Source: Escherichia phage 310Ecol104PP. From it: a stretch of DNA of 64,000 nt. A program made the position numbers and the translations under genes. The stretch is from sequence record OR062946.1, one strand, 5' to 3'. Shown one piece after another: positions 1 through 64,000 of this stretch. How positions within the stretch are numbered: the stretch's first letter is position 1; each line of letters opens with the position of its first letter. Under the pieces are notes generated by a model. The model was not told the origin of the DNA. It did no database searches and worked only from the letters and a program-made list of their open reading frames with translations.

Positions 1-396
1 TATGGTGAAACTGGTAAATCTCAATATGCTGCTGAAATAAAGGGGTATTTAGATGATTGGTATCGTTCTACGTTAATTGAACCTTTATCTCCGGAAGACG
101 CAGCTAAAAATAAAACACTATTTGAGAAAATGACATCGAGTTTAACTAACGTTCTAGTAGTTTCAAACCCGACAATTTGGATGGTGAAAAACTTTGGTGC
201 AACATCTAAGTTTGATGGAAAAACGGAAATATTTGGCCCATGCCAAATACAGAGCATCAGATTTGATAAAACACCTAATGGTAACTTTAACGGATTAGCT
301 ATTGCTCCAAACCTCCCTAGTACATTTACTCTTGAGATTACTATGAGAGAAATTATTACGTTAAACCGTGCTTCTTTATATGCGGGGACTTTTTAA
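1..396 (+). CDS. 48: baseplate tail-tube cap protein gp48, C-terminal part (start lies upstream of window)
   Basis: Open frame from position 1 with no stop until 394-396; sits immediately upstream of gene 54 as in T4; stop overlaps the gene 54 ATG by 1 nt. Confidence 0.6.
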   Translation, partial: YGETGKSQYAAEIKGYLDDWYRSTLIEPLSPEDAAKNKTLFEKMTSSLTNVLVVSNPTIWMVKNFGATSKFDGKTEIFGPCQIQSIRFDKTPNGNFNGLAIAPNLPSTFTLEITMREIITLNRASLYAGTF

Positions 397-1361
397 TGTA
401 TTCTTTAGAGGAATTTAATAATCAAGCAATAAACGCAGATTTCCAACGTAATAATATGTTTAGCTGCGTTTTTGCAACAACTCCATCAACTAAAAGCTCT
501 TCGTTGATAAGTTCAATTAGCAACTTTTCTTATAATAACTTGGGCCTAAATTCAGATTGGTTAGGATTAACTCAAGGTGATATTAATCAGGGAATTACTA
601 CGCTAATTACAGCTGGCACACAAAAACTGATAAGAAAATCAGGGGTTAGTAAATATCTTATTGGTGCCATGAGTCAACGTACAGTTCAAAGTTTATTAGG
701 CTCATTTACAGTTGGTACATATTTAATTGACTTCTTTAACATGGCATATAACTCATCTGGATTGATGATATACTCTGTAAAAATGCCAGAGAATAGATTA
801 TCCTATGAAACTGACTGGAACTACAATTCTCCTAATATTCGCATAACCGGGAGAGAATTAGACCCTTTGGTTATTTCATTTAGAATGGATTCAGAAGCTT
901 GTAACTATCGTGCAATGCAAGACTGGGTTAACTCCGTTCAAGACCCAGTAACTGGATTACGTGCTTTGCCACAAGATGTCGAGGCAGATATTCAGGTTAA
1001 TCTTCATTCTCGTAATGGATTACCTCATACTGCGGTGATGTTCACTGGATGCATTCCAATATCAGTGAGCGCTCCTGAGTTATCATATGATGGAGATAAC
1101 CAAATAACTACATTTGACGTTACTTTTGCGTATAGAGTGATGCAGGCTGGAGCAGTTGATAGGCAAGCTGCGCTTGAATGGCTTGAATCTGCTGCTATAA
1201 ATGGTATTCAAAGCGTTCTCGGAAATAGTGGAGGTGTTACTGGACTATCTAATTCGCTTTCACGACTCAGTAGATTAGGGGGAACTGCAGGAAGCATTTC
1301 AAACATTAATACTATGACAGGAATTGTCAATTCGCAAAGTAAAATATTAGGAGCAATATAA
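396..1361 (+). CDS. 54: baseplate tail-tube initiator gp54
   Basis: 321 aa ORF matching length and position of T4 gp54 (320 aa); late-gene orientation; followed by hairpin terminator. Confidence 0.8.
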   Translation: MYSLEEFNNQAINADFQRNNMFSCVFATTPSTKSSSLISSISNFSYNNLGLNSDWLGLTQGDINQGITTLITAGTQKLIRKSGVSKYLIGAMSQRTVQSLLGSFTVGTYLIDFFNMAYNSSGLMIYSVKMPENRLSYETDWNYNSPNIRITGRELDPLVISFRMDSEACNYRAMQDWVNSVQDPVTGLRALPQDVEADIQVNLHSRNGLPHTAVMFTGCIPISVSAPELSYDGDNQITTFDVTFAYRVMQAGAVDRQAALEWLESAAINGIQSVLGNSGGVTGLSNSLSRLSRLGGTAGSISNINTMTGIVNSQSKILGAI

Positions 1362-1365
1362 CAAT

Positions 1366-1383
1366 GGGGACCTTTCGGTCCCC
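1366..1383. terminator. hairpin GGGGACC-TTTC-GGTCCCC followed by T-run, between convergent gene 54 and minus-strand ORF
   Basis: Perfect 7 bp inverted repeat with 4 nt loop, T-rich tract downstream on plus strand. Confidence 0.6.
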
Positions 1384-1389
1384 ATATTT

Positions 1390-1680
1390 TTATTTACGGA
1401 ATGAAATAAAAGCAGCAACTGAAGCAACTAAACTGTCTTCAATATAAACCTCAATTTTTACCGGAGCTTCTGACTCAAATTTACCTGTTACTACACCTTG
1501 GAAAATACTTTCAGTCTGTTCTGGCTTTAAAAAATTTTCAGAAGGAAAAATTCCGAACTTTTTATCTGTTCCAAAAATTTTGATAAATTCATCGTAAACT
1601 GCTTCATTAAAAGCATTATCAGCAGGAATAACGCCTTCAACTACAAGTTCTTGACCTAAAAAGCGCAAAGAAGATTTCAT
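1390..1680 (-). CDS. hypothetical protein (position of T4 alt-adjacent small ORF)
   Basis: 96 aa ORF; GAGGA Shine-Dalgarno upstream of ATG; early promoter just upstream. Confidence 0.55.
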   Translation of the reverse strand: MKSSLRFLGQELVVEGVIPADNAFNEAVYDEFIKIFGTDKKFGIFPSENFLKPEQTESIFQGVVTGKFESEAPVKIEVYIEDSLVASVAAFISFRK

Positions 1681-1711
1681 TTTGTGTTCCTCATGTTATG
1701 TCAGTAAGACT

Positions 1712-1741
1712 ACTATAACACAACACGAGGGACTTGTAAAC
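1712..1741 (-). promoter_or_regulatory. T4-type early promoter (minus strand: GTTTAC -35, TATAGT -10)
   Basis: Reverse complement reads GTTTAC, spacer of about 18, TATAGT; near-identical copy at 17013-17042. Confidence 0.5.
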
Positions 1742-3798
1742 TACATCTTGAACTTTTTAGACATTCCGTTGATGTTAATCAAAGAAGCCAAGATTTGAGA
1801 AACTTCGTTTTCCTCTTCTTTTGATTCTTCTACAAGGAATTGATTAAATCCAGCCATTGGACGAACTTCACCAGTTTCCATTAAATGGTCGCCATCATAT
1901 ACTGATTCTTCTAATTGTTCAGAAGGAGGAACGATTGTACCTTCGATTAGATACTTGTTATAAGCAGTTTCTTTCATAAAGTACGTACTTACTTTATTAA
2001 TCTTCAGTAAAATTCCACGCGGTAGAATAACTTCAGCTTCTGATGGAAATCCTGATAAATGACCTGGAACGATAACTTTGATTCGCTCAGCTCCTTTAAT
2101 TACCATACCCACGCTAGTTTCAGCATCTTCAATGGCATATGTAGAATGACTACCCATATGCATTAAATCTTCTGCATCAACGGAACCTTCTCCTTCGCCA
2201 GAAAATACTGCGCCGGAATCATCTAGAGCCATATAGTTTTTACCATGCTCACCGAAGATATTTGGTTTAAGTGATGTCGATACGAAGTTCTTGAAATAGA
2301 ACATTTTGTTTTCAATGTTATGACGCAAAGTTTTAAAGGTAACTTCTTGTCCACGGTAAAGTGTAGTTCCTGGAGGAAGAACTGATCCTTTGGCAAAGGC
2401 AGAATCCAACGTCTCGATGTGCTTAATAGCTCGTTCCATATATTCTTCACGGGTAGAATCTGGTTTACCCAAAAGGAACGAGTTCATTTCAACATATGAA
2501 TCTGCACAATAATCTTCAATTACATCAGATTCAGCTTGGGTTAATCCTTTTGGAGTTACTTCGGTGCTTGCGTATTCATATGCCTGGGCAGCAGATTCAT
2601 TAATCAATTTATAAATGCCATTCATGACAAATTGAATAATAGCTGTCTTTTCATCTGGCGTAGCTTTAGAACCTTTAACTAAATCATTAATAATTTTCTT
2701 AATAACATCAAAGCTATTAGAAATATTAATGTCAGCAAGATCGCTTAAAATTTTATCAGTTTTATAATCAAAGAATTCTTTATTCTTTAAATATTCTTGA
2801 GAACCTTGATATGTTATATCGCTCTGCAACTTGATAGATGGATCACGTAAACGTGCATGGGCTAATGCAATATGATTTCGGAAGTTTTCTAGTTCGTAAT
2901 CGCTAGATTTAAAACGAGAAGCACTTCTCATACCACCAATAGCTCCTTTGCTGAAGTTTGAACCAATCTGAATAACGCCAGAGTTCATTGGTCCTTCTGC
3001 TTTATACACCGGAACTTTAGATTCAAACTCTTGATATTTCTTAGCAGCGAAGCTATCACCATGAAGTGAAGCATCGACAGTAGAATATTGAGCTTGTGCT
3101 GCTAATCGACGACTAATTTTAGTTTTCTGAATAACAGCTTGATCAGTGCGCTTATCATTTTCTAAAGCAATAGAAGCAGCAACAGCGACAGCTTTAGGAA
3201 CAGCATTACCTGTTTTAACGTCTACATAAACATCACCAACCTTTGATTCAACTTTTGTGAATAACTCAGTTGAAATAGGAGGTACACCTGGAATGTCTTC
3301 TAAATTGGCATTTTTACGGTAAACCATAATATATGCATATTTCTTATCATAGTCCCAGATTTCCTTTAAGAGAACATATCGACCTGCTCCTTTAGTACGT
3401 ACTAAACGGTCAGCAATAACTTGCATTTGACGAGCTGCGCCATTTGTTTTACTCTTTAGTACGCGGAATAGGCATGCGTCGATTTTATACTGTTTCATTG
3501 TTTGAAGAGCAGTATCAAAAACAGCATTAATGACGCCAATTGGATTTCCACCCAAGTTTCTAAGCTTAACCAGCGATAATTTCTCGTTGACACCTATCAT
3601 TACGATATGCATCATTTTATCGCCCGGCTTAACGTTTTTATTTGTATCACCGCCAGAGGTGTATGTACAAAATCTAAATCCAGGAAGCACGCTTTCTTCA
3701 CCGGCTTGAATAGCAAAAATTTGAGGTATTTTATGCTTAGGATTTAAGTTAACAACCGGCGCCGAAGCGCCGTCAAATAATTCTGTAATAAGTTCCAT
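1741..3798 (-). CDS. alt: Alt-family ADP-ribosyltransferase (paralog A)
   Basis: 685 aa; N-terminus MELITELFD...; ART signature YRGQ...STSL...EAEVILP in C-terminal third; T4 Alt is 682 aa at this map position. Confidence 0.8.
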   Translation of the reverse strand: MELITELFDGASAPVVNLNPKHKIPQIFAIQAGEESVLPGFRFCTYTSGGDTNKNVKPGDKMMHIVMIGVNEKLSLVKLRNLGGNPIGVINAVFDTALQTMKQYKIDACLFRVLKSKTNGAARQMQVIADRLVRTKGAGRYVLLKEIWDYDKKYAYIMVYRKNANLEDIPGVPPISTELFTKVESKVGDVYVDVKTGNAVPKAVAVAASIALENDKRTDQAVIQKTKISRRLAAQAQYSTVDASLHGDSFAAKKYQEFESKVPVYKAEGPMNSGVIQIGSNFSKGAIGGMRSASRFKSSDYELENFRNHIALAHARLRDPSIKLQSDITYQGSQEYLKNKEFFDYKTDKILSDLADINISNSFDVIKKIINDLVKGSKATPDEKTAIIQFVMNGIYKLINESAAQAYEYASTEVTPKGLTQAESDVIEDYCADSYVEMNSFLLGKPDSTREEYMERAIKHIETLDSAFAKGSVLPPGTTLYRGQEVTFKTLRHNIENKMFYFKNFVSTSLKPNIFGEHGKNYMALDDSGAVFSGEGEGSVDAEDLMHMGSHSTYAIEDAETSVGMVIKGAERIKVIVPGHLSGFPSEAEVILPRGILLKINKVSTYFMKETAYNKYLIEGTIVPPSEQLEESVYDGDHLMETGEVRPMAGFNQFLVEESKEEENEVSQILASLININGMSKKFKM

Positions 3799-3801
3799 GA
3801 T

Positions 3802-5898
3802 TTATCCTTGAACGAACTTGTAAGGCATGTTTGTAATATCTATGCAAGACGCAATAATTCCAAGAGATGATTCTACTTTCTGTTTAATATTTGATGAAAC
3901 AAATGATGCAAAGTCAACTCTGTCTTCTATTTCAATATCACCTGTCATTGCAACTACTTCGCCGGTTTCCATTAAATGGTCTCCGTCATAGATTACCGAT
4001 TCAGTGAGTTCTTCTGTGGTCATAACTTCAGCTTGAATGAGTTTTGTATTATTAGACGTGGTTCCGTCATTATTAGAAGCATCAGTTATTTTATTAACTT
4101 TAACCATCAATCCGCGCGGTAGAATAACTTCAGCTTCTGTTGCTATTCCGAGACTTCCTGGATATACAACATTAACTTTATGAGCTCCATCAATTGCCCA
4201 TCCTATTTGAACTTTAACGTATTCAGGATTTTCTTTATACGCTCTTATTTCGTTTGGATTAATAGTTATTCCTTCTTCATTTTTATCAACCGTTAATTCG
4301 TTACGAGCTTCTGGTTCTAAAAGACCAATACCAGCATGTGTAATTCCAAAACGCCCAAAAATGATAGGAGTTAAAGAAGTAGATACAAAATTTCTGAAAT
4401 AGAACACTTTATTTTTAACTAGTGCTTCGTATATAGGAGCAGTCATACTTTGAGCACGATAAACTGTGATGCCTTCCGGTATGCGGTCACCATTTTCAAA
4501 AGCTGAATCTAAGTTATTTATAGCAGATTCAATTTCTTTTTCACTCATTACATCATATCGTTCTGGATTGTAACGACCTAAAAGAAGATTATTAATGTCA
4601 GTATATCCTGAACCACAATACTCTCTAATGCCGCGCTTTTGTGATGGAGTATATTTAGAACCATCACGGGCAATAGTAATATCAATCATTGGACCTGCAC
4701 CAATTCCAGAAAAACTATAAATCATTCTTTTGAGGAATTTAGTTTTTGCTGCGTTCCAGGAATTTTTAGTCATTTCTTCCCAGACTTCATCTGGCTGCCC
4801 TTTACGAGTTTTATTATGTTTATCAAGCCAATTATCTTTATATTCTTCAAAGAGTTGATTAACAGCTGCTGCGTATTTCTCTAAACATTTTATTGAAGTA
4901 GTTGGTTCATTTTTAATCGCATTAAGAATTACATCTTTAATTTTTTCAGAAACTTCATTAACCTCACTTTTTGAAAAGAATTTATAGTCATAATGAAGTT
5001 CATTCGCAGTTCCTTCGGCAATAATTTTTGCTGCCTTAGTTTTAGAAGCTAATGAATTAATTCCAAGCTTCATTTCTTCTGCTTCGGGAATTAAAGGAGC
5101 GGTAGCAGGTTTATTGAAATTAGCTGCGGTAGATTCATACTTCTGGAATAATTCACTTTCAAATCTAGAAGATTCCAATGATTGACTTTGCGCAATTGCT
5201 CTACGGGAAATTTTAACTTTAACGATTACAGCTTGGTCAGAACGTTTATCATTTTCTTGTGCAATAGATGCTGCAATTGCCTCATTTTTAGTTACTTGAG
5301 CTCCAGTATCTTTATTGATATAAACATCGCCGACTTTCGATTCAACTTTAGTAAAGAGCTCGGTACTAATTTCCGGAACTCCTGGAATGTCTTCTAGTGA
5401 TACATTTTTGCGATGTATAAGAATATATGCATACTTTTTATCATAATCCCAGAGTTCCTTAAGAAGGACGTATCTGCCACCTGAACGACTACGGATAAGT
5501 CTATCAGCAATAACTTGAATTTGTCGAGCTTGACCAGCGGTTTTAGACTTAAGAATACGAAGCATACAAGCATCAATTTTATACTGACGCATTGTTTGCA
5601 TTGCAACAGTAAAAACTGAATTGATATAATTAATTGGGCTTGGACCGAGACCTTTTAATTTAGCAATTGAACCTTTGGCAGTTAATGTAAAAGGAACAAT
5701 ATGCATCATTTTATCGCCCATCTTTAAATCGCGATTAGTATCACCTCCAGATGTATAGGTGCATAAACGAAAGCCTGGTTGTTCAATTGCATCATCAACA
5801 CGAACTGAAAAAATTTGCGGTATTTTCTTCTTTGGATTTAAGTTTGTAATCGGAAGAGTAGTATCTTCGTCAAATAATTCTGTAATAAGTTCCATCAT
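3802..5898 (-). CDS. Alt-family ADP-ribosyltransferase (paralog B)
   Basis: 698 aa; shares about 230 aa N-terminal region and the YRAQ...STSL...EAEVILP motifs with paralog A but has a diverged central region; late promoter TATAAATA about 20 nt upstream. Confidence 0.8.
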   Translation of the reverse strand: MMELITELFDEDTTLPITNLNPKKKIPQIFSVRVDDAIEQPGFRLCTYTSGGDTNRDLKMGDKMMHIVPFTLTAKGSIAKLKGLGPSPINYINSVFTVAMQTMRQYKIDACMLRILKSKTAGQARQIQVIADRLIRSRSGGRYVLLKELWDYDKKYAYILIHRKNVSLEDIPGVPEISTELFTKVESKVGDVYINKDTGAQVTKNEAIAASIAQENDKRSDQAVIVKVKISRRAIAQSQSLESSRFESELFQKYESTAANFNKPATAPLIPEAEEMKLGINSLASKTKAAKIIAEGTANELHYDYKFFSKSEVNEVSEKIKDVILNAIKNEPTTSIKCLEKYAAAVNQLFEEYKDNWLDKHNKTRKGQPDEVWEEMTKNSWNAAKTKFLKRMIYSFSGIGAGPMIDITIARDGSKYTPSQKRGIREYCGSGYTDINNLLLGRYNPERYDVMSEKEIESAINNLDSAFENGDRIPEGITVYRAQSMTAPIYEALVKNKVFYFRNFVSTSLTPIIFGRFGITHAGIGLLEPEARNELTVDKNEEGITINPNEIRAYKENPEYVKVQIGWAIDGAHKVNVVYPGSLGIATEAEVILPRGLMVKVNKITDASNNDGTTSNNTKLIQAEVMTTEELTESVIYDGDHLMETGEVVAMTGDIEIEDRVDFASFVSSNIKQKVESSLGIIASCIDITNMPYKFVQG

Positions 5899-5918
5899 AG
5901 CCTCTCTAGTGTTTATTC

Positions 5919-5926
5919 TATTTATA
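5919..5926 (-). promoter_or_regulatory. T4 late promoter TATAAATA (minus strand) upstream of Alt paralog B
   Basis: Plus-strand tatttata; reverse complement is the late-promoter consensus; about 20 nt upstream of start codon. Confidence 0.6.
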
Positions 5927-5931
5927 AAATT

Positions 5932-5949
5932 AAAGGCCCGAAGGCCTTT
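5932..5949 (-). terminator. hairpin AAAGGCC-CGAA-GGCCTTT (C(UUCG)G tetraloop on minus-strand RNA)
   Basis: Perfect palindrome; identical 18-mer recurs at 53486-53503. Confidence 0.55.
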
Positions 5950-6136
5950 AATAATCTATTGGTAAGAGAGTACGATATATTTCAAACTTTGGACCTTTTT
6001 CATAAGCATCAAAAGTTTCTGTGAATTTATTATAAGCATATGCATCTATAAATTCAATCATGATTTGTGATACAGAAGTAGAAACATCTCCACCTTCTTT
6101 TTGAGCCACGACAATTGTTTCTAAGTAAGCTTTCAT
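5948..6136 (-). CDS. hypothetical protein, 62 aa
   Basis: ORF overlapping gene 30 stop; operon context. Confidence 0.45.
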   Translation of the reverse strand: MKAYLETIVVAQKEGGDVSTSVSQIMIEFIDAYAYNKFTETFDAYEKGPKFEIYRTLLPIDY

Positions 6137-7596
6137 AGACCAGTTACCTCATGAAAATCACCAAATACATCTTCGAATGTATTAGCTTTAGTTTTATCTT
6201 CACGTAAACGAATCGCAATCGGAAGAAATAATTTAACGTAATCAGTGCGGCCATCGGATTTTAACCAACCGTTGCATTCGCACTCTAGAATTTTTCCAAT
6301 ATAATAATTTTGGTTTTCCATAATGCGAGTACGGTCAAGTTCATGTGATTTTACACCGGCTTTATCTTTTAAGCCTGAACCAGCATTTACTTTAATTTTT
6401 CCACACTCTGATTCAAGAATAAATCCACCTGCTTTAGTAGGGTCTTTACGGTGAGGATAAATTCCTACAATTTTTAAATCAACATCAATTACTTCTTTAA
6501 ATTTATAGAGATTTTTTGAACGAGCATTTTCCCACAATCCATCGGTATTTTTGAGAATAATACCTTCAAGACCTTGGTCAATATACTTTTTATAAATTAC
6601 CTTAGCTTCATCTAGGTTATTTACTACCTGGTTTTCAATTAAAATTACTTTATCATATCCTGATGTCATTTGTTCTAGTTTAGAAAAACGTACATCATAT
6701 TTTAAACGAAATGCTGGAAGACCGTATATTTCTACCAACGGAACATAATCCCAGACCTGAAACTTCATGCATTGAGCTTCTTTTTCTGAAATAGTTCCCT
6801 TTAAAGATTTATTAGCGATTCCATTAGAAGTAGTACGTGATTCAGCTACTTCAGCAAACTCTTTAGCTTTACTAATTTCAGGATAAGCATCAAAAAGAAA
6901 ATCTAGGCCTTCTGGCTCCTTTTTAACTTGCTCATGGTATACCAATTCGCCATCAATTAACACACCTTCTGGATGAATCTGGCGGGCTTCAGCGGTCATT
7001 TTGATTAACTCTTCCTTAAGAAGATCTAATCCTAGATATTCATTACCAGCTCGTGATAAAAGACGGACATCATCTAATTCATCACCTCTAACTTCAGCAA
7101 AACACCGAGCTCCATCTGCTTTTAATTGTGCAAAGGCTGGAAATTTGATATTCTTACTAATGCCTTTTTCATCATAAGAACTTGCGAGCATTTGAGGTTG
7201 TTCAGGAATTAAACCTGGCCAAACTTTGTTCGCAATAGATACTGAAGCGCCACATTCAAGATCTCGCATCATCACTCGACGCAAAACTTCAACATCATCT
7301 TTTTTACCATCGGTGATGTATCCAGTTAATTCCTCAATTGCAGCATTTCCAGTCAATTTCCGAGTAGCTAACGTGAATTCAATGAAGTCAAGCATATCGG
7401 TAATAGTCAGCATTCCAAAACTCTGGGTAGCAATACCAGGTTTAGGCCATTTCTTTATATAATACTGTAACCCACGAGAATAAGTCAGACGATATACTCG
7501 TTTAAGCAATTCATTATCTTTATTCTTTTCAAGAATTGCTTGCTTCTGCTTAGTTGAACCAATAGATGCTATTTCGTTCAGAATTTTAAGAATCAT
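6133..7596 (-). CDS. 30: ATP-dependent DNA ligase gp30
   Basis: 487 aa, same length as T4 DNA ligase; KxDG-type adenylation lysine context (FAQLKADGARCF); map position between alt and rIII. Confidence 0.9.
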   Translation of the reverse strand: MILKILNEIASIGSTKQKQAILEKNKDNELLKRVYRLTYSRGLQYYIKKWPKPGIATQSFGMLTITDMLDFIEFTLATRKLTGNAAIEELTGYITDGKKDDVEVLRRVMMRDLECGASVSIANKVWPGLIPEQPQMLASSYDEKGISKNIKFPAFAQLKADGARCFAEVRGDELDDVRLLSRAGNEYLGLDLLKEELIKMTAEARQIHPEGVLIDGELVYHEQVKKEPEGLDFLFDAYPEISKAKEFAEVAESRTTSNGIANKSLKGTISEKEAQCMKFQVWDYVPLVEIYGLPAFRLKYDVRFSKLEQMTSGYDKVILIENQVVNNLDEAKVIYKKYIDQGLEGIILKNTDGLWENARSKNLYKFKEVIDVDLKIVGIYPHRKDPTKAGGFILESECGKIKVNAGSGLKDKAGVKSHELDRTRIMENQNYYIGKILECECNGWLKSDGRTDYVKLFLPIAIRLREDKTKANTFEDVFGDFHEVTGL

Positions 7597-7862
7597 TGTT
7601 CATCCTTTAGAGTTTGGTTTACAGCTCTATTATAAATCAATTCATCATTAAGCTCAGTCAAAGACCTATGGTACGTGGTTCTAACTTTATTTCCTTGCAT
7701 CCAGTGTTTGACGTAAATGAAACCTTGCTCTACACATTTTTTAAAAATTCGTTCGTCTTTTTGAGCTCGGAATTCTGGATTGCATCTAAAAAATTGATTT
7801 ACGTGACCGTAATCACGTGTAGTATTACCTTCATTTTCATAAATAGTGTGAACGACAAACAT
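7593..7862 (-). CDS. hypothetical protein, 89 aa (T4 30.x region)
   Basis: ORF with ATGA-type overlap to gene 30. Confidence 0.5.
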   Translation of the reverse strand: MFVVHTIYENEGNTTRDYGHVNQFFRCNPEFRAQKDERIFKKCVEQGFIYVKHWMQGNKVRTTYHRSLTELNDELIYNRAVNQTLKDEQ

Positions 7863-8725
7863 TAGAATGCTCCTTGGAAAATATTATCACCACTAGTAAA
7901 TCTATTAAAATACCCTGCATCACCAGGCTTAGTATAACTCCACGTATGGAATGGATTCATATGATACGGGTGTGTATAATATGGATTATATGGATGTGTA
8001 TAATATGGATTATACGGATTAAATCCAGGAGTTCTCCAGGTAGTGTTCCAACGAAAAGAATCGTTTTTAACCATCTTCTCAATTACATCTTTTATAGCTT
8101 TTTCACTATCAAAACTTTCTTTATTTTCCTTCGGTGAAAAAAGCTTATTTTCTACATCATTCCATGTATAAACTCGCTGAGCGGTTTTTGGAATATTGTC
8201 ACGCTCTCCTCGCGCCATCCAATAAACAGGAACATTTAATATTTCACTCGCATGATCGCAGTGGTGAGCGAGATCGTCAATATAACAAATTACGTTATAT
8301 TTCTCTTTTGCCTTTTTGAACAACTCTTCTTTTGAAGAATCATGACCACACATCATTACTTCTGAGAAGGCACCAGGAAAAAGAGCATTCAAATTAAATT
8401 GACGATTCAACAGAGCGTCAATAGAATCACCCAACGCTGTAACAGCTACAAAATTATAATCTTCTTTTAATTTGTTAATTACGCACAGGGCGTCTTTATA
8501 TGGAGACAAATAACGAATAAAATCTGAACGATTGTATTTTTCAATTAACTTGACGCCAAGTTCTTCATCACAATTAAAGAGTTTACCCGGAGAAATAAAT
8601 TTCTCATCTTGAATCATTTTTAAAATATGTTCTAACGGAAGATTATATTTCTGAGCAAAATAAGGAAGGCCTGATTGCCAGCTTAAACATACTCCATCAA
8701 TATCAGTTAAAATAGTAGGCTTCAT
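7862..8725 (-). CDS. HAD-superfamily phosphatase-like protein with Tyr/Pro-rich C-terminal repeat
   Basis: N-terminal ILTDIDGV (DxDG motif I) and later YIDD motif; C-terminus NPYNPYYTHPYNPYYTHPY encoded by a tandem 24 bp repeat. Confidence 0.6.
   Translation of the reverse strand: MKPTILTDIDGVCLSWQSGLPYFAQKYNLPLEHILKMIQDEKFISPGKLFNCDEELGVKLIEKYNRSDFIRYLSPYKDALCVINKLKEDYNFVAVTALGDSIDALLNRQFNLNALFPGAFSEVMMCGHDSSKEELFKKAKEKYNVICYIDDLAHHCDHASEILNVPVYWMARGERDNIPKTAQRVYTWNDVENKLFSPKENKESFDSEKAIKDVIEKMVKNDSFRWNTTWRTPGFNPYNPYYTHPYNPYYTHPYHMNPFHTWSYTKPGDAGYFNRFTSGDNIFQGAF
7972..8019. repeat. 2 x 24 bp tandem direct repeat inside the HAD-like ORF
   Basis: gtgtataatatggattatatggat / gtgtataatatggattatacggat, one mismatch. 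Confidence 0.85.
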
Positions 8726-9186
8726 AGAGAGTCTCTTAATAGATTTAACACATCAATAAATTCAGCTTCGGTTAGTATTGTATCATCTTTTGTTAGACCA
8801 CTAGCCATGCTGTGCTTCAAAACTTTTCCTTTCGAGGCTTGTAATGCATCGCGAAAGCCCTTGTTTTGGAACGCTGCTTCAAAATATGCATTTGTGTATA
8901 ATTCTTTCCATGCTTCGGAATATCTTGAAAACGGAGTTCCAAGCCAGAACAACGTGCCACGGTCCTGAGCTCTAGCATAAGCTCGTCCAGCTTGTTGGGC
9001 GGCAAGCCCGGATAACCCAAATATACGACGCTGTTGTTCAACATTTTTCACCTTGCATCCTTGGAGGAATCCTTCGAGACCTCCAAATTGAATACCATCC
9101 ATAACGAAAGGCCATTGGGCGAAATTACTTAATGCGCATGATGGCCATCTAAAATTGCTTCTTATCTCTAGCTCAGACATTTTCAA
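8722..9186 (-). CDS. NADAR (YbiA-like, DUF1768) domain protein
   Basis: 154 aa; LSNFAQWPFVMDGIQF...EGFLQGCK resembles the FSNF..WP...DG...EHYFQAQK core of YbiA/NADAR proteins. Confidence 0.6.
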   Translation of the reverse strand: MKMSELEIRSNFRWPSCALSNFAQWPFVMDGIQFGGLEGFLQGCKVKNVEQQRRIFGLSGLAAQQAGRAYARAQDRGTLFWLGTPFSRYSEAWKELYTNAYFEAAFQNKGFRDALQASKGKVLKHSMASGLTKDDTILTEAEFIDVLNLLRDSL

Positions 9187-9379
9187 TACTTATAATTTCA
9201 ACATCAGCCCAATGACCATAGCAAGGAAGACGAAATTCAACTGGCCAGTTAGGGTCCTTTTCTAATATAATAGACTGAACTTGTGGCTCTTCATATTCAT
9301 CGGTATACGGACCTTTATACGTTACTTTATATGTGACCTTAATGTACTGAATTCCAAAAATCTTATTAATTATATTCAT
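9173..9379 (-). CDS. hypothetical protein, 68 aa
   Basis: ORF in tightly packed minus-strand operon. Confidence 0.45.
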   Translation of the reverse strand: MNIINKIFGIQYIKVTYKVTYKGPYTDEYEEPQVQSIILEKDPNWPVEFRLPCYGHWADVEIISIENV

Positions 9380-9573
9380 ACTAATTCCTTTAATCCGTAA
9401 ATAGGAGATAATTCATCACCCATACGAAGGTCTTCATTTCCATCTACCCAGGAAACAATATAAGCCTCTTTTATTTGAATACCACTCCATTTAAATGGAG
9501 GTAGAACCTTAGAAATTAATCCAGGTATACCAACTCCCTTTAATTCAACAGTTTGACCTAAAAAGAATTTCAT
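9376..9573 (-). CDS. hypothetical protein, 65 aa
   Basis: ORF with overlapping start/stop to neighbours. Confidence 0.45.
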   Translation of the reverse strand: MKFFLGQTVELKGVGIPGLISKVLPPFKWSGIQIKEAYIVSWVDGNEDLRMGDELSPIYGLKELV

Positions 9574-9860
9574 TAGAACCTCATCTGAAAACCATGCGAT
9601 TTAACATTACCGCCGCCAATATCAGAAATGTTAATTTCACGCGCAATTGAAGGGTCAATGTCAATTTCACGATTAAGTTTAGTGATAGCTAAAGTATCGC
9701 GGCCATTTACAGTACGGAACTCTAAAGGGCAGACTATATTAACATAGTTTTTAATCGATTCACTAGTAGGCTGCAAATGAGCAGGAAGGTCTTTAGGTGC
9801 CTTAGAGAAAACCACTTCACAGAAATTTTTGCGGGTATCAAAATAAGTAGTCATAAACAT
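9573..9860 (-). CDS. hypothetical protein, 95 aa
   Basis: ORF preceded by hairpin and RBS. Confidence 0.5.
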   Translation of the reverse strand: MFMTTYFDTRKNFCEVVFSKAPKDLPAHLQPTSESIKNYVNIVCPLEFRTVNGRDTLAITKLNREIDIDPSIAREINISDIGGGNVKSHGFQMRF

Positions 9861-9877
9861 AGTATTTACCTCAGTAA

Positions 9878-9891
9878 GGGGCCGAAGCCCC
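9878..9891 (-). terminator. intercistronic hairpin GGGGC-CGAA-GCCCC
   Basis: Perfect 5 bp GC stem with tetraloop between two minus-strand ORFs. Confidence 0.45.
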
Positions 9892-9901
9892 TCATTTTAT
9901 T

Positions 9902-10267
9902 TTAAATATCAAATTCGTTAAGAACTACATCAAAGATTGCTTCAAGATGCTCAGGTTTAGCTCTGTTACTCAGAATATGACGAATCCAAGTTTTAACCAG
10001 AAGCTTGCGATTAACGCCATTCCAGCAAGGATGAGTCCCTAAATCGCGTTGACGAAAATCATCATCCAATGCGATTTTAAAAGAAGAACCTTCTTTCGTG
10101 ATTGAAACCGTGATGCCATTTTCAAATCGCATATAAACGTAGTTAGGAGTCATATACTGTTCAATTTCGCATACTGATCCATTTTGATGTTTCCAAAGGC
10201 AGATAGTATCAATAGAACCTGCAATACCGTTAGAAACATATTTACGTTCAAAGTTGATGTAATTCAT
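9902..10267 (-). CDS. hypothetical protein, 121 aa
   Basis: ORF downstream of early promoter 10305-10333. Confidence 0.55.
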   Translation of the reverse strand: MNYINFERKYVSNGIAGSIDTICLWKHQNGSVCEIEQYMTPNYVYMRFENGITVSITKEGSSFKIALDDDFRQRDLGTHPCWNGVNRKLLVKTWIRHILSNRAKPEHLEAIFDVVLNEFDI

Positions 10268-10304
10268 TTTTATTCTCCGAGATGTTTAATTGCGGTACAG
10301 GTAT

Positions 10305-10333
10305 ATAATATCATATCCTGTACCAAAGTAAAC
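10305..10333 (-). promoter_or_regulatory. T4-type early promoter (GTTTAC, 17 nt spacer, TATTAT)
   Basis: Read on minus strand. Confidence 0.5.
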
Positions 10334-10337
10334 TATT

Positions 10338-10706
10338 TTATGCAACTTTAATCCAATTATCTAAATTTAATTCACCTTTGGCTTTCATTTTTTCAATCAA
10401 GAGGTCAGCGGTAATACGACCATTTTGATACCACGTAACATCTTCAGAGTAACCAGTTTCTTTATCTTCATAAGTCTCACAGCGAATTTTACCAAGAATC
10501 AAAGTTTTTAATTCGTATGTATCTCCAGTAAAAAAGTTAGTTAACATTATTTTCCAAGAGAAATCATCAGAAGGACCTTCAGGAGTCATGCAACCTACAA
10601 ATTCAAATTGTTCTTTGTATAAGTGCCACTGAAGTTCTTTAGTTTCGATAGCTTTATAGCCGTCGTGGTCTTTACCTTTGATGTATGAGTTAAGATTGAT
10701 TTTCAT
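10338..10706 (-). CDS. hypothetical protein, 122 aa
   Basis: ORF downstream of early promoter 10734-10763. Confidence 0.55.
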   Translation of the reverse strand: MKINLNSYIKGKDHDGYKAIETKELQWHLYKEQFEFVGCMTPEGPSDDFSWKIMLTNFFTGDTYELKTLILGKIRCETYEDKETGYSEDVTWYQNGRITADLLIEKMKAKGELNLDNWIKVA

Positions 10707-10733
10707 TTTATTCTCCTTTGTTTGTGTAAGATA

Positions 10734-10763
10734 ATACTATCACAAAGGAGCCATACTGTAAAC
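10734..10763 (-). promoter_or_regulatory. T4-type early promoter (GTTTAC -35, TAGTAT-like -10)
   Basis: Read on minus strand. Confidence 0.4.
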
Positions 10764-10793
10764 AACTTTGTGCAATCTTTGGAAAATAAAAAA

Positions 10794-10811
10794 GGACTCC
10801 CGAAGGAGTCC
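10794..10811 (-). terminator. rho-independent terminator, GGACTCC-CGAA-GGAGTCC then U-run on minus-strand RNA
   Basis: Perfect 7 bp stem, UUCG loop on minus strand, followed by TTTTTTATTTT. Confidence 0.65.
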
Positions 10812-10816
10812 TTAAC

Positions 10817-11035
10817 TTATGCTTTCTGCTTACCAAAACGAGAAGCATCATCTCGAAGAACCGCACGTGCTCGGCGCATGATCTTCTCAACAGTTTGATT
10901 GATACGAGAGTTCGACCCACGCTTGTAACCAGCGCGTTTAGAATCACCAACTTTCTTTTCAACTGCTTTCTTTGCTTTAGCTTGTTTTGCCATTATAAAT
11001 TCTCTTTTAAATGAAAATGCAGGACTTATTGGCAT
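10817..11035 (-). CDS. small lysine/arginine-rich basic protein (true start may be internal Met 15)
   Basis: 72 aa ORF, MAKQAKAKKAVEKKVGDSKRAGYKRG...; followed by terminator. Confidence 0.45.
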   Translation of the reverse strand: MPISPAFSFKREFIMAKQAKAKKAVEKKVGDSKRAGYKRGSNSRINQTVEKIMRRARAVLRDDASRFGKQKA

Positions 11036-11187
11036 TGCCTGCGCAAGCCCTCAAGGGGTACTTAGGTTTTAAATATTTACCGACAGGATAACCATAAACC
11101 TCGTCAACATTCAAGAGGTACACCGTAAAACAAAGTTCGACGGCTCCTCGATTTTAGCTCACACTAAGGCAGTGACTCTCCAATAAA

Positions 11188-11436
11188 TTACTTCAGTGTT
11201 ACCACAAAGTGACGAACTGCTTTTCGTGCGGCAGAAGCCAGAGGCTTAGCATACTTAAGTTCATCTTTTTCCTGGAGCTCAGCGGCTAATGCAGTTTGAG
11301 CAGGATTCAGATGTTTGAAATAACGCAGGATTTCAAGAGCTTCGGCTTCAACATCAATAGATGCGCCATAGTTTTCGTGACCATTATTCCATGCGTTTCG
11401 TTGCAGTTCAAGAGCGTATTGTAATTGTTTAATCAT
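11188..11436 (-). CDS. rIII: lysis-inhibition accessory protein RIII
   Basis: 82 aa ORF MIKQLQYALELQRNAWNNGHENY... matching T4 RIII length and map position between 30.x ORFs and gene 31. Confidence 0.8.
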   Translation of the reverse strand: MIKQLQYALELQRNAWNNGHENYGASIDVEAEALEILRYFKHLNPAQTALAAELQEKDELKYAKPLASAARKAVRHFVVTLK

Positions 11437-11583
11437 TTAAAAATTCTCGTTAGAGATTAAAACTCGGTAGTCACGTTCTTCTGAATTTCATCTTCTTTCG
11501 ACAGATCTCTCAGTTGTAGACTACCACGTAGAATTGTTCGGTTAACTTATTATTCCGACACCCAATTCATATTATTATTTATA

Positions 11584-11919
11584 TCACTTATAAAGACACG
11601 GAATAGCTTTATAGTGACAAGTAACGAATTTTTGTTTAATTTCTTTTGGCTGCTTAAGACCCAGAGCTACAAAAGGATGCGGAACGTTTCGAATTTGACC
11701 AACTGGAAGAGAAGTCAAATCACCAACTTCGCAGAAACCTTCAGGAACATCAGGACCAACAGAGTGAACTACACACAGTTCAGGAACTTCACCTTGGACA
11801 CGTTTACCGATAATAAGTCCTGATTCTGTAACTTCTTCATCGCCGGCTTGTGCAGGTTCAGAAACTAAAATAACATATTCACCGACAGCACGAATTGGTA
11901 GCTGTTGTACTTCAGACAT
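11584..11919 (-). CDS. 31: co-chaperonin gp31 (GroES analogue)
   Basis: 111 aa [22 protein letters not shown]..., same length as T4 gp31. Confidence 0.85.
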
Positions 11920-11975
11920 CGTTTTTCCTTTTTGTTAACAGATGAATTAATAATAACAAATAATTCTTAAAGCAT

Positions 11976-12284
11976 TTATTTACCAATAAATTGAAGCAAA
12001 TGCTCAACTTTCATACCATTAACGGAAATCAATTTGTCAATAGAAAAACCTCGCCATGCACCTAGTTCAACATCAAATACTGGAATCATATCAGTAGATT
12101 CTTTCCGAGTAGATTCAGTCAATTTACCGGTTTGCATAGTTGGCATAAAGTCAGCATCACGAGTGCCTTTCATAGTACGAATAGTACCATCAGACTTTTC
12201 AAAAACCACGTTTGAAATACCCATGGACAATTTAGTTTTCAAAATTTCACGAATTGCTACTTTCTGTTCAGTTGTCAATTTCAT
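11976..12284 (-). CDS. hypothetical protein, 102 aa (31.1 region)
   Basis: ORF in operon context. Confidence 0.5.
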   Translation of the reverse strand: MKLTTEQKVAIREILKTKLSMGISNVVFEKSDGTIRTMKGTRDADFMPTMQTGKLTESTRKESTDMIPVFDVELGAWRGFSIDKLISVNGMKVEHLLQFIGK

Positions 12285-12521
12285 TTATTTACCTATTACA
12301 GTTTTAATATGGGTTGTTCCACGTTCTTTAAGAGTGGAAAGCAATTTTTGGCATTTTTCTAGATCAGATTTCCAACTATACGGTTTATCAATACAAACCC
12401 ATTCTGACTTATAATACTGCTTCCATTTAGAGAAAAAATACTTCTTATACTCTACAGCAAATGAAATGTTCTCGTTAGAATAAGAACTAATTGCTGTGAG
12501 CTGTACCAAACGAAATTTCAT
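12285..12521 (-). CDS. hypothetical protein, 78 aa (31.2 region)
   Basis: ORF in operon context. Confidence 0.5.
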   Translation of the reverse strand: MKFRLVQLTAISSYSNENISFAVEYKKYFFSKWKQYYKSEWVCIDKPYSWKSDLEKCQKLLSTLKERGTTHIKTVIGK

Positions 12522-13102
12522 TATTCACCACAGAATTCGTTGATATTTTCCCAATTTAACTTATTCAAGTTTTTCTTAGGAACATTAAACACTTCAATAC
12601 CTGCATTTCGCAGAATATCATCCCAGCCAGGTTTATTCTTATCGTATGTTTCGCAATAAACCAGCTTTTTAATTCCAGATTGAGCTATCGCTTTTGCACA
12701 ATCTGGGCAAGGAGAAAGTGTTACATACATAGTAGCACCTTCAATTGAAGAACCGTTTCGTGCAGCAAACAAAATCGCATTTAGTTCAGCATGAATTTCA
12801 TTTTTAGACGACCATTCAGAGTGAGCGCTACGGTGTTCTTTCGCCAAGACAAAGCGATCAGTTGAACCAAACGATACACATTCAGGCTTATGACCTTGAA
12901 TGATAGTATGTTTAGGCTTATTCAGCAACCAGCCTTGTTCAGCAGCATAATCACAGCAATTCACACCGCCTGCAGGCGAACCATTATATCCGGTAGAAAT
13001 AATACGTCCATTCTTTTCAATTACTGCTCCTACCTTCCAGGAGCAACATTTGGATTCTTGTGATACTAAATATGCAATTTGAAGTACTGTACTCGCTTTC
13101 AT
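12521..13102 (-). CDS. cd: dCMP deaminase
   Basis: 193 aa; zinc-binding HAE...PCxxC deaminase motifs (HAELNAILFAAR, SPCPDCAKAI); same length as T4 Cd. Confidence 0.9.
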   Translation of the reverse strand: MKASTVLQIAYLVSQESKCCSWKVGAVIEKNGRIISTGYNGSPAGGVNCCDYAAEQGWLLNKPKHTIIQGHKPECVSFGSTDRFVLAKEHRSAHSEWSSKNEIHAELNAILFAARNGSSIEGATMYVTLSPCPDCAKAIAQSGIKKLVYCETYDKNKPGWDDILRNAGIEVFNVPKKNLNKLNWENINEFCGE

Positions 13103-13437
13103 TTCATAATCACCAGATAAGCAGATTTAGCAGTTTCAACACGATAAATTTCGTGACGAAGTTTAGTTATACTTTTAATAACAGAACTAATTATATTCTG
13201 CCCATCTTTAAAGCGGTTTTTCTTATCAATAAAAATTGCGCCAGTCATCTTTTTGTGAAGCTCAACTGGATACTTCGTCACAATAATAGCATCATACACA
13301 GAAGGATGAATACTATTCACTAGAGTATCATTCATTAAAGTTATTCTAATGAACTGTGCTGTTTCAGAATCAAGCGCTCTATGATCGCCAGTATCATTTT
13401 CAAGACAATTATCAATTATATCAGTTAAATTCATCAT
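13099..13437 (-). CDS. hypothetical protein, 112 aa
   Basis: ORF overlapping cd start. Confidence 0.5.
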   Translation of the reverse strand: MMNLTDIIDNCLENDTGDHRALDSETAQFIRITLMNDTLVNSIHPSVYDAIIVTKYPVELHKKMTGAIFIDKKNRFKDGQNIISSVIKSITKLRHEIYRVETAKSAYLVIMK

Positions 13438-13670
13438 AGTACGCCATACACCCTTTGTGCTTCAACTAATCCATCAAAATCCAGTTTGAGATGTGTTATT
13501 TGGTCACCATCACTTGGATTCACAATTACTAATACTGAACGAGGAGTTTCGGTAATAACACGAACCGATGTTTCAGGAAATCGTTCAGAAACTTTATTTA
13601 CCAATTCCTGAGCAAATAGTTTAACTTTTTCTTGGAATTCTTTAACAGTAATTGGTTTTTCACTTAGCAT
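13434..13670 (-). CDS. hypothetical protein, 78 aa
   Basis: ORF downstream of early promoter. Confidence 0.5.
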   Translation of the reverse strand: MLSEKPITVKEFQEKVKLFAQELVNKVSERFPETSVRVITETPRSVLVIVNPSDGDQITHLKLDFDGLVEAQRVYGVL

Positions 13671-13710
13671 TTCAATTTCCTCATTTATTTTGGTAGAGCT
13701 ATAATATCAC

Positions 13711-13740
13711 AACTCTACCGTAAAGTAAACTGTTAAATTG
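13711..13740 (-). promoter_or_regulatory. T4-type early promoter (GTTTAC, 18 nt spacer, TATTAT)
   Basis: Read on minus strand. Confidence 0.5.
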
Positions 13741-14008
13741 CCTTGAATTCTGATGTCTGTGATTCAAAGCGAATATCGCCTTTGATGACTAGCTCAGCAT
13801 CAAGACCGAATACGACAATAATATGAGCAGAACCTGGATACAGCGTAATGGCAATAGAATCAACCTGGTCTGGAAGCAAAGTATTCAATACATGAGTCAC
13901 TTGAGCATGAATTCGAAGCTCAGCTGCATTATCAAACTTTTCAAACATATTATTAGCGATAATTTGGCTAAACACTACTTCTACGATTTTAGAATAAGTC
14001 GGAAACAT
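13733..14008 (-). CDS. hypothetical protein, 91 aa
   Basis: ORF in operon context. Confidence 0.45.
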   Translation of the reverse strand: MFPTYSKIVEVVFSQIIANNMFEKFDNAAELRIHAQVTHVLNTLLPDQVDSIAITLYPGSAHIIVVFGLDAELVIKGDIRFESQTSEFKAI

Positions 14009-14010
14009 AT

Positions 14011-14211
14011 TTACCTCACATAATTTTCTTCAAGCCAATCAATAACATCCAACGCACTATCAAAAATTGAACCATCTACTTTGTCTTCTGTTTCATAATC
14101 AAGAACATCTAAGCCTACTCTTCCGTCAACAATAGGCCATAGACAAAATAGATATTTCTTTTCTTTTTCAATTTTATCACAAAGTCGATAAATCTTTTCT
14201 ATGTTATTCAT
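14011..14211 (-). CDS. hypothetical protein, 66 aa
   Basis: ORF in operon context. Confidence 0.4.
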   Translation of the reverse strand: MNNIEKIYRLCDKIEKEKKYLFCLWPIVDGRVGLDVLDYETEDKVDGSIFDSALDVIDWLEENYVR

Positions 14212-14400
14212 AAGTTTTCCATGGTAAAGGCAGTTTAGTTTTCTTTACTGTTAGTTCAACATTAGGATTCTTTTCTCTTAATTTAAGACATTCCTCCCAA
14301 GCTCTGTATTCACTAGTGAATACACAAAATTGCCCATTACTAGTACCAACTAAACCGCTATTTACAATAACAATAGACCAAGTTTCATGATGCCAAGCCA

Positions 14401-14401
<1 letters not shown>
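14204..14401 (-). CDS. hypothetical protein, 65 aa
   Basis: ORF in operon context. Confidence 0.4.
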
Positions 14402-15622
<1,221 letters not shown>

Positions 15623-15626
<4 letters not shown>

Positions 15627-15853
15627 TTATTTTTCTCAACCAGTGATTGAATATAATCATGCAGGTCTTTAGATGCTTTGCCCCACTTATTTTGATATTC
15701 ATTTTTGAGATTAGCACGTGATTGAGCTAATAAAACATCATTAGTTGGAGGTAAAGATTCTAACCGCTGAATCTGGCGTCCATAAATCATTGCAGCCATC
15801 TCGGATTCATAAATCAATCCTTTGAGATGTTCAAATTGATGCCATGAAATCAT
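15623..15853 (-). CDS. hypothetical protein, 76 aa
   Basis: ORF in operon context. Confidence 0.45.
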
Positions 15854-16149
15854 TTACATTTATCCTCTTTTAGCTCTTGACGATAATAACATATCATAGT
15901 TTTCTGATCATGCACATATCGTTTTACATCATTAAGCCAAATACGAAATTCCTGGGAATCTTCAAATGGCATACCGACCCAAGCTTTACCATCAATAACT
16001 TTAACTTGCCAAGATAGTTTAGCTTCGTCATATGACTTTATTTGCACAGGCCAATTAGGATGAACTGTTTCTTTCTTTACTTCTAGAGGCTTTGTCGAAC
16101 AACCAACTAGAAGACCAATAGATAATATTACTGCTGATAGTTTAATCAT
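15850..16149 (-). CDS. o-spanin-like outer-membrane lipoprotein
   Basis: 99 aa; signal peptide with lipobox LLVGC; C-terminal cysteines; lies directly downstream of an i-spanin-like ORF, as for the T4 spanin pair in the pseT region. Confidence 0.65.
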   Translation of the reverse strand: MIKLSAVILSIGLLVGCSTKPLEVKKETVHPNWPVQIKSYDEAKLSWQVKVIDGKAWVGMPFEDSQEFRIWLNDVKRYVHDQKTMICYYRQELKEDKCK

Positions 16150-16499
16150 TTAGAAAGGTCCTGGATGTCTTCTGCGAACTTGTTGAAGGAGTTGTTGATT
16201 TGTTTTTCAACCAATCCTGGCTTATGAGCCACCACATCCGCCTTCTTTGCATCTTTGCGCAGTTTTTCATTTTCACGCTCAATAGCAGCAATTGCCTCAC
16301 GATTTTTATTATTCATCGCATCAATATAATTATACTGAATTCGCAAATTATTTAATGCTAAGGCGTTTTCATTGGCCGTTTTTGTAATTTCTACAACAGA
16401 CGTTTCTAATCTTTCAATTTTACTTTTTAAAATTAAAGAAGTTCCGCCCAATGCAATTACAATTAATAACAAGCCTGCTGTCGTATTACTTAATTGCAT
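16146..16499 (-). CDS. i-spanin-like inner-membrane protein
   Basis: 117 aa; N-terminal transmembrane segment (LLLIVIALGGTSLIL) followed by a coiled-coil-like region. Confidence 0.6.
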   Translation of the reverse strand: MQLSNTTAGLLLIVIALGGTSLILKSKIERLETSVVEITKTANENALALNNLRIQYNYIDAMNNKNREAIAAIERENEKLRKDAKKADVVAHKPGLVEKQINNSFNKFAEDIQDLSK

Positions 16500-16984
16500 A
16501 AAGTTTTAATAACCTCTATAATATCGTCTTGAGAAAGACCGTTAATTAAAATATGATGTTCAGCCGAAGATTTAGAAATTTTAAAGCATGCCTCAACATC
16601 TTCTGCCATATCTGATGCGCTACGATTTGGATTACTAATTCCAAGACGATGTTTTCCCGTCAAAGGATTAACGATGATGTAGCATTTACAGTTGTTAATA
16701 TGAACATTAGGTTGAGTCTGATTAATGAACACATCACAATCATATTTCGCAAGCTGATTTTCTAAAAAGACTTTCATCTCCTCAACTGCATCAGGAAGCA
16801 TATCACGGGCTTGCTCAAGACGACGATTTCGATATTCTTTAATGGTCGTTTTCTTAGCTAAATCTTTCTTAAGATCGGTGATATATCCAACTCGACGATT
16901 TCCTTTAAATACAGAAATCCCATCTGTAGTATCACCGTATGCTTCAACGACCATCTCAGTAGTAATAAGCTGCAAATCCATCAT
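16490..16984 (-). CDS. alc: Alc, inhibitor of host transcription
   Basis: 164 aa ORF at the T4 alc map position between pseT region and rnlA. Confidence 0.7.
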   Translation of the reverse strand: MMDLQLITTEMVVEAYGDTTDGISVFKGNRRVGYITDLKKDLAKKTTIKEYRNRRLEQARDMLPDAVEEMKVFLENQLAKYDCDVFINQTQPNVHINNCKCYIIVNPLTGKHRLGISNPNRSASDMAEDVEACFKISKSSAEHHILINGLSQDDIIEVIKTLCN

Positions 16985-17012
16985 AAAGTCCTCATGTTAT
17001 GTCAGTAAGACT

Positions 17013-17042
17013 ACTGTAACACATCACGAGGGACTTGTAAAC
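17013..17042 (-). promoter_or_regulatory. T4-type early promoter upstream of alc (GTTTAC, TACAGT)
   Basis: Part of a 53 nt block near-identical to 1689-1741. Confidence 0.5.
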
Positions 17043-17045
17043 AGC

Positions 17046-18633
<1,588 letters not shown>

Positions 18634-18640
18634 AATAAAA

Positions 18641-18656
18641 TGGGCCTTGCGGCCCA
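18641..18656 (-). terminator. hairpin GGGCC-(GCAA)-GGCCC between nrdB and denA
   Basis: Perfect GC stem with GNRA-type loop on minus-strand RNA, followed by U-rich tract. Confidence 0.45.
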
Positions 18657-18660
18657 CTCC

Positions 18661-19830
18661 TTAAAAATATTTTTTAAAACTCATCATAACTTTATCATCA
18701 ACGTCATTATCAATCTGTGCTACAAGATAAGATGACAGTTCTACTTCTTGCGGTGCAGATTGAACATTATCAGAATTAAGATATTCACGAATCCAAGGAT
18801 ACGGATGTTTAACCGGAGCATCAGTAATTGGGCATGGAAGACCACACTGTTTCATACGAGATACAGTTAAGTAATCAATAAAGCTCCACATGCTATTTGT
18901 ATTTAATCCAGGAACATCGCCATCTTTAAATAAATGAACTGCCCAGTCTTTTTCTTGACGGTTAACTTCCATGAAAATATCAACTGCTTCTTGTTCACAC
19001 TCTTGAGCAATTTTAACCCATTCATCACCATCAGTGCCAAGTTGAAGTTGACGAATAATATATTGGGTGCCTTTAAGGTGAAGCTGCTCATCACGTGCAA
19101 TGAACTTCATAATCTTGGCATTACCTTCCATGATTTCCATGTTCTTATGGAAGTTAAAGGTACATGCGAAAGATACATAAAAACGAATAGCTTCCAATGC
19201 GTTGATTACGTGCAGGCAGAGGTAAAGAGATTTCATTAGTGCTCGTTTAGTACATTCAACAACTTTGCCTAGCTCTTCTTTACGAAATCCTTCTGATAAA
19301 ATTCCTTCATAATCTTCAACCGCATTCTGATATTCACGAGTCTTAACTAGAACGTCATCATAATAACGACCAATAGATTCAGCACGTTTCATGATAGCTT
19401 TATCTAATACAATCTCATCAAATACCTTTGATGGATCAGTATAAAGATTTCGCATGATATGAGTATATGAACGACTGTGAATAGTTTCGCTAAAAGTCCA
19501 TGTAGCAACCCATGTATCAAGGCTTGGATCTGAAATTAATGACATAAGTACAGCAGACGGTGCACGACCCTGAATGCTATCTAGAAGTGATTGATACTTC
19601 AGGTTATTAGTAAAAATATCTTGCTGATACTGAGGAAGCTTGTTAAATTGTGCAGCATCCATCATCAAGTTTACTTCTTCAGGACGCCAGAAAAATGATA
19701 ATTGCTTTTCGGTTAAATCTTCAAAAACTTTATGGCGTTGAATATCATAACGCGCAATACCAAGACCTGAACCGAAGAACATAGGTTCTTTTAAAACATC
19801 AACTGGATTTGTATTAAAAACTGTGCTCAT
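18661..19830 (-). CDS. nrdB: ribonucleotide reductase small subunit (uninterrupted)
   Basis: 389 aa continuous ORF; T4 NrdB is 388 aa but interrupted by a group I intron in T4. Confidence 0.9.
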   Translation of the reverse strand: MSTVFNTNPVDVLKEPMFFGSGLGIARYDIQRHKVFEDLTEKQLSFFWRPEEVNLMMDAAQFNKLPQYQQDIFTNNLKYQSLLDSIQGRAPSAVLMSLISDPSLDTWVATWTFSETIHSRSYTHIMRNLYTDPSKVFDEIVLDKAIMKRAESIGRYYDDVLVKTREYQNAVEDYEGILSEGFRKEELGKVVECTKRALMKSLYLCLHVINALEAIRFYVSFACTFNFHKNMEIMEGNAKIMKFIARDEQLHLKGTQYIIRQLQLGTDGDEWVKIAQECEQEAVDIFMEVNRQEKDWAVHLFKDGDVPGLNTNSMWSFIDYLTVSRMKQCGLPCPITDAPVKHPYPWIREYLNSDNVQSAPQEVELSSYLVAQIDNDVDDKVMMSFKKYF

Positions 19831-19881
19831 AAATTTTCCGCTTAGTTAATAGATAGTGACTCGTCCGTGAGTCAAATTATA

Positions 19882-22146
19882 TCATAATTTACAGGATGAA
19901 CAATCTTCAGCTTTTGGAGTTTCTATTTCATAATCATCAGTACCAGAACCATCGCGGGTATTATGATAATAGAAATTTTTTCCGCCAAAATACCAAAAAT
20001 ACAAAAGGTCATCAATCATTATTGACATTGGAACCTTTCCTTTTGGAAAAATCTGCGGGTCATAATATGTATTCGCTGAAGCTGATTGACATACCCATTT
20101 CAGCATAATAGCTACCTGCGTAAGATAAGGTTTATTACCTTTCTTAGCTAATTTCCACGTATAATCATAGAGGTCTATGTTATGCTCAATATTGGGCACG
20201 ACTTGATTAAAGGAACCCTCTTTTGATTCTTTAACAGAGACTGGTCCACGTGGAGGCTCGATACCGTTTGTACTGTTAGAAACTTGGGAAGATGACTCAC
20301 ATGGCATAAGTGCTGATAATGTGCTATTACGGATGCCAAAGAGCTTAAGGTCTTCCCGCAGCGACGACCAGTCACAAACGTATTTTGGAGCTGCGATTTG
20401 GTCAATCTTTTTATTGTACCAGTCGATAGGTAATTCGCCTCGAGACCAACGAGTGTCTGAATAATATTCGCAAGGTCCTTTTTCTTTGGCGAGCTTAATG
20501 GATGCTTTAATGAGTCCATACTGTAATCTCTCAAATAGTTCATGTGTTAAATCGTTAGCATCTTCATAAGAAGCAAAGTTACTTGCCAGCCAAGCTGCAT
20601 AGTTGGTAACACCTACGCCAAGGTTTCGACGCTTTTTAGCTTTTTCTGCTTCAGGAACTGGATATCCTTGGTAATCCAAAAGATTATCAAGAGCACGAAC
20701 TTGAACTTCTGCCAATTCATTAATTTTATCTTGGTCTTGCCAGTCAAAATTATCTAGTACGAATGCAGAGAGAGTACACAATCCAATTTCAGCATCAGGA
20801 CTATTCACATCATTTGTTGGAATAGCAATTTCACAGCACAAGTTGCTCTGACGAATAGGTGCCTTTTCACGAATAAACGGAGTATAGTTATTCGTATTAT
20901 CAATGAATTGTACATAAATCCTTGCTGTTCCTGAGCGTTCAGTCATGAGCAATTCAAATAGTTCACGGGCTTTAATACGCTTTTTACGAATATTAGGGTC
21001 TTTTTCTGCTGCTTCGTATAATTCACGGAAACGGTCTTGGTCTTTAAAATAAGAATAATAAAGCTCGCCACCCATTTCATGCGGACTGAACAAAGTAATG
21101 TAATCGTTCTTTCCGAATCGTTCCATCATCAAATCATTCAGCTGAACACCATAATCCATATGACGAATGCGGTTTTCTTCTACGCCTTTGTTATTTTTCA
21201 AAACGAGAAGATTTTCAACTTCCAAATGCCAAATAGGATAATAAGCAGTAGCTGCGCCGCCACGAATTCCACCCTGTGAGCATGATTTAACTGCAGTCTG
21301 AAAATGTTTCCAAAAAGGAATAACACCAGTATGACGTACTTCACCCATGCCAATCTTAGAACCTTCGGCACGAATCATACCAACGTTAATACCAATTCCA
21401 GCGCGTTTAGAGATATATTCAACAATTGAAGCAGAAGCCTTATTGATAGACTTCAGTGAATCACCTGCCTCAATAACAACACATGAACTAAACTGTCGAG
21501 TCGGAGTACGACAACCAGCCATAATAGGAGTTGGTAATGAAATCTGTCGAGTAGATACTGCTTCATAAAAACGAATAACATGTTTTAATCTATCAACAGG
21601 TTCATCTTGATGCAGTGCCATTCCAATAGCCATAAATGCAAACTGTGGAGTTTCATAAATTTGACCAGTGGTTTTATCTTTAACTAAATATTTTTCTTTT
21701 AATTGCATCGCCCCGGAATAAGTAAATTCCATATCCCGTTCGTGCTTAATTTTTGATTCTAAAAATGTAATTTCTTCTGCTGAATATTTTGACAATAATT
21801 CAGGGTCGTATTTACCTGCATTTACACAGTAAGAAATATGGTCAATAAATGAACGTGGTTCATACTGCCCATAAACATGCTTACGAAGAGCAAACATTAA
21901 ACAGCGTGCAGCTACATATTGATAATCAGGTTCTTCAACCGAAATAGAATTCGCAGCAGCCTTAATGACAATAGTCTGAATATCATCAGTTGTCATTCCA
22001 TCACGGAGATAAGATTTAATATTTTCATATAATTCATAAGGATCTACTGATGTTCCCTCAGCTGCCCAAGATAAAACTTTAATAATTTTTTGTGGGTCAA
22101 AGCTCTGAGAAACACCACTACTTTTGATAACATTAATTAATTGCAT
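19882..22146 (-). CDS. nrdA: ribonucleotide reductase large subunit
   Basis: 754 aa, same length as T4 NrdA. Confidence 0.92.
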   Translation of the reverse strand: MQLINVIKSSGVSQSFDPQKIIKVLSWAAEGTSVDPYELYENIKSYLRDGMTTDDIQTIVIKAAANSISVEEPDYQYVAARCLMFALRKHVYGQYEPRSFIDHISYCVNAGKYDPELLSKYSAEEITFLESKIKHERDMEFTYSGAMQLKEKYLVKDKTTGQIYETPQFAFMAIGMALHQDEPVDRLKHVIRFYEAVSTRQISLPTPIMAGCRTPTRQFSSCVVIEAGDSLKSINKASASIVEYISKRAGIGINVGMIRAEGSKIGMGEVRHTGVIPFWKHFQTAVKSCSQGGIRGGAATAYYPIWHLEVENLLVLKNNKGVEENRIRHMDYGVQLNDLMMERFGKNDYITLFSPHEMGGELYYSYFKDQDRFRELYEAAEKDPNIRKKRIKARELFELLMTERSGTARIYVQFIDNTNNYTPFIREKAPIRQSNLCCEIAIPTNDVNSPDAEIGLCTLSAFVLDNFDWQDQDKINELAEVQVRALDNLLDYQGYPVPEAEKAKKRRNLGVGVTNYAAWLASNFASYEDANDLTHELFERLQYGLIKASIKLAKEKGPCEYYSDTRWSRGELPIDWYNKKIDQIAAPKYVCDWSSLREDLKLFGIRNSTLSALMPCESSSQVSNSTNGIEPPRGPVSVKESKEGSFNQVVPNIEHNIDLYDYTWKLAKKGNKPYLTQVAIMLKWVCQSASANTYYDPQIFPKGKVPMSIMIDDLLYFWYFGGKNFYYHNTRDGSGTDDYEIETPKAEDCSSCKL

Positions 22147-22463
22147 AAGTCCTCAACTTGAAAATCGTCTTTAAACAATCGGTTAACTATATGAGCTATT
22201 ATATCACCATGACACGGCTTTGGTTTACATGTGCATCCTAGCCTCATTCCACGTAAAGGCTCTAAATGTGCTTTAGTTATTTCTCCGGATTTAATTCGAC
22301 GTATAAAATCTTTTTTGAATAATTCAATGGCAGCCTCCCGGCTGCCAGCATCTTTACCGACGTAATTTCCCCAAAATGTACCGCGGTGAATATTAACATC
22401 AAAGTCGGATTTGTATTTATTCACTACCCGGCATAGACGGCCCACGCTGGAATAATTCGTCAT
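22137..22463 (-). CDS. hypothetical protein, 108 aa (nrdA.1 region)
   Basis: ORF overlapping nrdA start by 10 nt. Confidence 0.5.
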
Positions 22464-22680
22464 ATTGTTTTTCCGTTAAAACAGTAATATCGTAGTAACA
22501 GTCAGAAGAAGTTTTAACTGTGGAAATTTTATTATCAAAATACTCACGAGTCATTTTATGAGTATAATATTTTTTACCATAAATGATAATAGGCTGTTCT
22601 GGTCCTGGAACTTCTAACTCGCTTGGGTTAGGAAGTGTAAAAAGAACAACGCCAGAAGTATCTTTAAATCGTAAAATCAT
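22417..22680 (-). CDS. hypothetical protein, 87 aa (nrdA.2 region)
   Basis: ATGA overlap with td stop. Confidence 0.5.
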
Positions 22681-23537
22681 ATTGCCATTTTCCCTTTAAT
22701 TGCTGGATGCGATTCATAATTTTCAAGGATAAAATCTTTCGGTTTCATGTATTCAGTTAACCAGTAAAGCTGTGTTTCGGTGTCACAATTTCCAAACTCT
22801 ATAGGCCAATCAATTTTAAGTTCACACAGTTCTTTAGGCTCACGACGTAAAATTTCTTTACATTGCTCAGTATGATTCATATAGATGTGAGTATTACCAC
22901 CAGAAAATATCAAATCTCCTGGGATAAGATTACACATCTTAGCCACAATATGCGCCAAGGCAGCGTACGAGGCAATGTTGAATGGCAAGCCCAAGAAAAC
23001 ATCTACACTTCTTTGGTACCATTGTAAATCAAGATAACCATTACGCACATTAAACTGATAGAACATATGACAGGGCGGTAATGCCATTTGATTGATTTCA
23101 GCTGGATTCCATGCTGAAACGATTTGACGTCGATCAGTTGGTAATTTTTTAATACGATCAATAGTTTCAACTAATTGATCCACACCACCGAAATCACGCC
23201 ATTGTTTACCGTATATAGGACCAAGTTCACCACTATGATATCCTAGGTCTTTAGCCTGGTTTTCATAGTTATCGTCCCAAATAGTTTTACCTTGAATAAG
23301 ACTACCATGTGTGCGAAGACGTAAATCATTAACATTGGTAGAACCGGAAATAAACCATAGAAGCTCAGCAATGCATGCATTCCAGGCGAACTTCTTAGTT
23401 GTTACTGCAGGAAAACCTTTAGTTAAATCCCAGCGTAATTTAGTACCGAACAAAGCAATTGTTCCTGTGCCTGTTCGGTCATCGGTTTCATAGCCATTTT
23501 CAAAAATGTCTTTAATTAAATCTTGGTATTGTTTCAT
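22677..23537 (-). CDS. td: thymidylate synthase (uninterrupted)
   Basis: 286 aa continuous ORF equal in length to mature T4 Td; no intron. Confidence 0.92.
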
Positions 23538-23581
23538 TTAGTACCTTATATAAATTATAATACATTTTATGAAGCTAATAA

Positions 23582-23941
23582 TCAATACGGTTTAGCATCA
23601 AATTTTCTTTCGATTTCAGGAGTGAAATATAATTCTTTACCACGTTTGGAAAAACGACCAATAATATGATAATTATTCTCATCAAACGTGATATTACCAA
23701 TATCCATAGCTTTCAACCAAATATCGATATTTCTATCTAGTTTTATATCAAAATTCCAATACGGAGAACTATTACCAAAAATACTACAAGCGGATTCAGT
23801 GAAACAACTGCTATAAATCTTGTCTTTAGGAACTACTAATTGATAGACGCCTTTAATAAACTGAGGACCCTGCCATTTTGGTTGTTTCGCGTCTTTTTCT
23901 AATAGAATAGGGTAATAATTAAAATTCATATTTTCCGCCAC
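23582..23941 (-). CDS. hypothetical protein, 119 aa, between frd and td
   Basis: ORF with no recognisable motifs, occupying a junction where T4 frd and td overlap. Confidence 0.5.
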   Translation of the reverse strand: MAENMNFNYYPILLEKDAKQPKWQGPQFIKGVYQLVVPKDKIYSSCFTESACSIFGNSSPYWNFDIKLDRNIDIWLKAMDIGNITFDENNYHIIGRFSKRGKELYFTPEIERKFDAKPY

Positions 23942-23949
23942 GTGTTATT

Positions 23950-24779
<830 letters not shown>

Positions 24780-24790
24780 ATTATCTCCTA

Positions 24791-25123
24791 TTAAAAAGGA
24801 TCAGGAACATATCCACTAGCTTTAATCATTTTAACTAATGTTACCATTCCTTTGTTAACTGCTTGTGAGATTTCATCAAAAACTTCATCATTAAAAAGTT
24901 CTAGCACACCCTTCTGAACTTTTAATTTACAGCCAACAATTTCGTCATCGCCTATAGTAAATTCATTACCGCCAATTCCACCGAAAAACTTAATTACCCC
25001 AGTTAACTGTTTTCCACGAGAATATGGGTCATGTGATAAAGTAATATGAGTCACCCCAGGTACAGTTTTAAATTGACAGCGAATGTTTACTTGAGAAATT
25101 CCAGTTACATGAATGTCAGACAT
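24791..25123 (-). CDS. hypothetical protein, 110 aa
   Basis: ORF in operon context. Confidence 0.5.
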   Translation of the reverse strand: MSDIHVTGISQVNIRCQFKTVPGVTHITLSHDPYSRGKQLTGVIKFFGGIGGNEFTIGDDEIVGCKLKVQKGVLELFNDEVFDEISQAVNKGMVTLVKMIKASGYVPDPF

Positions 25124-25133
25124 AATATTTTCC

Positions 25134-25376
25134 TCAAACAGACTTTTTCACAGTTTTCCAATCAGCTTTAAACTGATCAACATCAGAATGGTAAATCCAG
25201 AATCCTGCGCTTTCTCCATCTTCATAAAGAGGACATCCATCGCATTCATCTTCCCATCCCATATCACGCAAAAGACGTTCAGCTTTTTCAACAAGTTCAG
25301 AATCTTTACCGATGATATTAAAATACCATTTACCCCTAACTTCTGAATCTTTAATGCTCTGACGTTGTAATCTCAT
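25134..25376 (-). CDS. hypothetical protein, 80 aa
   Basis: ORF downstream of early promoter. Confidence 0.5.
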   Translation of the reverse strand: MRLQRQSIKDSEVRGKWYFNIIGKDSELVEKAERLLRDMGWEDECDGCPLYEDGESAGFWIYHSDVDQFKADWKTVKKSV

Positions 25377-25401
25377 TTTATTCTCCTTAGTTGATAGGGT
25401 A

Positions 25402-25431
25402 ATAGTATCACACTACTACCCTACTGTAAAC
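25402..25431 (-). promoter_or_regulatory. T4-type early promoter (GTTTAC, 18 nt, TACTAT)
   Basis: Read on minus strand. Confidence 0.5.
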
Positions 25432-25793
25432 TACTTTTTGAAAGTTTTTCGCAAAAGTTCAATGATTTCATCTACATTGTTTTCGTCAACAATGCAGTGA
25501 ATTTTTGTTACGCCAGAAACCTTGTCTTCTATTTCATCTTCAGAAGTCGGTTCTTTATACTCACGAAAACAATGAAATTCATCTTCGCAGACGTTGAAGT
25601 AAAAATGCTTTCCATTGGCGCATTCTACGTGTTTTACTACTTTAAATCCATCAGCAAAGAAAACTTCTTTAACTTCAAACCATCCGCCATTTTCTTGAAT
25701 AGCTTTAACTATTAATGAATTAGAACGCGGGCGATAATTAATAAATGTATCAATAAGTCTTGGAACAAGTTCGTACTTTTTATCAATATACAT
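25431..25793 (-). CDS. hypothetical protein, 120 aa
   Basis: ORF in operon context. Confidence 0.5.
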   Translation of the reverse strand: MYIDKKYELVPRLIDTFINYRPRSNSLIVKAIQENGGWFEVKEVFFADGFKVVKHVECANGKHFYFNVCEDEFHCFREYKEPTSEDEIEDKVSGVTKIHCIVDENNVDEIIELLRKTFKK

Positions 25794-25813
25794 TATGTTT
25801 TCCTCATTTTAAT

Positions 25814-25831
25814 AGGGGCTTGATAGCCCCT
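25814..25831 (-). terminator. hairpin AGGGGC-(6 nt loop)-GCCCCT
   Basis: GC stem between two minus-strand ORFs. Confidence 0.35.
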
Positions 25832-25837
25832 CGATAA

Positions 25838-26068
25838 TTACTGTTCAATCAATCCCATGTAAAATTCTGCATCTTCAGCATCCATACCATCACAGTATTC
25901 ATTAGCCATAAATCGTTCAAGAACTTCTAAAGGACCTTCAATAACAATAGAAAAATTGCAATAATTGGGATCATCATGAATACTTGTGATACTAAGTTCA
26001 GGATAACGATTACGAATAATTTCTTCAATATATTCAAAATCAACGATGTCAATATCAACTTTAGCCAT
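25838..26068 (-). CDS. hypothetical acidic protein (start at internal Met with AAGAGGAAA RBS)
   Basis: ORF track gives 25838-26089; Met 8 has the better ribosome-binding site. Confidence 0.5.
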
Positions 26069-26111
26069 ATTGTTTTCCTCTTTAATCATCAGCAGTATTG
26101 CCGATAGTTGT

Positions 26112-26141
26112 ATAGTACCATAAAGCTTTATGCTTGTAAAC
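26112..26141 (-). promoter_or_regulatory. T4-type early promoter with upstream A/T tract (GTTTAC, 18 nt, TGGTACTAT)
   Basis: Read on minus strand. Confidence 0.55.
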
Positions 26142-26174
26142 CGTTTTGTGAAAAAATTTTTTGAAATAAAAAAA

Positions 26175-26193
26175 GGGGACCTCTAGGGTCCCC
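26175..26193 (-). terminator. rho-independent terminator downstream of gene 32
   Basis: GGGGACC / GGTCCCC stem followed on minus-strand RNA by UUUUUUUAUUU. Confidence 0.7.
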
Positions 26194-26215
26194 AATTAAT
26201 TAGTAATATAATCTA

Positions 26216-27124
26216 TTAAAGGTCATTCAAAAGGTCATCCAGGTCCGTGTCATCAGCACTAGATGAACTGCCAGAGCTTGAGCTCATAAAATCATCTTCA
26301 GTTTTTGTATTGAAGTCATCAACATTGAATGCATCCAAATCATCAGCAACTTTATCAGCTTTCTTAGCAGCAGTTGCTGCGGCACCACCCATAGCAGCAG
26401 TTCCCATAACTTGACTGAACTTAGTGCTCAGTTCTTCAAACGATTTGAATTTATCTTTAGAAGTCATTTCAGAAAGGTCAACCATTTGTTCGAACAGTTC
26501 TTTCTGGAAAGATTCATCATCAATGTTTGGAATCGCAGATTGATTCAGGAATTTAGATTCGTCGTAGTTACTAAAACCAGAAACTTGTTTAACTTTCAGT
26601 ACAAAATTAGCACCTTCCCACGGACAAGTTACATCAACCGGAGTTTCACCCATTTCAACATCAACTGCAATCATTGCATTGATTTTATCCCAGATTTTCT
26701 TACCGAAACGGTATTTAAATACTTTACCTTCATTTTCTGGAGCAGCTGGGTCTTTTACTACAAGAATGTTAGCCCAGTAAGAAGTTTTACGTTTAACAAG
26801 ACCATATTCTTTATTGTCAGTGTTGTACAAATCATTTTTACTGATGTACTGACATACTGGACAAGAATCGTAATCACCGTGGGTAGATGAACAGTTTTCA
26901 ATATACCATTTACCATTTTTCTTGAAACCGTGATTTACAAGAATTGCGAATGGTGCTTGTTCATCATTTTTAGACGGAAGAAAACGAATTACTGCTTGAC
27001 CGTTACCCGCATTGTCGAGTTTCAGTTTCCACTCGCCTTTATCTTCAGAAGAAAAACCACCTTTATTTCCAGCCAGTTTAGCCATTTGTGCAGCGAGTTC
27101 AGCAGTAGATTTACGTTTAAACAT
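26216..27124 (-). CDS. 32: single-stranded DNA-binding protein gp32
   Basis: 302 aa; [17 protein letters not shown]... and acidic Ser/Asp-rich C-terminus as in T4 gp32 (301 aa). Confidence 0.93.
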
Positions 27125-27200
27125 TTTTATTTCCTTTTTAATTTAATTAACAGTTGGTGCTATGACGATGTATGACCTCATAGCTGGTCAGTGAGATAAT
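27125..27200 (-). promoter_or_regulatory. gene 32 leader with repeated UUAAA elements (translational autoregulation operator)
   Basis: Minus-strand leader reads GUUAAUUAAAUUAAAAAGGAAAUAAAAAUG, matching the unstructured A/U-rich gp32 binding region known in T4. Confidence 0.5.
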
Positions 27201-27207
27201 TATAATC

Positions 27208-27215
27208 TATTTATA
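27208..27215 (-). promoter_or_regulatory. T4 late promoter TATAAATA upstream of gene 32
   Basis: Plus-strand tatttata. Confidence 0.5.
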
Positions 27216-27223
27216 ATAAGCAA

Positions 27224-27877
27224 TTAATACTTGCAAGATTTCACAGTTTCAATGAAAACTTTTTTAGCTTCCTGTGAATCGATATTTAAAATTTTTCTAT
27301 AAGCCTTTAACTTTATAGAATAATTATTCCAGACTAAATTATCAGTCTGTTCATCATGTTTATCAATTATATTTAAAAACGAATCAAGCAAGATAAACGT
27401 CTCAAACGAAATTATATTCGATTGTAGAAGTTTAAAAATATAACTTGACTGAACCTTTGGATTATATTCAAAGATTTCTTTAAAAGCAGAAACTTCAACT
27501 TTTTTACTAAAATAATAAATGTTGCGAATATCTTCTTCAAACTTAAATTTAATTTGCTTTAAGCGTCCGATATATTCACGATAAAACACAAGTGCATCAG
27601 CGTCAGAGATGTCACCAATCCAAGCATCTTGGTTAGCAACCAAATTGCTTATAAAGATTAAAGCAAGTTCCTTTAATTTATATTTTTCTGATAACTTCTG
27701 GAAAAAATACTTATCCCTTCGCTTTTGATAAGCGGCATCAGACACCCGCATGCACCAATTATACTTAATAACATCATACTTTCCATTCATATGTTGTTTT
27801 ATCATTAAGTATAATTTATAAACTGATTTACCATCAATATATCTTTCACCACCAGCAGGCATGCGGAGTTTAATCAT
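27224..27877 (-). CDS. 59: helicase loader gp59
   Basis: 217 aa, same length and position as T4 gp59. Confidence 0.8.
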   Translation of the reverse strand: MIKLRMPAGGERYIDGKSVYKLYLMIKQHMNGKYDVIKYNWCMRVSDAAYQKRRDKYFFQKLSEKYKLKELALIFISNLVANQDAWIGDISDADALVFYREYIGRLKQIKFKFEEDIRNIYYFSKKVEVSAFKEIFEYNPKVQSSYIFKLLQSNIISFETFILLDSFLNIIDKHDEQTDNLVWNNYSIKLKAYRKILNIDSQEAKKVFIETVKSCKY

Positions 27878-28212
27878 AGCAGAAAATCTAATGTATTAGT
27901 TTTTTCACAACGAACAACAGAAGGACGTAAAAGATTTTCGTCAATAGCTTCTGACTGAATTTTTTCAATTATACCCGAAGGAATAAATTTAGCAAATTGA
28001 GTTTCAGGAATAGAGTTTTCTTCCAAGAATGCTGTTGTAGCTTCAAGATAACTCATTCCAAACTCTTCTACCATTTTTTCAATAATAAATCCATTTTCTT
28101 GACGATCAAGAAGCTTTGCTATTTCATCCTTTTCTTTCTTAATTGAAAGTTCTTTTTCTGAAAGACCGGTCTCATCGACCGGACGAATATCATTTAGAGA
28201 AAACTGTGTCAT
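27874..28212 (-). CDS. 33: late transcription co-activator gp33
   Basis: Start at internal Met (MTQFSLNDIRP...) giving 112 aa as in T4 gp33. Confidence 0.75.
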   Translation of the reverse strand: MTQFSLNDIRPVDETGLSEKELSIKKEKDEIAKLLDRQENGFIIEKMVEEFGMSYLEATTAFLEENSIPETQFAKFIPSGIIEKIQSEAIDENLLRPSVVRCEKTNTLDFLL

Positions 28213-28459
28213 AAAGTTCAACTACCTCTTCAGTTTCAGCTTCAAACACATCACGGTTATCTTTATGATACAAAGCTAATAGACGATTAAACATCTTACC
28301 ATCAACGCCAAGTTCATCTTTAGCACGAATTCGAATATCTTTAATCAGTTCATTATAACCGGAAATTTTCAGTTTATGATCAGATGCTTCTTTAATAAAT
28401 TTAGCCAAGTCTTCGCCATGGATAGCTTCATCAAATTCAACCATTTCTTTTTTAGCCAT
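28190..28459 (-). CDS. dsbA: double-stranded DNA-binding protein DsbA
   Basis: 89 aa ORF at T4 dsbA position between rnh and gene 33. Confidence 0.7.
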   Translation of the reverse strand: MAKKEMVEFDEAIHGEDLAKFIKEASDHKLKISGYNELIKDIRIRAKDELGVDGKMFNRLLALYHKDNRDVFEAETEEVVELYDTVFSK

Positions 28460-28467
28460 TATTCACC

Positions 28468-29385
28468 TCAAAATTCATTAATGCTATTAGTTAATTTAGA
28501 AAGACCCGCTTTTACAAAATATGAATAAATTTTGCCACGCGGTGGTAATTTATATGAATTATAGTAATTCACAATGTTTGAAGCAATATTATCAGGAATA
28601 TAATCAAAATCAATTAGAACTAAATTTTCTTTATAACGATTATATTCAGATTCTGTGAGAAGCACCTTAGCTTGCTCACGGTCATTAGCAATAGCTTCAA
28701 CGATTGAAGTTTTCATTGAAGGAGTTCGTTCACCTTCAACTCTGGTAAACCAAAAGTCAGATCGTACTTTAACTGAAGCAACGTTATCCTTTTTGTCGCC
28801 TTTAAGGATTTTAGTCATACAGTCAATTTCAGCAGAACCGCTTTTAATTTTAACCCATTTCTTGTGCATCGGTGACCATTGCTTAACATTTGGATATTTG
28901 TGAAGCTGTGTAAAGTCACCATCCGATGAAATGATTAAAATCTTGTGTCCTTCTAAAGAGAACTTTTTAACAAGAACAGCAATGTGGTCATCCGCTTCAT
29001 ACTTATCAATATCCATAACAATGTATGGCATATAAGATTTCAATTCATCTATAACTTTATGGCTGGATTCAAAATAACCTTCCCAGTCCCAAGTAGATTC
29101 TTCTCGTGCTTTTCCACGGTTTTTCTTATAATAATAAGCGAAATCACGACGCCAGTATCCAGATTTCGCGTTATCAATACACAGTACAATTTTAGTGTAT
29201 CCAAGCGTTTTTGCTTTTTTGACATTAAACTTAATTGAGTTCAATATCAAATGACGAACCATTGATAAATTAATTTTTTCTTTATCTGGGAAGTTTACCA
29301 AAGCAGTTGAAAGCGCAATTTGACTAAAGTCAATTAAGCAGATTCCTTCTTTGTAATCTTCATCCAGCATCATTTCTAAATCCAT
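28468..29385 (-). CDS. rnh: RNase H (5'-3' flap endonuclease)
   Basis: Start at internal Met (MDLEMMLDEDYKEG...) giving 305 aa as in T4 RNase H. Confidence 0.88.
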   Translation of the reverse strand: MDLEMMLDEDYKEGICLIDFSQIALSTALVNFPDKEKINLSMVRHLILNSIKFNVKKAKTLGYTKIVLCIDNAKSGYWRRDFAYYYKKNRGKAREESTWDWEGYFESSHKVIDELKSYMPYIVMDIDKYEADDHIAVLVKKFSLEGHKILIISSDGDFTQLHKYPNVKQWSPMHKKWVKIKSGSAEIDCMTKILKGDKKDNVASVKVRSDFWFTRVEGERTPSMKTSIVEAIANDREQAKVLLTESEYNRYKENLVLIDFDYIPDNIASNIVNYYNSYKLPPRGKIYSYFVKAGLSKLTNSINEF

Positions 29386-29447
29386 ATGAACCTCGTTCAA
29401 TTAGTGAGATTTCTATTATATACCATCCAAATCTTAAAGTAAACAAG

Positions 29448-29455
29448 TATAAATA
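29448..29455 (+). promoter_or_regulatory. T4 late promoter TATAAATA for gene 34
   Basis: Exact consensus about 35 nt upstream of the gene 34 ATG, with AGGAG RBS between. Confidence 0.7.
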
Positions 29456-29489
29456 CTTATTATTGAAAACACAATAGGAGCCCGGGAGA

Positions 29490-32400
29490 ATGGCCGAGAT
29501 TAAAAGAAAGTTCAGAGCAGAAGATGGTCTGGACGCAGGTGGTGATAAAATAATCAACGTAGCTTTAGCTGATCGTACCGTAGGAACTGACGGTGTTAAC
29601 GTTGATTACTTAATTCAAGAAAACACAGTTCAACAATATGATCCAACTCGTGGATATTTAAAAGATTTTGTAATCATTTATGATAACCGCTTTTGGGCTG
29701 CTATAAATGATATTCCAAAACCAGCAGGAGCTTTTAATAGCGGACGCTGGAGAGCATTACGTACGGACGCAAACTGGATTACGGTTTCATCTGGTTCATA
29801 TCAATTAAAATCCGGTGAAGCTATTTCGGTTAATACTGCAGCTGGAAATGACATCACGTTTACTTTACCGTCTTCTCCAATTGATGGTGATACTATCGTT
29901 CTCCAAGATATTGGAGGAAAACCTGGAGTTAACCAAGTTTTAATTGTAGCTTCAGTGCAAAGTATTGTAAACTTTAGAGGTGAACAGGTACGTTCAGTAC
30001 TAATGACTCATCCAAAGTCACAGCTAGTTTTATTTTTTAGTAATCGTCTGTGGCAAATGTATGTTGCTGATTATAGTAGAGAAGCTATAGTTGTAACACC
30101 AGCGAATACCTATCAAGCACAATCCAACGATTTTATCGTACGTAGATTTACTTCTGCTGCACCAATTAATGTCAAACTTCCAAGATTTGCTAATCATGGC
30201 GATATTATTAATTTCGTTGATTTGGATAAATTAAATCCACTTTATCATACAATTGTTACTACATACGATGAAACGACTTCAGTACAAGAAGTTGGAACTC
30301 ATTCCATTGAAGGCCGTACAACGATTGACGGTTTCTTGATGTTTGATGATAATGAGAAATTGTGGAGATTGTTTGACGGGGATAGTAAAGCGCGTTTACG
30401 CATTATAACGACTAATTCTAATATTCGTCCAAATGAAGAAGTTATGGTATTTGGTGCGAATAACGGAACAATTCAAACAATTGAGCTTCAGCTTCCAACT
30501 AATATTTCTGTTGGTGATACTGTTAAAATTTCCATGAATTACATGAGAAAAGGACAAACAGTTAAAATCAAAGCTGCTGATGAAGATAAAATTGCTTCTT
30601 CAGTTCAATTGCTGCAATTCCCAAAACGCTCAGAATATCCACCTGAAGCTGAATGGGTTACAGTTCAAGAATTAGTTTTTAACGGTGAAACTAATTATGT
30701 TCCAGTTTTGGAGCTTGCTTACATAGAAGATTCTGATGGAAAATATTGGGTTGTACAGCAAAACGTTCCAACTGTAGAAAGAGTAGATTCTTTAAATGAT
30801 TCTACTAGAGCAAGATTAGGCGTAATTGCTTTAGCTACACAAGCTCAAGCTAACGTCGATTTAGAAAATTCTCCACAAAAAGAATTAGCAATTACTCCAG
30901 AAACGTTAGCTAATCGTACTGCTACAGAAACTCGTAGAGGTATTGCAAGAATAGCAACTACTGCTCAAGTAAATCAGAACACCACATTCTCTTTTGCTGA
31001 CGATATTATCGTCACTCCTAAAAAGCTGAATGAAAGAACTGCTACTGAAACTCGCAGAGGTGTCGCAGAAATTGCTACGCAGCAAGAAACTAATACAGGT
31101 ACTGATGATACTACAATCATCACTCCTAAAAAGCTTCAAGCTCGCCAAGGTTCTGAGTCATTATCTGGTATTGTAACCTTTGTATCTACTGCAGGCGCTA
31201 CTCCAGCTTCTAGCCGTGAATTAAATGGTACGAATGTTTATAATAAAAACACTAATAATTTAGTTGTTTCACCTAAAGCTTTGGATCAGTATAAAGCTAC
31301 TCCAACACAACAAGGTGCAGTAATTTTAGCAGTTGAAAGTGAAGTAATTGCTGGACAAAGTCAGCAAGGATGGGCAAATGCTGTTGTAACGCCAGAAACG
31401 TTACATAAAAAAACATCAACTGATGGAAGAATTGGTTTAATTGAAATTGCTACGCAAAGTGAAGTTAATACAGGAACTGATTATACTCGTGCAGTCACTC
31501 CTAAAACTTTAAATGACCGTAAAGCAACTGAAAGTTTAAGTGGTATAGCTGAAATTGCTACACAGGTTGAATTCGACGCAGGCGTCGACGATACTCGTAT
31601 CTCTACACCATTAAAAATTAAAACTAGATTTAATAGTACTGATCGTACTTCTGTTGTTGCTCTATCTGGATTAGTTGAATCAGGAACTCTCTGGGACCAT
31701 TATACACTTAATATTCTTGAAGCAAATGAGACACAGCGTGGTACACTTCGTGTAGCTACACAGGTCGAAGCTGCTGCAGGAACATTAGATAATGTTTTAA
31801 TAACTCCTAAAAAGCTTTTAGGTACTAAATCTACCGAATCGCAAGAAGGTGTTATTAAAGTTGCAACTCAGTCTGAAACTGTGACTGGAACGTCAGCAAA
31901 TACTGCTGTATCTCCAAAAAATTTAAAATGGATTGTGCAGAGTGAACCTACTTGGGCGGCTACTACTGCGATAAGAGGTTTTGTTAAAACTTCATCTGGT
32001 TCAATTACATTCGTTGGTAATGATACAGTCGGTTCTACCCAAGATTTAGAACTGTATGAGAAAAATAGCTATGCGGTATCACCATATGAATTAAACCGTG
32101 TATTAGCAAATTATTTGCCGTTAAAAGCAAAAGCTGCTGATACAAATTTATTGGATGGTCTAGATTCATCTCAGTTCATTCGTAGGGATATTGCACAGAC
32201 GGTTAATGGTTCACTAACCTTAACCCAACAAACGAATCTGAGTGCCCCTCTTGTATCATCTAGTACTGCTACGTTTGGTGGATCAGTTTCGGCAAATAGT
32301 ACATTAACTATTTCTAACGCTGGAACAGCAACTCGTCTGATTTTTGAAAAAGGACCTCAGACTGGAACTAACCCAGCACAGACGATGACTATCAGAGTTT

Positions 32401-33359
32401 GGGGAAATCAGTTTGGCGGCGGATCAGATACAACACGTTCTACTGTATTTGAAGTTGGTGATGAAACATCTAATCACTTTTATTCTCAACGTAATAAAGC
32501 TGGGAATATAACGTTTAGCATTAATGGTACTGTGATGCCAATAAATGTTAACGCTTCAGGCACGTTAAATGCGAATGGTGTTGCAACATTTGGTCGTTCA
32601 GTTACAGCCAATGGTGAATTCATTAGCAAGTCTGCAAATGCTTTCAGAGCAATTAGTGGTGATTACGGATTCTTTATTCGCAATGATGCTGCTAATACCT
32701 ATTTTATGCTTACTGCATCTGGTGATCAGACTGGCGGATTTAATGGATTACGTCCTTTAGCTATTAATAATGCATCTGGTCAGGTTACGATTGGTGAAGG
32801 CTTAATCATTGCCAAAGGTGCTACTATAAATTCAGGTGGTTTAACTGTTAACTCGAGAATTCGTTCTCAGGGTACTAAAACATCTGATTTATACACCCGT
32901 GCGCCAACATCTGATACTGTAGGATTCTGGTCAATCGATATTAACGATTCAGCCACTTATAACCAGTTCCCGGGTTATTTTAAAATGGTTGAAAAAACTA
33001 ATGAAGTGACTGGACTTCCATACTTAGAGCGTGGTGAAGAAGTTAAATCTCCTGGTACATTGACTCAGTTTGGTAATACACTTGATTCGCTTTACCAAGA
33101 TTGGATTACTTATCCAACGACACCAGAAGCGCGTACCACTCGCTGGACACGCACATGGCAGAAAACCAAAAACTCTTGGTCAAGTTTTGTTCAGGTATTT
33201 GACGGAGGTAACCCTCCTCAACCGTCTGATATCGGTGCTTTACCATCTGATAATGCTACAATGGGGAATCTTACTATTCGTGACTTCTTACGAATTGGTA
33301 ATGTTCGCATTGTTCCTGACCCAGTAAATAAAACGGTTAAATTTGAATGGGTTGAATAA
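29490..33359 (+). CDS. 34: long tail fibre proximal subunit gp34
   Basis: 1289 aa, same length as T4 gp34; internal repeats of the ...TATETRRG.A.IAT... motif. Confidence 0.92.
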   Translation: MAEIKRKFRAEDGLDAGGDKIINVALADRTVGTDGVNVDYLIQENTVQQYDPTRGYLKDFVIIYDNRFWAAINDIPKPAGAFNSGRWRALRTDANWITVSSGSYQLKSGEAISVNTAAGNDITFTLPSSPIDGDTIVLQDIGGKPGVNQVLIVASVQSIVNFRGEQVRSVLMTHPKSQLVLFFSNRLWQMYVADYSREAIVVTPANTYQAQSNDFIVRRFTSAAPINVKLPRFANHGDIINFVDLDKLNPLYHTIVTTYDETTSVQEVGTHSIEGRTTIDGFLMFDDNEKLWRLFDGDSKARLRIITTNSNIRPNEEVMVFGANNGTIQTIELQLPTNISVGDTVKISMNYMRKGQTVKIKAADEDKIASSVQLLQFPKRSEYPPEAEWVTVQELVFNGETNYVPVLELAYIEDSDGKYWVVQQNVPTVERVDSLNDSTRARLGVIALATQAQANVDLENSPQKELAITPETLANRTATETRRGIARIATTAQVNQNTTFSFADDIIVTPKKLNERTATETRRGVAEIATQQETNTGTDDTTIITPKKLQARQGSESLSGIVTFVSTAGATPASSRELNGTNVYNKNTNNLVVSPKALDQYKATPTQQGAVILAVESEVIAGQSQQGWANAVVTPETLHKKTSTDGRIGLIEIATQSEVNTGTDYTRAVTPKTLNDRKATESLSGIAEIATQVEFDAGVDDTRISTPLKIKTRFNSTDRTSVVALSGLVESGTLWDHYTLNILEANETQRGTLRVATQVEAAAGTLDNVLITPKKLLGTKSTESQEGVIKVATQSETVTGTSANTAVSPKNLKWIVQSEPTWAATTAIRGFVKTSSGSITFVGNDTVGSTQDLELYEKNSYAVSPYELNRVLANYLPLKAKAADTNLLDGLDSSQFIRRDIAQTVNGSLTLTQQTNLSAPLVSSSTATFGGSVSANSTLTISNAGTATRLIFEKGPQTGTNPAQTMTIRVWGNQFGGGSDTTRSTVFEVGDETSNHFYSQRNKAGNITFSINGTVMPINVNASGTLNANGVATFGRSVTANGEFISKSANAFRAISGDYGFFIRNDAANTYFMLTASGDQTGGFNGLRPLAINNASGQVTIGEGLIIAKGATINSGGLTVNSRIRSQGTKTSDLYTRAPTSDTVGFWSIDINDSATYNQFPGYFKMVEKTNEVTGLPYLERGEEVKSPGTLTQFGNTLDSLYQDWITYPTTPEARTTRWTRTWQKTKNSWSSFVQVFDGGNPPQPSDIGALPSDNATMGNLTIRDFLRIGNVRIVPDPVNKTVKFEWVE
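30890..31950 (+). repeat. degenerate in-frame repeats (about 40 codons each) within gene 34
   Basis: At least five copies of TPxxL..R.ATE...G.A.IATQ.E...GTDDT motif in the translation (approximate span). Confidence 0.7.
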
Positions 33360-33367
33360 GAGGTATT

Positions 33368-34486
33368 ATGGAAAAATTTATGGCAGAGTTTGGACAAGGA
33401 TATGTCCAAACGCCATTTTTATCGGAAAGCAATTCAGTAAGATACAAAATAAGTATAGCGGGTTCTTGCCCGCTTTCTACTGCAGGACCACCATATGTTA
33501 AATTTCAGGATAATCCTGTAGGAAGTCAAACATTTAGCGCAGGACTTCATTTAAGAGTTTTTGACCCTTCCACCGGAGCATTAGTTGATAGTAAGTCATA
33601 TGCTTTTTCGACTTCAAATGATACTACATCAGCTGCCTTTGTTAGTTTCATGAATTCTATTTCAAGCAATAGACTTGTTGCTATATTAACTAACGGAAAG
33701 GTTAATTTTCCTCCTGAAGTAGCATCTTGGTTAAGAACCGCCGGAACGTCTGCTTTTCCATCTGACTCTGTATTGTCAAGATTCGACGTATCATATGCTG
33801 CTTTTTATACTTCTTCTAAAAGAGCTATTGCATTAGAGCATGTTAAACTGAGTAATAGAAAAAGTACAGATGATTATCAAACTATTTTAGATGTTGTATT
33901 TGACAGTTTAGAAGACGTCGGAGCTACCGGGTTTCCAAGAAGAACGTATGAAAGCGTTGAACAATTCATGTCAGCGGTTGGTGGAACTAATAACGAAATT
34001 GCGCGTCTACCGACTTCAGCTGCTATAAGTAAATTATCTGATTATAATTTAATTCCTGGTGATGTTCTTTATCTTAAAGCTCAGTTATATGCTGATGCTG
34101 ATTTACTTGCTCTTGGAACTACAAATATATCTATCCGTTTTTATAATGCATCTAACGGATATATTTCTTCAACACAGGCTGAATTTACTGGGCAAGCTGG
34201 GTCTTGGGAATTAAAGGAAGATTATGTAGTTGTTCCAGAAAACGCAGTAGGATTTACGATATATGCACAGAGAACTGCACAAGCTGGCCAAGGTGGCATG
34301 AGAAATTTAAGCTTTTCTGAAGTATCAAGAAACGGCGGTATTTCAAAACCTGCTGAATTTGGCGTCAATGGTATTCGTGTTAATTATATCTGTGAATCTG
34401 CTTCACCTCCGGATATAATGGTACTTCCTACGCAAGCATCGTCTAAAACTGGTAAAGTGTTTGGGCAAGAATTTAGAGAAGTATAA
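33368..34486 (+). CDS. 35: long tail fibre hinge protein gp35
   Basis: 372 aa, same length as T4 gp35; translationally coupled to gene 34. Confidence 0.88.
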   Translation: MEKFMAEFGQGYVQTPFLSESNSVRYKISIAGSCPLSTAGPPYVKFQDNPVGSQTFSAGLHLRVFDPSTGALVDSKSYAFSTSNDTTSAAFVSFMNSISSNRLVAILTNGKVNFPPEVASWLRTAGTSAFPSDSVLSRFDVSYAAFYTSSKRAIALEHVKLSNRKSTDDYQTILDVVFDSLEDVGATGFPRRTYESVEQFMSAVGGTNNEIARLPTSAAISKLSDYNLIPGDVLYLKAQLYADADLLALGTTNISIRFYNASNGYISSTQAEFTGQAGSWELKEDYVVVPENAVGFTIYAQRTAQAGQGGMRNLSFSEVSRNGGISKPAEFGVNGIRVNYICESASPPDIMVLPTQASSKTGKVFGQEFREV

Positions 34487-34490
34487 ATTG

Positions 34491-34508
34491 AGGGAGCCTT
34501 CGGGTTCC
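34491..34508 (+). terminator. hairpin GGGAGCC-UUCG-GGUUCCC followed by U-run after gene 35
   Basis: 7 bp stem (one G-U pair) with UUCG loop, then TTTTTCTTT. Confidence 0.6.
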
Positions 34509-34516
34509 CTTTTTCT

Positions 34517-34524
34517 TTATAAAT
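34517..34524 (+). promoter_or_regulatory. T4 late promoter TATAAATA for gene 36
   Basis: Exact consensus about 25 nt upstream of ATG. Confidence 0.7.
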
Positions 34525-34548
34525 ACTATTAAAATAAAGGGGCATACA

Positions 34549-35238
34549 ATGGCTGATTTAAAAGTAGGTTCAACAACTGGAGGCTCTGTCATTTGGCATC
34601 AAGGAAATTTTCCATTGAATCCAGCCGGTGACGATGTACTCTATAAATCATTTAAAATATATTCAGAATATAATAAACCACAAGCTGCTGATAACGATTT
34701 CGTTTCTAAAGCTAACGGTGGCACAAAGTCTCAGGGTTTCCAAAAAGAAGTAGAATTTAGAGAAGGCGTTAAGATTTCTGCAACGTTTTCTGGCGGTTCA
34801 GACCTGAACGGGTTATATTCTGGCAATGGAGATGGAGCTTCCAGAGAAAAAGCTAACATGGATTTACGTTCATGGTACGGCATTGGTATTTGGAACACAT
34901 GTACGGGTGATGGGATCCAGGGACGCACAATCTGGTTTAATGCCAGGCGTGGTACAGTTGAAACAGTTGGCGATATTGTTTCAGACCGACAAGTTATTTC
35001 TAATGCTTCAGGACCGACCGGCCCAGCACACTTAACTCGTAAAGATTATGTTGATGGAGCAATAAATACTGTTACAGCAAATGCGAACTCTAGAGTGCTA
35101 CGGTCTGGTGACACCATGACAGGTAATTTAACAGCGCCAAACTTTTTCTCGCAGAATCCTGCATCTCAACCTTCACATGTTCCACGATTTGACCAAATCG
35201 TAATTAAGGATTCTGTACAAGATTTCGGCTATTATTAA
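34549..35238 (+). CDS. 36: long tail fibre distal connector gp36
   Basis: 229 aa (T4 gp36 is 221 aa); position between 35 and 37. Confidence 0.85.
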
Positions 35239-35246
35239 GAGGACTT

Positions 35247-38200
35247 ATGGCTACTTTAAAACAAATACAATTTAAAAGAAGCAAAACCGCAGGTGCACGT
35301 CCTGCTGCTTCAGTATTAGCCGAAGGTGAATTGGCTATAAACTTAAAAGATAGAACAATTTTTACTAAAGATGATTCAGGAAATATCATCGATTTAAGCA
35401 TTTCTGCTGGTGGTAATATCAGTGGAAATGTAACTATTGATGGAACTTTACGCGTCAATGGACCAATAAACAATTTTGGAAATTTTTCCACAAGTGGTAC
35501 TATTACGGCAAGTAATATTGTTTCTGCTACAGTATTCAGATCAACATCCGGTTCATTTTATACAAGAGCAATAAATGATACTGCAAATGCCCATCTTTGG
35601 TTTGAAAATACAAATGGCTCAGAACGTGGCGTTTTATATTCAAAACCGCAGTCTGAAAATGAAGGCGTAATTACAATGCGTGTTCGTCAAGGAACCGCTG
35701 CGGGAGCTCAAAATTCAGAATTTCATTTCATTTCTACTGATGGCGGTATCTTCCAGGCACGCAAATTAACTGCTTTAACTTCTATTAGTACACCAACTAT
35801 TAGTGTTAATTTAATTAATCATGATTCTAAAGCCTTTGGACAATACGATTCACAATCATTAGTTCAGTATGTTTATCCTGGAACCGGTGAAACAAATGGT
35901 GTAAACTATCTTCGTAAAGTTCGAGCTAAATCAGGTGGCACTATGTGGCATGAGCTTTGTACTGCTCAGACTGGCCAGGCTGATGAAATGTCTTGGTGGA
36001 CAGGTAATACTCCATCATCTAAACAATATGGCATTCGTAATGACGGACGAATGGCAGGCCGTAATAGCCTTGCATTAGGTACATTCACTACAAATTTCCC
36101 GTCTAGTGATTATGGCAACGTCGGTGTAATGGGCGATAAATATCTTGTTCTCGGTGACACTGTAACTGGCTTGTCATACAAAAAAACTGGTGTATTTGAT
36201 CTAGTTGGCGGTGGATATTCTGTTGCTTCTATTACTCCTGACAGTTTCCGTAGTACTCGTAAAGGTATATTTGGTCGTTCCGAGGACCAAGGCACCACAT
36301 GGATTATGCCTGGCACTAATGCCGCTTTCTTGTCTGTTCAAACGCAAGCTGATAATAACAATGCTGGAGACGGCCAGACGCATATTGGGTACAATGCTGG
36401 CGGTAAAATGAGTCATTATTTCCGCGGTAAAGGCAAAACTAATATTAATACTCAGGAAGGTGTAGACGTTAACCCGGGTATATTGAAGTTAACCACCGGC
36501 GGTGAAAGTATTAGCTTTAATGCCGCAACTGGAAGTATTAATTCTACATTAGCTTTTCGTCTTAATAAAGGCATAATTATTGATGGACCTGATAATCAGG
36601 GATTCCAGTTTAACGCCCCGACGGCTGCAGATGGTACTAGAAGTATATACTGGAACAGTGGTACTCGCGCAGGTCAAAACAAAAGCCCTGTTACAGTTAA
36701 AGTGTGGGGTAATTCATTTAACGCATCGGGCGATCGTGCTCGTGAAACGGTTTTTGAAGTAGCTGATGGGCAAGGTTTCCATTTTTATTCTCAACGTGTA
36801 GCTCCTGCGCCTGGTTCTACCGTCGGACCTATTCAATTTCGAGTTAATGGTGGTTTATTAACTTCTGGTGGTATTACATCATCTGGTTCTATTGTTACTG
36901 AATCAAGTTTAGTTGCCAATAATGGCATGTCAGTAAATGGTCAGGCTAAATTTGGCGGAACAGCAAACGCACTGAGAATTTGGAACGCTGAATACGGTGT
37001 TATTTTCCGTCGTTCTGAAAGTAACTTTTATATTATTCCAACCAATCAAAATGAAGGCGAAAGTGGAGACATTCACAGCTCTTTAAGACCTGTGAGAATA
37101 GGATTAAACGATGGCATGGTTGGGTTAGGAAGAGATTCTTTTATAGTAGATCAAAATAATGCTTTAACTACGATAAACAGTAACTCTCGCATTAATGCCA
37201 ACTTTAGAATGCAATTAGGACAAAATGCTTATATAGATATTGAGGCTTCTGATGGAGTTCGCCCAACAGGTTGTGGTTCATTTGCATCTCAGAATGACGT
37301 AAACGTCAGAGCTCCAATTTATATGAATATAGAGCGTACTGCTACTTCTGAATACATTCCTATTGTTAAACAACGGTATGTAAAAGGTGATAGTACTTAT
37401 TCTATTGGTACATTGATTTCTCAGGGAGACTTCCGCGTTCATTATCACCAGGGTACTAGTACTACCGGTACTGATTTAAGCTGGGAATTCCGTCGCAATG
37501 GTGATTTCCGCGCGGCAGGTAAAATTATTGCCGGTGCTGCTACTTTTGGCACTGATGGTAATATCACGGGCGGTTCAGGAAACTTTGCTAACCTGAATAC
37601 CACATTAAATCGTAAGGTAAATTCCGGATTTGTAACATACGGTGCAACGGCCGGATGGTACAAATTCGCTACAGTAACGATGCCACAATCTACTTCTACT
37701 GTTTCATTTACTATAACTGGTGGTAAAGGATTTAATACCGGACTGTTTACACAATGTGCTATAACAGAAATTGTTCTTCGTACTGGTAATGACCGCCCAG
37801 CAGGTTTAAACGCTGTGATGTATACCAGAACAGCTGCAGGTCTTACTGATATTGCTGTAGTTAATACCTCAGGAAATACATATGATATCTATGTTGAATC
37901 TGGTACTTATGCCAATCAATTAGCTTATACATGGCATACAGTTGATAATGCTACAGTAGAAGTTATCGGCGCTTTTGGTCCTACTCAAGACCCGGTAGAT
38001 TCTTTGCCGGCTGATTATGTTAAAGGCCAAGTAGCTAACATGCTTAACAACCTGGTAAACACAGGTAAAGCAAAACGTTATGTAGCAGAATCTGAAATTG
38101 CTATTAATAACCAAACGGGTCTTCGTATTACGAGTAATTCTGATAGATCAGGTTCTAATTCCGTTTTATTTCGAAATGACGGTGGAAGCTTCTATATTTT

Positions 38201-39170
38201 ACTGACTGACAAAAACTCTTCAGACGGCGATAATAAAGCAACTGAAGGCGATTGGAATGGAAAACGACCGTTTTCAATCGATATGACTGCTGGTACTGTT
38301 CGTCTTGGCGAAAATACTTCTTTTGATAAAGATATTACTATTAATGGAAACATTAATTCACGAGTTAAAGCTGCCGGACAATGGAGTGTTAGCTTTTCTG
38401 CTATTTCAGATGTGACTCGCGACAATTCTGCATTCTTAGCGAATACGGGTGGCATTTCCAAGACAAGTCAAGCTTATTACCCGCTATTTTCTGGATACAG
38501 TTTTTTAACTGACGCGGGTTATCGACAATCGTTTGAATTTGGATGGTTAGGTGTTTCTGGTACTTGGCGCCAAGGCATTATTCGCATGCGTGGTGACAAC
38601 GCATCGGGGCAACAGGCTCGTTGGACTTTTGATATGGATGGAACATTTTATGCTCCTATACTATCATGCGGATCTGCGAGAGCATTCGGTGTCAATACAT
38701 CAAATGGTCTCGGTGGAAACAGTATAACATTTGGTGATAGCGATACCGGTATTAAGCAAAACGGCGATGGATTATTAGACATTTATGCGAATGGTGTGCA
38801 AACGTTCCGTTTCCAGAACGGTGATTTATACTCATATAAAAATATAAATGCCCCAAACGTTTATATTCGTTCTGATATTCGCTTAAAATCTAATTTCAAA
38901 CCTATCGAAAATGCACTTGATAAAGTTGAAAAACTCAATGGTGTCATTTATGATAAAGCTGAATATATCGGTGGAGAGGCAATTGAAACTGAAGCGGGTA
39001 TTGTGGCTCAAACGTTACAAGACGTTTTACCAGAAGCCGTCCGTGAAACAGAAGACAGCAAGGGTAATAAAATACTCACTGTTTCTTCTCAAGCCCAGAT
39101 TGCTCTTCTGGTTGAAGCTGTGAAAACGCTTTCTTCTCGTGTAAAAGAACTTGAATCTAAACTTATGTAA
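35247..39170 (+). CDS. 37: long tail fibre distal subunit gp37, T2-type with C-terminal intramolecular chaperone domain
   Basis: 1307 aa; N-terminus [22 protein letters not shown]...; C-terminal SDIRLKSNF...[15 protein letters not shown] resembles self-cleaving chaperone domains of tail spikes. Confidence 0.9.
38871..39167 (+). other. C-terminal intramolecular chaperone / autoproteolysis domain of gp37
   Basis: Motif S-D-I-R-L-K at the predicted cleavage serine, followed by a coiled-coil-like tail. Confidence 0.6.
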
Positions 39171-39171
39171 A

Positions 39172-39189
39172 AGAGGGCTTCGGCCCTCT
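39172..39189 (+). terminator. hairpin AGAGGGC-UUCG-GCCCUCU after gene 37
   Basis: Perfect 7 bp stem with UUCG loop; weak U tract, so possibly a stabiliser rather than a strong terminator. Confidence 0.45.
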
Positions 39190-39201
39190 AAGGATTTTTA
39201 A

Positions 39202-39984
39202 ATGGCAATTGTAGGTGTTCCTGGCTGGATTGGCGAATCTGCCGTGAATGAAACTGGACAACGTTGGATGGATGCTGCGATGAGAGAAGTTCGTGTTTCA
39301 GTTCCCGGTTGGATGAGCTCAATGGCTGGGCAATCTAAAGAGATTCATTATAGCATTGGTGCTAGTAACTCTTACAATAAAGACACTCTTATTAACTGGA
39401 TGAAAGCACAAGGATCTACTCCGGTAGTAATTACTATCACGGGTAATATTGTTTCCCAATCTACTGGCGTTCCTTGTCTTGACTTCCCTAGCTCGTTAAC
39501 TAATGCATATGTTACGTTGATCATTAACTCCGGTGTGACTGTCTACGGTCGCGGTGGCAATGGTGGTAGTAACGCTGCTGGTGCTGCTGGTGGTAACGCA
39601 ATCAATAACGCTATCGGTACACGTCTACGAATTACAAATAACGGTGCAATCGCTGGAGGTGGCGGCGGCGGTGGCGGCGGTAACAGGGGTAAACTAATAT
39701 TTGGTGGTGGCGGTGGTCGCCCATTCGGTGCTGGTGGGTCTTCCTCTCATATGAGTTCCGGTGCAACTGCTGGTACTATTTCCGCTCCTGGTAAAGGATC
39801 TGTTGGTGAGGGGTCTCTTAGTGCATATACAGGCGGTTCGGGTGGTAATGTCGGTGCTGCTGGAGGAAGATGTAATATTCGCGGTCAAGGATCAGAATAT
39901 AACGGCGGTGCGGCCGGTAAAGCTGTTACTGGTAATGCTCCAACTTGGACTAAGGTTGGTACAATATATGGTTCAAGAGTATAA
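39202..39984 (+). CDS. 38: receptor-recognising adhesin gp38 (T2-type, glycine-rich motifs)
   Basis: 260 aa with several poly-Gly runs (GGGGGGGGG, GGGGG, GGSGG) separating short variable segments. Confidence 0.85.
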   Translation: MAIVGVPGWIGESAVNETGQRWMDAAMREVRVSVPGWMSSMAGQSKEIHYSIGASNSYNKDTLINWMKAQGSTPVVITITGNIVSQSTGVPCLDFPSSLTNAYVTLIINSGVTVYGRGGNGGSNAAGAAGGNAINNAIGTRLRITNNGAIAGGGGGGGGGNRGKLIFGGGGGRPFGAGGSSSHMSSGATAGTISAPGKGSVGEGSLSAYTGGSGGNVGAAGGRCNIRGQGSEYNGGAAGKAVTGNAPTWTKVGTIYGSRV

Positions 39985-40016
39985 TTTTTGAATAAATATC
40001 CTTAAAAGGAGGGTCT

Positions 40017-40673
40017 ATGGCAGCACCTAGAATATCATTTTCGCCCTCTGATATTCTATTTGGTGTTCTAGATCGCTTGTTCAAAGATAACGCTACCGGG
40101 AAAGTTCTTGCTTCCCGGGTAGCTGTCGTAATTCTTTTATTTATGATGGCGATTGTTTGGTATAGGGGAGATAGTTTCTTTGAGTACTATAAGCAATCAA
40201 AGTATGAAACATACAGTGAAATTATTGAAAAGGAAAGAAATGCACGCTTTGAATCTGTCGCCCTGGAACAACTCCAGATAGTTCATATATCATCTGAGGC
40301 AGACTTTAGTGCGGTGTATTCTTTCCGCCCTAAAAACTTAAACTATTTTGTTGATATTATAGCATACGAAGGAAGATTACCTTCAACAATAACTGAAAAA
40401 TCACTTGGAGGATATCCTGTTGATAAAACTATGGATGAATATATAGTTCATTTAAATGGACGTCATTATTATTCTGACTCAAAATTTGCTTTTTTACCAA
40501 CTAAAAAGCCTACTCCCGAAATAAACTACATGTACAGTTGTCCATATTTTAATTTGGATAATATCTATGCTGGAACGATAACCATGTACTGGTATAGAAA
40601 TGATCATATAAGTAATGACCGCCTTGAATCAATATGCGCTCAGGCGGCCAGAATATTAGGAAGGGCTAAATAA
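40017..40673 (+). CDS. t: holin T
   Basis: 218 aa; MAAPRISFSPSDILFGVLDRLFKDN...; single N-proximal TMD and large periplasmic domain; same length as T4 T. Confidence 0.92.
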   Translation: MAAPRISFSPSDILFGVLDRLFKDNATGKVLASRVAVVILLFMMAIVWYRGDSFFEYYKQSKYETYSEIIEKERNARFESVALEQLQIVHISSEADFSAVYSFRPKNLNYFVDIIAYEGRLPSTITEKSLGGYPVDKTMDEYIVHLNGRHYYSDSKFAFLPTKKPTPEINYMYSCPYFNLDNIYAGTITMYWYRNDHISNDRLESICAQAARILGRAK

Positions 40674-40946
40674 TTATTTGTTCGTATACATCTCTAGATA
40701 TCGATATACACCCTCAAAACCCTCGTTGAATTCGTCGATGAGGGTTTTCTTATCTTCTTGAGTTAATTCAGAAACAATTTTACGGAATGAATTCTGATTT
40801 AATTTTCTACCTTCATGCGTTACTCCAATCTCATTCAGAAATGCAATAAAATTAGCACGATTTTCAACAATATCTTCTCTGGAAAATTTAATCAAAATAG
40901 ACGCAACAGTAATAATTTCACGAACTGTATCAATGTTTTTATTCAT
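40674..40946 (-). CDS. asiA: anti-sigma-70 factor AsiA
   Basis: 90 aa ORF MNKNIDTVREIITVASILIKF... matching T4 AsiA. Confidence 0.88.
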   Translation of the reverse strand: MNKNIDTVREIITVASILIKFSREDIVENRANFIAFLNEIGVTHEGRKLNQNSFRKIVSELTQEDKKTLIDEFNEGFEGVYRYLEMYTNK

Positions 40947-40958
40947 TAACTATACCAC

Positions 40959-41111
40959 TCAATTAGTTGACTTTGTTATAATATCATCAGACGCTTGATT
41001 TGTAAACTGGTCTGTGTTATTTTCTTCAAAAATTTTTTCTACGAATTCCTTGAACGACTCACGTTCCTGAGCTACATTATGCTCGATTACCTTTTCAAGA
41101 TTATGACTCAT
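40959..41111 (-). CDS. small acidic ORF, 50 aa (not in supplied ORF track)
   Basis: ATG overlaps the arn stop codon in an ATGA arrangement. Confidence 0.35.
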   Translation of the reverse strand: MSHNLEKVIEHNVAQERESFKEFVEKIFEENNTDQFTNQASDDIITKSTN

Positions 41112-41386
41112 TCGAAATAATCTTCAATTTCGTAATCATGGACATAAATCATTATAGTTTTTAATACATCATCAATACTTTTTCCTGGAGCTGGAATTAC
41201 GTAAAAATATCCTGCTTTTGAGAGGTCTTTATAAGTTCCAACCAAGAAATCATTATTCTCAAGATGTAGTTCTTCAACTAATTCATCGACAATTGAGTGG
41301 TATAAATTTGGTAGAAACTTATATAGCTTTTCTAGAATGTCAATTTTGATTGTATATTGAACCACAGATTGAGAATCAATAATCAT
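41108..41386 (-). CDS. arn: anti-restriction nuclease Arn
   Basis: 92 aa acidic ORF at the T4 arn position next to asiA. Confidence 0.75.
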   Translation of the reverse strand: MIIDSQSVVQYTIKIDILEKLYKFLPNLYHSIVDELVEELHLENNDFLVGTYKDLSKAGYFYVIPAPGKSIDDVLKTIMIYVHDYEIEDYFE

Positions 41387-41469
41387 AGACCTTCCCCTTA
41401 TGTTTCTGTTTGCGATTAGATTCTTTAAACGCTTTCTTCTTATCTTTATGAACAGAAGCTTTATTAAAA

Positions 41470-41688
41470 TTATGTTTTGCGACTAAATTGTTCATAGTGC
41501 TGAATTACCTCTCTTAAACATTTGCATGTGAATGAAAACTTTTTAGCTACACCACATTCAAATATATGTTCTCTTAAATCACTTGTATCAGTATATCCCA
41601 TCTCAACGATAAAATGCCGTATTAGATTTTTATCTTTATCATTGAGAGAATTAAAATAATCGGATTTTGAATTAATTTCCCTGGCCAA
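41470..41688 (-). CDS. hypothetical protein, 72 aa
   Basis: ORF in operon context. Confidence 0.45.
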   Translation of the reverse strand: MAREINSKSDYFNSLNDKDKNLIRHFIVEMGYTDTSDLREHIFECGVAKKFSFTCKCLREVIQHYEQFSRKT

Positions 41689-41968
41689 ATTGAATCACCT
41701 TCAGTTGGCGTTTTAGCTCTTTTATCATCTCTTCGTTCATCGCAATATAAAGATCGCGTAAAGCAGGCTTTAGCATTCCATTTATTGGGGAACTAAATGG
41801 ACATACATAATCTTTTCCTACGAGCTTTTTAGTGAATTCCATATTACAGAACTGAAATGCAGGTTCATTGGCATAAATTCCCCATTTAGTTGACATCATT
41901 TTATTGGCATATTCCAATGCCTGGATTTGATTCATAATTCCATCAATTTGAAACTTTTTAATATTCAT
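41672..41968 (-). CDS. hypothetical protein, 98 aa
   Basis: ORF in operon context. Confidence 0.45.
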   Translation of the reverse strand: MNIKKFQIDGIMNQIQALEYANKMMSTKWGIYANEPAFQFCNMEFTKKLVGKDYVCPFSSPINGMLKPALRDLYIAMNEEMIKELKRQLKVIQFGQGN

Positions 41969-42429
41969 TAGTAAAGGTCCTCAGAGTAAAGTTCTTTTTC
42001 ACTACCACCACGTTCAATGCGTACTTGTCCAGCGTAAGTTGCAATAATCATTGCTTCTTCACGTGTCCAATAATTACTATATTGGTCAATAAACCCTTGG
42101 TCATCATCACAAACTTGCTGAGTAACTAATTGAGGTTTAACTACATCTAAAACTGCTGCCATATCTTTAGAATAATGACGAGCACCCGGAATAATAAGAG
42201 TTCGTCCATCTTTTAATCTAAAACGGTTGGCTGCACAGACAATTCGTCGTTGATATTTTTGATTTTCGTCCCAATATGCAGACTGCCAACAAATTTCAGG
42301 AACTTCTGCAAGAATATCTTCTTCTGTGCATTTATAACCGTGTGCTTTAAATTTTTGAACAAGACTTTCTGGAGTCTCACGAGATAAAGGAACATTCAGC
42401 ATTTTTAAACGATTAATAAATGGATTCAT
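41968..42429 (-). CDS. hypothetical protein, 153 aa
   Basis: ORF in operon context. Confidence 0.5.
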
Positions 42430-42755
42430 TTAAACCATCCTTTAATACGTTGCCACAAAGTTTTCTGTTGAGCTTTGTTAACACCAATTGAGCGAATAAC
42501 TGGTTGAGATTCCTGGAATTCTTTATAATCAGCAAGGTAAATTTCGTAAGCTGAATCTGTAAAAGAACTTATCGCCGCCATAAAATTATTGCGAATACCT
42601 ACTGGAGCATCTTTACTTTCACGAATAATCATGTATTTACCAGTCTTAATCTTTACGATAGTTCCAAGATAAGCTCCATGGTACCAGATGTCCCACCCCT
42701 CTTGAGTGGGTTCTGCACAACGACGAAGTTCATTGATAATTTCTAACTTGTTCAT
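42426..42755 (-). CDS. hypothetical protein, 109 aa
   Basis: ORF in operon context. Confidence 0.5.
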
Positions 42756-42765
42756 TATTTATTCC

Positions 42766-43401
42766 TCACAGTTCAGATGCTACGGTGATTACAGCTTCAA
42801 TGTTTTCTGCCGAGCGTTTAATGTCAAGATACACATTACCATTTTTAGCGATTTTACATGACATTCCGATATCAGTAAATTTCTGAATATGATGTTCCAT
42901 CATTTTGTATCCAAAAATTCGCATATTTCCATTGTTGTTAATTTCAAAATTACGAATTCCGTGAGTGCGTTTTTCTAAAATAGCGAGATAGTTACTGCGA
43001 TAAATTTCAATCTTTTTAACAACAAATCTGGTTTCATTTAAAAGTTTTAACATGAAATCTTTATCTTCTTCCATATCAGAAGTAATTTCACGAGCTTTAC
43101 GAGTTGCTCGTTTTTTCAGTAGTTCTGGAGCATTTTCCTGTGCGTATAAAGTTGCTGCATTTGAAATAATATCCTGAGCTTCACCCGTAATGATTAATCC
43201 ATCGCCAGATTTCTCCACCAGGCCTTTTTTAATCAATACCCCAATATTACTATTAACTATTGCGTTACCTAAATCTGGATGCACCTCACGAACTTCTGCA
43301 GCTGTAATGAAATCTTTCTTAGCAATAGTAATTAAAATCGCAGCAGTTTTTTCATTCAGAACATCGTTAGAAGCTTTGATGATGTAAGTTACTTTAGACA
43401 T
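42766..43401 (-). CDS. motA: middle-transcription activator MotA
   Basis: 211 aa, same length as T4 MotA; MSKVTYIIKASNDVLNEKTAAILI... Confidence 0.9.
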   Translation of the reverse strand: MSKVTYIIKASNDVLNEKTAAILITIAKKDFITAAEVREVHPDLGNAIVNSNIGVLIKKGLVEKSGDGLIITGEAQDIISNAATLYAQENAPELLKKRATRKAREITSDMEEDKDFMLKLLNETRFVVKKIEIYRSNYLAILEKRTHGIRNFEINNNGNMRIFGYKMMEHHIQKFTDIGMSCKIAKNGNVYLDIKRSAENIEAVITVASEL

Positions 43402-43442
43402 TTTCTAATCTCCGTAATTCTGTATCAGTAGTTGATAGTTGT

Positions 43443-43472
43443 ATAGTACCATAGAATGCTTTGGTTGTAAAC
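43443..43472 (-). promoter_or_regulatory. T4-type early promoter upstream of motA
   Basis: GTTTAC, 18 nt, TGGTACTAT on minus strand with upstream A/T tract. Confidence 0.55.
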
Positions 43473-43500
43473 CGTTTTGTGAAAAAATTTTAAAATAAAA

Positions 43501-43520
43501 AGGGAGAGCCGAGGCTCTCC
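43501..43520 (-). terminator. rho-independent terminator GGGAGAGC-(4 nt loop)-GCUCUCCC
   Basis: Perfect 8 bp stem followed on minus-strand RNA by UUUUUAUUUU. Confidence 0.65.
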
Positions 43521-43526
43521 CTAAAA

Positions 43527-43676
43527 TTACTGCATGACTGTGATAACTGTCATGATAACACGTTGAATTCCGAACGCAAGAAGACCTCCTGCTACGGCTG
43601 GAACAACACCTAAACCCGCCAGTAAAATACCACCAGATACTAATACCGCGCTTGTAATACCTATAAATGGACTCAT
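43527..43676 (-). CDS. small hydrophobic membrane peptide, 49 aa (not in supplied ORF track)
   Basis: ATGA overlap with gene 52 stop; translation MSPFIGITSAVLVSGGILLAGLGVVPAVAGGLLAFGIQRVIMTVITVMQ. Confidence 0.5.
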   Translation of the reverse strand: MSPFIGITSAVLVSGGILLAGLGVVPAVAGGLLAFGIQRVIMTVITVMQ

Positions 43677-45001
43677 TTGATTTCCTCTAAATCTTTGGTG
43701 TATTCAGTGACTACATCAGTAGTTTTCCAATATTCGTTTTCTTCTTTCTTAGCTTTAGCTTCTTCAGCAAGTTTCTTTGCTTCGTCGGAAGTCATATGAA
43801 AAATATTCATTCCAACTAGTTTATCAACATAAGAAGAATACATATCAATTTTAGAAAGTTCTTCGGTCAGTTCTTTGCGAGTTTTACCTTGCACAACAAT
43901 TTCACCTGAAATTACTTTCTTAATGAAATGTGCCTTGGCAAAGGCTAAACGAAATGCTGATTCAGTTTCTTTGATTTTGTTATCAATTCGCTTTTGGACA
44001 TAAGTTTTACGAACTTCAACGAAGTCTTTAATTAAATCAACTACGTTATCGTAAACTTGTAGCTTTCCTTTCTCATTAATGACGGTAATATTCTGGGAAC
44101 GACGCTCAATCAACCCGAAGTCTTTCATAATTTTTGCATGGCGTTCTTCTTCGTTATCACTCAAAGAATATTCTTTGCGGAATTTAACTTTGAATCCAAA
44201 ACCATGCTCACCACAAGCATCATCCCATGTAATGAAGCCTTTATCTTCAAGCGGGTCTAAGATTTTACTCACATAAGTTTCACGATCATACTTATACGGA
44301 ATCTCAGTGATATTCATTTGAGTTCGTGAAGTAAACTTGTACGTTCCACGAATTTCATATTGACCGTCAATTTCAACGACTTCACCACGAAATTCTGGGA
44401 ATTCTACTTTCGGTTTAGTTACTTTCTTTCCTTGAAGAGCTTGCAGTACAGCTTTCTTGACAGAAGAAACACTATGAGGAAGAATGTAAGTTGCATAACC
44501 AGTTGCAATACCGGAAACGCCATTAAGAAGAACAGTAGGAATAATAGGCAAATAGAAAGCAGGCGGAATGTGTTCTTTATCTTGATGCACCGGAGCATAT
44601 TCAGTATCTTTATATACGTTATAGAAATTTTTACTTACACGAGCAAAAATATAACGACTTGCCGCTGCTTTTTGAACAGTACGAGAACCAAAGTTTCCTT
44701 GACCATCTAACAGAGGAAAGTTATTATTCCAAGTATTAGCCATCAAAGCACCTGCGTCTTGTGCAGAGTTTTCGCCATGATGATATCCAAGGTCCGCTAC
44801 ACCACCTGCGATAGAAGCGAGTTTGTGAAACTTATCTTTATTTCCTCGTGCCAAATCAAGAGCTCGAGCAATAACAAATCGTTGAACTGGCTTAAATCCA
44901 TCAATCATATTTGGAATAGCACGATTTTCAACCGTGTACATAGCATAAGCCAATGCTTCATTATCAATGATACTTTTTAAATCGCGATTATTCAGTTGCA
45001 T
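43673..45001 (-). CDS. 52: DNA topoisomerase II medium subunit gp52
   Basis: 442 aa, same length as T4 gp52; topoisomerase IIA DNA-cleavage-domain-like sequence. Confidence 0.9.
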   Translation of the reverse strand: MQLNNRDLKSIIDNEALAYAMYTVENRAIPNMIDGFKPVQRFVIARALDLARGNKDKFHKLASIAGGVADLGYHHGENSAQDAGALMANTWNNNFPLLDGQGNFGSRTVQKAAASRYIFARVSKNFYNVYKDTEYAPVHQDKEHIPPAFYLPIIPTVLLNGVSGIATGYATYILPHSVSSVKKAVLQALQGKKVTKPKVEFPEFRGEVVEIDGQYEIRGTYKFTSRTQMNITEIPYKYDRETYVSKILDPLEDKGFITWDDACGEHGFGFKVKFRKEYSLSDNEEERHAKIMKDFGLIERRSQNITVINEKGKLQVYDNVVDLIKDFVEVRKTYVQKRIDNKIKETESAFRLAFAKAHFIKKVISGEIVVQGKTRKELTEELSKIDMYSSYVDKLVGMNIFHMTSDEAKKLAEEAKAKKEENEYWKTTDVVTEYTKDLEEIK

Positions 45002-45005
45002 AAAT

Positions 45006-45146
45006 TTACCATACTAGTGAATGTAGTGCCATAATAACATCAGAAATGAAAAGCACGACTTGAATTAATCCGAACATTACTCCATAATATAGTGCTACCA
45101 ATAAAGTAGCAAGGGCTAATGAATAGCCCAAGATTTTCTTAATCAT
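45006..45146 (-). CDS. small hydrophobic peptide, 46 aa (not in supplied ORF track)
   Basis: ATG 4 nt upstream of gene 52; one predicted TMD. Confidence 0.45.
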   Translation of the reverse strand: MIKKILGYSLALATLLVALYYGVMFGLIQVVLFISDVIMALHSLVW

Positions 45147-45294
45147 TAGATAACAACACAAATGTTAAATATGCACACATACCCTGGGCTAAAGCCTGTG
45201 AAAACACACTGCTAGAATCGATACAGATAGTTAAAACACATGCTACTATCCAACAAATAAATGAAATAACTCCTAATAATTTTGCAATATCCAT
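45139..45294 (-). CDS. ac: small membrane protein Ac (acridine sensitivity)
   Basis: 51 aa hydrophobic ORF with GAGGAAAAT RBS, immediately downstream of stp as in T4. Confidence 0.6.
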   Translation of the reverse strand: MDIAKLLGVISFICWIVACVLTICIDSSSVFSQALAQGMCAYLTFVLLSND

Positions 45295-45301
45295 ATTTTC
45301 C

Positions 45302-45382
45302 TCACTGGCGTCCGAAGACGCCTTTAGTTTTAAGATTGTTACGATAAAACTGCATCACATGTTCGTTGTGGAAATTACTCAT
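45302..45382 (-). CDS. stp: Stp peptide (activator of host anticodon nuclease)
   Basis: 26 aa [29 protein letters not shown]; ATG overlaps ndd stop. Confidence 0.8.
45307..45322 (-). other. C(UUCG)G hairpin within the 3' end of stp coding sequence
   Basis: GGCGTC-CGAA-GACGCC perfect palindrome. Confidence 0.5.
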
Positions 45383-45840
45383 TAATATGCCTGCAAAACG
45401 AATTTAAAGTTATCAGCCAACATACGGTTCATTTCTTCAAGTGTTTGATACTCAGAATGATGATTACGAGTAAACGCCAAAGCTAACTGACCTTTACCAA
45501 ATCCCGTCGTCAGAGGTTTCATCTTAGAAGCAGGTAGATAAAATACAGTGTATGGAACATTGTTATTTGCAATAGTACGCGCAAGCTGAGACCGACGCTG
45601 ACGAATATGACTTAGAACTGCGCTGAATCCTTGCTTAGAACGCTGATTACCTACATAAAATCGCGCAGACACACATTGATTACTAAATGGACGACCATCT
45701 AATTTACTTACTAAAAAGTAAAATCCAGGTTTAGATAAAATGTCTTTATGCGGAGTTCCCAAAAACCATTCACCGCCCTTGATTGTGCCAATAACAGTAG
45801 CGCCTGCATTATTCAGATCAGTAACAGTCATGTATTTCAT
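45382..45840 (-). CDS. ndd: nucleoid disruption protein Ndd
   Basis: Start at internal Met ([16 protein letters not shown]...) with GAGG RBS gives 152 aa; T4 Ndd is 151 aa. Confidence 0.8.
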
Positions 45841-45900
45841 ATTAATTTCCTCTAAATTATTTTCTACTCCAAGGCCGCATGAATACACACGGCCATTAAA

Positions 45901-46116
45901 TTACTCGTCGCAGTCGACGCTCAATTCCCAAAACTCTTCTACAGTATAAGTTTCAGTATCATTTTCAATACAGAAACGTTCATTACTGTTATTTGCTAAA
46001 GTAGCGTTAACTGTCATTTTCTCGCTGGTGCTCTTAAGAGGTGAAATGCGAATTAACTGATCACTGTTATCTAAACAGAAAATTTCACCAACTTTTACAT
46101 CTTTAAAACTTTTCAT
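45901..46116 (-). CDS. hypothetical protein, 71 aa
   Basis: ORF in operon context. Confidence 0.45.
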   Translation of the reverse strand: MKSFKDVKVGEIFCLDNSDQLIRISPLKSTSEKMTVNATLANNSNERFCIENDTETYTVEEFWELSVDCDE

Positions 46117-46231
46117 AATTCACCTCAAGGAGTATAAAATCCAAATGCAGTTGTTGACCATCCCATCCAATATGGGAAATTTGCACCAATGTAAAACATA
46201 AGAATATAAAACCAAATGTTTAGTAAATTCA

Positions 46232-46450
46232 TCATTTTACGCCATTCCAAATTGTTTCAACTACGGATTTTAAACCATTTTGATGAATATCAATTCCGAC
46301 TACTGTCATCAAATAGATTCCAACTACAACTGAACCTAAGGCAAAAATCAGCATGAAAATGAATAAAGCCGGAAAAATATTATCGAAAAACCATTCAATA
46401 AATGTAAAAGCACTGCGTTTACGCTTCATATTTTCCTCACATAAATCCAA
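46232..46450 (-). CDS. small membrane protein, 72 aa
   Basis: Hydrophobic stretch FPALFIFMLIFALGSVVVGIYLMTVV. Confidence 0.45.
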   Translation of the reverse strand: MDLCEENMKRKRSAFTFIEWFFDNIFPALFIFMLIFALGSVVVGIYLMTVVGIDIHQNGLKSVVETIWNGVK

Positions 46451-46550
46451 AGTAAGCGTTTAATACATCAATCATTAAAACGATTGGGAATATACTCAAA
46501 ACTACTAGTATTATAACTACATTCCATATAGCTTTAACAATCTTTTTCAT
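46437..46550 (-). CDS. small membrane peptide, 37 aa (shortened from ORF-track call)
   Basis: Internal Met with GGAGG RBS; the longer ORF would include its own promoter. Confidence 0.4.
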   Translation of the reverse strand: MKKIVKAIWNVVIILVVLSIFPIVLMIDVLNAYFGFM

Positions 46551-46578
46551 TTTCTGTTCCTCCGTAGTTGATAGGGTA

Positions 46579-46608
46579 ATAGTACCACGGAAGAACAGTC
46601 TTGTAAAC
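46579..46608 (-). promoter_or_regulatory. T4-type early promoter
   Basis: GTTTAC, 18 nt, TGGTACTAT on minus strand. Confidence 0.5.
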
Positions 46609-46793
46609 AACTTTTTTAAAAATATTCGTAATAAATGTGAATACCAACTACTACCGCTGAAACCTGTGCAACCCACCACGCACAAGCAATAAGTACAGAA
46701 TTCAAAATTTTCATAATAACCTCATCACAAAAGTAAATGTTAAACAAATTAATGGAATACTAATTAACCAAACAAAACACCACCATAATGAAC

Positions 46794-47057
46794 TCATAGT
46801 TCAATCTCAATGATTTCCAGGTGTTTTTGTTTTATTGCCTTTTTAACACAATCATGGACTAAATATGACCATGAATCATTATATTCTCCATTAACTAATC
46901 GTTGGAGATCTTCACGTGATGATAAGTAAGGTTGATCTGATTCCCATTTTGATAAAAATGCTGCAGTAAAAATATCTCCTTCACCTGTAGTTGAAGTCGT
47001 AAATGCAATAAATTCACCGGTAATTTTATGTTTAGCGTAATAAAATTTAAATTTCAT
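46794..47057 (-). CDS. hypothetical protein, 87 aa (start at internal Met with GGAGG RBS)
   Basis: ORF track gives 46794-47150; the N-terminal extension overlaps the promoter. Confidence 0.5.
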   Translation of the reverse strand: MKFKFYYAKHKITGEFIAFTTSTTGEGDIFTAAFLSKWESDQPYLSSREDLQRLVNGEYNDSWSYLVHDCVKKAIKQKHLEIIEIEL

Positions 47058-47084
47058 TTTTACTCCTCCGTAGCTGATAGTTGT

Positions 47085-47114
47085 ATAGTACCACGGTCCT
47101 TGTGGTATGTAAAC
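47085..47114 (-). promoter_or_regulatory. T4-type early promoter
   Basis: GTTTAC, 18 nt, TGGTACTAT on minus strand. Confidence 0.5.
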
Positions 47115-47131
47115 CATTTTGTGAAATTTTT

Positions 47132-47689
47132 TTAAATGGAAAGATACCATCCGTTGTAGTTGCTTTTTCTTACAACCTTACGAAGGTCTTCTCTGTCACC
47201 GATGAACTTCGGAGTGTACTGGATGACACCTGGATGAATTTCTTTAGTGTTGAATATAATTATACAGTCAGCGACTTGATGATTTAAAATGGGCCCTAGA
47301 TTTATTCCAGAACCATATGGATACTCTCCGCTGCATCCTGTTGTCACCGAAATCCAACGCGAGTCAGTTTGATGTGTCTTAACTTCTACACGAAGCCCAC
47401 AGTATTTTGGATGTGCTAAAACATCCCATGCATATGTGTACGGATCATCGACATCTTCTTGGCCTTTATTGACATATCCGCTTAGCCAATCTGCCACAAA
47501 AAACTCTGCGTACACAGCGATACGGCATCTTTCGATAACTTCTGCCTTATCCTGATTTGGGTTCTGTTTTAAAGAGTATCTTGCAGTATCAGCAATTTTG
47601 ACCTTCATTTCACCAGTCAAGTCACTGTTCGATAGGGTAAATGACGGAATCTGAAATAGTCTCTGTAACCCAGGATTCGTTTTCTGCAT
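47132..47689 (-). CDS. denB: endonuclease IV
   Basis: 185 aa, same length as T4 DenB, at the T4 map position between rIIB and ndd. Confidence 0.8.
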   Translation of the reverse strand: MQKTNPGLQRLFQIPSFTLSNSDLTGEMKVKIADTARYSLKQNPNQDKAEVIERCRIAVYAEFFVADWLSGYVNKGQEDVDDPYTYAWDVLAHPKYCGLRVEVKTHQTDSRWISVTTGCSGEYPYGSGINLGPILNHQVADCIIIFNTKEIHPGVIQYTPKFIGDREDLRKVVRKSNYNGWYLSI

Positions 47690-47951
47690 TTAGACTTTCC
47701 TTTTTACCACTGAGATAGGCGTTATATACTTTAAGAGTGCCATAATAAATTCGGTCATTTTCATCTAAAGACTCGCGGTCAAGTTCATCGAGCTCCTTTT
47801 TATCCATGACTATAACATCATTACAGTAAAGAAACCCAAGTTTTTCGTGACCAAACTCAAATTTATTACAGTACACAATATTAGCGTGATGATTTCCGTG
47901 CAGTTTAATCTCTTTTATGTCGGAATCACCGATATTCATACAATAAATCAT
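47622..47951 (-). CDS. hypothetical protein, 109 aa
   Basis: ORF overlapping denB start. Confidence 0.45.
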   Translation of the reverse strand: MIYCMNIGDSDIKEIKLHGNHHANIVYCNKFEFGHEKLGFLYCNDVIVMDKKELDELDRESLDENDRIYYGTLKVYNAYLSGKKESLNAENESWVTETISDSVIYPIEQ

Positions 47952-47968
47952 AATTTCTCTTAAAACAA

Positions 47969-47984
47969 AAGGGCCGAAGCCCTT
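47969..47984 (-). terminator. hairpin AAGGGC-CGAA-GCCCTT
   Basis: Perfect palindrome; identical copy at 48201-48216. Confidence 0.45.
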
Positions 47985-47987
47985 ATT

Positions 47988-48182
47988 TTATTTGAATTGT
48001 GCGATTCTTTTCTCTAGACACTCAGCATAAGATTTCATTGAGATGAACTGTGAAAGCAGCAGTTCTTGCTCAACTGCACTAACCGTTAGAAACTTTGTGC
48101 TTTCTAAAAATTTGCTCAGTGCATTAATTTTGAGCATTAATTGATCGTATTCTTCTTTTACTCGTGCTTGATAACCTAACAT
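47988..48182 (-). CDS. hypothetical protein, 64 aa
   Basis: ORF between two identical hairpins. Confidence 0.45.
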   Translation of the reverse strand: MLGYQARVKEEYDQLMLKINALSKFLESTKFLTVSAVEQELLLSQFISMKSYAECLEKRIAQFK

Positions 48183-48200
48183 AATTTTCCTTAATATGAT

Positions 48201-48216
48201 AAGGGCCGAAGCCCTT
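48201..48216 (-). terminator. hairpin AAGGGC-CGAA-GCCCTT overlapping the rIIB stop codon
   Basis: Perfect palindrome. Confidence 0.45.
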
Positions 48217-49153
48217 ATTTAAATTGTTCAGTAACGTCTTCAACTACTTCGTATTGGCAGGTACGCATTTTAGCATCGTTGTAATCAATCGGAATTGATA
48301 CTACATCACGTGGATGTACTTTAACTTTTACAACTCGGCTGGTTGAACTGCCAAAGTGACGAATATAAGATTTAGAACACACATGCAGACCACGAGAACA
48401 AGTTTGTGTATCATCGTCATTCACACGAGTACGCGGCATTTTAACTACTTTACCAGGACTGTTATCAAAGGTGTTTGAGTGACAGTCAAAGTAGTTGTCA
48501 CGAACTACTTTCCAAGCATAGAAGTAACCATCTTCTGTAATTTCAATATCGTTTGCTACCAAGAAATCAAAGAGTCGAGATACCGCTTTCTGGCTTGGGT
48601 TTTCCAGCAGATTTTCCAAGAACGGAAAATAAAATTCAAAGTTTTCACCTTTTTCCATCGAATCGAGAATACGATCAACTAAACCAGACCGTAATTCGAT
48701 ATTTTGATAGAACAAGCTTCCGCCTTCAATTCGAACATCGCCGGAAATATATTTTTCAACAGCACGACGAACATTAATTTTTTGTGCCGCTTCTTCCAGC
48801 TTATCTGCTACAAGCAGATTAAGAATTTCCTGGAAGTTTGAATGAGTATTAGGAGTTGCGTTATAAGTTACACCGTCAACAGTAATTGAAATGAATTTTT
48901 TAGATGCATTCCAAATAATGTCAGATTTAGCAACTGGAGCAATAACTGCATCGCTATTAACTTTAACTGTAATATCACCACTAATAGTAACTTTAGGGCG
49001 TTTAGCTTCTTCAGCATTTTTCAAAACACGACGGATTGTGTCAACCGATACATCCTTCCAATAAGCTAATTCCTGCTGAGTGTAATTACCACTTGAATAC
49101 AGTTTAACAATTTCAGCTTGTTCGTTTTTGGTCAGGCATTTAATATTGTACAT
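48215..49153 (-). CDS. rIIB: RIIB protein
   Basis: 312 aa; MYNIKCLTKNEQAEIVKLYSSGNYTQQELA...; same length as T4 RIIB. Confidence 0.92.
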   Translation of the reverse strand: MYNIKCLTKNEQAEIVKLYSSGNYTQQELAYWKDVSVDTIRRVLKNAEEAKRPKVTISGDITVKVNSDAVIAPVAKSDIIWNASKKFISITVDGVTYNATPNTHSNFQEILNLLVADKLEEAAQKINVRRAVEKYISGDVRIEGGSLFYQNIELRSGLVDRILDSMEKGENFEFYFPFLENLLENPSQKAVSRLFDFLVANDIEITEDGYFYAWKVVRDNYFDCHSNTFDNSPGKVVKMPRTRVNDDDTQTCSRGLHVCSKSYIRHFGSSTSRVVKVKVHPRDVVSIPIDYNDAKMRTCQYEVVEDVTEQFK

Positions 49154-49164
49154 AATTTTCCTTA

Positions 49165-51342
49165 TTAGGCCGCAAGGGCCTTCATAGTTTTGGCGATTTG
49201 GGAAACTTCATCATCACTTAAAGAGTTGCGATATCCAATGAAGTCGGAAACAATACGGAATTTCTTGGTAAACTCAGCAACCATTTTATCACTGTTTTTT
49301 GAAGCATTATTTGATAATACATCAAAAAGATTAGTTACTGTCCAGATGTCATGACCGATGGTATCTTTTCCACCATTAAAATATACGCCGCGCAATGAAC
49401 TAACTATATTAGCGAGTCGTGTATATTCTTCAGAAACTTCATCTGTACTGAAGTACTTCATCATAAAATCTAGTTCAGGATACTTGATAATTTTATCAAT
49501 ATATCGTTGAGCTGAACTTGAATAACCTACGTACTTATCATAATCTACATCATCAAAAGCATCTACATATAAATCACGCAGAGCTTCAAAAATACATTGG
49601 CACTGACCGAGTTCTTTTACCTTTTTCTGTAAAAGCGGACGAATAACATAAAATTCATTAATGCCAATAAGATTAGCCATACGAATCAAAATATTCATAG
49701 ATGGATGACAAAGAGATGTAGTACCATCCATAGAGAAAATATCAGAACGATGCATATACGCTACATAACCAGTAATTTCATCTGCTTCTGATGTGAGCGT
49801 AAATAATTCCTCTTTTTCCCAACGCCCATCTTTAATTTCAAACTTAAACGCTGTAGCAGCTTTAGGACGAGGAGCTTTACTTTTAACTACCTTTGGAATA
49901 TAACTTTTTACTAAAGCTTCAATTTCTGACAAATAATGAATGTTAACTTCATCACTTTCAAACATCGCCATAATATCAGGAAGCAAATCAATCTGCGATT
50001 CTACTTCTGGATTAATAAACAGAAGACGCTCATTGTGATGAATATTCAAAGTGTTGTTAAATTCACTATCATCTAACGCATGTGCTAATCCACGGACAAT
50101 ATTAACACGATTTTTAATATTATCAATAACGATATTAATTTTTGTTGTATTAATACCAAACAGACGATAACTTGATGCAACGGCTGAAGTTTCATGACTT
50201 TGCTTAATACGTTTCAGTCGAGGGTCAAGATTTACTTCATACACAACTCCTGCATTGCATAACTTACTGTCAGGTTCAAACATGCTCTGCATCTTTTTAT
50301 ATGACAGATTTTTAGTCGTGAATTTGACTGAATTACTAATCATATAATCTCGAGCAGAATACCCCATCTTCATCAATTCACGATATGTGTGACGAGGAGA
50401 TGTAGATTCTTTAAATCGTTTTACATCTTCATTAAATGCTTTCTCACTGAGTTCTTTAACTCGTTCAATAATATTTTTACGAGTACGATCATCCAGTGAA
50501 AGAGCCTCGCGAGATGGAGCAATATCAAGTGAACCCATTGGAAACTTAATGTAATTCACTTCATTGCGAATGCTTAGCCAGCTACGATCTCTAATAACGC
50601 CATCGATAGGATAAACAATACCGCCATAGATAGCATATAATCCACCACGATCAGGCCAGTATCTTTCTGGATTTACGCCATAATAATCATCAAAATCCGG
50701 AAAATAATCAATTTCGCGGTCAAGACCATTAATGATAGCCAAATCTTTGAATGGTCGCATGATATAAGAAACTTCGTAAGCAAAGTTTCTAAAGTCTTTT
50801 TCTTCAACTGGAACTACGATTTCAATACCAGTTTTATCATCTGGACCCATTTCTTTTACGAATGTAGGTTTAATCTGTGGGCCATCACCATCCATGTAAG
50901 CTACATAACCACGAATTTCACCTTTATGATACGAAGTAATACTAAACGTATCAGTATAACTAAACGGAGATTTAGAACCTAAACCAAATCCGCCAATGAA
51001 ATCGTTAGATTCAGCTTTAGATGAACTGAAGTATGAATTATACAGTCCAGGAGAATTATCATCACCTTGAATATCAAAATCGCTCATACCCGGACCAAAA
51101 TCTCGGCAAACAAATCGCGGATCTAATCGTCCTGGAACTTGAATGATAAATTTTTCAGGATTTCCATTGAGAGCATGGGCATCAATCATGTTGGTAATCA
51201 ATTCACGGACTACTGCGCGAATCTTGTTTGTATACAAATCAGATGACAGAATTTTAAATACTTTAGGAGATGCTGTGATGCTAAATGCTTTTGATTTAGA
51301 ACCATTGCCAAGAATTGTTTCTTTTTCAGTGGTGATAATCAT
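49165..51342 (-). CDS. rIIA: RIIA protein
   Basis: 725 aa, same length as T4 RIIA; ATPase-like N-terminal region. Confidence 0.9.
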
Positions 51343-51352
51343 AATTTCCTCA

Positions 51353-51556
51353 TTAATTCATATTGCGTTTAATAACTTCAGCAACTTCTAGTAGTTCATC
51401 TTTAGTTGCGGTGTCGGATTGAATTTTATCTCTAATATCCTTAAAGCGGTTTTTAAATTCTTCGGCTTCTCCCATATCGAAAAAGCGTTGAATGATTCTA
51501 TATTCTCGATGAACTGCTTTATCAAAAAGCTCTAAATTTACTTTATATGATTTCAT
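51353..51556 (-). CDS. hypothetical protein, 67 aa (rIIA.1 region; shortened from ORF-track call)
   Basis: Internal Met with GAGGA RBS; the longer ORF overlaps the promoter. Confidence 0.45.
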
Positions 51557-51581
51557 TTCAATATCCTCATTTGCCCAATTA

Positions 51582-51612
51582 ATTATACCACATCCTTGTG
51601 GTATGGTAAAGT
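51582..51612 (-). promoter_or_regulatory. sigma-70-like promoter (TTTACC, 17 nt, TGTGGTATAAT)
   Basis: Extended -10 TGnTATAAT on minus strand. Confidence 0.45.
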
Positions 51613-51615
51613 AAA

Positions 51616-53436
51616 CTACTGGCTCATCCATTCTTTACGAAGGTCAGCATTATCTCCCATGAGCATTTCAAAAAGCTCTTTCCAGTTCTCAGGAAGTTTA
51701 ACAACATCATATACTGGGTTTTGAATCATCTCACGATATTCAGATTTTTCCAAAGAGCCAAGTCCCTTAATATAACGGATGCTATGTTTAGGTAGAGCAT
51801 CCTTGGCACTCTCATATTCAGCGACTGTATAAAACCATTCTTGTTTTTTACCGACCTGAGCGATGATTACAGGAGTTTTGACAAAGCGAATTCGTCCTTG
51901 CTCAAACAATTCTGGCCAATTACTAAAAAATCCGAGCAGAGAAGGATAAATGCTTCCTAGACCATCATGGTCAGCATCGGTCATAATAGCAATATTATGA
52001 TAATTCAAGTTTTCAGCCTTTTCACCAAGAACTAATCCAGTGATTGCGCAAATGTCAAACAGTTCTTTGTTTTTAAGCATATCGGCATATGACATACCCC
52101 AGCTATTAAGAACTTTACCACGTAATGGATAACCACCATGAAGTTCTTTATCACGAACATCAATAAGATATCCGATAGCAGAATCACCCTCAGTCAAGAA
52201 AAGAGTAGTATCAGCATCTTTACCACAAAGATTCGCTTTAATATGTTTATGAACCTTAGCTTTAGAAGCCTTTTTAGCTGCTTTAGTTTCTGCTGCTTTT
52301 TCTGCCGCCAATTTACGAGCCAAAGCAGCTTCAATAATCGGCATCAAAATTGCTTCATTATTTAGAATAGCACGTGAAATCTTTTTAGCATCAAGTTGAA
52401 TATGACTACGAATTTCGCCAAATGGAGAAGTCAAACGCTCTTTAGTTTGAGAATCAAATCGCATGTTTTTCATATCACGAACAAACATGACGATAGTCAA
52501 ACATTCTTTAACGCGTGCTTTAGTTACATCAATTTTGAACTTACGTTTGATTTGTGGAATAAGGTCTTCACAAATATCATCCATAACACAGTCAATGTGA
52601 TGGCCACCATTCTTAGTGTGAATGTTATTCACGTAAGTTAATTGACGAAATCCATCCGGTGAACGACCAACCGCAATAGAACAATTTTCTTGTTCTTGAA
52701 CAATAGCATGCTCATCATACTGTCGTGCATATTTCTTAAAATTGCCCTGAACTTTTTTACCATTAAAGGTAAATTGAATATCAGGATAAACAACAGCAAG
52801 TGTCTGGAGACGATCCAGTGTAATGTCAAGATAAACTTGGGACAGCTCATTAGTTTCAAATGACATAAAATCAGGAATGAAAGTAACACGAGTTCCTTTC
52901 CATTTTCCAGGAATATCTTCCCATGATTTATTTTCCATGCCATTTGAGCAACGAACTACAATATTATTTTGACCATCGCCAGTTTCACCGACAAACATCA
53001 CAGAAAAAATGTTAGTTAAACTAGAACCAACACCATTCATACCACCGGTGACACGTTCTTTATCATCACCAAAGTTACCACCCGCTTTTGGAATAGTCCA
53101 AGCAGCAACTGGACCAGGAATTTCTTCACCGGTAGGTGTTTTAACCATCGCTTGTGGAATACCGCGACCGTTATCTTCAACTGTTACTTGATTGTTTTTA
53201 ATAGTAACATTAATTTTATTTGCGAATTTAAACTTAGTACGAATACCTTCATCTACTGAGTTATCGATAATTTCATCAATAAGCTTAACAAGACCAGGTA
53301 CATACTGAACACTTTCCCATTTACCAAACAGAAAGCGCTCATGCATTTCATTAGCAGAAGAGCCAATATACATGCCGCTACGCTTTTTGATATGTTCAAT
53401 ATCGCTCAGAATTTTAATTTCATTCTTAATCATCAC
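51616..53436 (-). CDS. 39: DNA topoisomerase II large subunit gp39, continuous form
   Basis: 606 aa single ORF with GHKL ATPase motifs; T4 splits this into gene 39 plus gene 60. Confidence 0.9.
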   Translation of the reverse strand: MMIKNEIKILSDIEHIKKRSGMYIGSSANEMHERFLFGKWESVQYVPGLVKLIDEIIDNSVDEGIRTKFKFANKINVTIKNNQVTVEDNGRGIPQAMVKTPTGEEIPGPVAAWTIPKAGGNFGDDKERVTGGMNGVGSSLTNIFSVMFVGETGDGQNNIVVRCSNGMENKSWEDIPGKWKGTRVTFIPDFMSFETNELSQVYLDITLDRLQTLAVVYPDIQFTFNGKKVQGNFKKYARQYDEHAIVQEQENCSIAVGRSPDGFRQLTYVNNIHTKNGGHHIDCVMDDICEDLIPQIKRKFKIDVTKARVKECLTIVMFVRDMKNMRFDSQTKERLTSPFGEIRSHIQLDAKKISRAILNNEAILMPIIEAALARKLAAEKAAETKAAKKASKAKVHKHIKANLCGKDADTTLFLTEGDSAIGYLIDVRDKELHGGYPLRGKVLNSWGMSYADMLKNKELFDICAITGLVLGEKAENLNYHNIAIMTDADHDGLGSIYPSLLGFFSNWPELFEQGRIRFVKTPVIIAQVGKKQEWFYTVAEYESAKDALPKHSIRYIKGLGSLEKSEYREMIQNPVYDVVKLPENWKELFEMLMGDNADLRKEWMSQ

Positions 53437-53460
53437 TTATCCTCGTTTGGTTTCGGGAAT

Positions 53461-53485
53461 ATTATACTCCGGTAATCATAAAGCT
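53461..53485 (-). promoter_or_regulatory. probable middle promoter for gene 39 (MotA-box-like GCTTTA, 12 nt, TATAAT)
   Basis: Read on minus strand. Confidence 0.4.
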
Positions 53486-53503
53486 AAAGGCCCGAAGGCC
53501 TTT
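53486..53503 (-). terminator. hairpin AAAGGCC-CGAA-GGCCTTT
   Basis: Identical to 5932-5949. Confidence 0.5.
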
Positions 53504-53772
53504 TATTTAAAACGGATAGTCGAATCCTTGAAGAATAGACCAGAACATACTGTTCCTTCTACTTTCTGCCCAGTAGGTCCAACAGCACGAAATCCAGTGT
53601 GTTGGAAATCATTTTCAGAGCAACCGAACCAGTTATATCCAGTGATTTCAATATTAGTAAAACCGCTTGAAGATAAAACTTTGGTTGCATTATCAGCATC
53701 AGTACATCCTACTAAAGATACTGCTAATACTAATGCTGCGATAGAACGATTAACATATTTCATAATTTTCAC
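53503..53772 (-). CDS. small secreted lipoprotein, 89 aa
   Basis: Signal peptide with lipobox LVGC, Cys-containing mature region. Confidence 0.6.
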   Translation of the reverse strand: MKIMKYVNRSIAALVLAVSLVGCTDADNATKVLSSSGFTNIEITGYNWFGCSENDFQHTGFRAVGPTGQKVEGTVCSGLFFKDSTIRFK

Positions 53773-54140
53773 TTAAATTTAATGGCTTGAAGGAGACTAA
53801 TAATTCTTAAACGGCTTCTTTCATCTTTAACTGTAAAAGAAAGAGGGTCGCCAGATTTCATAGTAATAGTGCATTCAAAATCAAAATCTTCTGTGACTTC
53901 TTCGAAGAAGTCAAATTCTTCATCATAAATTAGAACACTACTTTGCAGACTGTGGAGAGTTTTTCCAGCATTTCCAGATGCTGTACCAATCATTGTAACA
54001 TTATGACCTTTCATATCTTCAACGATAAATTCGTTTGTCAATATTACAGCATTAATAGAACTATTCCTATTACTAACAGAAAGTAGAAATTTCTGTTCTT
54101 CACCTTCACGAATACGATATTTCTTACCAATTTTAAACAT
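53769..54140 (-). CDS. hypothetical protein, 123 aa
   Basis: ORF in operon context. Confidence 0.5.
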   Translation of the reverse strand: MFKIGKKYRIREGEEQKFLLSVSNRNSSINAVILTNEFIVEDMKGHNVTMIGTASGNAGKTLHSLQSSVLIYDEEFDFFEEVTEDFDFECTITMKSGDPLSFTVKDERSRLRIISLLQAIKFK

Positions 54141-54142
54141 AA

Positions 54143-54319
54143 TTACCCTTTAAGTAAGTCGTAAAAACCACCATTCACATGCTTAGGAGCAGAAGGCCGA
54201 CGAGTAGACAGACGATGACATTTAGGGCAAACATCATTTTCTCGTTCAGAAATCTTTTTAATTTTTTCATATTCATGCCCGCAATCTTCGGATTGGCATT
54301 TATAATCATACATTGGCAT
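54143..54319 (-). CDS. zinc-ribbon small protein, 58 aa (not in supplied ORF track)
   Basis: AAGGA RBS; paired cysteine motifs CxxxxC ... CxxC in MPMYDYKCQSEDCGHEYEKI...VCPKCHRL. Confidence 0.5.
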   Translation of the reverse strand: MPMYDYKCQSEDCGHEYEKIKKISERENDVCPKCHRLSTRRPSAPKHVNGGFYDLLKG

Positions 54320-54321
54320 AA

Positions 54322-54747
54322 TTATTCCTTAAAATGTGCTTTCAACATCTGATACAAGGACCATGCATGTTCATTATTTTCAATAGTAACTTTCATGACC
54401 GGGAATTCTGTGAAATCTTCTATTTGTTCTTGCTCTTTCTCTTCCTGCTCTTGCTCTTCGGCTGCCTGGTATGGATTTTCCACTTCATCAAAGAACACAG
54501 CTTCGCTCGTTGAAAGCCAGATAAAATCTTCATCCAAAATATCTTTACCAGAAGATAACGCCAATTTTCCACTAGATGTCACAAGTTTAGTAGGACGACC
54601 AAGATAGTCAATATCTGTAACTCTAAAAGGTTCCATACCAAGACGACGTGCATAAATTCCGTTTTCAGTATGGTCCTTGATAAAATCTTCTTGAGCTTGT
54701 TTATTTTTAAATTGATACCATTTATTAACTTCAAATTTAATAGCCAT
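54322..54747 (-). CDS. hypothetical acidic protein, 141 aa (possibly goF/comC-alpha homologue by position and length)
   Basis: Position between gene 39 and dexA; naming from memory only. Confidence 0.45.
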
Positions 54748-54962
54748 TAATAAGTTTCCTTCCAGTAAGTTGTGCCATCTTCAGTAATTTCACGAAATAC
54801 ACCGTAAATTGGTTGTTTATCACCAACCTTTTCATACACATAAACCGAAGTCAAGTGAGTAAACTTAACGGTATGTTCTTTTTGAACTACTACCAAATCT
54901 GGATCGAATAGTACATCTTCAAATTCGTCATTAGTGCAATTCTGAACAATTTTACGTTTCAT
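54747..54962 (-). CDS. hypothetical protein, 71 aa (possibly cef homologue by position and length)
   Basis: Position and length only. Confidence 0.4.
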
Positions 54963-54975
54963 TACAATTTCCTCA

Positions 54976-55257
54976 TTAATTGAACAGTGGAGCGATGCGT
55001 TTCAGAAGAGTAGCAGCACCTTTAGCGAATTTTACATCATGAAAAACAGTTTCTTCTTCCGTTACAACACGAGCTTTAATGTTTTCACAATCCCAATTTT
55101 TGCGAACAATCTTCAAAAGCTGCAGTAAATCTTTACATTCAGCAATATCGATAACACATCCACGAGAATCTTCCATTATCGCACGATAACCGTAAGCCAT
55201 ACCATAATCATTGAAAGATTGCTCGATGATAATTAAATTTTCCATTTTATTCTCCAA
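54976..55257 (-). CDS. hypothetical protein, 93 aa
   Basis: ORF downstream of promoter-like element. Confidence 0.5.
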   Translation of the reverse strand: MENKMENLIIIEQSFNDYGMAYGYRAIMEDSRGCVIDIAECKDLLQLLKIVRKNWDCENIKARVVTEEETVFHDVKFAKGAATLLKRIAPLFN

Positions 55258-55287
55258 GTTGTTTTCTGTATCAGTAGTTGATATTGA

Positions 55288-55320
55288 TATAGTACCATAA
55301 TCAACTACTGATGTATATAG
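55288..55320 (-). promoter_or_regulatory. early-promoter-like element (TGGTACTATA -10, atypical -35)
   Basis: Conserved -10 block and upstream A/T tract but no GTTTAC. Confidence 0.35.
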
Positions 55321-55342
55321 TTTTATGAAAAAATTTTAAACT

Positions 55343-55834
55343 TTATGCATAGCGAGCTTTGCTATAGTGTTTAATCCAACTTTCAGGAATGACTTTGTAT
55401 GTTCCTAAAAATACCGCGTTGTATAACTTAACGCCATCTTCTACCCATTGATCAGTAATGTATGCACACATAGCGCGAGTACGGTTAACAACACCTTCCT
55501 CACCTTCAGTAAATTCAAACTCATAAGGAGCAACGAACTTAATAGCCTGACCGAGTTTCCACTTAAAGTCTACACCTACATGCGAAGTATCAATCGTTTC
55601 AATTCCTTTAGCAGGAACAGCTTTCAAAAACGCAGATTCAAGAAATTTCGCACGAACATAGCCAAACTGAGGTTTAGACTTTCCATCTTTAGGAATGATA
55701 CGCACTTTTACTTCAGAATCTTCATCTTTAACACCGTGTTTAAGCTGAATGCTTACAACTTCGACCAATTTTCCTGCCGCTTTAGAGCGGGATTTATCAG
55801 ATACACGAGCTAATTCACCAATATTAATAATCAT
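55343..55834 (-). CDS. hypothetical protein, 163 aa (possibly motB-like); paralog of 55908-56345
   Basis: C-terminal ITDQWVEDGVKLYNAVFLGTYKVIPESW resembles VTDQWIEDGVELLNVVHAGEYSVVPRSA of the neighbour. Confidence 0.55.
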   Translation of the reverse strand: MIINIGELARVSDKSRSKAAGKLVEVVSIQLKHGVKDEDSEVKVRIIPKDGKSKPQFGYVRAKFLESAFLKAVPAKGIETIDTSHVGVDFKWKLGQAIKFVAPYEFEFTEGEEGVVNRTRAMCAYITDQWVEDGVKLYNAVFLGTYKVIPESWIKHYSKARYA

Positions 55835-55878
55835 AGTTATCTCTCACTTGTTAAAAAGATTTTATACTCCACGGGACC

Positions 55879-55908
55879 ATTATACTCTGGTCCCAAGAGT
55901 TTGTAAAC
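55879..55908 (-). promoter_or_regulatory. T4-type early promoter (GTTTAC, 18 nt, TATAAT)
   Basis: Read on minus strand. Confidence 0.55.
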
Positions 55909-56345
55909 TAGCTTACACGAACATTAATCACTGCGCTGCGAGGAACTACAGAGTACTCTCCAGCATGAACTACGTTCAGAAGTTCAACACCATCTTCAAT
56001 CCACTGATCAGTCACCCATCCACCCACAGGATTCGCGAATGGACGACGAATATAAACTGCCTTACACAGTAGATCAGTTGGATCTTCAGGTTTTTCAATT
56101 TCTGTCAATAGACTAAAATCTTTTTCATAAATAATAAGCGGTGATACCATTCCATAATAGTTTCTAATTTCAATATACATCATACCGATAAGAATTCCGC
56201 TATTAACACTAATAACAGTAAAAGGATATCCGCCAGTTAAACCAAGAAGTTCACAAAACTTATTATGAGCTGTATTAGACAGTACCGAAAAATTCTTAAT
56301 TTCATCAAATTTTTTCAATTGATAAACAGCATTATTTTTAATCAT
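55908..56345 (-). CDS. hypothetical protein, 145 aa; paralog of 55343-55834
   Basis: Shared C-terminal motif. Confidence 0.5.
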   Translation of the reverse strand: MIKNNAVYQLKKFDEIKNFSVLSNTAHNKFCELLGLTGGYPFTVISVNSGILIGMMYIEIRNYYGMVSPLIIYEKDFSLLTEIEKPEDPTDLLCKAVYIRRPFANPVGGWVTDQWIEDGVELLNVVHAGEYSVVPRSAVINVRVS

Positions 56346-56355
56346 AATTTTCTCT

Positions 56356-56898
56356 TTAATCTAAGGTAATAAAGCCTTTTAATTCGGCATGTGACTTGCG
56401 GAACATTACTTGATGCCCACCAATGATAACTTTATCTTCAGGTACTTCGTATACAGCGAGATAAAATCCTTTAGAAGCTAATTCTTCACGCTCTTCTCGT
56501 GTGAACCATCTCATCATATCATATTCACTAGCAAAAGCAAAATGATAAAGAGCTATAAACCATCCTGGAATATAGTAATCTACGCCTACATATTCTTCTT
56601 TCTCAAAATTAGTATTAATTGCTATATTAGCATTTTTAACTAATAGTTTGTCTTCGTGCGGAAGAGGAATTCTTTTATTATCATTACTATGATGCATAAA
56701 ATTAGGTCTGTCATAACCTACGTGTAATAACCACTCTTCGCTCCATGAATCCATTATACTCCTGTACGGCGTTATTTGAACACAAAGATCTCGACGTATT
56801 GTTATAGCATCTTCATAATTAAGAATACTAAATGATGATTCAACACGATAAATTTTCATTTTATTATCCTCAGTAGCTATGGTGTTATAATACCACAA
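56356..56898 (-). CDS. hypothetical protein, 180 aa
   Basis: ORF downstream of early promoter. Confidence 0.5.
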   Translation of the reverse strand: MWYYNTIATEDNKMKIYRVESSFSILNYEDAITIRRDLCVQITPYRSIMDSWSEEWLLHVGYDRPNFMHHSNDNKRIPLPHEDKLLVKNANIAINTNFEKEEYVGVDYYIPGWFIALYHFAFASEYDMMRWFTREEREELASKGFYLAVYEVPEDKVIIGGHQVMFRKSHAELKGFITLD

Positions 56899-56927
56899 CT
56901 AACCGAGGAAGTAAACAACTTTTTATC
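56898..56927 (-). promoter_or_regulatory. T4-type early promoter (GTTTAC, 18 nt, TATTAT)
   Basis: Read on minus strand. Confidence 0.5.
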
Positions 56928-57606
56928 GTTTTGTTGGAAGAGATAGAGGATCGCACTCTTCCTCTGACGGAGCATCTTCAAGACCCATAGCATAGCGCAA
57001 AGCATACTTCATCATCAGGATGTCTTTCGCACAGTCATGAATAGAATCATGTGCAACGAATCCATCTAAAGTTCCCTTTGGAAGAGGACATGTGGTCATA
57101 TCACGAACAAGCAGAAGTGCTTCAATTCTGGTACGAATATCACGCTGATTCCAGAATTTACAAGGTTCTAACTTAAACGTATCAAGCTCATTCTCGGAAA
57201 CGCCGTTAAGACGTTGAATATCGCGAATGAGATCGACTAAAATTGGAAAATCAAACGACATTCCACGGCACCAACCTTGAGATTTCCAAGGATCGATATT
57301 ATGTGCATTGATGTAATCATTAAATTTTGCAATACCATCGATAGTGCTTACATCTTCATCGGATGGTGCAATATTTTTTCGAGCTTCAGGAGACTGATTT
57401 TTCCACCATTCGATAGTGCTTTTAGTAAAAAGACGATGTCCTTTTTGGCTTTTTAAATCAAATTTGATTTTAATGCCACGTGAAACTAATTCATCAAATG
57501 TTTCAACTACTTCTGGGTTAGGGTCAAAAGCAATTACAGCCAAATCAATAACAGCTGCTTTTTCACCGCTTCCCATTGTTTCAAAATCTATAATAAAATC
57601 AAACAT
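56923..57606 (-). CDS. dexA: exonuclease A (DEDDh 3'-5' exonuclease)
   Basis: 227 aa; N-terminal FDFIIDFETMG acidic motif; same length as T4 DexA. Confidence 0.88.
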   Translation of the reverse strand: MFDFIIDFETMGSGEKAAVIDLAVIAFDPNPEVVETFDELVSRGIKIKFDLKSQKGHRLFTKSTIEWWKNQSPEARKNIAPSDEDVSTIDGIAKFNDYINAHNIDPWKSQGWCRGMSFDFPILVDLIRDIQRLNGVSENELDTFKLEPCKFWNQRDIRTRIEALLLVRDMTTCPLPKGTLDGFVAHDSIHDCAKDILMMKYALRYAMGLEDAPSEEECDPLSLPTKR

Positions 57607-57863
57607 TAAATTTTCCTCGCTAAATCACGAATTTGACCTACAGTATAGTCTTGAATATAAACTTTATTGATAGGCTCATCAATAAATTTTGCCATAGATT
57701 CAATGTCTTTTTGTATTTCTTCAAGACTGTATACTATCTTTAAAGCTTTTTCGCGAATAGTAATATTTTCAGGACCCTGATTTTCTTCAATGACAGCTTT
57801 AACATTTGTCATAAGAGATTTAAATTGGTACCAACTTAATTCAATCATTAATAATCGCCTCAT
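57606..57863 (-). CDS. hypothetical protein, 85 aa; paralog of next ORF
   Basis: Similar length and shared ...LEEIQKD...DYTVGQI / ...LEEIERD...DYVLGEI pattern. Confidence 0.5.
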   Translation of the reverse strand: MRRLLMIELSWYQFKSLMTNVKAVIEENQGPENITIREKALKIVYSLEEIQKDIESMAKFIDEPINKVYIQDYTVGQIRDLARKI

Positions 57864-58101
57864 AAAGATAGCTAATTTCGCCTAAAACATAATCATTAAT
57901 TGTAACAGTTTTCACTTCACCGCAAAAGAATTCTAACGCAATTAAATCTCGTTCAATTTCTTCTAATTGAAGCATCAACTTACTAGATTCAATTTTTACA
58001 GTTTCACGATTTTTACCATGAGCAATTTCATAAATTTCGCTAACTTTATCCTGAAGAAGATAAAACTGATCTTTAGTTATTTCCACGAATAGCTTCCTCA
58101 A
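57841..58101 (-). CDS. hypothetical protein, 86 aa; paralog of previous ORF
   Basis: See above. Confidence 0.5.
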   Translation of the reverse strand: MRKLFVEITKDQFYLLQDKVSEIYEIAHGKNRETVKIESSKLMLQLEEIERDLIALEFFCGEVKTVTINDYVLGEISYLYEAIIND

Positions 58102-58333
58102 ATTTAATTAGTAATTTACAGACACTTTCATCTAGTGTAATTACCGTATCTGTATTACTGTGATATGATTGTTTTTCAATTCGTTTAATTGCTAATATAG
58201 TATCACTTATAAGATAAAGCTTATGAAGGAGCTCAGCTCCTGTTACCATAACATTAAGATTATCTTGCTTATTAGTATGCTTCCTTATACCATCTATTAG
58301 ACGATTTAAATATTTTGAATTGATGTTAATCAT
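58073..58333 (-). CDS. hypothetical protein, 86 aa
   Basis: ORF in operon context. Confidence 0.45.
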   Translation of the reverse strand: MININSKYLNRLIDGIRKHTNKQDNLNVMVTGAELLHKLYLISDTILAIKRIEKQSYHSNTDTVITLDESVCKLLIKFEEAIRGNN

Positions 58334-58339
58334 ATATCC

Positions 58340-59659
58340 TCACACATAAAACACATCATAACGACCACGAGTGACACCAACATAAAGAAGCTGCTGAGCT
58401 AATTCAGCATCTGCATAATGAATACAAGGCGTATAAATGAAAGCACGGTCTACAGACATACCCTGCGCTTTATGGAATGTTGATGCAGGAAGTGCTTTCA
58501 CTTTACTAAACTGTGATTTAGCATCCCAAAAATCGCTCCACGGAGCTTTTCCGCCTTTGTTCCAATTTTTATAAGTTTCTGCCGTTTTACCTAAAAATAG
58601 GTTAAACTTATACAATTCTTCATCGGATGAAATTATTTTAATCTTTTCACGATAATATTCATCATCGCCGTAAGTTTCTACTGTTAAATCCCAATGACGA
58701 ATTAGATATTCCCCAGGAACACCACGAGCTTTAACAAACGTTGATGTATACTCAGCTTCTATAATACGAACTAATTGTCCGTTATTAAAAATAATTTCTG
58801 ATACAGGCTTTCCATCAATTTTATATGTTTTAATTAATGGTTCCTGCATTACAATAATTTCACCGACAATAAAATCTTTATCAGTTTCAAAAATCTTTTT
58901 ACGAATAATGCTATTTAACTTGTCAACAGATTTATTCGTAAATGCCATTACGCGATTTTCAAACAAATCATCTAAAGATTTGACGATTGAAAAATAATTT
59001 ACCATAAAATCGCGTAAAGCGGTATCACCAGTAAATCCACGTACTCCATGCCCGTCAACAACTTTATCATAAATCCACTTACCGTTACGAACGTCAGTAG
59101 CTACATCAATAATAGGAGCATTACTGCGTTTAACTTCAGTAAGTTCACACTGATAAAAATCTTTATGTGTAAAGAATGGACTGATATAAGCAGTGTTTTC
59201 TCCTGGGTCAACAGGTCTAATTTGCTTATTATCGCCTATTCCAATTATAGTACACCAAGGTGGGATAGTTGAAAGCAGAATTTTAAACAGCTTTCTATCA
59301 TACATTGACACTTCGTCACAGATTAATACTCTGCATTTAGCTAAATCTGGTACTTCCTTCTGCTCAAAAAGAACATTTTCTTCATATGTTACCGGGTTAA
59401 TTTTAAGAATGCTGTGAATAGTACTTGCTTCTTTCCCTGATAGTTTTGAAAGAATCTTTTTAGCTGCATGAGTAGGAGCTGCTAAAATAATACCAGTTTC
59501 ACCTGTAGATATTAGGGCTTCAATAATGAACTTAGTAAGAGTAGTCTTACCAGTACCAGCAGGTCCATTAATAGTTACATGATGTTTCTTTTCTTTAATA
59601 GCCCTCATAACGATGTTAAAGGCATTTTTCTGGCCTTCGGTCAAATCATCAAATGTCAT
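58340..59659 (-). CDS. dda: Dda DNA helicase (SF1B)
   Basis: 439 aa; Walker A GPAGTGKT; same length as T4 Dda. Confidence 0.92.
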   Translation of the reverse strand: MTFDDLTEGQKNAFNIVMRAIKEKKHHVTINGPAGTGKTTLTKFIIEALISTGETGIILAAPTHAAKKILSKLSGKEASTIHSILKINPVTYEENVLFEQKEVPDLAKCRVLICDEVSMYDRKLFKILLSTIPPWCTIIGIGDNKQIRPVDPGENTAYISPFFTHKDFYQCELTEVKRSNAPIIDVATDVRNGKWIYDKVVDGHGVRGFTGDTALRDFMVNYFSIVKSLDDLFENRVMAFTNKSVDKLNSIIRKKIFETDKDFIVGEIIVMQEPLIKTYKIDGKPVSEIIFNNGQLVRIIEAEYTSTFVKARGVPGEYLIRHWDLTVETYGDDEYYREKIKIISSDEELYKFNLFLGKTAETYKNWNKGGKAPWSDFWDAKSQFSKVKALPASTFHKAQGMSVDRAFIYTPCIHYADAELAQQLLYVGVTRGRYDVFYV

Positions 59660-59967
59660 CGTAAATTCCCTGCAATTGGTATACTAACAATACGCCCAGT
59701 ATCTAAAATTCGCTGATATAATCTTTGTGTGTCTACGTCAGGCTTAACATGTTTAACTTCTATTTTATTAAACCAAAACTTGCGTGGAGTCTCAACTAAT
59801 CTTGGAATTCCCTTACCTAAAGCTAATCGATACTGCTCTTTAAGAGTAGTAAATACTTTATCAGCAATATTCCATTCAAAAAATACAGCAGGACGATGTT
59901 CATCAAGCGGAACTGGCGCCGTAAATCCGTCTTTGTCTCGGTAAACTATCGCATATACATAAACCAT
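59656..59967 (-). CDS. hypothetical protein, 103 aa (dda.1 region)
   Basis: ORF overlapping dda start. Confidence 0.5.
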   Translation of the reverse strand: MVYVYAIVYRDKDGFTAPVPLDEHRPAVFFEWNIADKVFTTLKEQYRLALGKGIPRLVETPRKFWFNKIEVKHVKPDVDTQRLYQRILDTGRIVSIPIAGNLR

Positions 59968-59968
59968 A

Positions 59969-60715
59969 TTATCCTCGGATAAGTTTAAAAATTGAACAAT
60001 TTAGCGGATATCCTCTTTTCAGTTTAAGTTTATCAATAAAAGACAAATTTTGATACCGCTCTACACCTTGAATAATTTTATCACACATATCATATTGCAT
60101 TTCTGCTTCTGACAACTTTTTCACAGTTTTCCAATCCGAACCTTTAAGAAGAACGTTCAGTTTAACAACTTCAGCGCCTTCTGCTATGCGAGAACCATCA
60201 ATACGAGCTTTAAGTGCTATAATTCTTAGCTTAATGTCAGAGGTCTGTTTTGATTTAGAAAGCTGAGAAATGTGTTCAATTCGGTTTTCACGTTTTTTCT
60301 GTATAGCTTTAATTTGATTATAAGTCTTTTTGATTTTAGCCCATTTCTTTTCATCTAAATTTAGTTTATGAACTTTTTTCGCAGATGAACGACCAATTCG
60401 CAAAGCAAACAAATCACGTTTTTCAATTAACTCCTCTAAAGTATAATCAGAACGAAATGTATTATACTTTTTCTTTACTGCAATAACATTCCCTTTAATG
60501 TATCCAACGTTATTATCAAAACGTTCTAATGATAATTTCTCTCCTTCAATACGATTATCAAAAGATTCTCCCGAGTAAGCGCAAACTTTTTGGTCTAAAA
60601 TGTTCTTAATGTAATTGAAGTCTAAGTTAAAATCTTTAGAACGTCTTTTAGCAGATGCCTGAGTGTGCTCTAAACGACGTTTAATTTTACGAATTTGATT
60701 ATTAGACAGTTTCAT
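59969..60715 (-). CDS. srd: Srd, sigma-like anti-sigma factor
   Basis: 248 aa basic ORF at the T4 srd position between dda and modA. Confidence 0.7.
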   Translation of the reverse strand: MKLSNNQIRKIKRRLEHTQASAKRRSKDFNLDFNYIKNILDQKVCAYSGESFDNRIEGEKLSLERFDNNVGYIKGNVIAVKKKYNTFRSDYTLEELIEKRDLFALRIGRSSAKKVHKLNLDEKKWAKIKKTYNQIKAIQKKRENRIEHISQLSKSKQTSDIKLRIIALKARIDGSRIAEGAEVVKLNVLLKGSDWKTVKKLSEAEMQYDMCDKIIQGVERYQNLSFIDKLKLKRGYPLNCSIFKLIRG

Positions 60716-60745
60716 ATTTTTCTCACGGACGGGTTAACTACTTAT

Positions 60746-60775
60746 ACTATAACATTTTTACTTCAGCTTGTAAAC
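60746..60775 (-). promoter_or_regulatory. T4-type early promoter upstream of srd (GTTTAC, 18 nt, TATAGT)
   Basis: Read on minus strand. Confidence 0.5.
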
Positions 60776-60831
60776 AACTTTATGAAAAATGCTTTAAAAC
60801 TTTCATGGTATAATGAATCTAAGTCCTTCCA

Positions 60832-61434
60832 TTATAGATTAAATCCTTCAAAATCAAGAGTATAGATAGTGTATGTTGAATACTTTTTATACTCGTATCT
60901 ATCCGCAATTCTAAATACACTTCCAGCTGGTATCATTACTTCCTGTTCATCTGAAACTAATTCCATATTACGATAACGATGGCTATCCGGAAATTTAAAA
61001 CTCGGACTATATTCTTTACAACGTAGAGCTTTTATAGCATACTCCTGAAAATTAAATACCATAGGAGCTTTAAATTCAAAAATAACTTGTGTGTTGTATT
61101 CTAATCCAGAAGCAAAATGTAGAGCTATATTTTTATCATATGAAGCTGATACTACTTTATCAAATGTAATAATATCAATTCCTTGATTTAACACCTGCTT
61201 AGTCTCAACTGGAACACCTCTCCAAAGAGGTTTATCGTTTGGTTCCAAACGAGATTTGATTATTTCATTTAACCAAGAATGATCGTCTGGCTTATTAGTA
61301 ATACAATGAATTAAAAGTTCAATTTCAGATAAATTAAATCCTTCAGAAAGTAATTCTTCACGAATAGAAGCACGCACCGATGCATCCATTGATTTGATTT
61401 TAAAATCTTTTAATTGCATTGCTGAATATTTCAT
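60832..61434 (-). CDS. modA: ADP-ribosyltransferase ModA
   Basis: 200 aa, same length as T4 ModA; R...S-x-S...E-x-E layout (LWRG, SAS, EQEV). Confidence 0.85.
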   Translation of the reverse strand: MKYSAMQLKDFKIKSMDASVRASIREELLSEGFNLSEIELLIHCITNKPDDHSWLNEIIKSRLEPNDKPLWRGVPVETKQVLNQGIDIITFDKVVSASYDKNIALHFASGLEYNTQVIFEFKAPMVFNFQEYAIKALRCKEYSPSFKFPDSHRYRNMELVSDEQEVMIPAGSVFRIADRYEYKKYSTYTIYTLDFEGFNL

Positions 61435-62054
61435 TCAACTACCTCAATATCATACACTTTAAATGTTCCAAATGAATCGTGTAATTTTTCTTTTGAAATA
61501 GAAGTTATTTTATACTTTCCAATTGGAATCATCCATTCTTGTTCATGTACAATCATCATTAAGTTATCAGTACGTTCTGAATCTAATCCATCAGTATCTT
61601 CATATGTATACTTAAACTCAGTATTAGGAGAAGAAAGTATAATATCGCTGATATGGTCAGAGTAATTAAAAGCTTTATCAGTTTTTAAGCGAAGTACTAT
61701 TTCAGTGAAATATTCAGCATAAGAAAAAGAACACGCTGTATGCAAACTAGTAGTAAATGAATCTACTCTGTTCGTTGAAAACACTTCTCCAACTTGTAAA
61801 TCTTTAATGAGTTCTTTTGTCGATTTTGATATACCACGATATAACTGATAAGGTGATTCAGTTAAATGCTTTTTAATGATTTTATTCAACTGCCGATGAA
61901 GAGCTTCATTCTTTTTGGCTTCCATACATTGCCAAAGAACTGACTGTTCAAAGTCAGTAAATTTTTCACAGACCTTTTTATACATATCATATTGAAAATC
62001 GACACTTTCAGCTTTTATAGATAACTGTTCAACATCTGCAGGATTAATAATCAT
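61431..62054 (-). CDS. modB: ADP-ribosyltransferase ModB
   Basis: Start at Met 5 with GGAGG RBS gives 207 aa as in T4 ModB; tandem with modA. Confidence 0.8.
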   Translation of the reverse strand: MIINPADVEQLSIKAESVDFQYDMYKKVCEKFTDFEQSVLWQCMEAKKNEALHRQLNKIIKKHLTESPYQLYRGISKSTKELIKDLQVGEVFSTNRVDSFTTSLHTACSFSYAEYFTEIVLRLKTDKAFNYSDHISDIILSSPNTEFKYTYEDTDGLDSERTDNLMMIVHEQEWMIPIGKYKITSISKEKLHDSFGTFKVYDIEVVE

Positions 62055-62080
62055 GATAGCCTCCATATACTTCAGAAGCT

Positions 62081-62110
62081 ATCATATCATCGTTAGAAAG
62101 GAAAGTAAAC
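62081..62110 (-). promoter_or_regulatory. T4-type early promoter upstream of modB (GTTTAC, 18 nt, TATGAT)
   Basis: Read on minus strand. Confidence 0.5.
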
Positions 62111-62121
62111 AACTTTTTGAA

Positions 62122-62304
62122 TTATTTTGCCCAGGGAGCCCAGGGCGGAGGGTCAAGATGGTATGAAGCTAGTTCTTCTAGAAGAGCATCTGGGGCTTCA
62201 ATTCCATAATTCTGTAATACTATACGGTACTCTTTCTTATAATCACTAGAATCATTCTGGATATTCGTAGAATGATTATCTTCTAACATCTCAAATAAAT
62301 CCAT
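62122..62304 (-). CDS. hypothetical protein, 60 aa
   Basis: ORF in operon context. Confidence 0.4.
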   Translation of the reverse strand: MDLFEMLEDNHSTNIQNDSSDYKKEYRIVLQNYGIEAPDALLEELASYHLDPPPWAPWAK

Positions 62305-62312
62305 ATTAATTC

Positions 62313-62783
62313 CTAGCGATAAAAACCAAAATAACGATTAGTTTCAATAATCTTTCTTTCTTCTTCTGACATTCTCCAGCGTAGTCCAACATCAAAATGA
62401 GCCCAGACCATCTTAACAAATGCATTTATATCTTTAATATCTTCAATAATGAATGTTTTACTTTTAGAAGGTTGACTAACTAATTTAACTTTATCGTCTT
62501 CAAACAGGTCAAAAAGACCATATTCATGAGCTCTTTTATAGCCTTTAATAGTTAAAGCTTCAGAAGAAGAAAATGGTGAATCAGTATTCTGCAAAATATC
62601 TTCAGTATGCTTTATAATTAGAATAACATTTTCTGGATATTTTCTTTCTTTTATATCTTTAATTAAAAGATCCGGATTTTCTGCTAAAGGAATAATTAAT
62701 GAGCACTTTTTATCAAGTGTATTTACTGATTTACCTTCTTTGGACATAAATTCTATTGAATAATGTTTTGCTACTTCAATCAT
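62313..62783 (-). CDS. hypothetical protein, 156 aa
   Basis: ORF in operon context. Confidence 0.5.
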
Positions 62784-62936
62784 GTGATTTCCTCTTGCCT
62801 ACTAATGGGCCGTCAGGAATTTTGTTTTCCTGGATATATTTCTCATTTTCTTCCATCATTTTACTGCCAATTTTAAGAAGCAAATCCAATGCTTCATTTG
62901 CTTTAGCCTTGGCCTCTTCTAGCGTCATATCTCTGT

Positions 62937-63140
62937 TCACGATTTATCCCCATAGATGTCTCTCATCAATTTAAGCGCTGAGCGTTCTAATTTCTTTTCT
63001 TTCTCAGCACTAATCATTGATTTCATCCATTCTTCTGATTCGTTCTGCATTTCTTTATTTGCTTGTTCAACCCAACCATCATCAATGTACATTGAGTTTG
63101 GTCTACTGAACCATTCAAGCATTTTCTTCAGAACTTTCAT
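62937..63140 (-). CDS. hypothetical protein, 67 aa
   Basis: ORF in operon context. Confidence 0.4.
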
Positions 63141-63612
63141 TTGTTTTACCTAAAACAACAGTAGGAGCATCATCAAATTCATGAATTTTTAGCAAATTTG
63201 GATGTAAACTATTCCATACAGAAGAAATAAAGTATGATAAAGCATCTTCACTCACAATTATAAATTTATTTCCTTTATCTATTTTCCAGCTATATACTGA
63301 ATCATACGAATAGAAAGATAAAGGTTTATCATTATATTGTTCTGCGCTAACATTAATGTATTCGGATTTAGTAAATGCTTCAATTGCTCTAAACGGAATA
63401 TTTGGTACAGTTTCAATAATTCCGATCTTTTTAAGTTTTATTTCAGCATCTTCTGGAACTGGCATTGAAACAAAATTTTCTACGAGATACATTGGGTCAC
63501 AATAACCCTTATCAATCATTACTGCTACTGTAATTGGAACATCTTTAGCAAACGACATACTATTACTACTAATATACATTTCAAACAAAATCGCTTCCAT
63601 AATTTTCCTCAA
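63115..63612 (-). CDS. hypothetical protein, 165 aa
   Basis: ORF in operon context. Confidence 0.5.
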
Positions 63613-63950
63613 TCACAAGATGTAGATGAACAACTAGAATCACAAGAACTTCCACACGAATCGCCCGTCCATACATGAACAGGAACATTAGTGTCATATG
63701 AATCAGAACTAGACTGTGTATTCTGTGTATTAGATGATGCAGTAGGTGTTGACCAGCGCCAAGGATTTTTATAATATTCTTGGGCTTCTTCATAAGTCAT
63801 AGTAACTGCTTCTACTGTTCCATCTCCCATATAAACATACTCAACTACAGTTAAAGGAAGATAGTCATTTGAAATAGGAACTACACCTTCTCCCGGAGTT
63901 GTAGAGAAAAAATCTGTAAAGAAACTTTTAAACCAATTAAAGATAAACAT
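63609..63950 (-). CDS. hypothetical protein with Ser/Cys-rich C-terminal tail, 113 aa
   Basis: C-terminus ...[15 protein letters not shown]. Confidence 0.45.
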
Positions 63951-64000
63951 TACAAAAAGCCTCTTTGAAATTCGACTCTTTGAAATCCACCCCAGTCAGT

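Follow-up and report, generated by a model that had tools for sequence, protein, structure and literature searches.

Do two adjacent Alt-like genes in one T-even phage encode two working, head-delivered ADP-ribosyltransferases, or one such enzyme and a redundant or decaying copy? We analysed a 64,000-nucleotide stretch of Escherichia phage 310Ecol104PP (OR062946.1; hereafter the window), in which a sequence-only reading had picked out two minus-strand open reading frames at 1741-3798 (685 aa; paralogue A) and 3802-5898 (698 aa; paralogue B). Both are present as described (Table 1). For B, the second ATG (5895) is a likelier start than the first (5898): it gives the N-terminus MELITE, matching T4 and RB32, and lies 5 nt from the Shine-Dalgarno sequence GAGAGG (5901-5906), which is just 2 nt from the first ATG. 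The best explanation overall, to which we assign a probability of roughly 0.78, is that the pair consists of two packaged and injected arginine-type mono-ADP-ribosyltransferases, a state common in the genus, and that T4 has lost most of A.

Table 1 Features of the alt locus in the window
Feature	Position (strand)	Remarks
Bidirectional terminator past alt.-3	1364-1385	
alt.-3, downstream neighbour of A	1390..1680 (-)	DUF5498, 96 aa
Early-type promoter-like site of alt.-3	1712-1740	
Paralogue A, second full-length Alt-like ADP-ribosyltransferase	1741..3798 (-)	685 aa; annotated alt.-2 in RB32
Interval absent from T4	1761..3450 (-)	A codons ~117-679; blastn of T4 against the window
Conserved YDGDHLMETGE tail of A	1867-1899 (-)	directly after the LEE/SV motif
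LEE/SV of A, residues 629-633	1900..1914 (-)	aligned with the T4 Alt LTE-619 C-terminal gp21 cleavage site; E631 invariant
Catalytic core of A	2020..2358 (-)	R482 in YRGQ, 2347-2358; S507-T-S509, 2272-2280; E587-A-E589 in EAEVILP, 2020-2040
Central all-helical region of A, residues 239-410	2569..3084 (-)	helices in AF2 model
N-terminal domain of A, residues 1-238	3085..3798 (-)	PF26846 (from homologues); AF2 domain model pLDDT 89.5
ITE-6 prohead-protease motif of A	3781-3789 (-)	first codons; E6 kept in at least 90% of 61 homologues
Paralogue B = alt, T4 Alt orthologue	3802..5895 (-)	697 aa from second ATG; 5898 and 698 aa in the ORF list
AAGGA Shine-Dalgarno of A	3805..3809 (-)	within last codons of B
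LTE/SV of B, residues 630-634	3994..4008 (-)	motif identical to T4 Alt LTE-619
Catalytic core of B	4117..4461 (-)	R480 in YRAQ, 4450-4461; STS 505-507, 4375-4383; E587-A-E589, 4117-4137
Central region of B, residues 239-410	4666..5181 (-)	
N-terminal domain of B, residues 1-238	5182..5895 (-)	
ITE-6 motif of B	5878-5886 (-)	
Late-promoter octamer upstream of B	5919..5926 (-)	exact match to TATAAATA; 23 nt before the 5895 ATG; function from T4 late-promoter consensus
G+C-rich hairpin AAAGGCC-TTCG-GGCCTTT	5932..5949 (-)	read from sequence; overlaps alt.1 stop codon, just upstream of late promoter
alt.1, upstream neighbour of B	5948..6136 (-)	62 aa, Pfam Phage_blade
Gene 30 DNA ligase, beyond alt.1	6133-7596	

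BLASTP aligns A with B over their full length at 41% identity (E 8e-163), far beyond chance. The orthologue of T4 Alt (gpAlt, NP_049811), a head-packaged NAD+:arginine ADP-ribosyltransferase, is B, by 70% overall identity and by its place beside alt.1 and gene 30; the two also share the ITE-6/LTE motifs, the late-promoter position and the R / STS / ExE residues. A has the whole architecture of T4 Alt in common with it at 41% identity and belongs to a separate paralogue lineage, of which T4 holds only fragments. Gene order from gene 30/alt.1 to alt.-3/gene 54, with leftward transcription, is the same in the window, T4 and RB32. DNA identity reaches 99.5% with phage AdolfPortmann and 97.7% over the whole locus with RB32 and T2-type genomes, where the pair is labelled 'ADP-ribosyltransferase (x2)' and 'alt' / 'alt.-2'. 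The source of the window is a T2/RB32-type Tequatrovirus in which alt (B) is followed 3 nt on by the old paralogue alt.-2 (A). RB32 alt.-2, with the same 3-nt spacing, and the second copy in T2, named 'Alt-like RNA polymerase ADP-ribosyltransferase', correspond to A in length and at 97.7% DNA identity, with no substantive difference for either phage.

The rarity that the sequence-only reading implied for this pair is not borne out. A total of 401 phage records match the 446 aa unique to A at 95% identity or above, about the number that carry full-length A, and alt plus alt.-2 is the majority state of the genus, known, ordinary and already annotated. Duplications of alt were noted by Nolan et al. 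2006, including 44RR ORF187c (PMC1524935), and multi-copy arrays in other Tevenvirinae also include JS98 'altb' and ORF194-196 of Dhakavirus MX01, which has three tandem copies. The exception is T4, which does not carry both copies unchanged but retains only a remnant of A. Its alt.-1 and alt.-2 align to the first 117 codons of A, matching residues 1-56 and 62-117 (phrog_23015, E 2e-40; phrog_15247, E 1e-37), and are annotated as an old partial duplication, whereas our comparison shows a full-length gene that was cut down. Most of A was lost in T4 through a frameshift, caused by loss of 1 bp in an A-run of the DNA, and a 1.69-kb deletion whose junction lies at a shared CTAAARAGT, a 9-bp microhomology. 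This T4-type junction is common to 91 records, and absence from T4 and 90 other records marks A as dispensable. The discovery value of the pair is limited, as it is annotated in hundreds of T-even genomes, but T4, the model phage, is atypical at alt: most of its relatives have genes for two distinct Alt-type enzymes, both probably injected, and some have genes for three. For work on ADP-ribosylation in host takeover or anti-defence, the full Alt set is that of a T2/RB32-type phage, not of T4. Our literature search found no paper that characterises the second copy, and this enzyme has apparently never been characterised.

Both genes encode intact Alt-family R-S-E ADP-ribosyltransferases, which look like working enzymes. 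The catalytic layout first read from the sequence holds in each, the second copy included, with YRGQ, STS and EAEVILP at residues 481-484, 507-509 and 587-593 of A, and YRAQ, STS and EAEVILP at 479-482, 505-507 and 587-593 of B. Across 15 homologues none of the catalytic residues (R, S, S, E and E) varies, and each is kept by at least 90% in a set of 61. E-x-E, the arginine-type signature, is present in both proteins, reading E-A-E in A and B, against E-M-E in T4 Alt. Pfam PF03496 (ADP-ribosyltransferase exoenzyme, R-S-E / Alt-VIP2 clade; cut-off 23.4 bits) scores 71.8 bits for A and 129.4 bits for B, and the phrog_802 match spans residues 1-685 in A (E 5e-256) and 1-696 in B (E 1e-272). An ART fold is found, with a split beta-sandwich and helices before it, within the full Alt-family architecture of Alt N-domain, helical linker, ART domain and conserved C-terminal tail. 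For a 98%-identical homologue, precomputed tables list PF26846+PF03496, and it is from such tables for homologues that A and B take the PF26846 (Tevenvirinae_ADPRT) label. NAD+-dependent arginine ADP-ribosylation of target proteins has been demonstrated in the literature for T4 Alt only.

Given the T4 fragments and their annotation, A might be read as a duplicate that is decaying or no longer functional, on its way to becoming a pseudogene. Purifying selection on A is strong, with dN/dS of 0.028 against RB32, 0.047 against PST and 0.069 against ECML-134 (0.085 for B), and this analysis contradicts the pseudogene reading. Its 685 codons are intact, its catalytic residues belong to the invariant set, its sequence is conserved across the 401 records and the T4 fragments clearly derive through frameshift plus deletion, all of which leaves decay scarcely credible.

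A and B share four parts: an ITE-6 propeptide, a domain of ~240 aa, a helical linker plus ART domain that together form the 'effector', and a C-terminal propeptide after LxE. The N-terminal domain occurs only in Alt-like proteins of T4-type phages; Foldseek matches to its fold in BFVD carry the labels zeta-toxin, deaminase and ParB/Srx domains (E 1e-6 to 1e-4). Conservation of this region between A and B over ~238 aa stands, but at 67% identity 'near-identical' overstated it. Likewise, the middle called unrelated is indeed unalignable, from about residue 240 to 410, with 3-20% identity and with pS and pN each near 0.6, but divergence extends beyond it: identity is 28-47% in the catalytic domain, ~30-36% at the C-terminus and 7% in the loop region between STS and E-x-E (alignment columns 561-600). 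Two comparisons support a modular build for A and B with a joint near residue 240. Between B and T4 Alt, an N-domain that is 99% identical over residues 1-238 (dS 0.11) adjoins a centre that is mostly 17-28% identical (dS 1.7), so the centre has been exchanged between alleles; across the central 350 codons B is a different allele from T4, with 55-77% identity in the ART domain and saturated dS. Comparison with MX01 separates 'genome-specific' N-domains from 'portable' effector parts at the same joint. MX01 resembles the window in that full-length Alt paralogues follow one another at 3-nt intervals, in a locus between gene 30/alt.1 and baseplate genes; its ORF196 is 77% identical to B in the effector part and its ORF194 54% identical to A, and it has an extra third type, ORF195 (E-Q-E). 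N-domains are just 41-46% identical across these genera, and effector parts of paralogues within one genome 33-39%.

The likeness of the two N-domains could reflect recent gene conversion between the tandem copies rather than functional constraint: recombination within the region does occur, as five hybrid genes attest, and N-domains are closer within a genome than between genera. However, saturation of synonymous sites between the N-domains of A and B (pS 0.67, dS ~1.7, with dN 0.29 and omega 0.17) and a longest exact DNA match of 28 nt between the genes show that conversion has not been recent in this lineage, which makes this account quite improbable. Any homogenisation is old, and selection now keeps the two domains alike.

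Signals around the genes are consistent with joint late expression. As first noted, the late-promoter octamer stands directly upstream of B alone, with none in the 3-nt gap before A (B stop 3802-3804, A ATG 3796-3798); B itself contains another copy, at 4515-4522 (-), which precedes A by 717 nt. With 7 occurrences in the window against 9.2 expected, the octamer shows no enrichment; what counts is therefore where it lies, and from the copy upstream of B a late transcript covering alt, alt.-2 and alt.-3 is likely to start. Downstream on the minus strand a single terminator-like hairpin follows, after alt.-3. The hairpin that overlaps the alt.1 stop codon is probably the terminator of the early gene 30/alt.1 transcript; our terminator scan did not list it.

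Motifs for the prohead protease gp21 flank both proteins, ITE-6 and LEE-631 in A and ITE-6 and LTE-632 in B, with conserved P1 glutamates. Cleavage of T4 Alt at ITE-6 and LTE-619 leaves a 68.2-kDa protein (PMC5694885), a mass that our calculation reproduced; mature A (residues 7-631) is predicted to be 69.2 kDa, and the AF2 model of A is disordered at residues 1-11 and 629-663. Whether the two T4 Alt propeptides target, tether or control activity was posed as a question in the same paper, and presence of ~40 copies in the prohead core and ejection with the DNA are known for T4 Alt alone. With both protease motifs kept, only 3 nt between it and B, and the late promoter of B in front of both genes, A too is probably packaged and injected. 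A could instead be functional but unpackaged, acting late in the producing cell or in another intracellular role, with only B injected; Alt packaging determinants are incompletely defined, and our literature search found no proteomic evidence of A in virions. Against this, A has an identical MELITE N-terminus, an aligned LxE site and the conserved YDGDHLMETGE tail, shares a predicted late operon with B and, in phages PST and ECML-134, supplies the effector part, behind a B N-terminus, of the sole alt gene, where it apparently fills the Alt role. We consider an unpackaged A unlikely.

Under the preferred reading of two injected enzymes, one late transcript, from the promoter at 5919-5926 to the terminator at 1364-1385, would cover alt, alt.-2 and alt.-3. 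The two proteins would become part of the prohead core and lose both ends to gp21, as shown for T4 Alt. On infection of the next host they would leave the head with the DNA, and each would use NAD+ to ADP-ribosylate arginines of host proteins. Their targets probably differ or overlap only in part, since the effector parts have only 3-47% identity to each other, although phages conserve each one tightly. Substrate selection by the diverged middle, proposed in the sequence-only reading, may be one source of such a difference. Redundancy is the strongest rival: common targets such as RNA polymerase alpha Arg265 would make the second copy a matter of dose or robustness, in keeping with the shared E-x-E signature and with the loss of either effector in nature, that of A in T4-type phages and that of B in PST and ECML-134, whose hybrids mark the B effector part as dispensable. 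We nevertheless judge redundancy less probable than distinct roles and, on balance, rather unlikely. The dissimilarity of the effector parts, the loop between STS and E-x-E included, speaks against it, as do the persistence of each type across genera in MX01 at identities above those between paralogues of one genome and the long retention of both types in about 400 genomes with dN/dS below 0.1, which points to non-identical roles.

Other R-S-E enzymes differ from A and B in build and delivery. The bacterial ART toxins Vis, C3, Certhrax and the enzymatic components of iota, CDTa and VIP2 are 13-25% identical, lack the Alt N-domain and prohead-protease propeptides, and use secretion or binary toxin pores for delivery, not a phage head. 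T4 ModA and ModB, paralogues within the same group of phages, are R-S-E ARTs too (PMC5512222), but they are small, early, unpackaged proteins without the N-domain, unlike A or B in architecture.

Two findings are new, if modest. One is a set of five B/A hybrids, each the single copy in its phage, that cross over at different places (A residues 43-54, 98-102, 147-158, 174-192 and 218-224); the other is that phages have swapped the central part of alt. Such hybrids and swaps are natural chimeras that map the domain boundary near residue 240. One tentative possibility is that the alt locus is a modular effector-cassette system, in which a constant chassis (ITE propeptide, ~240-aa N-domain and LxE tail) would serve head delivery and provide homology arms for recombination, while phages would swap, duplicate (one to three copies) or collapse the central helical-plus-ART cassette as host targets or defences change. 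As a weaker lead, the N-domain fold may also stand at the head of other large myovirus proteins with non-ART effectors, in which case it would be a general head-delivery module.

The best-supported reading of ORF A, a minus-strand gene that phage RB32 names alt.-2, is a second Alt-type enzyme, predicted to be expressed late, whose effector part (helical linker and ADP-ribosyltransferase (ART) domain) is distinct from that of Alt. Over its first 9 kb the window is arranged like the gene 54–30 region of T4, with ORF A immediately downstream of ORF B, the alt gene. In megablast, 544 phage records match window positions 1300–6200, led by Escherichia phage AdolfPortmann (99.5%), and RB32, RB27, RB33 and several T2 records match at 97.5–97.7% over the full length of this region. 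Matching records annotate the pair as 'ADP-ribosyltransferase (x2)' or 'Alt-like RNA polymerase ADP-ribosyltransferase (x2)', and RB32 labels the genes 'alt' and 'alt.-2 ... similar to alt'; on the basis of these best matches and their paired annotations, we assign the window by sequence to a T2/RB32-type Tequatrovirus. Neither an Rfam scan nor a tRNA scan gave any match in the window.

Features of the alt region and of alt genes in related loci (window positions unless a locus is named)
Feature	Position	Strand	Remark
gp54	396-1361	+	
Terminator hairpin	1364-1385		strong, bidirectional; between alt.-3 and gene 54
alt.-3	1390-1680	-	DUF5498
Early-type promoter-like site	1712-1740	-	TTTACA-17-TATAGT with TG extension; between A stop and alt.-3
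ORF A	1741-3798	-	685 aa
Segment absent from T4	1761-3450		1.69 kb; CTAAARAGT at both ends
N-domain of A	3085-3798		
ORF B	3802-5895/5898	-	697/698 aa
Divergent centre of B	4096-5181		residues ~240-600
Internal octamer copy	4515-4522		TATAAATA; within B
Adjacent ATGs of B	5893-5898	-	MMELITE
Late-promoter octamer	5919-5926	-	TATAAATA; 23 nt before ATG at 5895
alt.1	5948-6136	-	62 aa; Pfam Phage_blade PF24647, E 7.5e-29, a recently named family
DNA ligase gp30	6133-7596	-	
gp30.2 homologue	7862-8725	-	287 aa
Gene 30.3 homologue	8722-9186	-	
75-aa ORF	8817-9044	-	other frame, within gene 30.3 homologue
B/A hybrid, Yersinia phage PST	L006 802-2862		
B/A hybrid, ECML-134	L007 802-2862		
B/A hybrid, other locus	L003 5001-7055		
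B/A hybrid, other locus	L004 4001-6061		
B/A hybrid, other locus	L005 4001-6061		
Three tandem alt genes, Dhakavirus MX01	L008 4989-10891		3 nt apart

Over their whole length A and B are 41% identical (E 8e-163), and the similarity is distributed unevenly. The sequence-only reading had described the N-termini as near-identical, an overstatement given 67% identity over residues 1–238 by blockwise comparison, but its view that the middle segments are unrelated holds: residues ~240–410 share 3–20% identity and are in effect unalignable. Identity is 28–47% in the ART domain, where a single loop block (alignment columns 561–600) drops to 7%, and 30–36% in the C-terminal tail. The catalytic layout proposed earlier is present in both proteins, as YRGQ 481–484, STS 507–509 and EAEVILP 587–593 in A and YRAQ 479–482, STS 505–507 and EAEVILP 587–593 in B. 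Both pass the threshold of the ADP-ribosyltransferase exoenzyme family PF03496 and match the Alt-like family phrog_802 over their full length, NCBIfam has no model for either, and in a PDB sequence search A had no matches and B only weak ones, to CdtA/iota. Loss of catalytic residues from the second copy, which would have made the duplication non-functional, was not observed: R482, S507, S509, E587 and E589 of A are invariant in a 15-sequence alignment (43–95% identity to A) and are kept in ≥90% of the 61 family members compared. Nei–Gojobori dN/dS for A is 0.028 between the window and RB32, 0.047 against PST and 0.069 against ECML-134, and the value for B is 0.085.

As the sequence-only reading had noted, a late-promoter octamer lies directly upstream of B alone. 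A hairpin overlapping the alt.1 stop codon precedes the octamer TATAAATA before B, and A has no late-promoter octamer of its own; across the window as a whole the octamer shows no enrichment (7 found, 9.2 expected). The start of A lies 3 nt past the B stop, and its ribosome-binding site, AAGGA, sits within the last codons of B. B has two adjacent ATGs, and Shine–Dalgarno spacing together with the T4 and RB32 annotations favours a start at the second, giving a predicted 697 rather than 698 aa. The literature numbering 'Alt E577A' exceeds by one the residue number of the second glutamate of E-x-E in T4 Alt (682 aa), an offset hinting that some workers count from one extra residue. Downstream, the early-type promoter-like site and the terminator hairpin that flank alt.-3 suggest that this gene may be expressed early and also at the end of the late alt transcript.

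About 40 copies of T4 Alt reside in the prohead core and are ejected with the DNA (PMC9026906), and the gp21 protease trims the protein at both ends, after ITE-6 and LTE-619, to 68.2 kDa (PMC5694885), a mature mass that we reproduced from the T4 Alt sequence. In B the corresponding motifs are ITE-6 and LTE-632; A has an identical MELITE start and, at the aligned C-terminal site, LEE-631 followed by a conserved YDGDHLMETGE tail. Cleavage at these two sites would give a mature A of 69.2 kDa, running from Leu7 to Glu631. E6 and the aligned C-terminal glutamate are kept across the Alt family, and residues 1–11 and 629–663 are disordered in a structural model. Short terminal propeptides are thus the signals known to direct Alt processing, and A retains both, which supports packaging of A; A is probably packaged in the head and injected.

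B is the orthologue of T4 Alt, answering the earlier question of which copy holds that role: it occupies the same position and is 70% identical overall and 99% identical over residues 1–238, compared with 41% for A. The counterpart of A in T4 is disrupted. T4 alt.-1 (61 aa) and alt.-2 (67 aa) are nearly identical to A residues 1–56 and 62–117, and their PHROG families match A (E 2e-40 and 1e-37) more strongly than B (1e-21 and 2e-19). DNA alignment reveals one A missing from an A-run in T4, which splits the reading frame, and a 1.69-kb deletion whose junction lies within the CTAAARAGT repeat. From these two lesions, we read T4 alt.-1/alt.-2 as the remnant of a full-length gene and not the 'old partial duplication' of the T4 annotation. 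The T4-type deletion junction occurs in 91 records, and the C-terminal 446 aa unique to A are present at ≥95% identity in 401 records; how widely the second copy is spread had also been asked, and the two-gene alt/alt.-2 state is the majority state. The pair is annotated for hundreds of phages in RefSeq and GenBank, and Nolan et al. (2006) noted duplicated alt genes in T4-like phages, T4 alt.-1/alt.-2 among them (PMC1524935), so the tandem pair is already known and ordinary. JS98 carries 'altb', and a literature search for a characterized second Alt enzyme found nothing beyond the duplications in Nolan et al. The present analysis makes small additions: the T4 deletion mechanism, recurrent B/A hybrids, exchange of the alt cassette and within-genome similarity of the ~240-aa N-terminal region (N-domain).

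Synonymous divergence between B and T4 Alt changes abruptly along the gene (dS 0.11 over codons 1–245, 1.7 over 246–410, 1.3 over 411–600 and 0.29 over 601–697), and window positions 4659–5089 have no detectable DNA similarity to T4. The centre of B is a different allele from that of T4 over ~350 codons, with 17–28% and 55–77% identity and saturated dS, between an N-domain at 99% and a C-tail at 88–93% identity. Lineages have exchanged the centre of alt. In tblastn the genus holds at least four classes of this centre: one at ≥95% identity in 314 records, one at ~81% (MX01-like) and two at ~45% (match lengths 1011 and 1050 nt). These patterns, together with the hybrids and the MX01 genes described below, are evidence for modular Alt proteins with a putative joint near residue 240.

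A single gene lies between alt.1 and alt.-3 in two isolates, Yersinia phage PST and Escherichia phage ECML-134, as well as in three metagenome contigs, and each of the five shows one clean switch from B-type to A-type sequence, at A residues 43–54, 98–102, 147–158, 174–192 or 218–224. These hybrids look like the outcome of unequal crossing-over within the N-domain that the tandem paralogues share, which left one gene in place of the pair. Three were assembled from metagenomes and could be assembly artefacts, but the lack of any exact match of ≥31 nt between A and B makes assembly collapse unlikely as a general explanation, and the finished isolate genomes PST and ECML-134 have the same single-gene layout. 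Dhakavirus MX01 carries three tandem alt genes, of 694 aa, 681 aa and, by the record coordinates, 707 aa for the one truncated at the locus end; the annotation of fDHCT2 includes 'alt_3'. N-domains are closer within a genome (A–B 67%, MX01 66–88%) than between genera (41–46%), whereas effector parts are closer between genera (B–MX01 ORF196 77%, A–MX01 ORF194 54%) than within a genome (33–39%); the neighbouring ligases of the window phage and MX01 are 62% identical. This opposition suggests either old within-lineage homogenization of N-domains or movement of effector cassettes between lineages. Saturated synonymous sites (pS 0.67), against a dN of 0.29, exclude recent conversion between the N-domains of A and B in this phage.

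Precomputed Pfam tables label the N-domain PF26846 'Tevenvirinae_ADPRT'. When 1.84 billion representatives were searched exhaustively with phmmer, only 69 proteins were recovered, all with matches starting at or before residue 46 and nearly all full-length ones 560–790 aa long. PF03496 is present in 8 of 10 distant N-domain proteins, and the ART-like region of P0189 is degenerate. Word-indexed searches with the N-domain alone or as a profile returned just truncated Alt forms, and tblastn of P0190 returned Alt N-domains only; fusion of the N-domain to non-ART effectors thus finds no support by sequence in any of these searches. Foldseek comparison of the A N-domain with BFVD predicted viral structures recovered Alt homologues and also large uncharacterized myovirus proteins (E 1e-9 to 1e-4, TM 0.4–0.6, matched ranges not given), including A0A2L0UZ96, A0A6J5KPZ7_1, A0A6J5LH38 and A0A0A0YVG6, from Ackermannviridae-like, Vibrio, Aeromonas and Agrobacterium jumbo phages. 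Labels of zeta-toxin, deaminase or ParB/Srx domains are attached to some of them, and the fold may serve more generally as a module of head proteins.

Distinct effector types, each conserved and retained across genera, argue for targets of A and B that would differ or overlap only partly. The A effector is lost in T4-type phages and that of B in the PST and ECML-134 hybrids; since either is naturally lost, neither is essential, and partial redundancy is therefore possible. Selection of substrate by the middle region is plausible. In C3-like ARTs the region from STS to E-x-E contributes to substrate recognition, and the loop region between these motifs is as divergent between A and B as the middle.

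Beyond the ligase gene, a short peptide repeated in tandem (NPYNPYYTHPY NPYYTHPY ...) forms the C-terminus of the gp30.2 homologue. This protein is 278 aa in T4 and 279 or 284 aa in a related contig, which looks like length variation in the repeat-bearing tail. The 75-aa ORF within the gene 30.3 homologue is the counterpart of T4 30.3', annotated as an internal out-of-frame product, and its frame is still open here.

Follow-up and report, generated by a model that had tools for sequence, protein, structure and literature searches.

The locus raises the question of whether a small phage protein removes ADP-ribose from DNA and, if so, against which host toxin it would act. A sequence-only reading of the window (the whole 64,000-nucleotide stretch of Escherichia phage 310Ecol104PP analyzed here, sequence record OR062946.1) had assigned a 154-aa open reading frame (ORF) to the YbiA/NADAR family by its conserved core. 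It had further proposed that the product, encoded alongside four ADP-ribosyltransferases, could protect phage DNA from DarT-type toxins.

Gene model and orthology with T4 gene 30.3

The ORF at 8722-9186 is present and represents a real gene, although its annotated start yields a slightly shorter product than the reading had assumed. In the mechanical ORF list, the minus-strand frame 8722..9186 opens with a TTG, the earliest start available, and runs for 154 aa. An ATG at 9180, six bases past this TTG, gives a protein of 152 aa (459 nt) and is the start used for 30.3 in the T4, T6, and VR5 annotations. Translation from the TTG at 9186 was considered and rejected because annotated orthologs all use ATG 9180, with the stop/start coupling typical of such genes, and the gene is taken to be 8722..9180 on the minus strand (Table 1). 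Judging from the sequence across the two extra codons and the adfN start (...GTATTGAAAATGTCTGA), TTG AAA is probably not translated. On the upstream side, gene 30.4 ends in a stop codon that shares bases with the adfN ATG (ATGTCTGA; in context, …GAAAATGTCTGA…), and the adfN stop codon overlaps the start codon of gene 30.2 (ATGA). Gene order in the window follows that of T4: two alt genes, alt.1, DNA ligase (30), 30.1, 30.2, 30.3, 30.4 … rIII, 31.

Table 1. Positions of adfN, its functional elements, its neighbors, and the ADP-ribosyltransferase genes in the window
Feature	Position	Strand	Remarks
adfN (T4 gene 30.3 ortholog), predicted phage-type NADAR DNA ADP-ribosylglycohydrolase	8722..9180	-	152 aa + stop codon
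Two extra codons, TTG AAA, from the mechanical ORF call	9181..9186	-	Within the 3' end of gene 30.4
Glu36 codon (GAA), catalytic Glu of the E-x-F-x-Q-x-x-K NADAR motif	9073..9075	-	Invariant in 70 homologs
Lys43 codon (AAG), ADP-ribose-contacting lysine	9052..9054	-	At least 90% conserved (70 homologs)
His123 codon (CAC), last beta-strand	8812..8814	-	Invariant in 70 homologs
C-terminal alpha-helix, residues 138-151	8728..8769	-	Predicted at high confidence in the model; full length, no frameshift
Nested ORF, ATG start = T4 gene 30.3'	8817-9044	-	75 aa; +1 frame inside adfN
Gene 30.4 ortholog, upstream neighbor	9173..9379	-	68 aa; ORF list, sequence, T4 annotation; phrog_2042
Gene 30.2 ortholog, downstream neighbor	7862..8725	-	287 aa; 90% identity to T4 gp30.2
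Alt ADP-ribosyltransferase, protein-modifying, virion-packaged	3802..5898	-	PF03496 E 1.3e-37; 70% identity to T4 Alt
Second full-length Alt paralog	1741..3798	-	685 aa; PF03496 E 6.1e-20; 41% identity to T4 Alt
ModA ADP-ribosyltransferase	60832..61434	-	194/200 identical to T4 ModA (97%)
ModB ADP-ribosyltransferase	61431..62066	-	199/207 identical to T4 ModB (96%); T4-equivalent start 4 codons in

The encoded protein aligned with T4 gp30.3 (NP_049816.1) over its full length and without gaps, with 147 of 152 residues identical (97%), and it was 100% identical to its counterpart in phage KFS-EC3. The five substitutions relative to T4 (A67 for S, T82 for V, E89 for P, F104 for I, and M125 for I) all fall on variable columns of an alignment of 70 homologs, none of them at an invariant position. 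At the nucleotide level, a 2.1-kb stretch was 97-99% identical to many sequenced Tequatroviruses (98.9% is the value quoted). The protein matched the Pfam family PF08010, "Phage_30_3" (Bacteriophage protein GP30.3), across model positions 1-138 of 138, with an E value of 1.5e-68 and 229.3 bits against a cut-off of 36. Using tblastn, homologs were detected in 1510 phage records, which include phages of Escherichia, Klebsiella, Aeromonas, Acinetobacter, and Vibrio and other members of the T4 superfamily. Together, the Pfam match, the identity to T4 gp30.3, and the homologs in these records rule out a chance ORF. In many T-even records the tblastn alignment ended at residue 144; the apparent variant C terminus is an alignment or filter artifact, and translation of the T6 gene gave an identical C terminus. 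All sequence-level defining features of the phage NADAR/gp30.3/AdfN-T4 family (PF08010) are present. The ORF is almost certainly adfN (T4 gene 30.3) of a Tequatrovirus, lying within the early-gene block.

Labels attached to this gene in public databases vary. Some records call the adfN ortholog "prohead core protein" (T6 RefSeq, L004:1501-1959; PV390659, vB_EcoM_P8), and nearby small early genes are labeled "terminase large subunit" or "head vertex protein" in some records. These labels are evidently propagated annotation errors. The value of the present analysis lies in annotation: the gene should be labeled adfN, or anti-DarT factor NADAR, and not "hypothetical protein" or "prohead core protein."

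NADAR fold, remote homology, and catalytic residues

The SNF...WP...DG...E.F.Q..K core noted earlier extends from S18 to K43. Numbered from the ATG, its elements are S18-N19-F20, W23-P24, D28-G29, and E36-G-F38-L-Q40-G-C-K43, and both E36 and K43 aligned with the motif Glu and Lys of YbiA, in the profile search of the PDB as well as with hhalign. A third residue, H123, sits at the end of a strand spanning residues 120-122/123 in the AlphaFold2 model. All three residues are found in eight phage genera, including those of Acinetobacter phage Acj61 and Aeromonas phage avDM5. Phage NADARs carry a His at the subfamily-defining Glu/Asp position, as described by Schuller et al. in 2023 (PMC11543638), and replacement of the YbiA-type Glu or DarG1-type Asp by His defines the phage NADAR (gp30.3) subfamily (PMC11125620, PMC11543638).

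Family membership had been expected to show as a direct match to the Pfam NADAR model, PF08719, and this expectation was not borne out for the window protein alone: no match was obtained even at E ≤ 10, and PF08010 was its sole Pfam match. Because Pfam splits the phage clade off into a separate model, PF08010, the missing match does not reflect failed homology. Among the 70 family members, 27 matched PF08719 at E ≤ 1, the best of them with an E value of 1.5e-7; the best-scoring member (P0078) reached 32.3 bits, just below the gathering cut-off of 35.1. The wider relationship was recovered with a profile built from the same 70 full-length homologs (alignment A1), which is also the source of the conservation figures given here. 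Searched against the PDB, this profile found E. coli YbiA (2b3w) across the motif at an E value of 0.0056, and comparison with E. coli K-12 YbiA by hhalign gave a probability of 93.3% and an E value of 2.7e-7 over 90 columns. In contrast, a single-sequence phmmer search of the PDB returned no match, and YbiA was reached only by the 70-sequence profile. PHROGs and NCBIfam give no function for gp30.3, and NCBIfam holds no model for gp30.3, gp30.2, gp30.4, ModA, ModB, or Alt. Several family members have been named "YbiA (DUF1768 family)" by JGI.

The AlphaFold2 model was of high quality (pLDDT 93.8, pTM 0.89) and showed the helical core flanked by two small beta-hairpins that marks the YbiA fold. 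The link to NADAR is a distant one that has to be established at the level of the family or the structure, but it is nevertheless well supported. On the basis of fold, remote homology, and catalytic motif, the window protein belongs to the NADAR superfamily, though it fails PF08719 itself, and the assignment to YbiA/NADAR made in the sequence-only reading stands.

A predicted role in resistance to DarTG1

The activity of this protein family has been established for the T4 ortholog. NADARs hydrolyze the guanine-N2-ADP-ribose made by DarT1 (Schuller et al. 2023, PMC11543638), and purified T4 gp30.3 strips ADP-ribose from guanosine, not thymidine, in DNA in vitro (Toxins 2024, PMC11125620). Johannesman et al. 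(Nat Commun 2025, PMC11825919) traced the ability of T-even phages to resist DarTG1 to gene 30.3, renamed it adfN, and found it both necessary and sufficient for this resistance. In the same study, T4 or T2 lacking adfN formed no plaques on DarTG1 hosts, pure AdfN de-ADP-ribosylated DarT1-modified DNA, and T4 AdfN variants E36A, K43A, and a C-terminal truncation were impaired. Ectopic adfN rescued RB69; a frameshift in that phage's own allele removes the last 15 residues, and with them the C-terminal helix, and the allele is inactive. An interaction between AdfN and DarT1 was not seen in a two-hybrid assay, and AdfN gave no protection against DarTG2 (PMC11825919). A T4 transposon screen likewise lost 30.3/adfN insertions specifically on DarTG1 hosts (bioRxiv 10.1101/2025.11.20.689424). 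The anti-DarT function is therefore already known from the T4 ortholog, and the finding is not new: the discovery was made, its mechanism dissected, and the result independently replicated between 2023 and 2025.

Applied to the phage studied here, these observations suggest the following course of events. On infection, the host DarT1 toxin would ADP-ribosylate guanine N2 in phage DNA and block replication. AdfN would then release ADP-ribose from guanine by cleaving the N-glycosidic bond that joins them and so restore replicable DNA, and the expected outcome is phage growth on DarTG1-carrying hosts. The enzyme is predicted to be a minimal, single-domain NADAR-fold hydrolase that acts on the modification and does so without binding the toxin; its substrate would be guanine-ADPr, not the thymine-ADPr made by DarT2. 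The proposed protection of phage DNA from DarT-type toxins thus has to be narrowed: it applies to DarT1, which modifies guanine and for which protection has been shown with the T4 protein, and not to DarT2, which modifies thymine. T-even phages are indifferent to DarTG1 because they carry an orphan, antitoxin-like enzyme for the repair of ADP-ribosylated phage DNA.

From its full length, its intact helix 138-151, and the location of the five T4 differences at non-conserved positions, we infer with high confidence that the window allele shares the activity of T4 AdfN. If so, the intact allele predicts that the phage is resistant to DarTG1. RB69 carries a frameshifted, non-functional gene, and the databases contain truncated or fused gp30.3 fragments (P0008, P0015, P0017, and P0055). 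The window allele could in principle be such a remnant, or its resemblance to NADAR proteins could be due to chance, for which the missing direct PF08719 match might be cited. The sequence contradicts both readings, since the protein is a full-length 152 aa, retains all catalytic residues and, unlike the RB69 allele, the helix at residues 138-151, and is 97% identical to an active enzyme; we regard their probability as practically nil. The aberrant gp30.3 products of T4-like phages (P0008, P0015, P0017, P0055, and P0016) are either truncated to 86-109 aa or fused to portions of neighboring families (PF11097, PF06019, PF06919). If these are real and not gene-calling artifacts, they may be inactive like that of RB69 and would mark DarTG1-sensitive phages.

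Could the protein act mainly on small soluble substrates instead of DNA, such as ADP-ribose-derived immune signals, RNA-repair by-products, or the riboflavin-pathway intermediates handled by YbiA-type enzymes? We consider this highly improbable: in vitro, T4 gp30.3 acts on DNA directly and takes ADP-ribose off guanine, loss of the protein causes a specific DarTG1 phenotype that depends on the catalytic residues, and the phage subfamily bears a His where the YbiA-defining Glu stands. The phage NADAR may still have a small-molecule activity in addition.

The ADP-ribosyltransferases named in the sequence-only reading are all encoded in the window, comprising two Alt paralogs that match PF03496 as well as close orthologs of T4 ModA and ModB (Table 1). 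The second Alt paralog (1741-3798) occupies the site at which T4 has the decayed duplication remnants alt.-1 and alt.-2. With all four enzymes present, the NADAR might be tied to the phage's own transferases, for example by erasing off-target guanine ADP-ribosylation in phage nucleic acid. Alt shares its broad R-S-E clade with the guanine-specific DNA ADP-ribosyltransferases pierisin and ScARP, which lends this idea some plausibility. In addition, NADARs of T4-like phages are expressed early together with ADP-ribosyltransferases (Iyer et al. 2022, PMC9503650). Against it, T4 without adfN grows normally on DarTG1-free hosts, which indicates that, under standard conditions, no self-inflicted damage has to be repaired. 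The annotated targets of T4 Alt, ModA, and ModB are proteins (RNA polymerase, S1, and EF-Tu), and homologs of 30.3 occur in other contexts, such as the tRNA cluster of Aeromonas phage avDM5. The physical arrangement offers no help to this explanation either: although the NADAR and the transferases do share a genome, as had been claimed, they do not form an operon. The Alt genes lie ~3-7 kb from adfN, beyond the ligase gene, and ModA and ModB are ~52 kb away. Given these distances and the unrelated neighborhoods of distant 30.3 homologs, operon-style linkage was rejected. The association of NADAR and transferases is co-occurrence only, and it has already been published. A role in undoing the phage's own ADP-ribosylation is extremely improbable, and protection against host DarT1 remains the preferred reading.

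One aspect of that reading calls for refinement. T4 gp30.3 fails to rescue E. coli from DarT1 in vivo (PMC11125620); T4 AdfN rescues non-T-even phages only weakly, and uninfected E. coli with DarT1 is not rescued (PMC11825919, PMC11125620). The T4-type protein is fully active only in T-even infection, suggesting a phage-encoded potentiating factor (PMC11825919). Because uninfected cells are not rescued and non-T-even phages are rescued weakly, the evidence suggests that the picture of a free-standing eraser is incomplete and that AdfN depends on some factor or context supplied by T-even phages. Conceivable sources of such a factor are the genes whose translation is coupled to that of adfN; if gp30.2 or gp30.4 filled this role, it might act on ADP-ribose after its release or bring AdfN to DNA under replication. 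We consider it very unlikely that one of these two is the factor. The N terminus of gp30.2 carries a DxDGV motif, which is suggestive of a HAD-like phosphatase; the protein had no Pfam or NCBIfam match. The phrog_2042 family, to which gp30.4 belongs, carries no functional assignment. Gene 30.2 lies next to 30.3, or within two small genes of it, in T4, T6, VR5, RB16, and Acj61, and no 30.2 was found near the 30.3 homolog of avDM5, which lies inside the tRNA cluster.

A third candidate lies inside adfN itself. The nested gene 30.3' is annotated in T4 as "internal translation in a different reading frame." In the window, T4, T6, and Dhakavirus VR5, this frame runs for 76 codons without a stop, as against only 38-67 codons in RB16, Acj61, avDM5, and PKO111. 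The 30.3' product is unlikely to be the potentiating factor because plasmid-borne adfN includes 30.3' and yet fails in uninfected cells.

Several further features of this neighborhood were observed. The genes around 30.3 vary among phages of the T4 superfamily (RB16, L006; Acj61, L007; avDM5, L008): the stretch containing 30.3, 30.2, and the ligase gene is interrupted by one or two small ORFs and, in RB16, by a homing endonuclease. The gp30.2 protein has a divergent tail and a C-terminal Pro/Tyr-rich tandem repeat (NPYNPYYTHPYNPYYTHPY; about 7961-8020), which contains one unit more than that of T4 gp30.2 (287 aa versus 278 aa). One GenBank record names gp30.2 a 5'-3' deoxyribonucleotidase.

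Comparison with other ADP-ribose erasers

The closest known system is T4 AdfN, which has the same length, the same neighbors (30.4 upstream and 30.2 downstream), and the same overlapping start and stop codons as the window gene. E36, K43, H123, and the C-terminal helix are common to both proteins. The two phages differ in that T4 retains only remnants of the alt duplication, whereas the window phage carries a second full-length Alt paralog.

Another related system is DarG1, the NADAR antitoxin of DarTG1 (for example, Geobacter lovleyi NADAR, PDB 8bat; E. coli C7 NADAR), with which the phage protein shares ~13% identity. DarG1 has an N-terminal extension, whereas the phage protein has none, its domain beginning at residue ~3 in the model, and the catalytic Asp in the last strand of DarG1 is replaced by His123. 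The gene for DarG1 adjoins darT1; in contrast, phage adfN is an orphan flanked by 30.4 and 30.2. Unlike DarG1, phage AdfN cannot serve as an antitoxin in uninfected cells. In its mode of action the phage protein resembles DarG1, yet it falls outside the DarG1 (BC4488) subfamily.

E. coli YbiA (PDB 2b3w; PF08719) is ~21% identical to the phage protein and has a Glu in the last strand in place of the phage His. It is the product of a housekeeping gene of the LexA regulon that has been tied to swarming and to riboflavin metabolism, and YbiA does not protect against DarT1 in vivo (PMC11125620). With His123 in all 70 homologs, the phage protein does not belong to the YbiA subfamily of riboflavin-intermediate N-glycosidases.

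Other phages have arrived at the same defense. AdfN-Bas32 and AdfN-Bas60, NADARs of T5-like phages and Vequintavirinae, likewise counter DarTG1 by de-ADP-ribosylation of guanine; they belong to other NADAR clades, were independently acquired and, unlike T4-type AdfN, function without the context of T-even infection (PMC11825919). The T4 tk region, which encodes AdfM (tk.4), is expected to lie outside the window. AdfM follows the same strategy as AdfN, being an orphan, antitoxin-like eraser of DNA ADP-ribosylation (bioRxiv 10.1101/2025.11.20.689424), but AdfM and DarG2 are macrodomains, with an unrelated fold, and act on the thymine-ADPr made by DarT2.

Follow-up and report, generated by a model that had tools for sequence, protein, structure and literature searches.

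A probable T2-type long tail fibre tip, with a predicted self-cleaving gp37 chaperone and a gp38 adhesin, in Escherichia phage 310Ecol104PP

Described fibre tips and the layout of the locus

Salmonella phage S16 is described as an OmpC binder. Phage PP01 is likewise described as binding OmpC (PMC12892980), and the gp38 proteins of both phages are receptor-binding proteins located at the fibre tip (PMC6851490, PMC12892980). Cleavage of S16 gp37 exposes the docking surface for gp38 (PMC7917993), and three conserved tryptophans of S16 gp38 fill pockets on the gp37 tip (PMC6851490). The gp37 of phage T2 reportedly undergoes proteolytic processing and carries gp38 as its cap (PMC3157838), and T2 uses FadL/OmpF (PMC3157838, PMC8594841). 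This gp37/gp38 tip module is long-established textbook biology; the additions made here are the assignment of both partners in the gp37-gp38 joint to the T2 subtype, the sharing of loops B-D with phages Bas45 and FL18, and the fine-scale mosaicism of gene 38.

The DNA analysed, referred to as the window, is a stretch of 64,000 nucleotides of Escherichia phage 310Ecol104PP (OR062946.1), in which genes 36-37-38-t follow the same order as in T2 (AP018813; Table 1). The region very probably codes for the distal part of a long tail fibre of the T2 type, comprising a self-cleaved, chaperone-folded gp37 and a gp38 tip adhesin, with OmpA as the most likely receptor. The bounds given to this module in the original prediction, 38871-39984, are correct to the base, 38871 being the first base of the gp37 Ser1209 codon in the S-D-I-R-L-K motif (translation of 38871-39173) and 39984 the last base of the gp38 stop codon (ORF coordinates). 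Both proteins are already present in GenBank as exact matches from Escherichia phage 310Ecol104PP, gp37 as WLY86435.1 and gp38 as WLY86436.1; the latter is annotated as 'hypothetical protein' in the deposited record, a label that can be corrected. The region matters mainly for annotation and host-range prediction: the module marks the phage as a gp38-adhesin (T2-type) Tequatrovirus, and an OmpA prediction helps to choose or engineer therapeutic phages. From 39990 onward, a stretch that covers holin gene t, the DNA is 98-100% identical to T2, T6 and Bas45.

An Rfam scan of the whole window found nothing. A putative late-promoter consensus lies 5′ of gene 36, and no other exact + strand match occurs in the vicinity of the fibre genes; since the window contains no excess of this motif (7 found against 9.2 expected), no claim on transcription is made beyond this site. 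The terminator-like hairpin between genes 37 and 38 is followed on its 3′ side by the Shine-Dalgarno sequence AAGGA (39190-39194), seven bases 5′ of the gp38 ATG. Its minimum free energy of -13.4 kcal/mol is not unusual against shuffled sequences (z only -1.4), and it was rejected as a significant structure on this basis. Given this ordinary energy, what speaks for the hairpin is the conservation of a stem at its position: it is identical in T2, T-01 and 236Ecol005PP, and T6 carries another stem-forming sequence there, AAGGGGC-TTT-GCCCCTT.

Table 1. Coordinates of the fibre genes, protein domains and sequence elements in the window
Feature	Position	Strand	Basis or remark
gp35	33368-34486		upstream of gp36, gp37
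Late-promoter consensus TATAAATA, 5′ of gene 36	34518..34525	+	motif match, putative
gp36	34549-35238		upstream of gp37
Gene 37, long tail fibre distal subunit, 1307 aa precursor	35247..39170	+	ORF; Pfam
Mature gp37 distal tip, aa 1147-1208, ends NAPNVYIR	38685..38870	+	predicted gp38 docking surface
Predicted autocleavage site Arg1208/Ser1209, NVYIR^SDIRLK	38868..38873	+	alignment
gp37 C-terminal intramolecular chaperone/autoprotease domain, aa 1209-1307, 99 aa	38871..39167	+	Pfam PF13884
C-terminal chaperone helix, aa 1281-1306, 26 residues, predicted trimeric coiled-coil	39087..39164	+	AlphaFold2
Hairpin AGAGGGC-UUCG-GCCCUCU between genes 37 and 38	39172..39189	+	terminator-like match
Gene 38, receptor-recognising adhesin, 260 aa	39202..39984	+	ORF; Pfam, PDB matches, model
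gp38 N-terminal attachment domain, aa 1-42	39202..39327	+	Pfam Gp38_N
gp38 central beta-helix, aa 43-115	39328..39546	+	strands in model
gp38 polyglycine (PGII) sandwich specificity domain	39547..39918	+	entropy profile, loop mapping
Glycine motif GRM1	39547-39567	+
Loop A	about 39565-39582	+
Glycine motif GRM2	39655-39681	+
HVS2/loop B	39682-39702	+
Glycine motif GRM3	39703-39738	+
HVS3/loops C-D	39739-39831	+
Glycine motif GRM4	39832-39867	+
HVS4/loop E	39868-39903	+
T6-like 18-nt patch in loop E, ATTCGCGGTCAAGGATCA, encoding I226 R227 G228 Q229 G230 S231	39877..39894	+	nt alignment
Glycine motif GRM5	39904-39918	+
Holin gene t, conserved right-hand neighbour	40017..40673	+	Pfam Phage_holin_T, E=5e-116

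The gp37 precursor and its C-terminal domain

The best tblastn match of gp37 is vB_Eco_T-01 gp37 (92%), and Pfam identifies two domains in the protein, Gp34_trimer (aa 493-617) and Peptidase_S74 (PF13884, aa 1209-1266). The latter match covers the full profile (1-58; E=3e-15, 56.7 bits against a cut-off of 22) and places the chaperone domain at the extreme C-terminus, in the last 99 of the 1307 residues, following a tip with homology to the beta-helix of S16 gp37. Ser1209 (38871-38873) and Lys1214 (38886-38888), at the N-terminal boundary of the chaperone domain, form an S-x4-K pair that aligns with the MyRF catalytic residues S587/K592, which correspond to S911/K916 of endoNF (PMC8326128). 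The serine-lysine pair is essential in MyRF, where the cut falls immediately before the equivalent serine (PMC8326128). Among the 14 proteins in the set of gp37 C-terminal homologues from which conservation was judged, the lysine is invariant and both Ser and Asp are conserved in all those covering the catalytic site. Foldseek searches with the chaperone model recovered the MyRF ICA (7dc3, E=9e-6), as well as the endoNF (3gw6) and GA-1 (3gud) chaperones with a probability of 0.99-1.00. These endosialidase and MyRF chaperones (Peptidase_S74; 3GW6, 3GUD, 7DC3) have in common with the gp37 domain a Ser-x4-Lys pair where the domain begins, a core rich in beta structure and a helix at the C-terminus, with a low sequence identity of 14-28%; unlike theirs, the passenger of the gp37 domain is a tail-fibre beta-helix that becomes the docking site for a second protein. 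The family match, the alignment of Ser1209/Lys1214 and the fold matches thus bear out the original prediction of an intramolecular chaperone at the gp37 C-terminus.

The predicted autocleavage site, NVYIR^SDIRLK, aligns with the S16 gp37 site DLNVS^SDRRIKK, which was determined experimentally (PMC7917993), and a predicted site in the fPS phages, DVYIR^SDGRLKI, also aligns with Arg1208/Ser1209 (PMC7917993). S16 gp37 carries the same chaperone with its cleavage site at the aligned position (PMC7917993), the domain being 113 residues long in S16 and 99 in the window, and cleavage of the window's gp37 is predicted by analogy with these homologues. Were the domain instead a degenerate, non-cleaving remnant retained on the fibre, it would block the gp38 docking surface (PMC7917993); moreover, its catalytic Ser and Lys are intact, and 98/99 of its residues are identical to T2 gp37, the protein reported as processed (PMC3157838), compared with 42/99 for T6. 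A retained remnant is therefore considered very improbable, and a cleaved chaperone is preferred.

The helix near the end of the domain corresponds to residues 103-128 of the 129-aa C-terminal fragment modelled as a monomer by AlphaFold2, with a pLDDT of about 85-93, and the nine a/d positions of its heptads are T, I, V, V, L and S, L, L, L. In MyRF, trimerisation is driven by the triple coiled-coil into which the equivalent helix assembles (PMC8326128). The coiled-coil that had been proposed to follow the S-D-I-R-L-K motif is upheld as a prediction only, from the modelled helix and its heptads. When the 129 C-terminal residues were used as homologue query only 14 proteins were recovered, giving a shallow alignment and a moderate model with an overall pLDDT of 70.8, falling below 50 at residues 1-28; such poor modelling upstream of the chaperone would be expected for an interdigitated trimer.

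The gp38 adhesin and its joint with gp37

Two Pfam families account for gp38, namely Gp38_N (PF21721; aa 1-42, E=4.4e-18, 65.4 bits against a cut-off of 25) and GP38 (PF05268; aa 47-260, E=1.8e-72, 244.2 bits against a cut-off of 25). Comparison with PDB sequences identified S16 gp38 (6F45_D, E=3.4e-50) and PP01 gp38 (9V85, E=3.5e-35). The AlphaFold2 model of gp38 (pLDDT 93.3, pTM 0.87) folds into a beta-helix followed by a polyglycine-II sandwich, and Foldseek matched it to 6F45_D (E=8e-22, TM 0.80/0.84) and 9V85 (TM 0.88), with no other match at E<1. The adhesins of S16 and PP01 have the same three-domain fold, consisting of attachment helices with three tryptophans, a beta-helix and a PGII sandwich (Foldseek TM 0.80-0.88), although their sequence identity to the window's protein is about 43% and the loops differ. 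The Pfam families, the 6F45_D match and the Foldseek result agree with the earlier identification of gp38 as a T2/S16-type adhesin. Some database records nevertheless call gp38 homologues 'distal long tail fiber assembly catalyst', as would suit a T4-like arrangement in which gp38 is an assembly chaperone absent from virions and gp37 itself binds the receptor. This label is a carry-over from T4 annotation. The Pfam scan of gp38 at E<=0.01 returned PF05268 and PF21721 only, with no tail-fibre assembly protein family and no similarity to the T4 gp38/lambda Tfa chaperone family; in both sequence and fold, gp38 strongly matches the fibre-tip receptor binders of S16 and PP01 (PMC6851490, PMC12892980), and gp37 ends in a cleavable chaperone, not a T4-type needle tip. 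The T4-type reading was rejected on the adhesin families and the S16/PP01 matches, and is left with next to no probability.

In the modelled attachment domain of the gp38 adhesin, Trp9, Trp22 and Trp37 lie just ahead of helices 10-18, 23-29 and 38-41, and W9 and W22 are at least 90% conserved among 88 homologues. This domain is identical to T2 at 43/45 positions, compared with 30/45 for T6, and the mature distal tip of gp37 at 60/62, compared with 15/62 for T6; the tip also aligns with that of S16 gp37 (PDB 6F45_A, E=1.8e-10). At the level of sequence, both the tip of gp37 and the N-terminus of gp38 belong to the T2 subtype, and matched subtypes at this joint have been described as a 'lock and key' (PMC3157838). 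Together with the chaperone, these identities make the designation 'T2-type' in the original prediction literally correct. The remainder of the fibre is more distant from T2, the gp37 shaft being 62% identical (682/1100) and the gp38 specificity domain only 88/145, with HVS2-4 unrelated. The S16 structure suggests that the distal tip of gp37 is the docking surface for gp38 (PMC6851490, PMC7917993), and the presence of gp38 in the virion, at a 3:1 stoichiometry, is likewise predicted from the homologues.

These features suggest a mechanism in which gp37 would first exist as a precursor of 1307 residues, with an intramolecular chaperone in its final 99 (Ser1209-Met1307). Three copies would join through a bundle of C-terminal helices and serve as the template for a trimeric, beta-helical tip, after which the Ser1209-Lys1214 pair would cut the Arg1208/Ser1209 bond and the chaperone would depart. 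Its loss would uncover the ...NVYIR tip of gp37, on which one gp38 would dock by its N-terminal domain of three helices, with Trp9, Trp22 and Trp37. Towards its C-terminus, gp38 would form a polyglycine-II helix lattice from the conserved glycine motifs and display five variable loops to the cell surface; with loops B-D as in OmpA-dependent phages, the primary receptor would most likely be OmpA.

The poly-glycine runs that had been noted between variable segments are readily seen in this part of gp38, where glycine makes up 33% of aa 115-260, including a run of nine (aa 152-160), a run of five (aa 168-172) and further GG pairs. Five conserved glycine-rich motifs alternate with four hypervariable segments, named here according to the GRM/HVS scheme (PMC3157838), and column entropy among the 88 homologues is 0.35-0.9 bits in the GRMs compared with 2.0-2.8 bits in HVS2-4. 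The loops were mapped onto loops A-E of PP01 through the 9V85 alignment (PMC12892980). Comparisons were made with T2, T6, Bas45, RB49, pEJ01, FL12/FL18 and Ac3; K3 and Ox2 were not among the source names returned by the gp38 homologue search or the cluster look-ups.

Receptor assignment and mosaicism of gene 38

The gp38 of Escherichia phage PaulHMueller (Bas45) is 96.9% identical to that of the window over all 260 residues, and loops A-D are identical. HVS2 and HVS3 are also identical to those of FL18, whereas loop A is not. Bas45 depends on ompA, as shown with complementation (PMC8594841), and FL18 is an OmpA-dependent 'type 2' phage (PMC12032242); the OmpA-binding gp38 subgroup comprises Bas45 and the 'type 2' phages FL12/FL18/FL20. 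Exchange of gp38 from HVS2 onward turns a phage from Tsx to OmpA (bioRxiv 10.64898/2026.04.02.716166). Since the window's gp38 has the very loops B-D of Bas45 and FL18, both OmpA-dependent, OmpA is the most likely primary receptor. The proposal that gp37 and gp38 are the primary host-range determinants holds for the primary receptor, but not for host range as a whole: the secondary LPS receptor is determined by the short tail fibres (PMC8594841; bioRxiv 10.64898/2026.04.02.716166), and plaque formation is restricted further by the immunity systems of the host (PMC8594841).

No observation speaks against the identity of the module. The receptor assignment is less secure, because four of the eight substitutions between the window and Bas45 gp38 (I226T, R227Q, Q229N, S231T) are clustered in loop E, where the window has the sequence of Tsx-binders. 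At I226, R227, Q229 and S231, HVS4/loop E differs from both Bas45 and FL18 and equals T6, and the window shares the string N-I-R-G-Q-G-S-E with T6 (Tsx) and with the cluster to which FL23 (Tsx) and RB27 belong. With a T6-like loop E, specificity may move to Tsx, a second receptor may be gained, or the set of accepted OmpA loop variants may change, such that the module would be as described with a receptor other than OmpA alone. Recognition of OmpC by PP01 depends critically on loop E (PMC12892980), and single substitutions are able to switch receptors, as in RB51/RB68, where one loop substitution changed OmpF to OmpW (bioRxiv 10.64898/2026.04.02.716166). Phage PST, a few residues off T6, requires both OmpA and Tsx (PMC3157838), and the combination of HVS2/3 with HVS4 is unique to the window's protein among about 125 cluster representatives. 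However, loops B, C and D make up the bulk of the variable surface and are identical in two phages shown by experiment to depend on OmpA; in T6, HVS2 and HVS3 are not those of the window, leaving loop E as the only one of these segments in common with a Tsx binder, and there is little variation in the loop-E region among the Krischvirus relatives that have this HVS2/3. A receptor other than OmpA alone is judged unlikely, and OmpA is retained as the preferred assignment.

Nucleotide alignments indicate that gene 38 is a fine-scale mosaic. Bas45 DNA is 100% identical to the window across 39690-39779 but only 80-88% across 39360-39500, where the window is Krischvirus-like; Bas45 gp37 is unrelated just upstream of the tip (15/46) and only about 59% identical in the shaft (652/1100). 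The gp38 proteins of Krischvirus (RB49, JSE, pEJ01) are 88-90% identical to the window over aa 8-260, with identical DNA stretches of 147 nt (RB49) and about 150 nt (pEJ01), and in those genomes, unlike in the window, gene 38 is far from gene 37 (PMC3157838). The 147/147 nt match to RB49-type gene 38 spans 39334-39480, in the beta-helix part, and is 100% identical in RB49 and 12 other records, two of which are duplicate RB49 entries. This mosaic illustrates the already proposed idea that conserved segments within gene 38 let its variable loops shuffle, even between genera.

The short patch in loop E is identical to T6 at 17/18 nt, and at 26/27 over AATATTCGCGGTCAAGGATCAGAATAT, and sits in Krischvirus/Bas45-like flanks, of which the upstream one is identical to pEJ01. 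A donor search with 39815-39925 (111 nt) found no record in the phage collection above 91% identity, so a T6-like origin of the patch, which accounts for the four loop-E residue differences from Bas45, rests on the match of 18-27 nt. It is conceivable, though more doubtful than a receptor other than OmpA alone, that gp38 is a natural loop chimera in which OmpA-type loops A-D were combined, via short-patch recombination, with loop E from a T6-like (Tsx-type) adhesin, which could give an altered or dual receptor need (such as OmpA plus Tsx) or acceptance of a wider range of OmpA loop variants. If true, this would be a natural case of a single-loop exchange re-tuning specificity.

Fibre gene cluster and context of the feature

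The feature at 38871-39984, which comprises the C-terminal end of gp37 and the whole of gp38 at the long tail fibre tip, is genuine and not a chance pattern. It runs from base 1 of the gp37 Ser1209 codon, exactly where the S-D-I-R-L-K motif of the original prediction begins, to the final base of the gp38 stop codon. The window comes from a Tequatrovirus genome, and over 24 kb JK1, Kelasse and Shfl2 match it best, at ~95% identity; holin t directly follows gp38 in the gene order. Residue-identical gp37 and gp38 are already in GenBank (WLY86435.1 and WLY86436.1, Escherichia phage 310Ecol104PP), the latter labelled 'hypothetical protein'. Several gp38 homologues are called 'distal long tail fiber assembly catalyst', a name derived from T4 and misleading in this family.

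Coordinates of the fibre genes and holin t, and PP01 loops A-E mapped on gp38
Feature	Position	Strand	Basis
gp35 (hinge protein)	33368-34486	+	ORF calling, Pfam
gp36	34549-35238	+	ORF calling, Pfam
gp37, 1307 aa	35247-39170	+	ORF calling, Pfam
gp38, 260 aa	39202-39984	+	ORF calling, Pfam
holin t	40017-40673	+	ORF calling, Pfam
PP01 loop A on gp38	aa ~122-126		9V85 alignment (PMC12892980)
PP01 loop B on gp38	aa ~162-166		9V85 alignment (PMC12892980)
PP01 loop C on gp38	aa ~180-185		9V85 alignment (PMC12892980)
PP01 loop D on gp38	aa ~200-209		9V85 alignment (PMC12892980)
PP01 loop E on gp38	aa ~225-232		9V85 alignment (PMC12892980)

Elsewhere in the cluster, gp35 (aa 59-128) matches the ILEI domain ('interleukin-like EMT inducer', PF15711, E=1.6e-8), a surprising family name to meet in a protein of a phage fibre. 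The gp37 shaft (aa 493-617; 36723-37097) matches Gp34_trimer (PF21446), a family defined on the proximal half-fibre, so the two half-fibres have a structural module in common. GC skew goes positive over the + strand fibre genes, and G+C reaches 0.43 at 38001-40000 versus ~0.35 in the rest of the window, a rise probably due in part to the GGN glycine codons of gene 38.

The gp37 chaperone domain

The gp37 C-terminus was expected to be an intramolecular chaperone, and it carries a Peptidase_S74 ('chaperone of endosialidase') domain at aa 1209-1266 (Pfam, E=3e-15). Over its last 300 residues gp37 aligns with both the S16 gp37 tip construct (6F45_A, E=1.8e-10) and the ICA domain of MyRF (7DC3), which places Ser1209 on MyRF position 587, S587A in the crystallised protein, and Lys1214 on K592. 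In MyRF, S587/K592 form an essential serine-lysine pair equivalent to endoNF S911/K916, the cut falls immediately N-terminal of S587, and trimerisation is driven by a C-terminal triple coiled-coil (PMC8326128). The S16 cleavage site DLNVS^SDRRIKK (PMC7917993) aligns with NVYIR^SDIRLKS of the window, from which we infer that gp37 would undergo autocleavage between Arg1208 and Ser1209, freeing 99 residues. In a small alignment, the Lys1214 equivalent is invariant across distant homologues and Ser-Asp is kept in all those spanning the site.

In an AlphaFold2 model of the 129 C-terminal residues, the chaperone part is predicted with confidence (pLDDT ~80-93) and the chain ends in a helix (aa 1281-1306) with a heptad pattern, in keeping with the predicted coiled-coil after the motif. 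Foldseek matched this model to the MyRF ICA domain (E=9e-6) and the endoNF (3GW6) and GA-1 (3GUD) chaperones, each at probability 0.99-1.00. The domain is identical to that of T2 at 98/99 residues, and T2 gp37 is reportedly processed by proteolysis before being capped by gp38 (PMC3157838).

The gp38 adhesin and its likely receptor

Pfam identifies Gp38_N (E=4e-18) and GP38 (E=2e-72) in gp38, which matches S16 gp38 (6F45_D, E=3.4e-50) as well as the receptor-binding domain of PP01 gp38 (9V85). A confident model from 88 homologues (pLDDT 93.3, pTM 0.87) resembles only S16 and PP01 gp38 in a search of the PDB (TM 0.80-0.88). Trp9, Trp22 and Trp37, which directly precede three N-terminal helices, correspond to the three tryptophans through which S16 gp38 docks (PMC6851490). 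The poly-glycine runs originally described are present (G9, G5 and several GG pairs; 33% glycine over aa 115-260), and they do separate variable segments: among 88 sequences, the five glycine motifs (GRM) have column entropies of 0.35-0.90 bits, versus 2.0-2.8 bits in the variable segments HVS2 (loop B), HVS3 (loops C-D) and HVS4 (loop E), the layout of Trojet et al. (PMC3157838). The same authors describe gp37 tips and gp38 N-termini as coming in matched subtypes. The term 'T2-type' holds strictly, as both parts are of the T2 subtype by residue identity (gp37 tip 60/62, gp38 attachment domain 43/45, against 15/62 and 30/45 for T6).

In the phage collection the closest gp38 belongs to PaulHMueller (Bas45; 96.9%), a phage whose ompA dependence was confirmed through complementation (PMC8594841). 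HVS2 and HVS3 are also identical to those of FL18, an OmpA-dependent 'type 2' adhesin (PMC12032242), and a phage that uses Tsx becomes an OmpA phage when gp38 is exchanged from HVS2 onward (bioRxiv 10.64898/2026.04.02.716166). These likenesses and the swap result make OmpA the most probable receptor, at moderate confidence. Loop E is a caveat, however: of the eight positions at which gp38 departs from that of Bas45, four are in this loop (I226, R227, Q229 and S231 in the window), and its sequence is that of T6 and FL23/RB27, which bind Tsx. In PP01 loop E is critical (PMC12892980), and a receptor switch can follow from a single loop substitution (bioRxiv 10.64898/2026.04.02.716166).

Adhesins of the gp38 type with OmpA-type loops occur frequently in assemblies of Shigella sonnei and E. 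coli (protein clusters of P0022, 298 members, and P0076), on contigs of 100-430 kb, one annotated as plasmid-borne; possible explanations are phage-plasmids, prophage-like elements and contamination of the assemblies by phage.

Mosaic structure and noncoding elements

Every component of the module is already in the literature, and the feature is correct but ordinary. The cleavable chaperone is established in endosialidases, T2, S16 and MyRF, the monomeric polyglycine-II sandwich adhesin in S16 (2018) and PP01 (2026), the GRM/HVS design since 2011, and receptor prediction by gp38 similarity since 2025-2026. The gp38 allele is closely related to characterised ones and its sequence is already public; its particular loop combination is the sole mildly new element.

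The mosaic structure exceeds the scope of the original prediction. Sliding identity and a mismatch map show the gp37 shaft to be identical to vB_Eco_T-01 up to ~38600 and 38640-38730 to 236Ecol005PP, followed by a T2-type tip, chaperone and gp38 attachment domain (~95-100%). Within gene 38, 39334-39480 is identical at 147/147 nt to RB49 (L003, about 5118-5264) and 100% identical in 12 other records, two being duplicate RB49 entries. RB49-type Krischvirus belong to another genus and carry gene 38 distant from gene 37, so this identity indicates that adhesin segments were recently exchanged between genera. Gene 38 nt 481-600 match Bas45 exactly and nt 511-660 match Krischvirus pEJ01 exactly. Over an 18-nt patch (39877-39894) 17/18 positions agree with T6, and the 3′ end returns to the Tequatrovirus type. 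The glycine motifs contain short direct repeats (12-14 nt) rich in GGN. The mosaic agrees with the published view in which the variable loops are shuffled by way of conserved segments in gene 38.

Between the gp37 stop and the gp38 Shine-Dalgarno lies a C(UUCG)G-type hairpin (AGAGGGC-UUCG-GCCCUCU, 39172-39189; Shine-Dalgarno 39190-39194), identical in T2, T-01 and 236Ecol005PP, whereas T6 has another stem-forming sequence there. Its folding energy was not unusual versus shuffles; speculatively, it may stabilise the transcript or keep gp38 expression below that of gp37 (3:1 stoichiometry). Directly upstream of holin t (39985-40016), AATAAATA matches the T4 late-promoter consensus at 7/8 positions and is kept in T2, T6 and Bas45.
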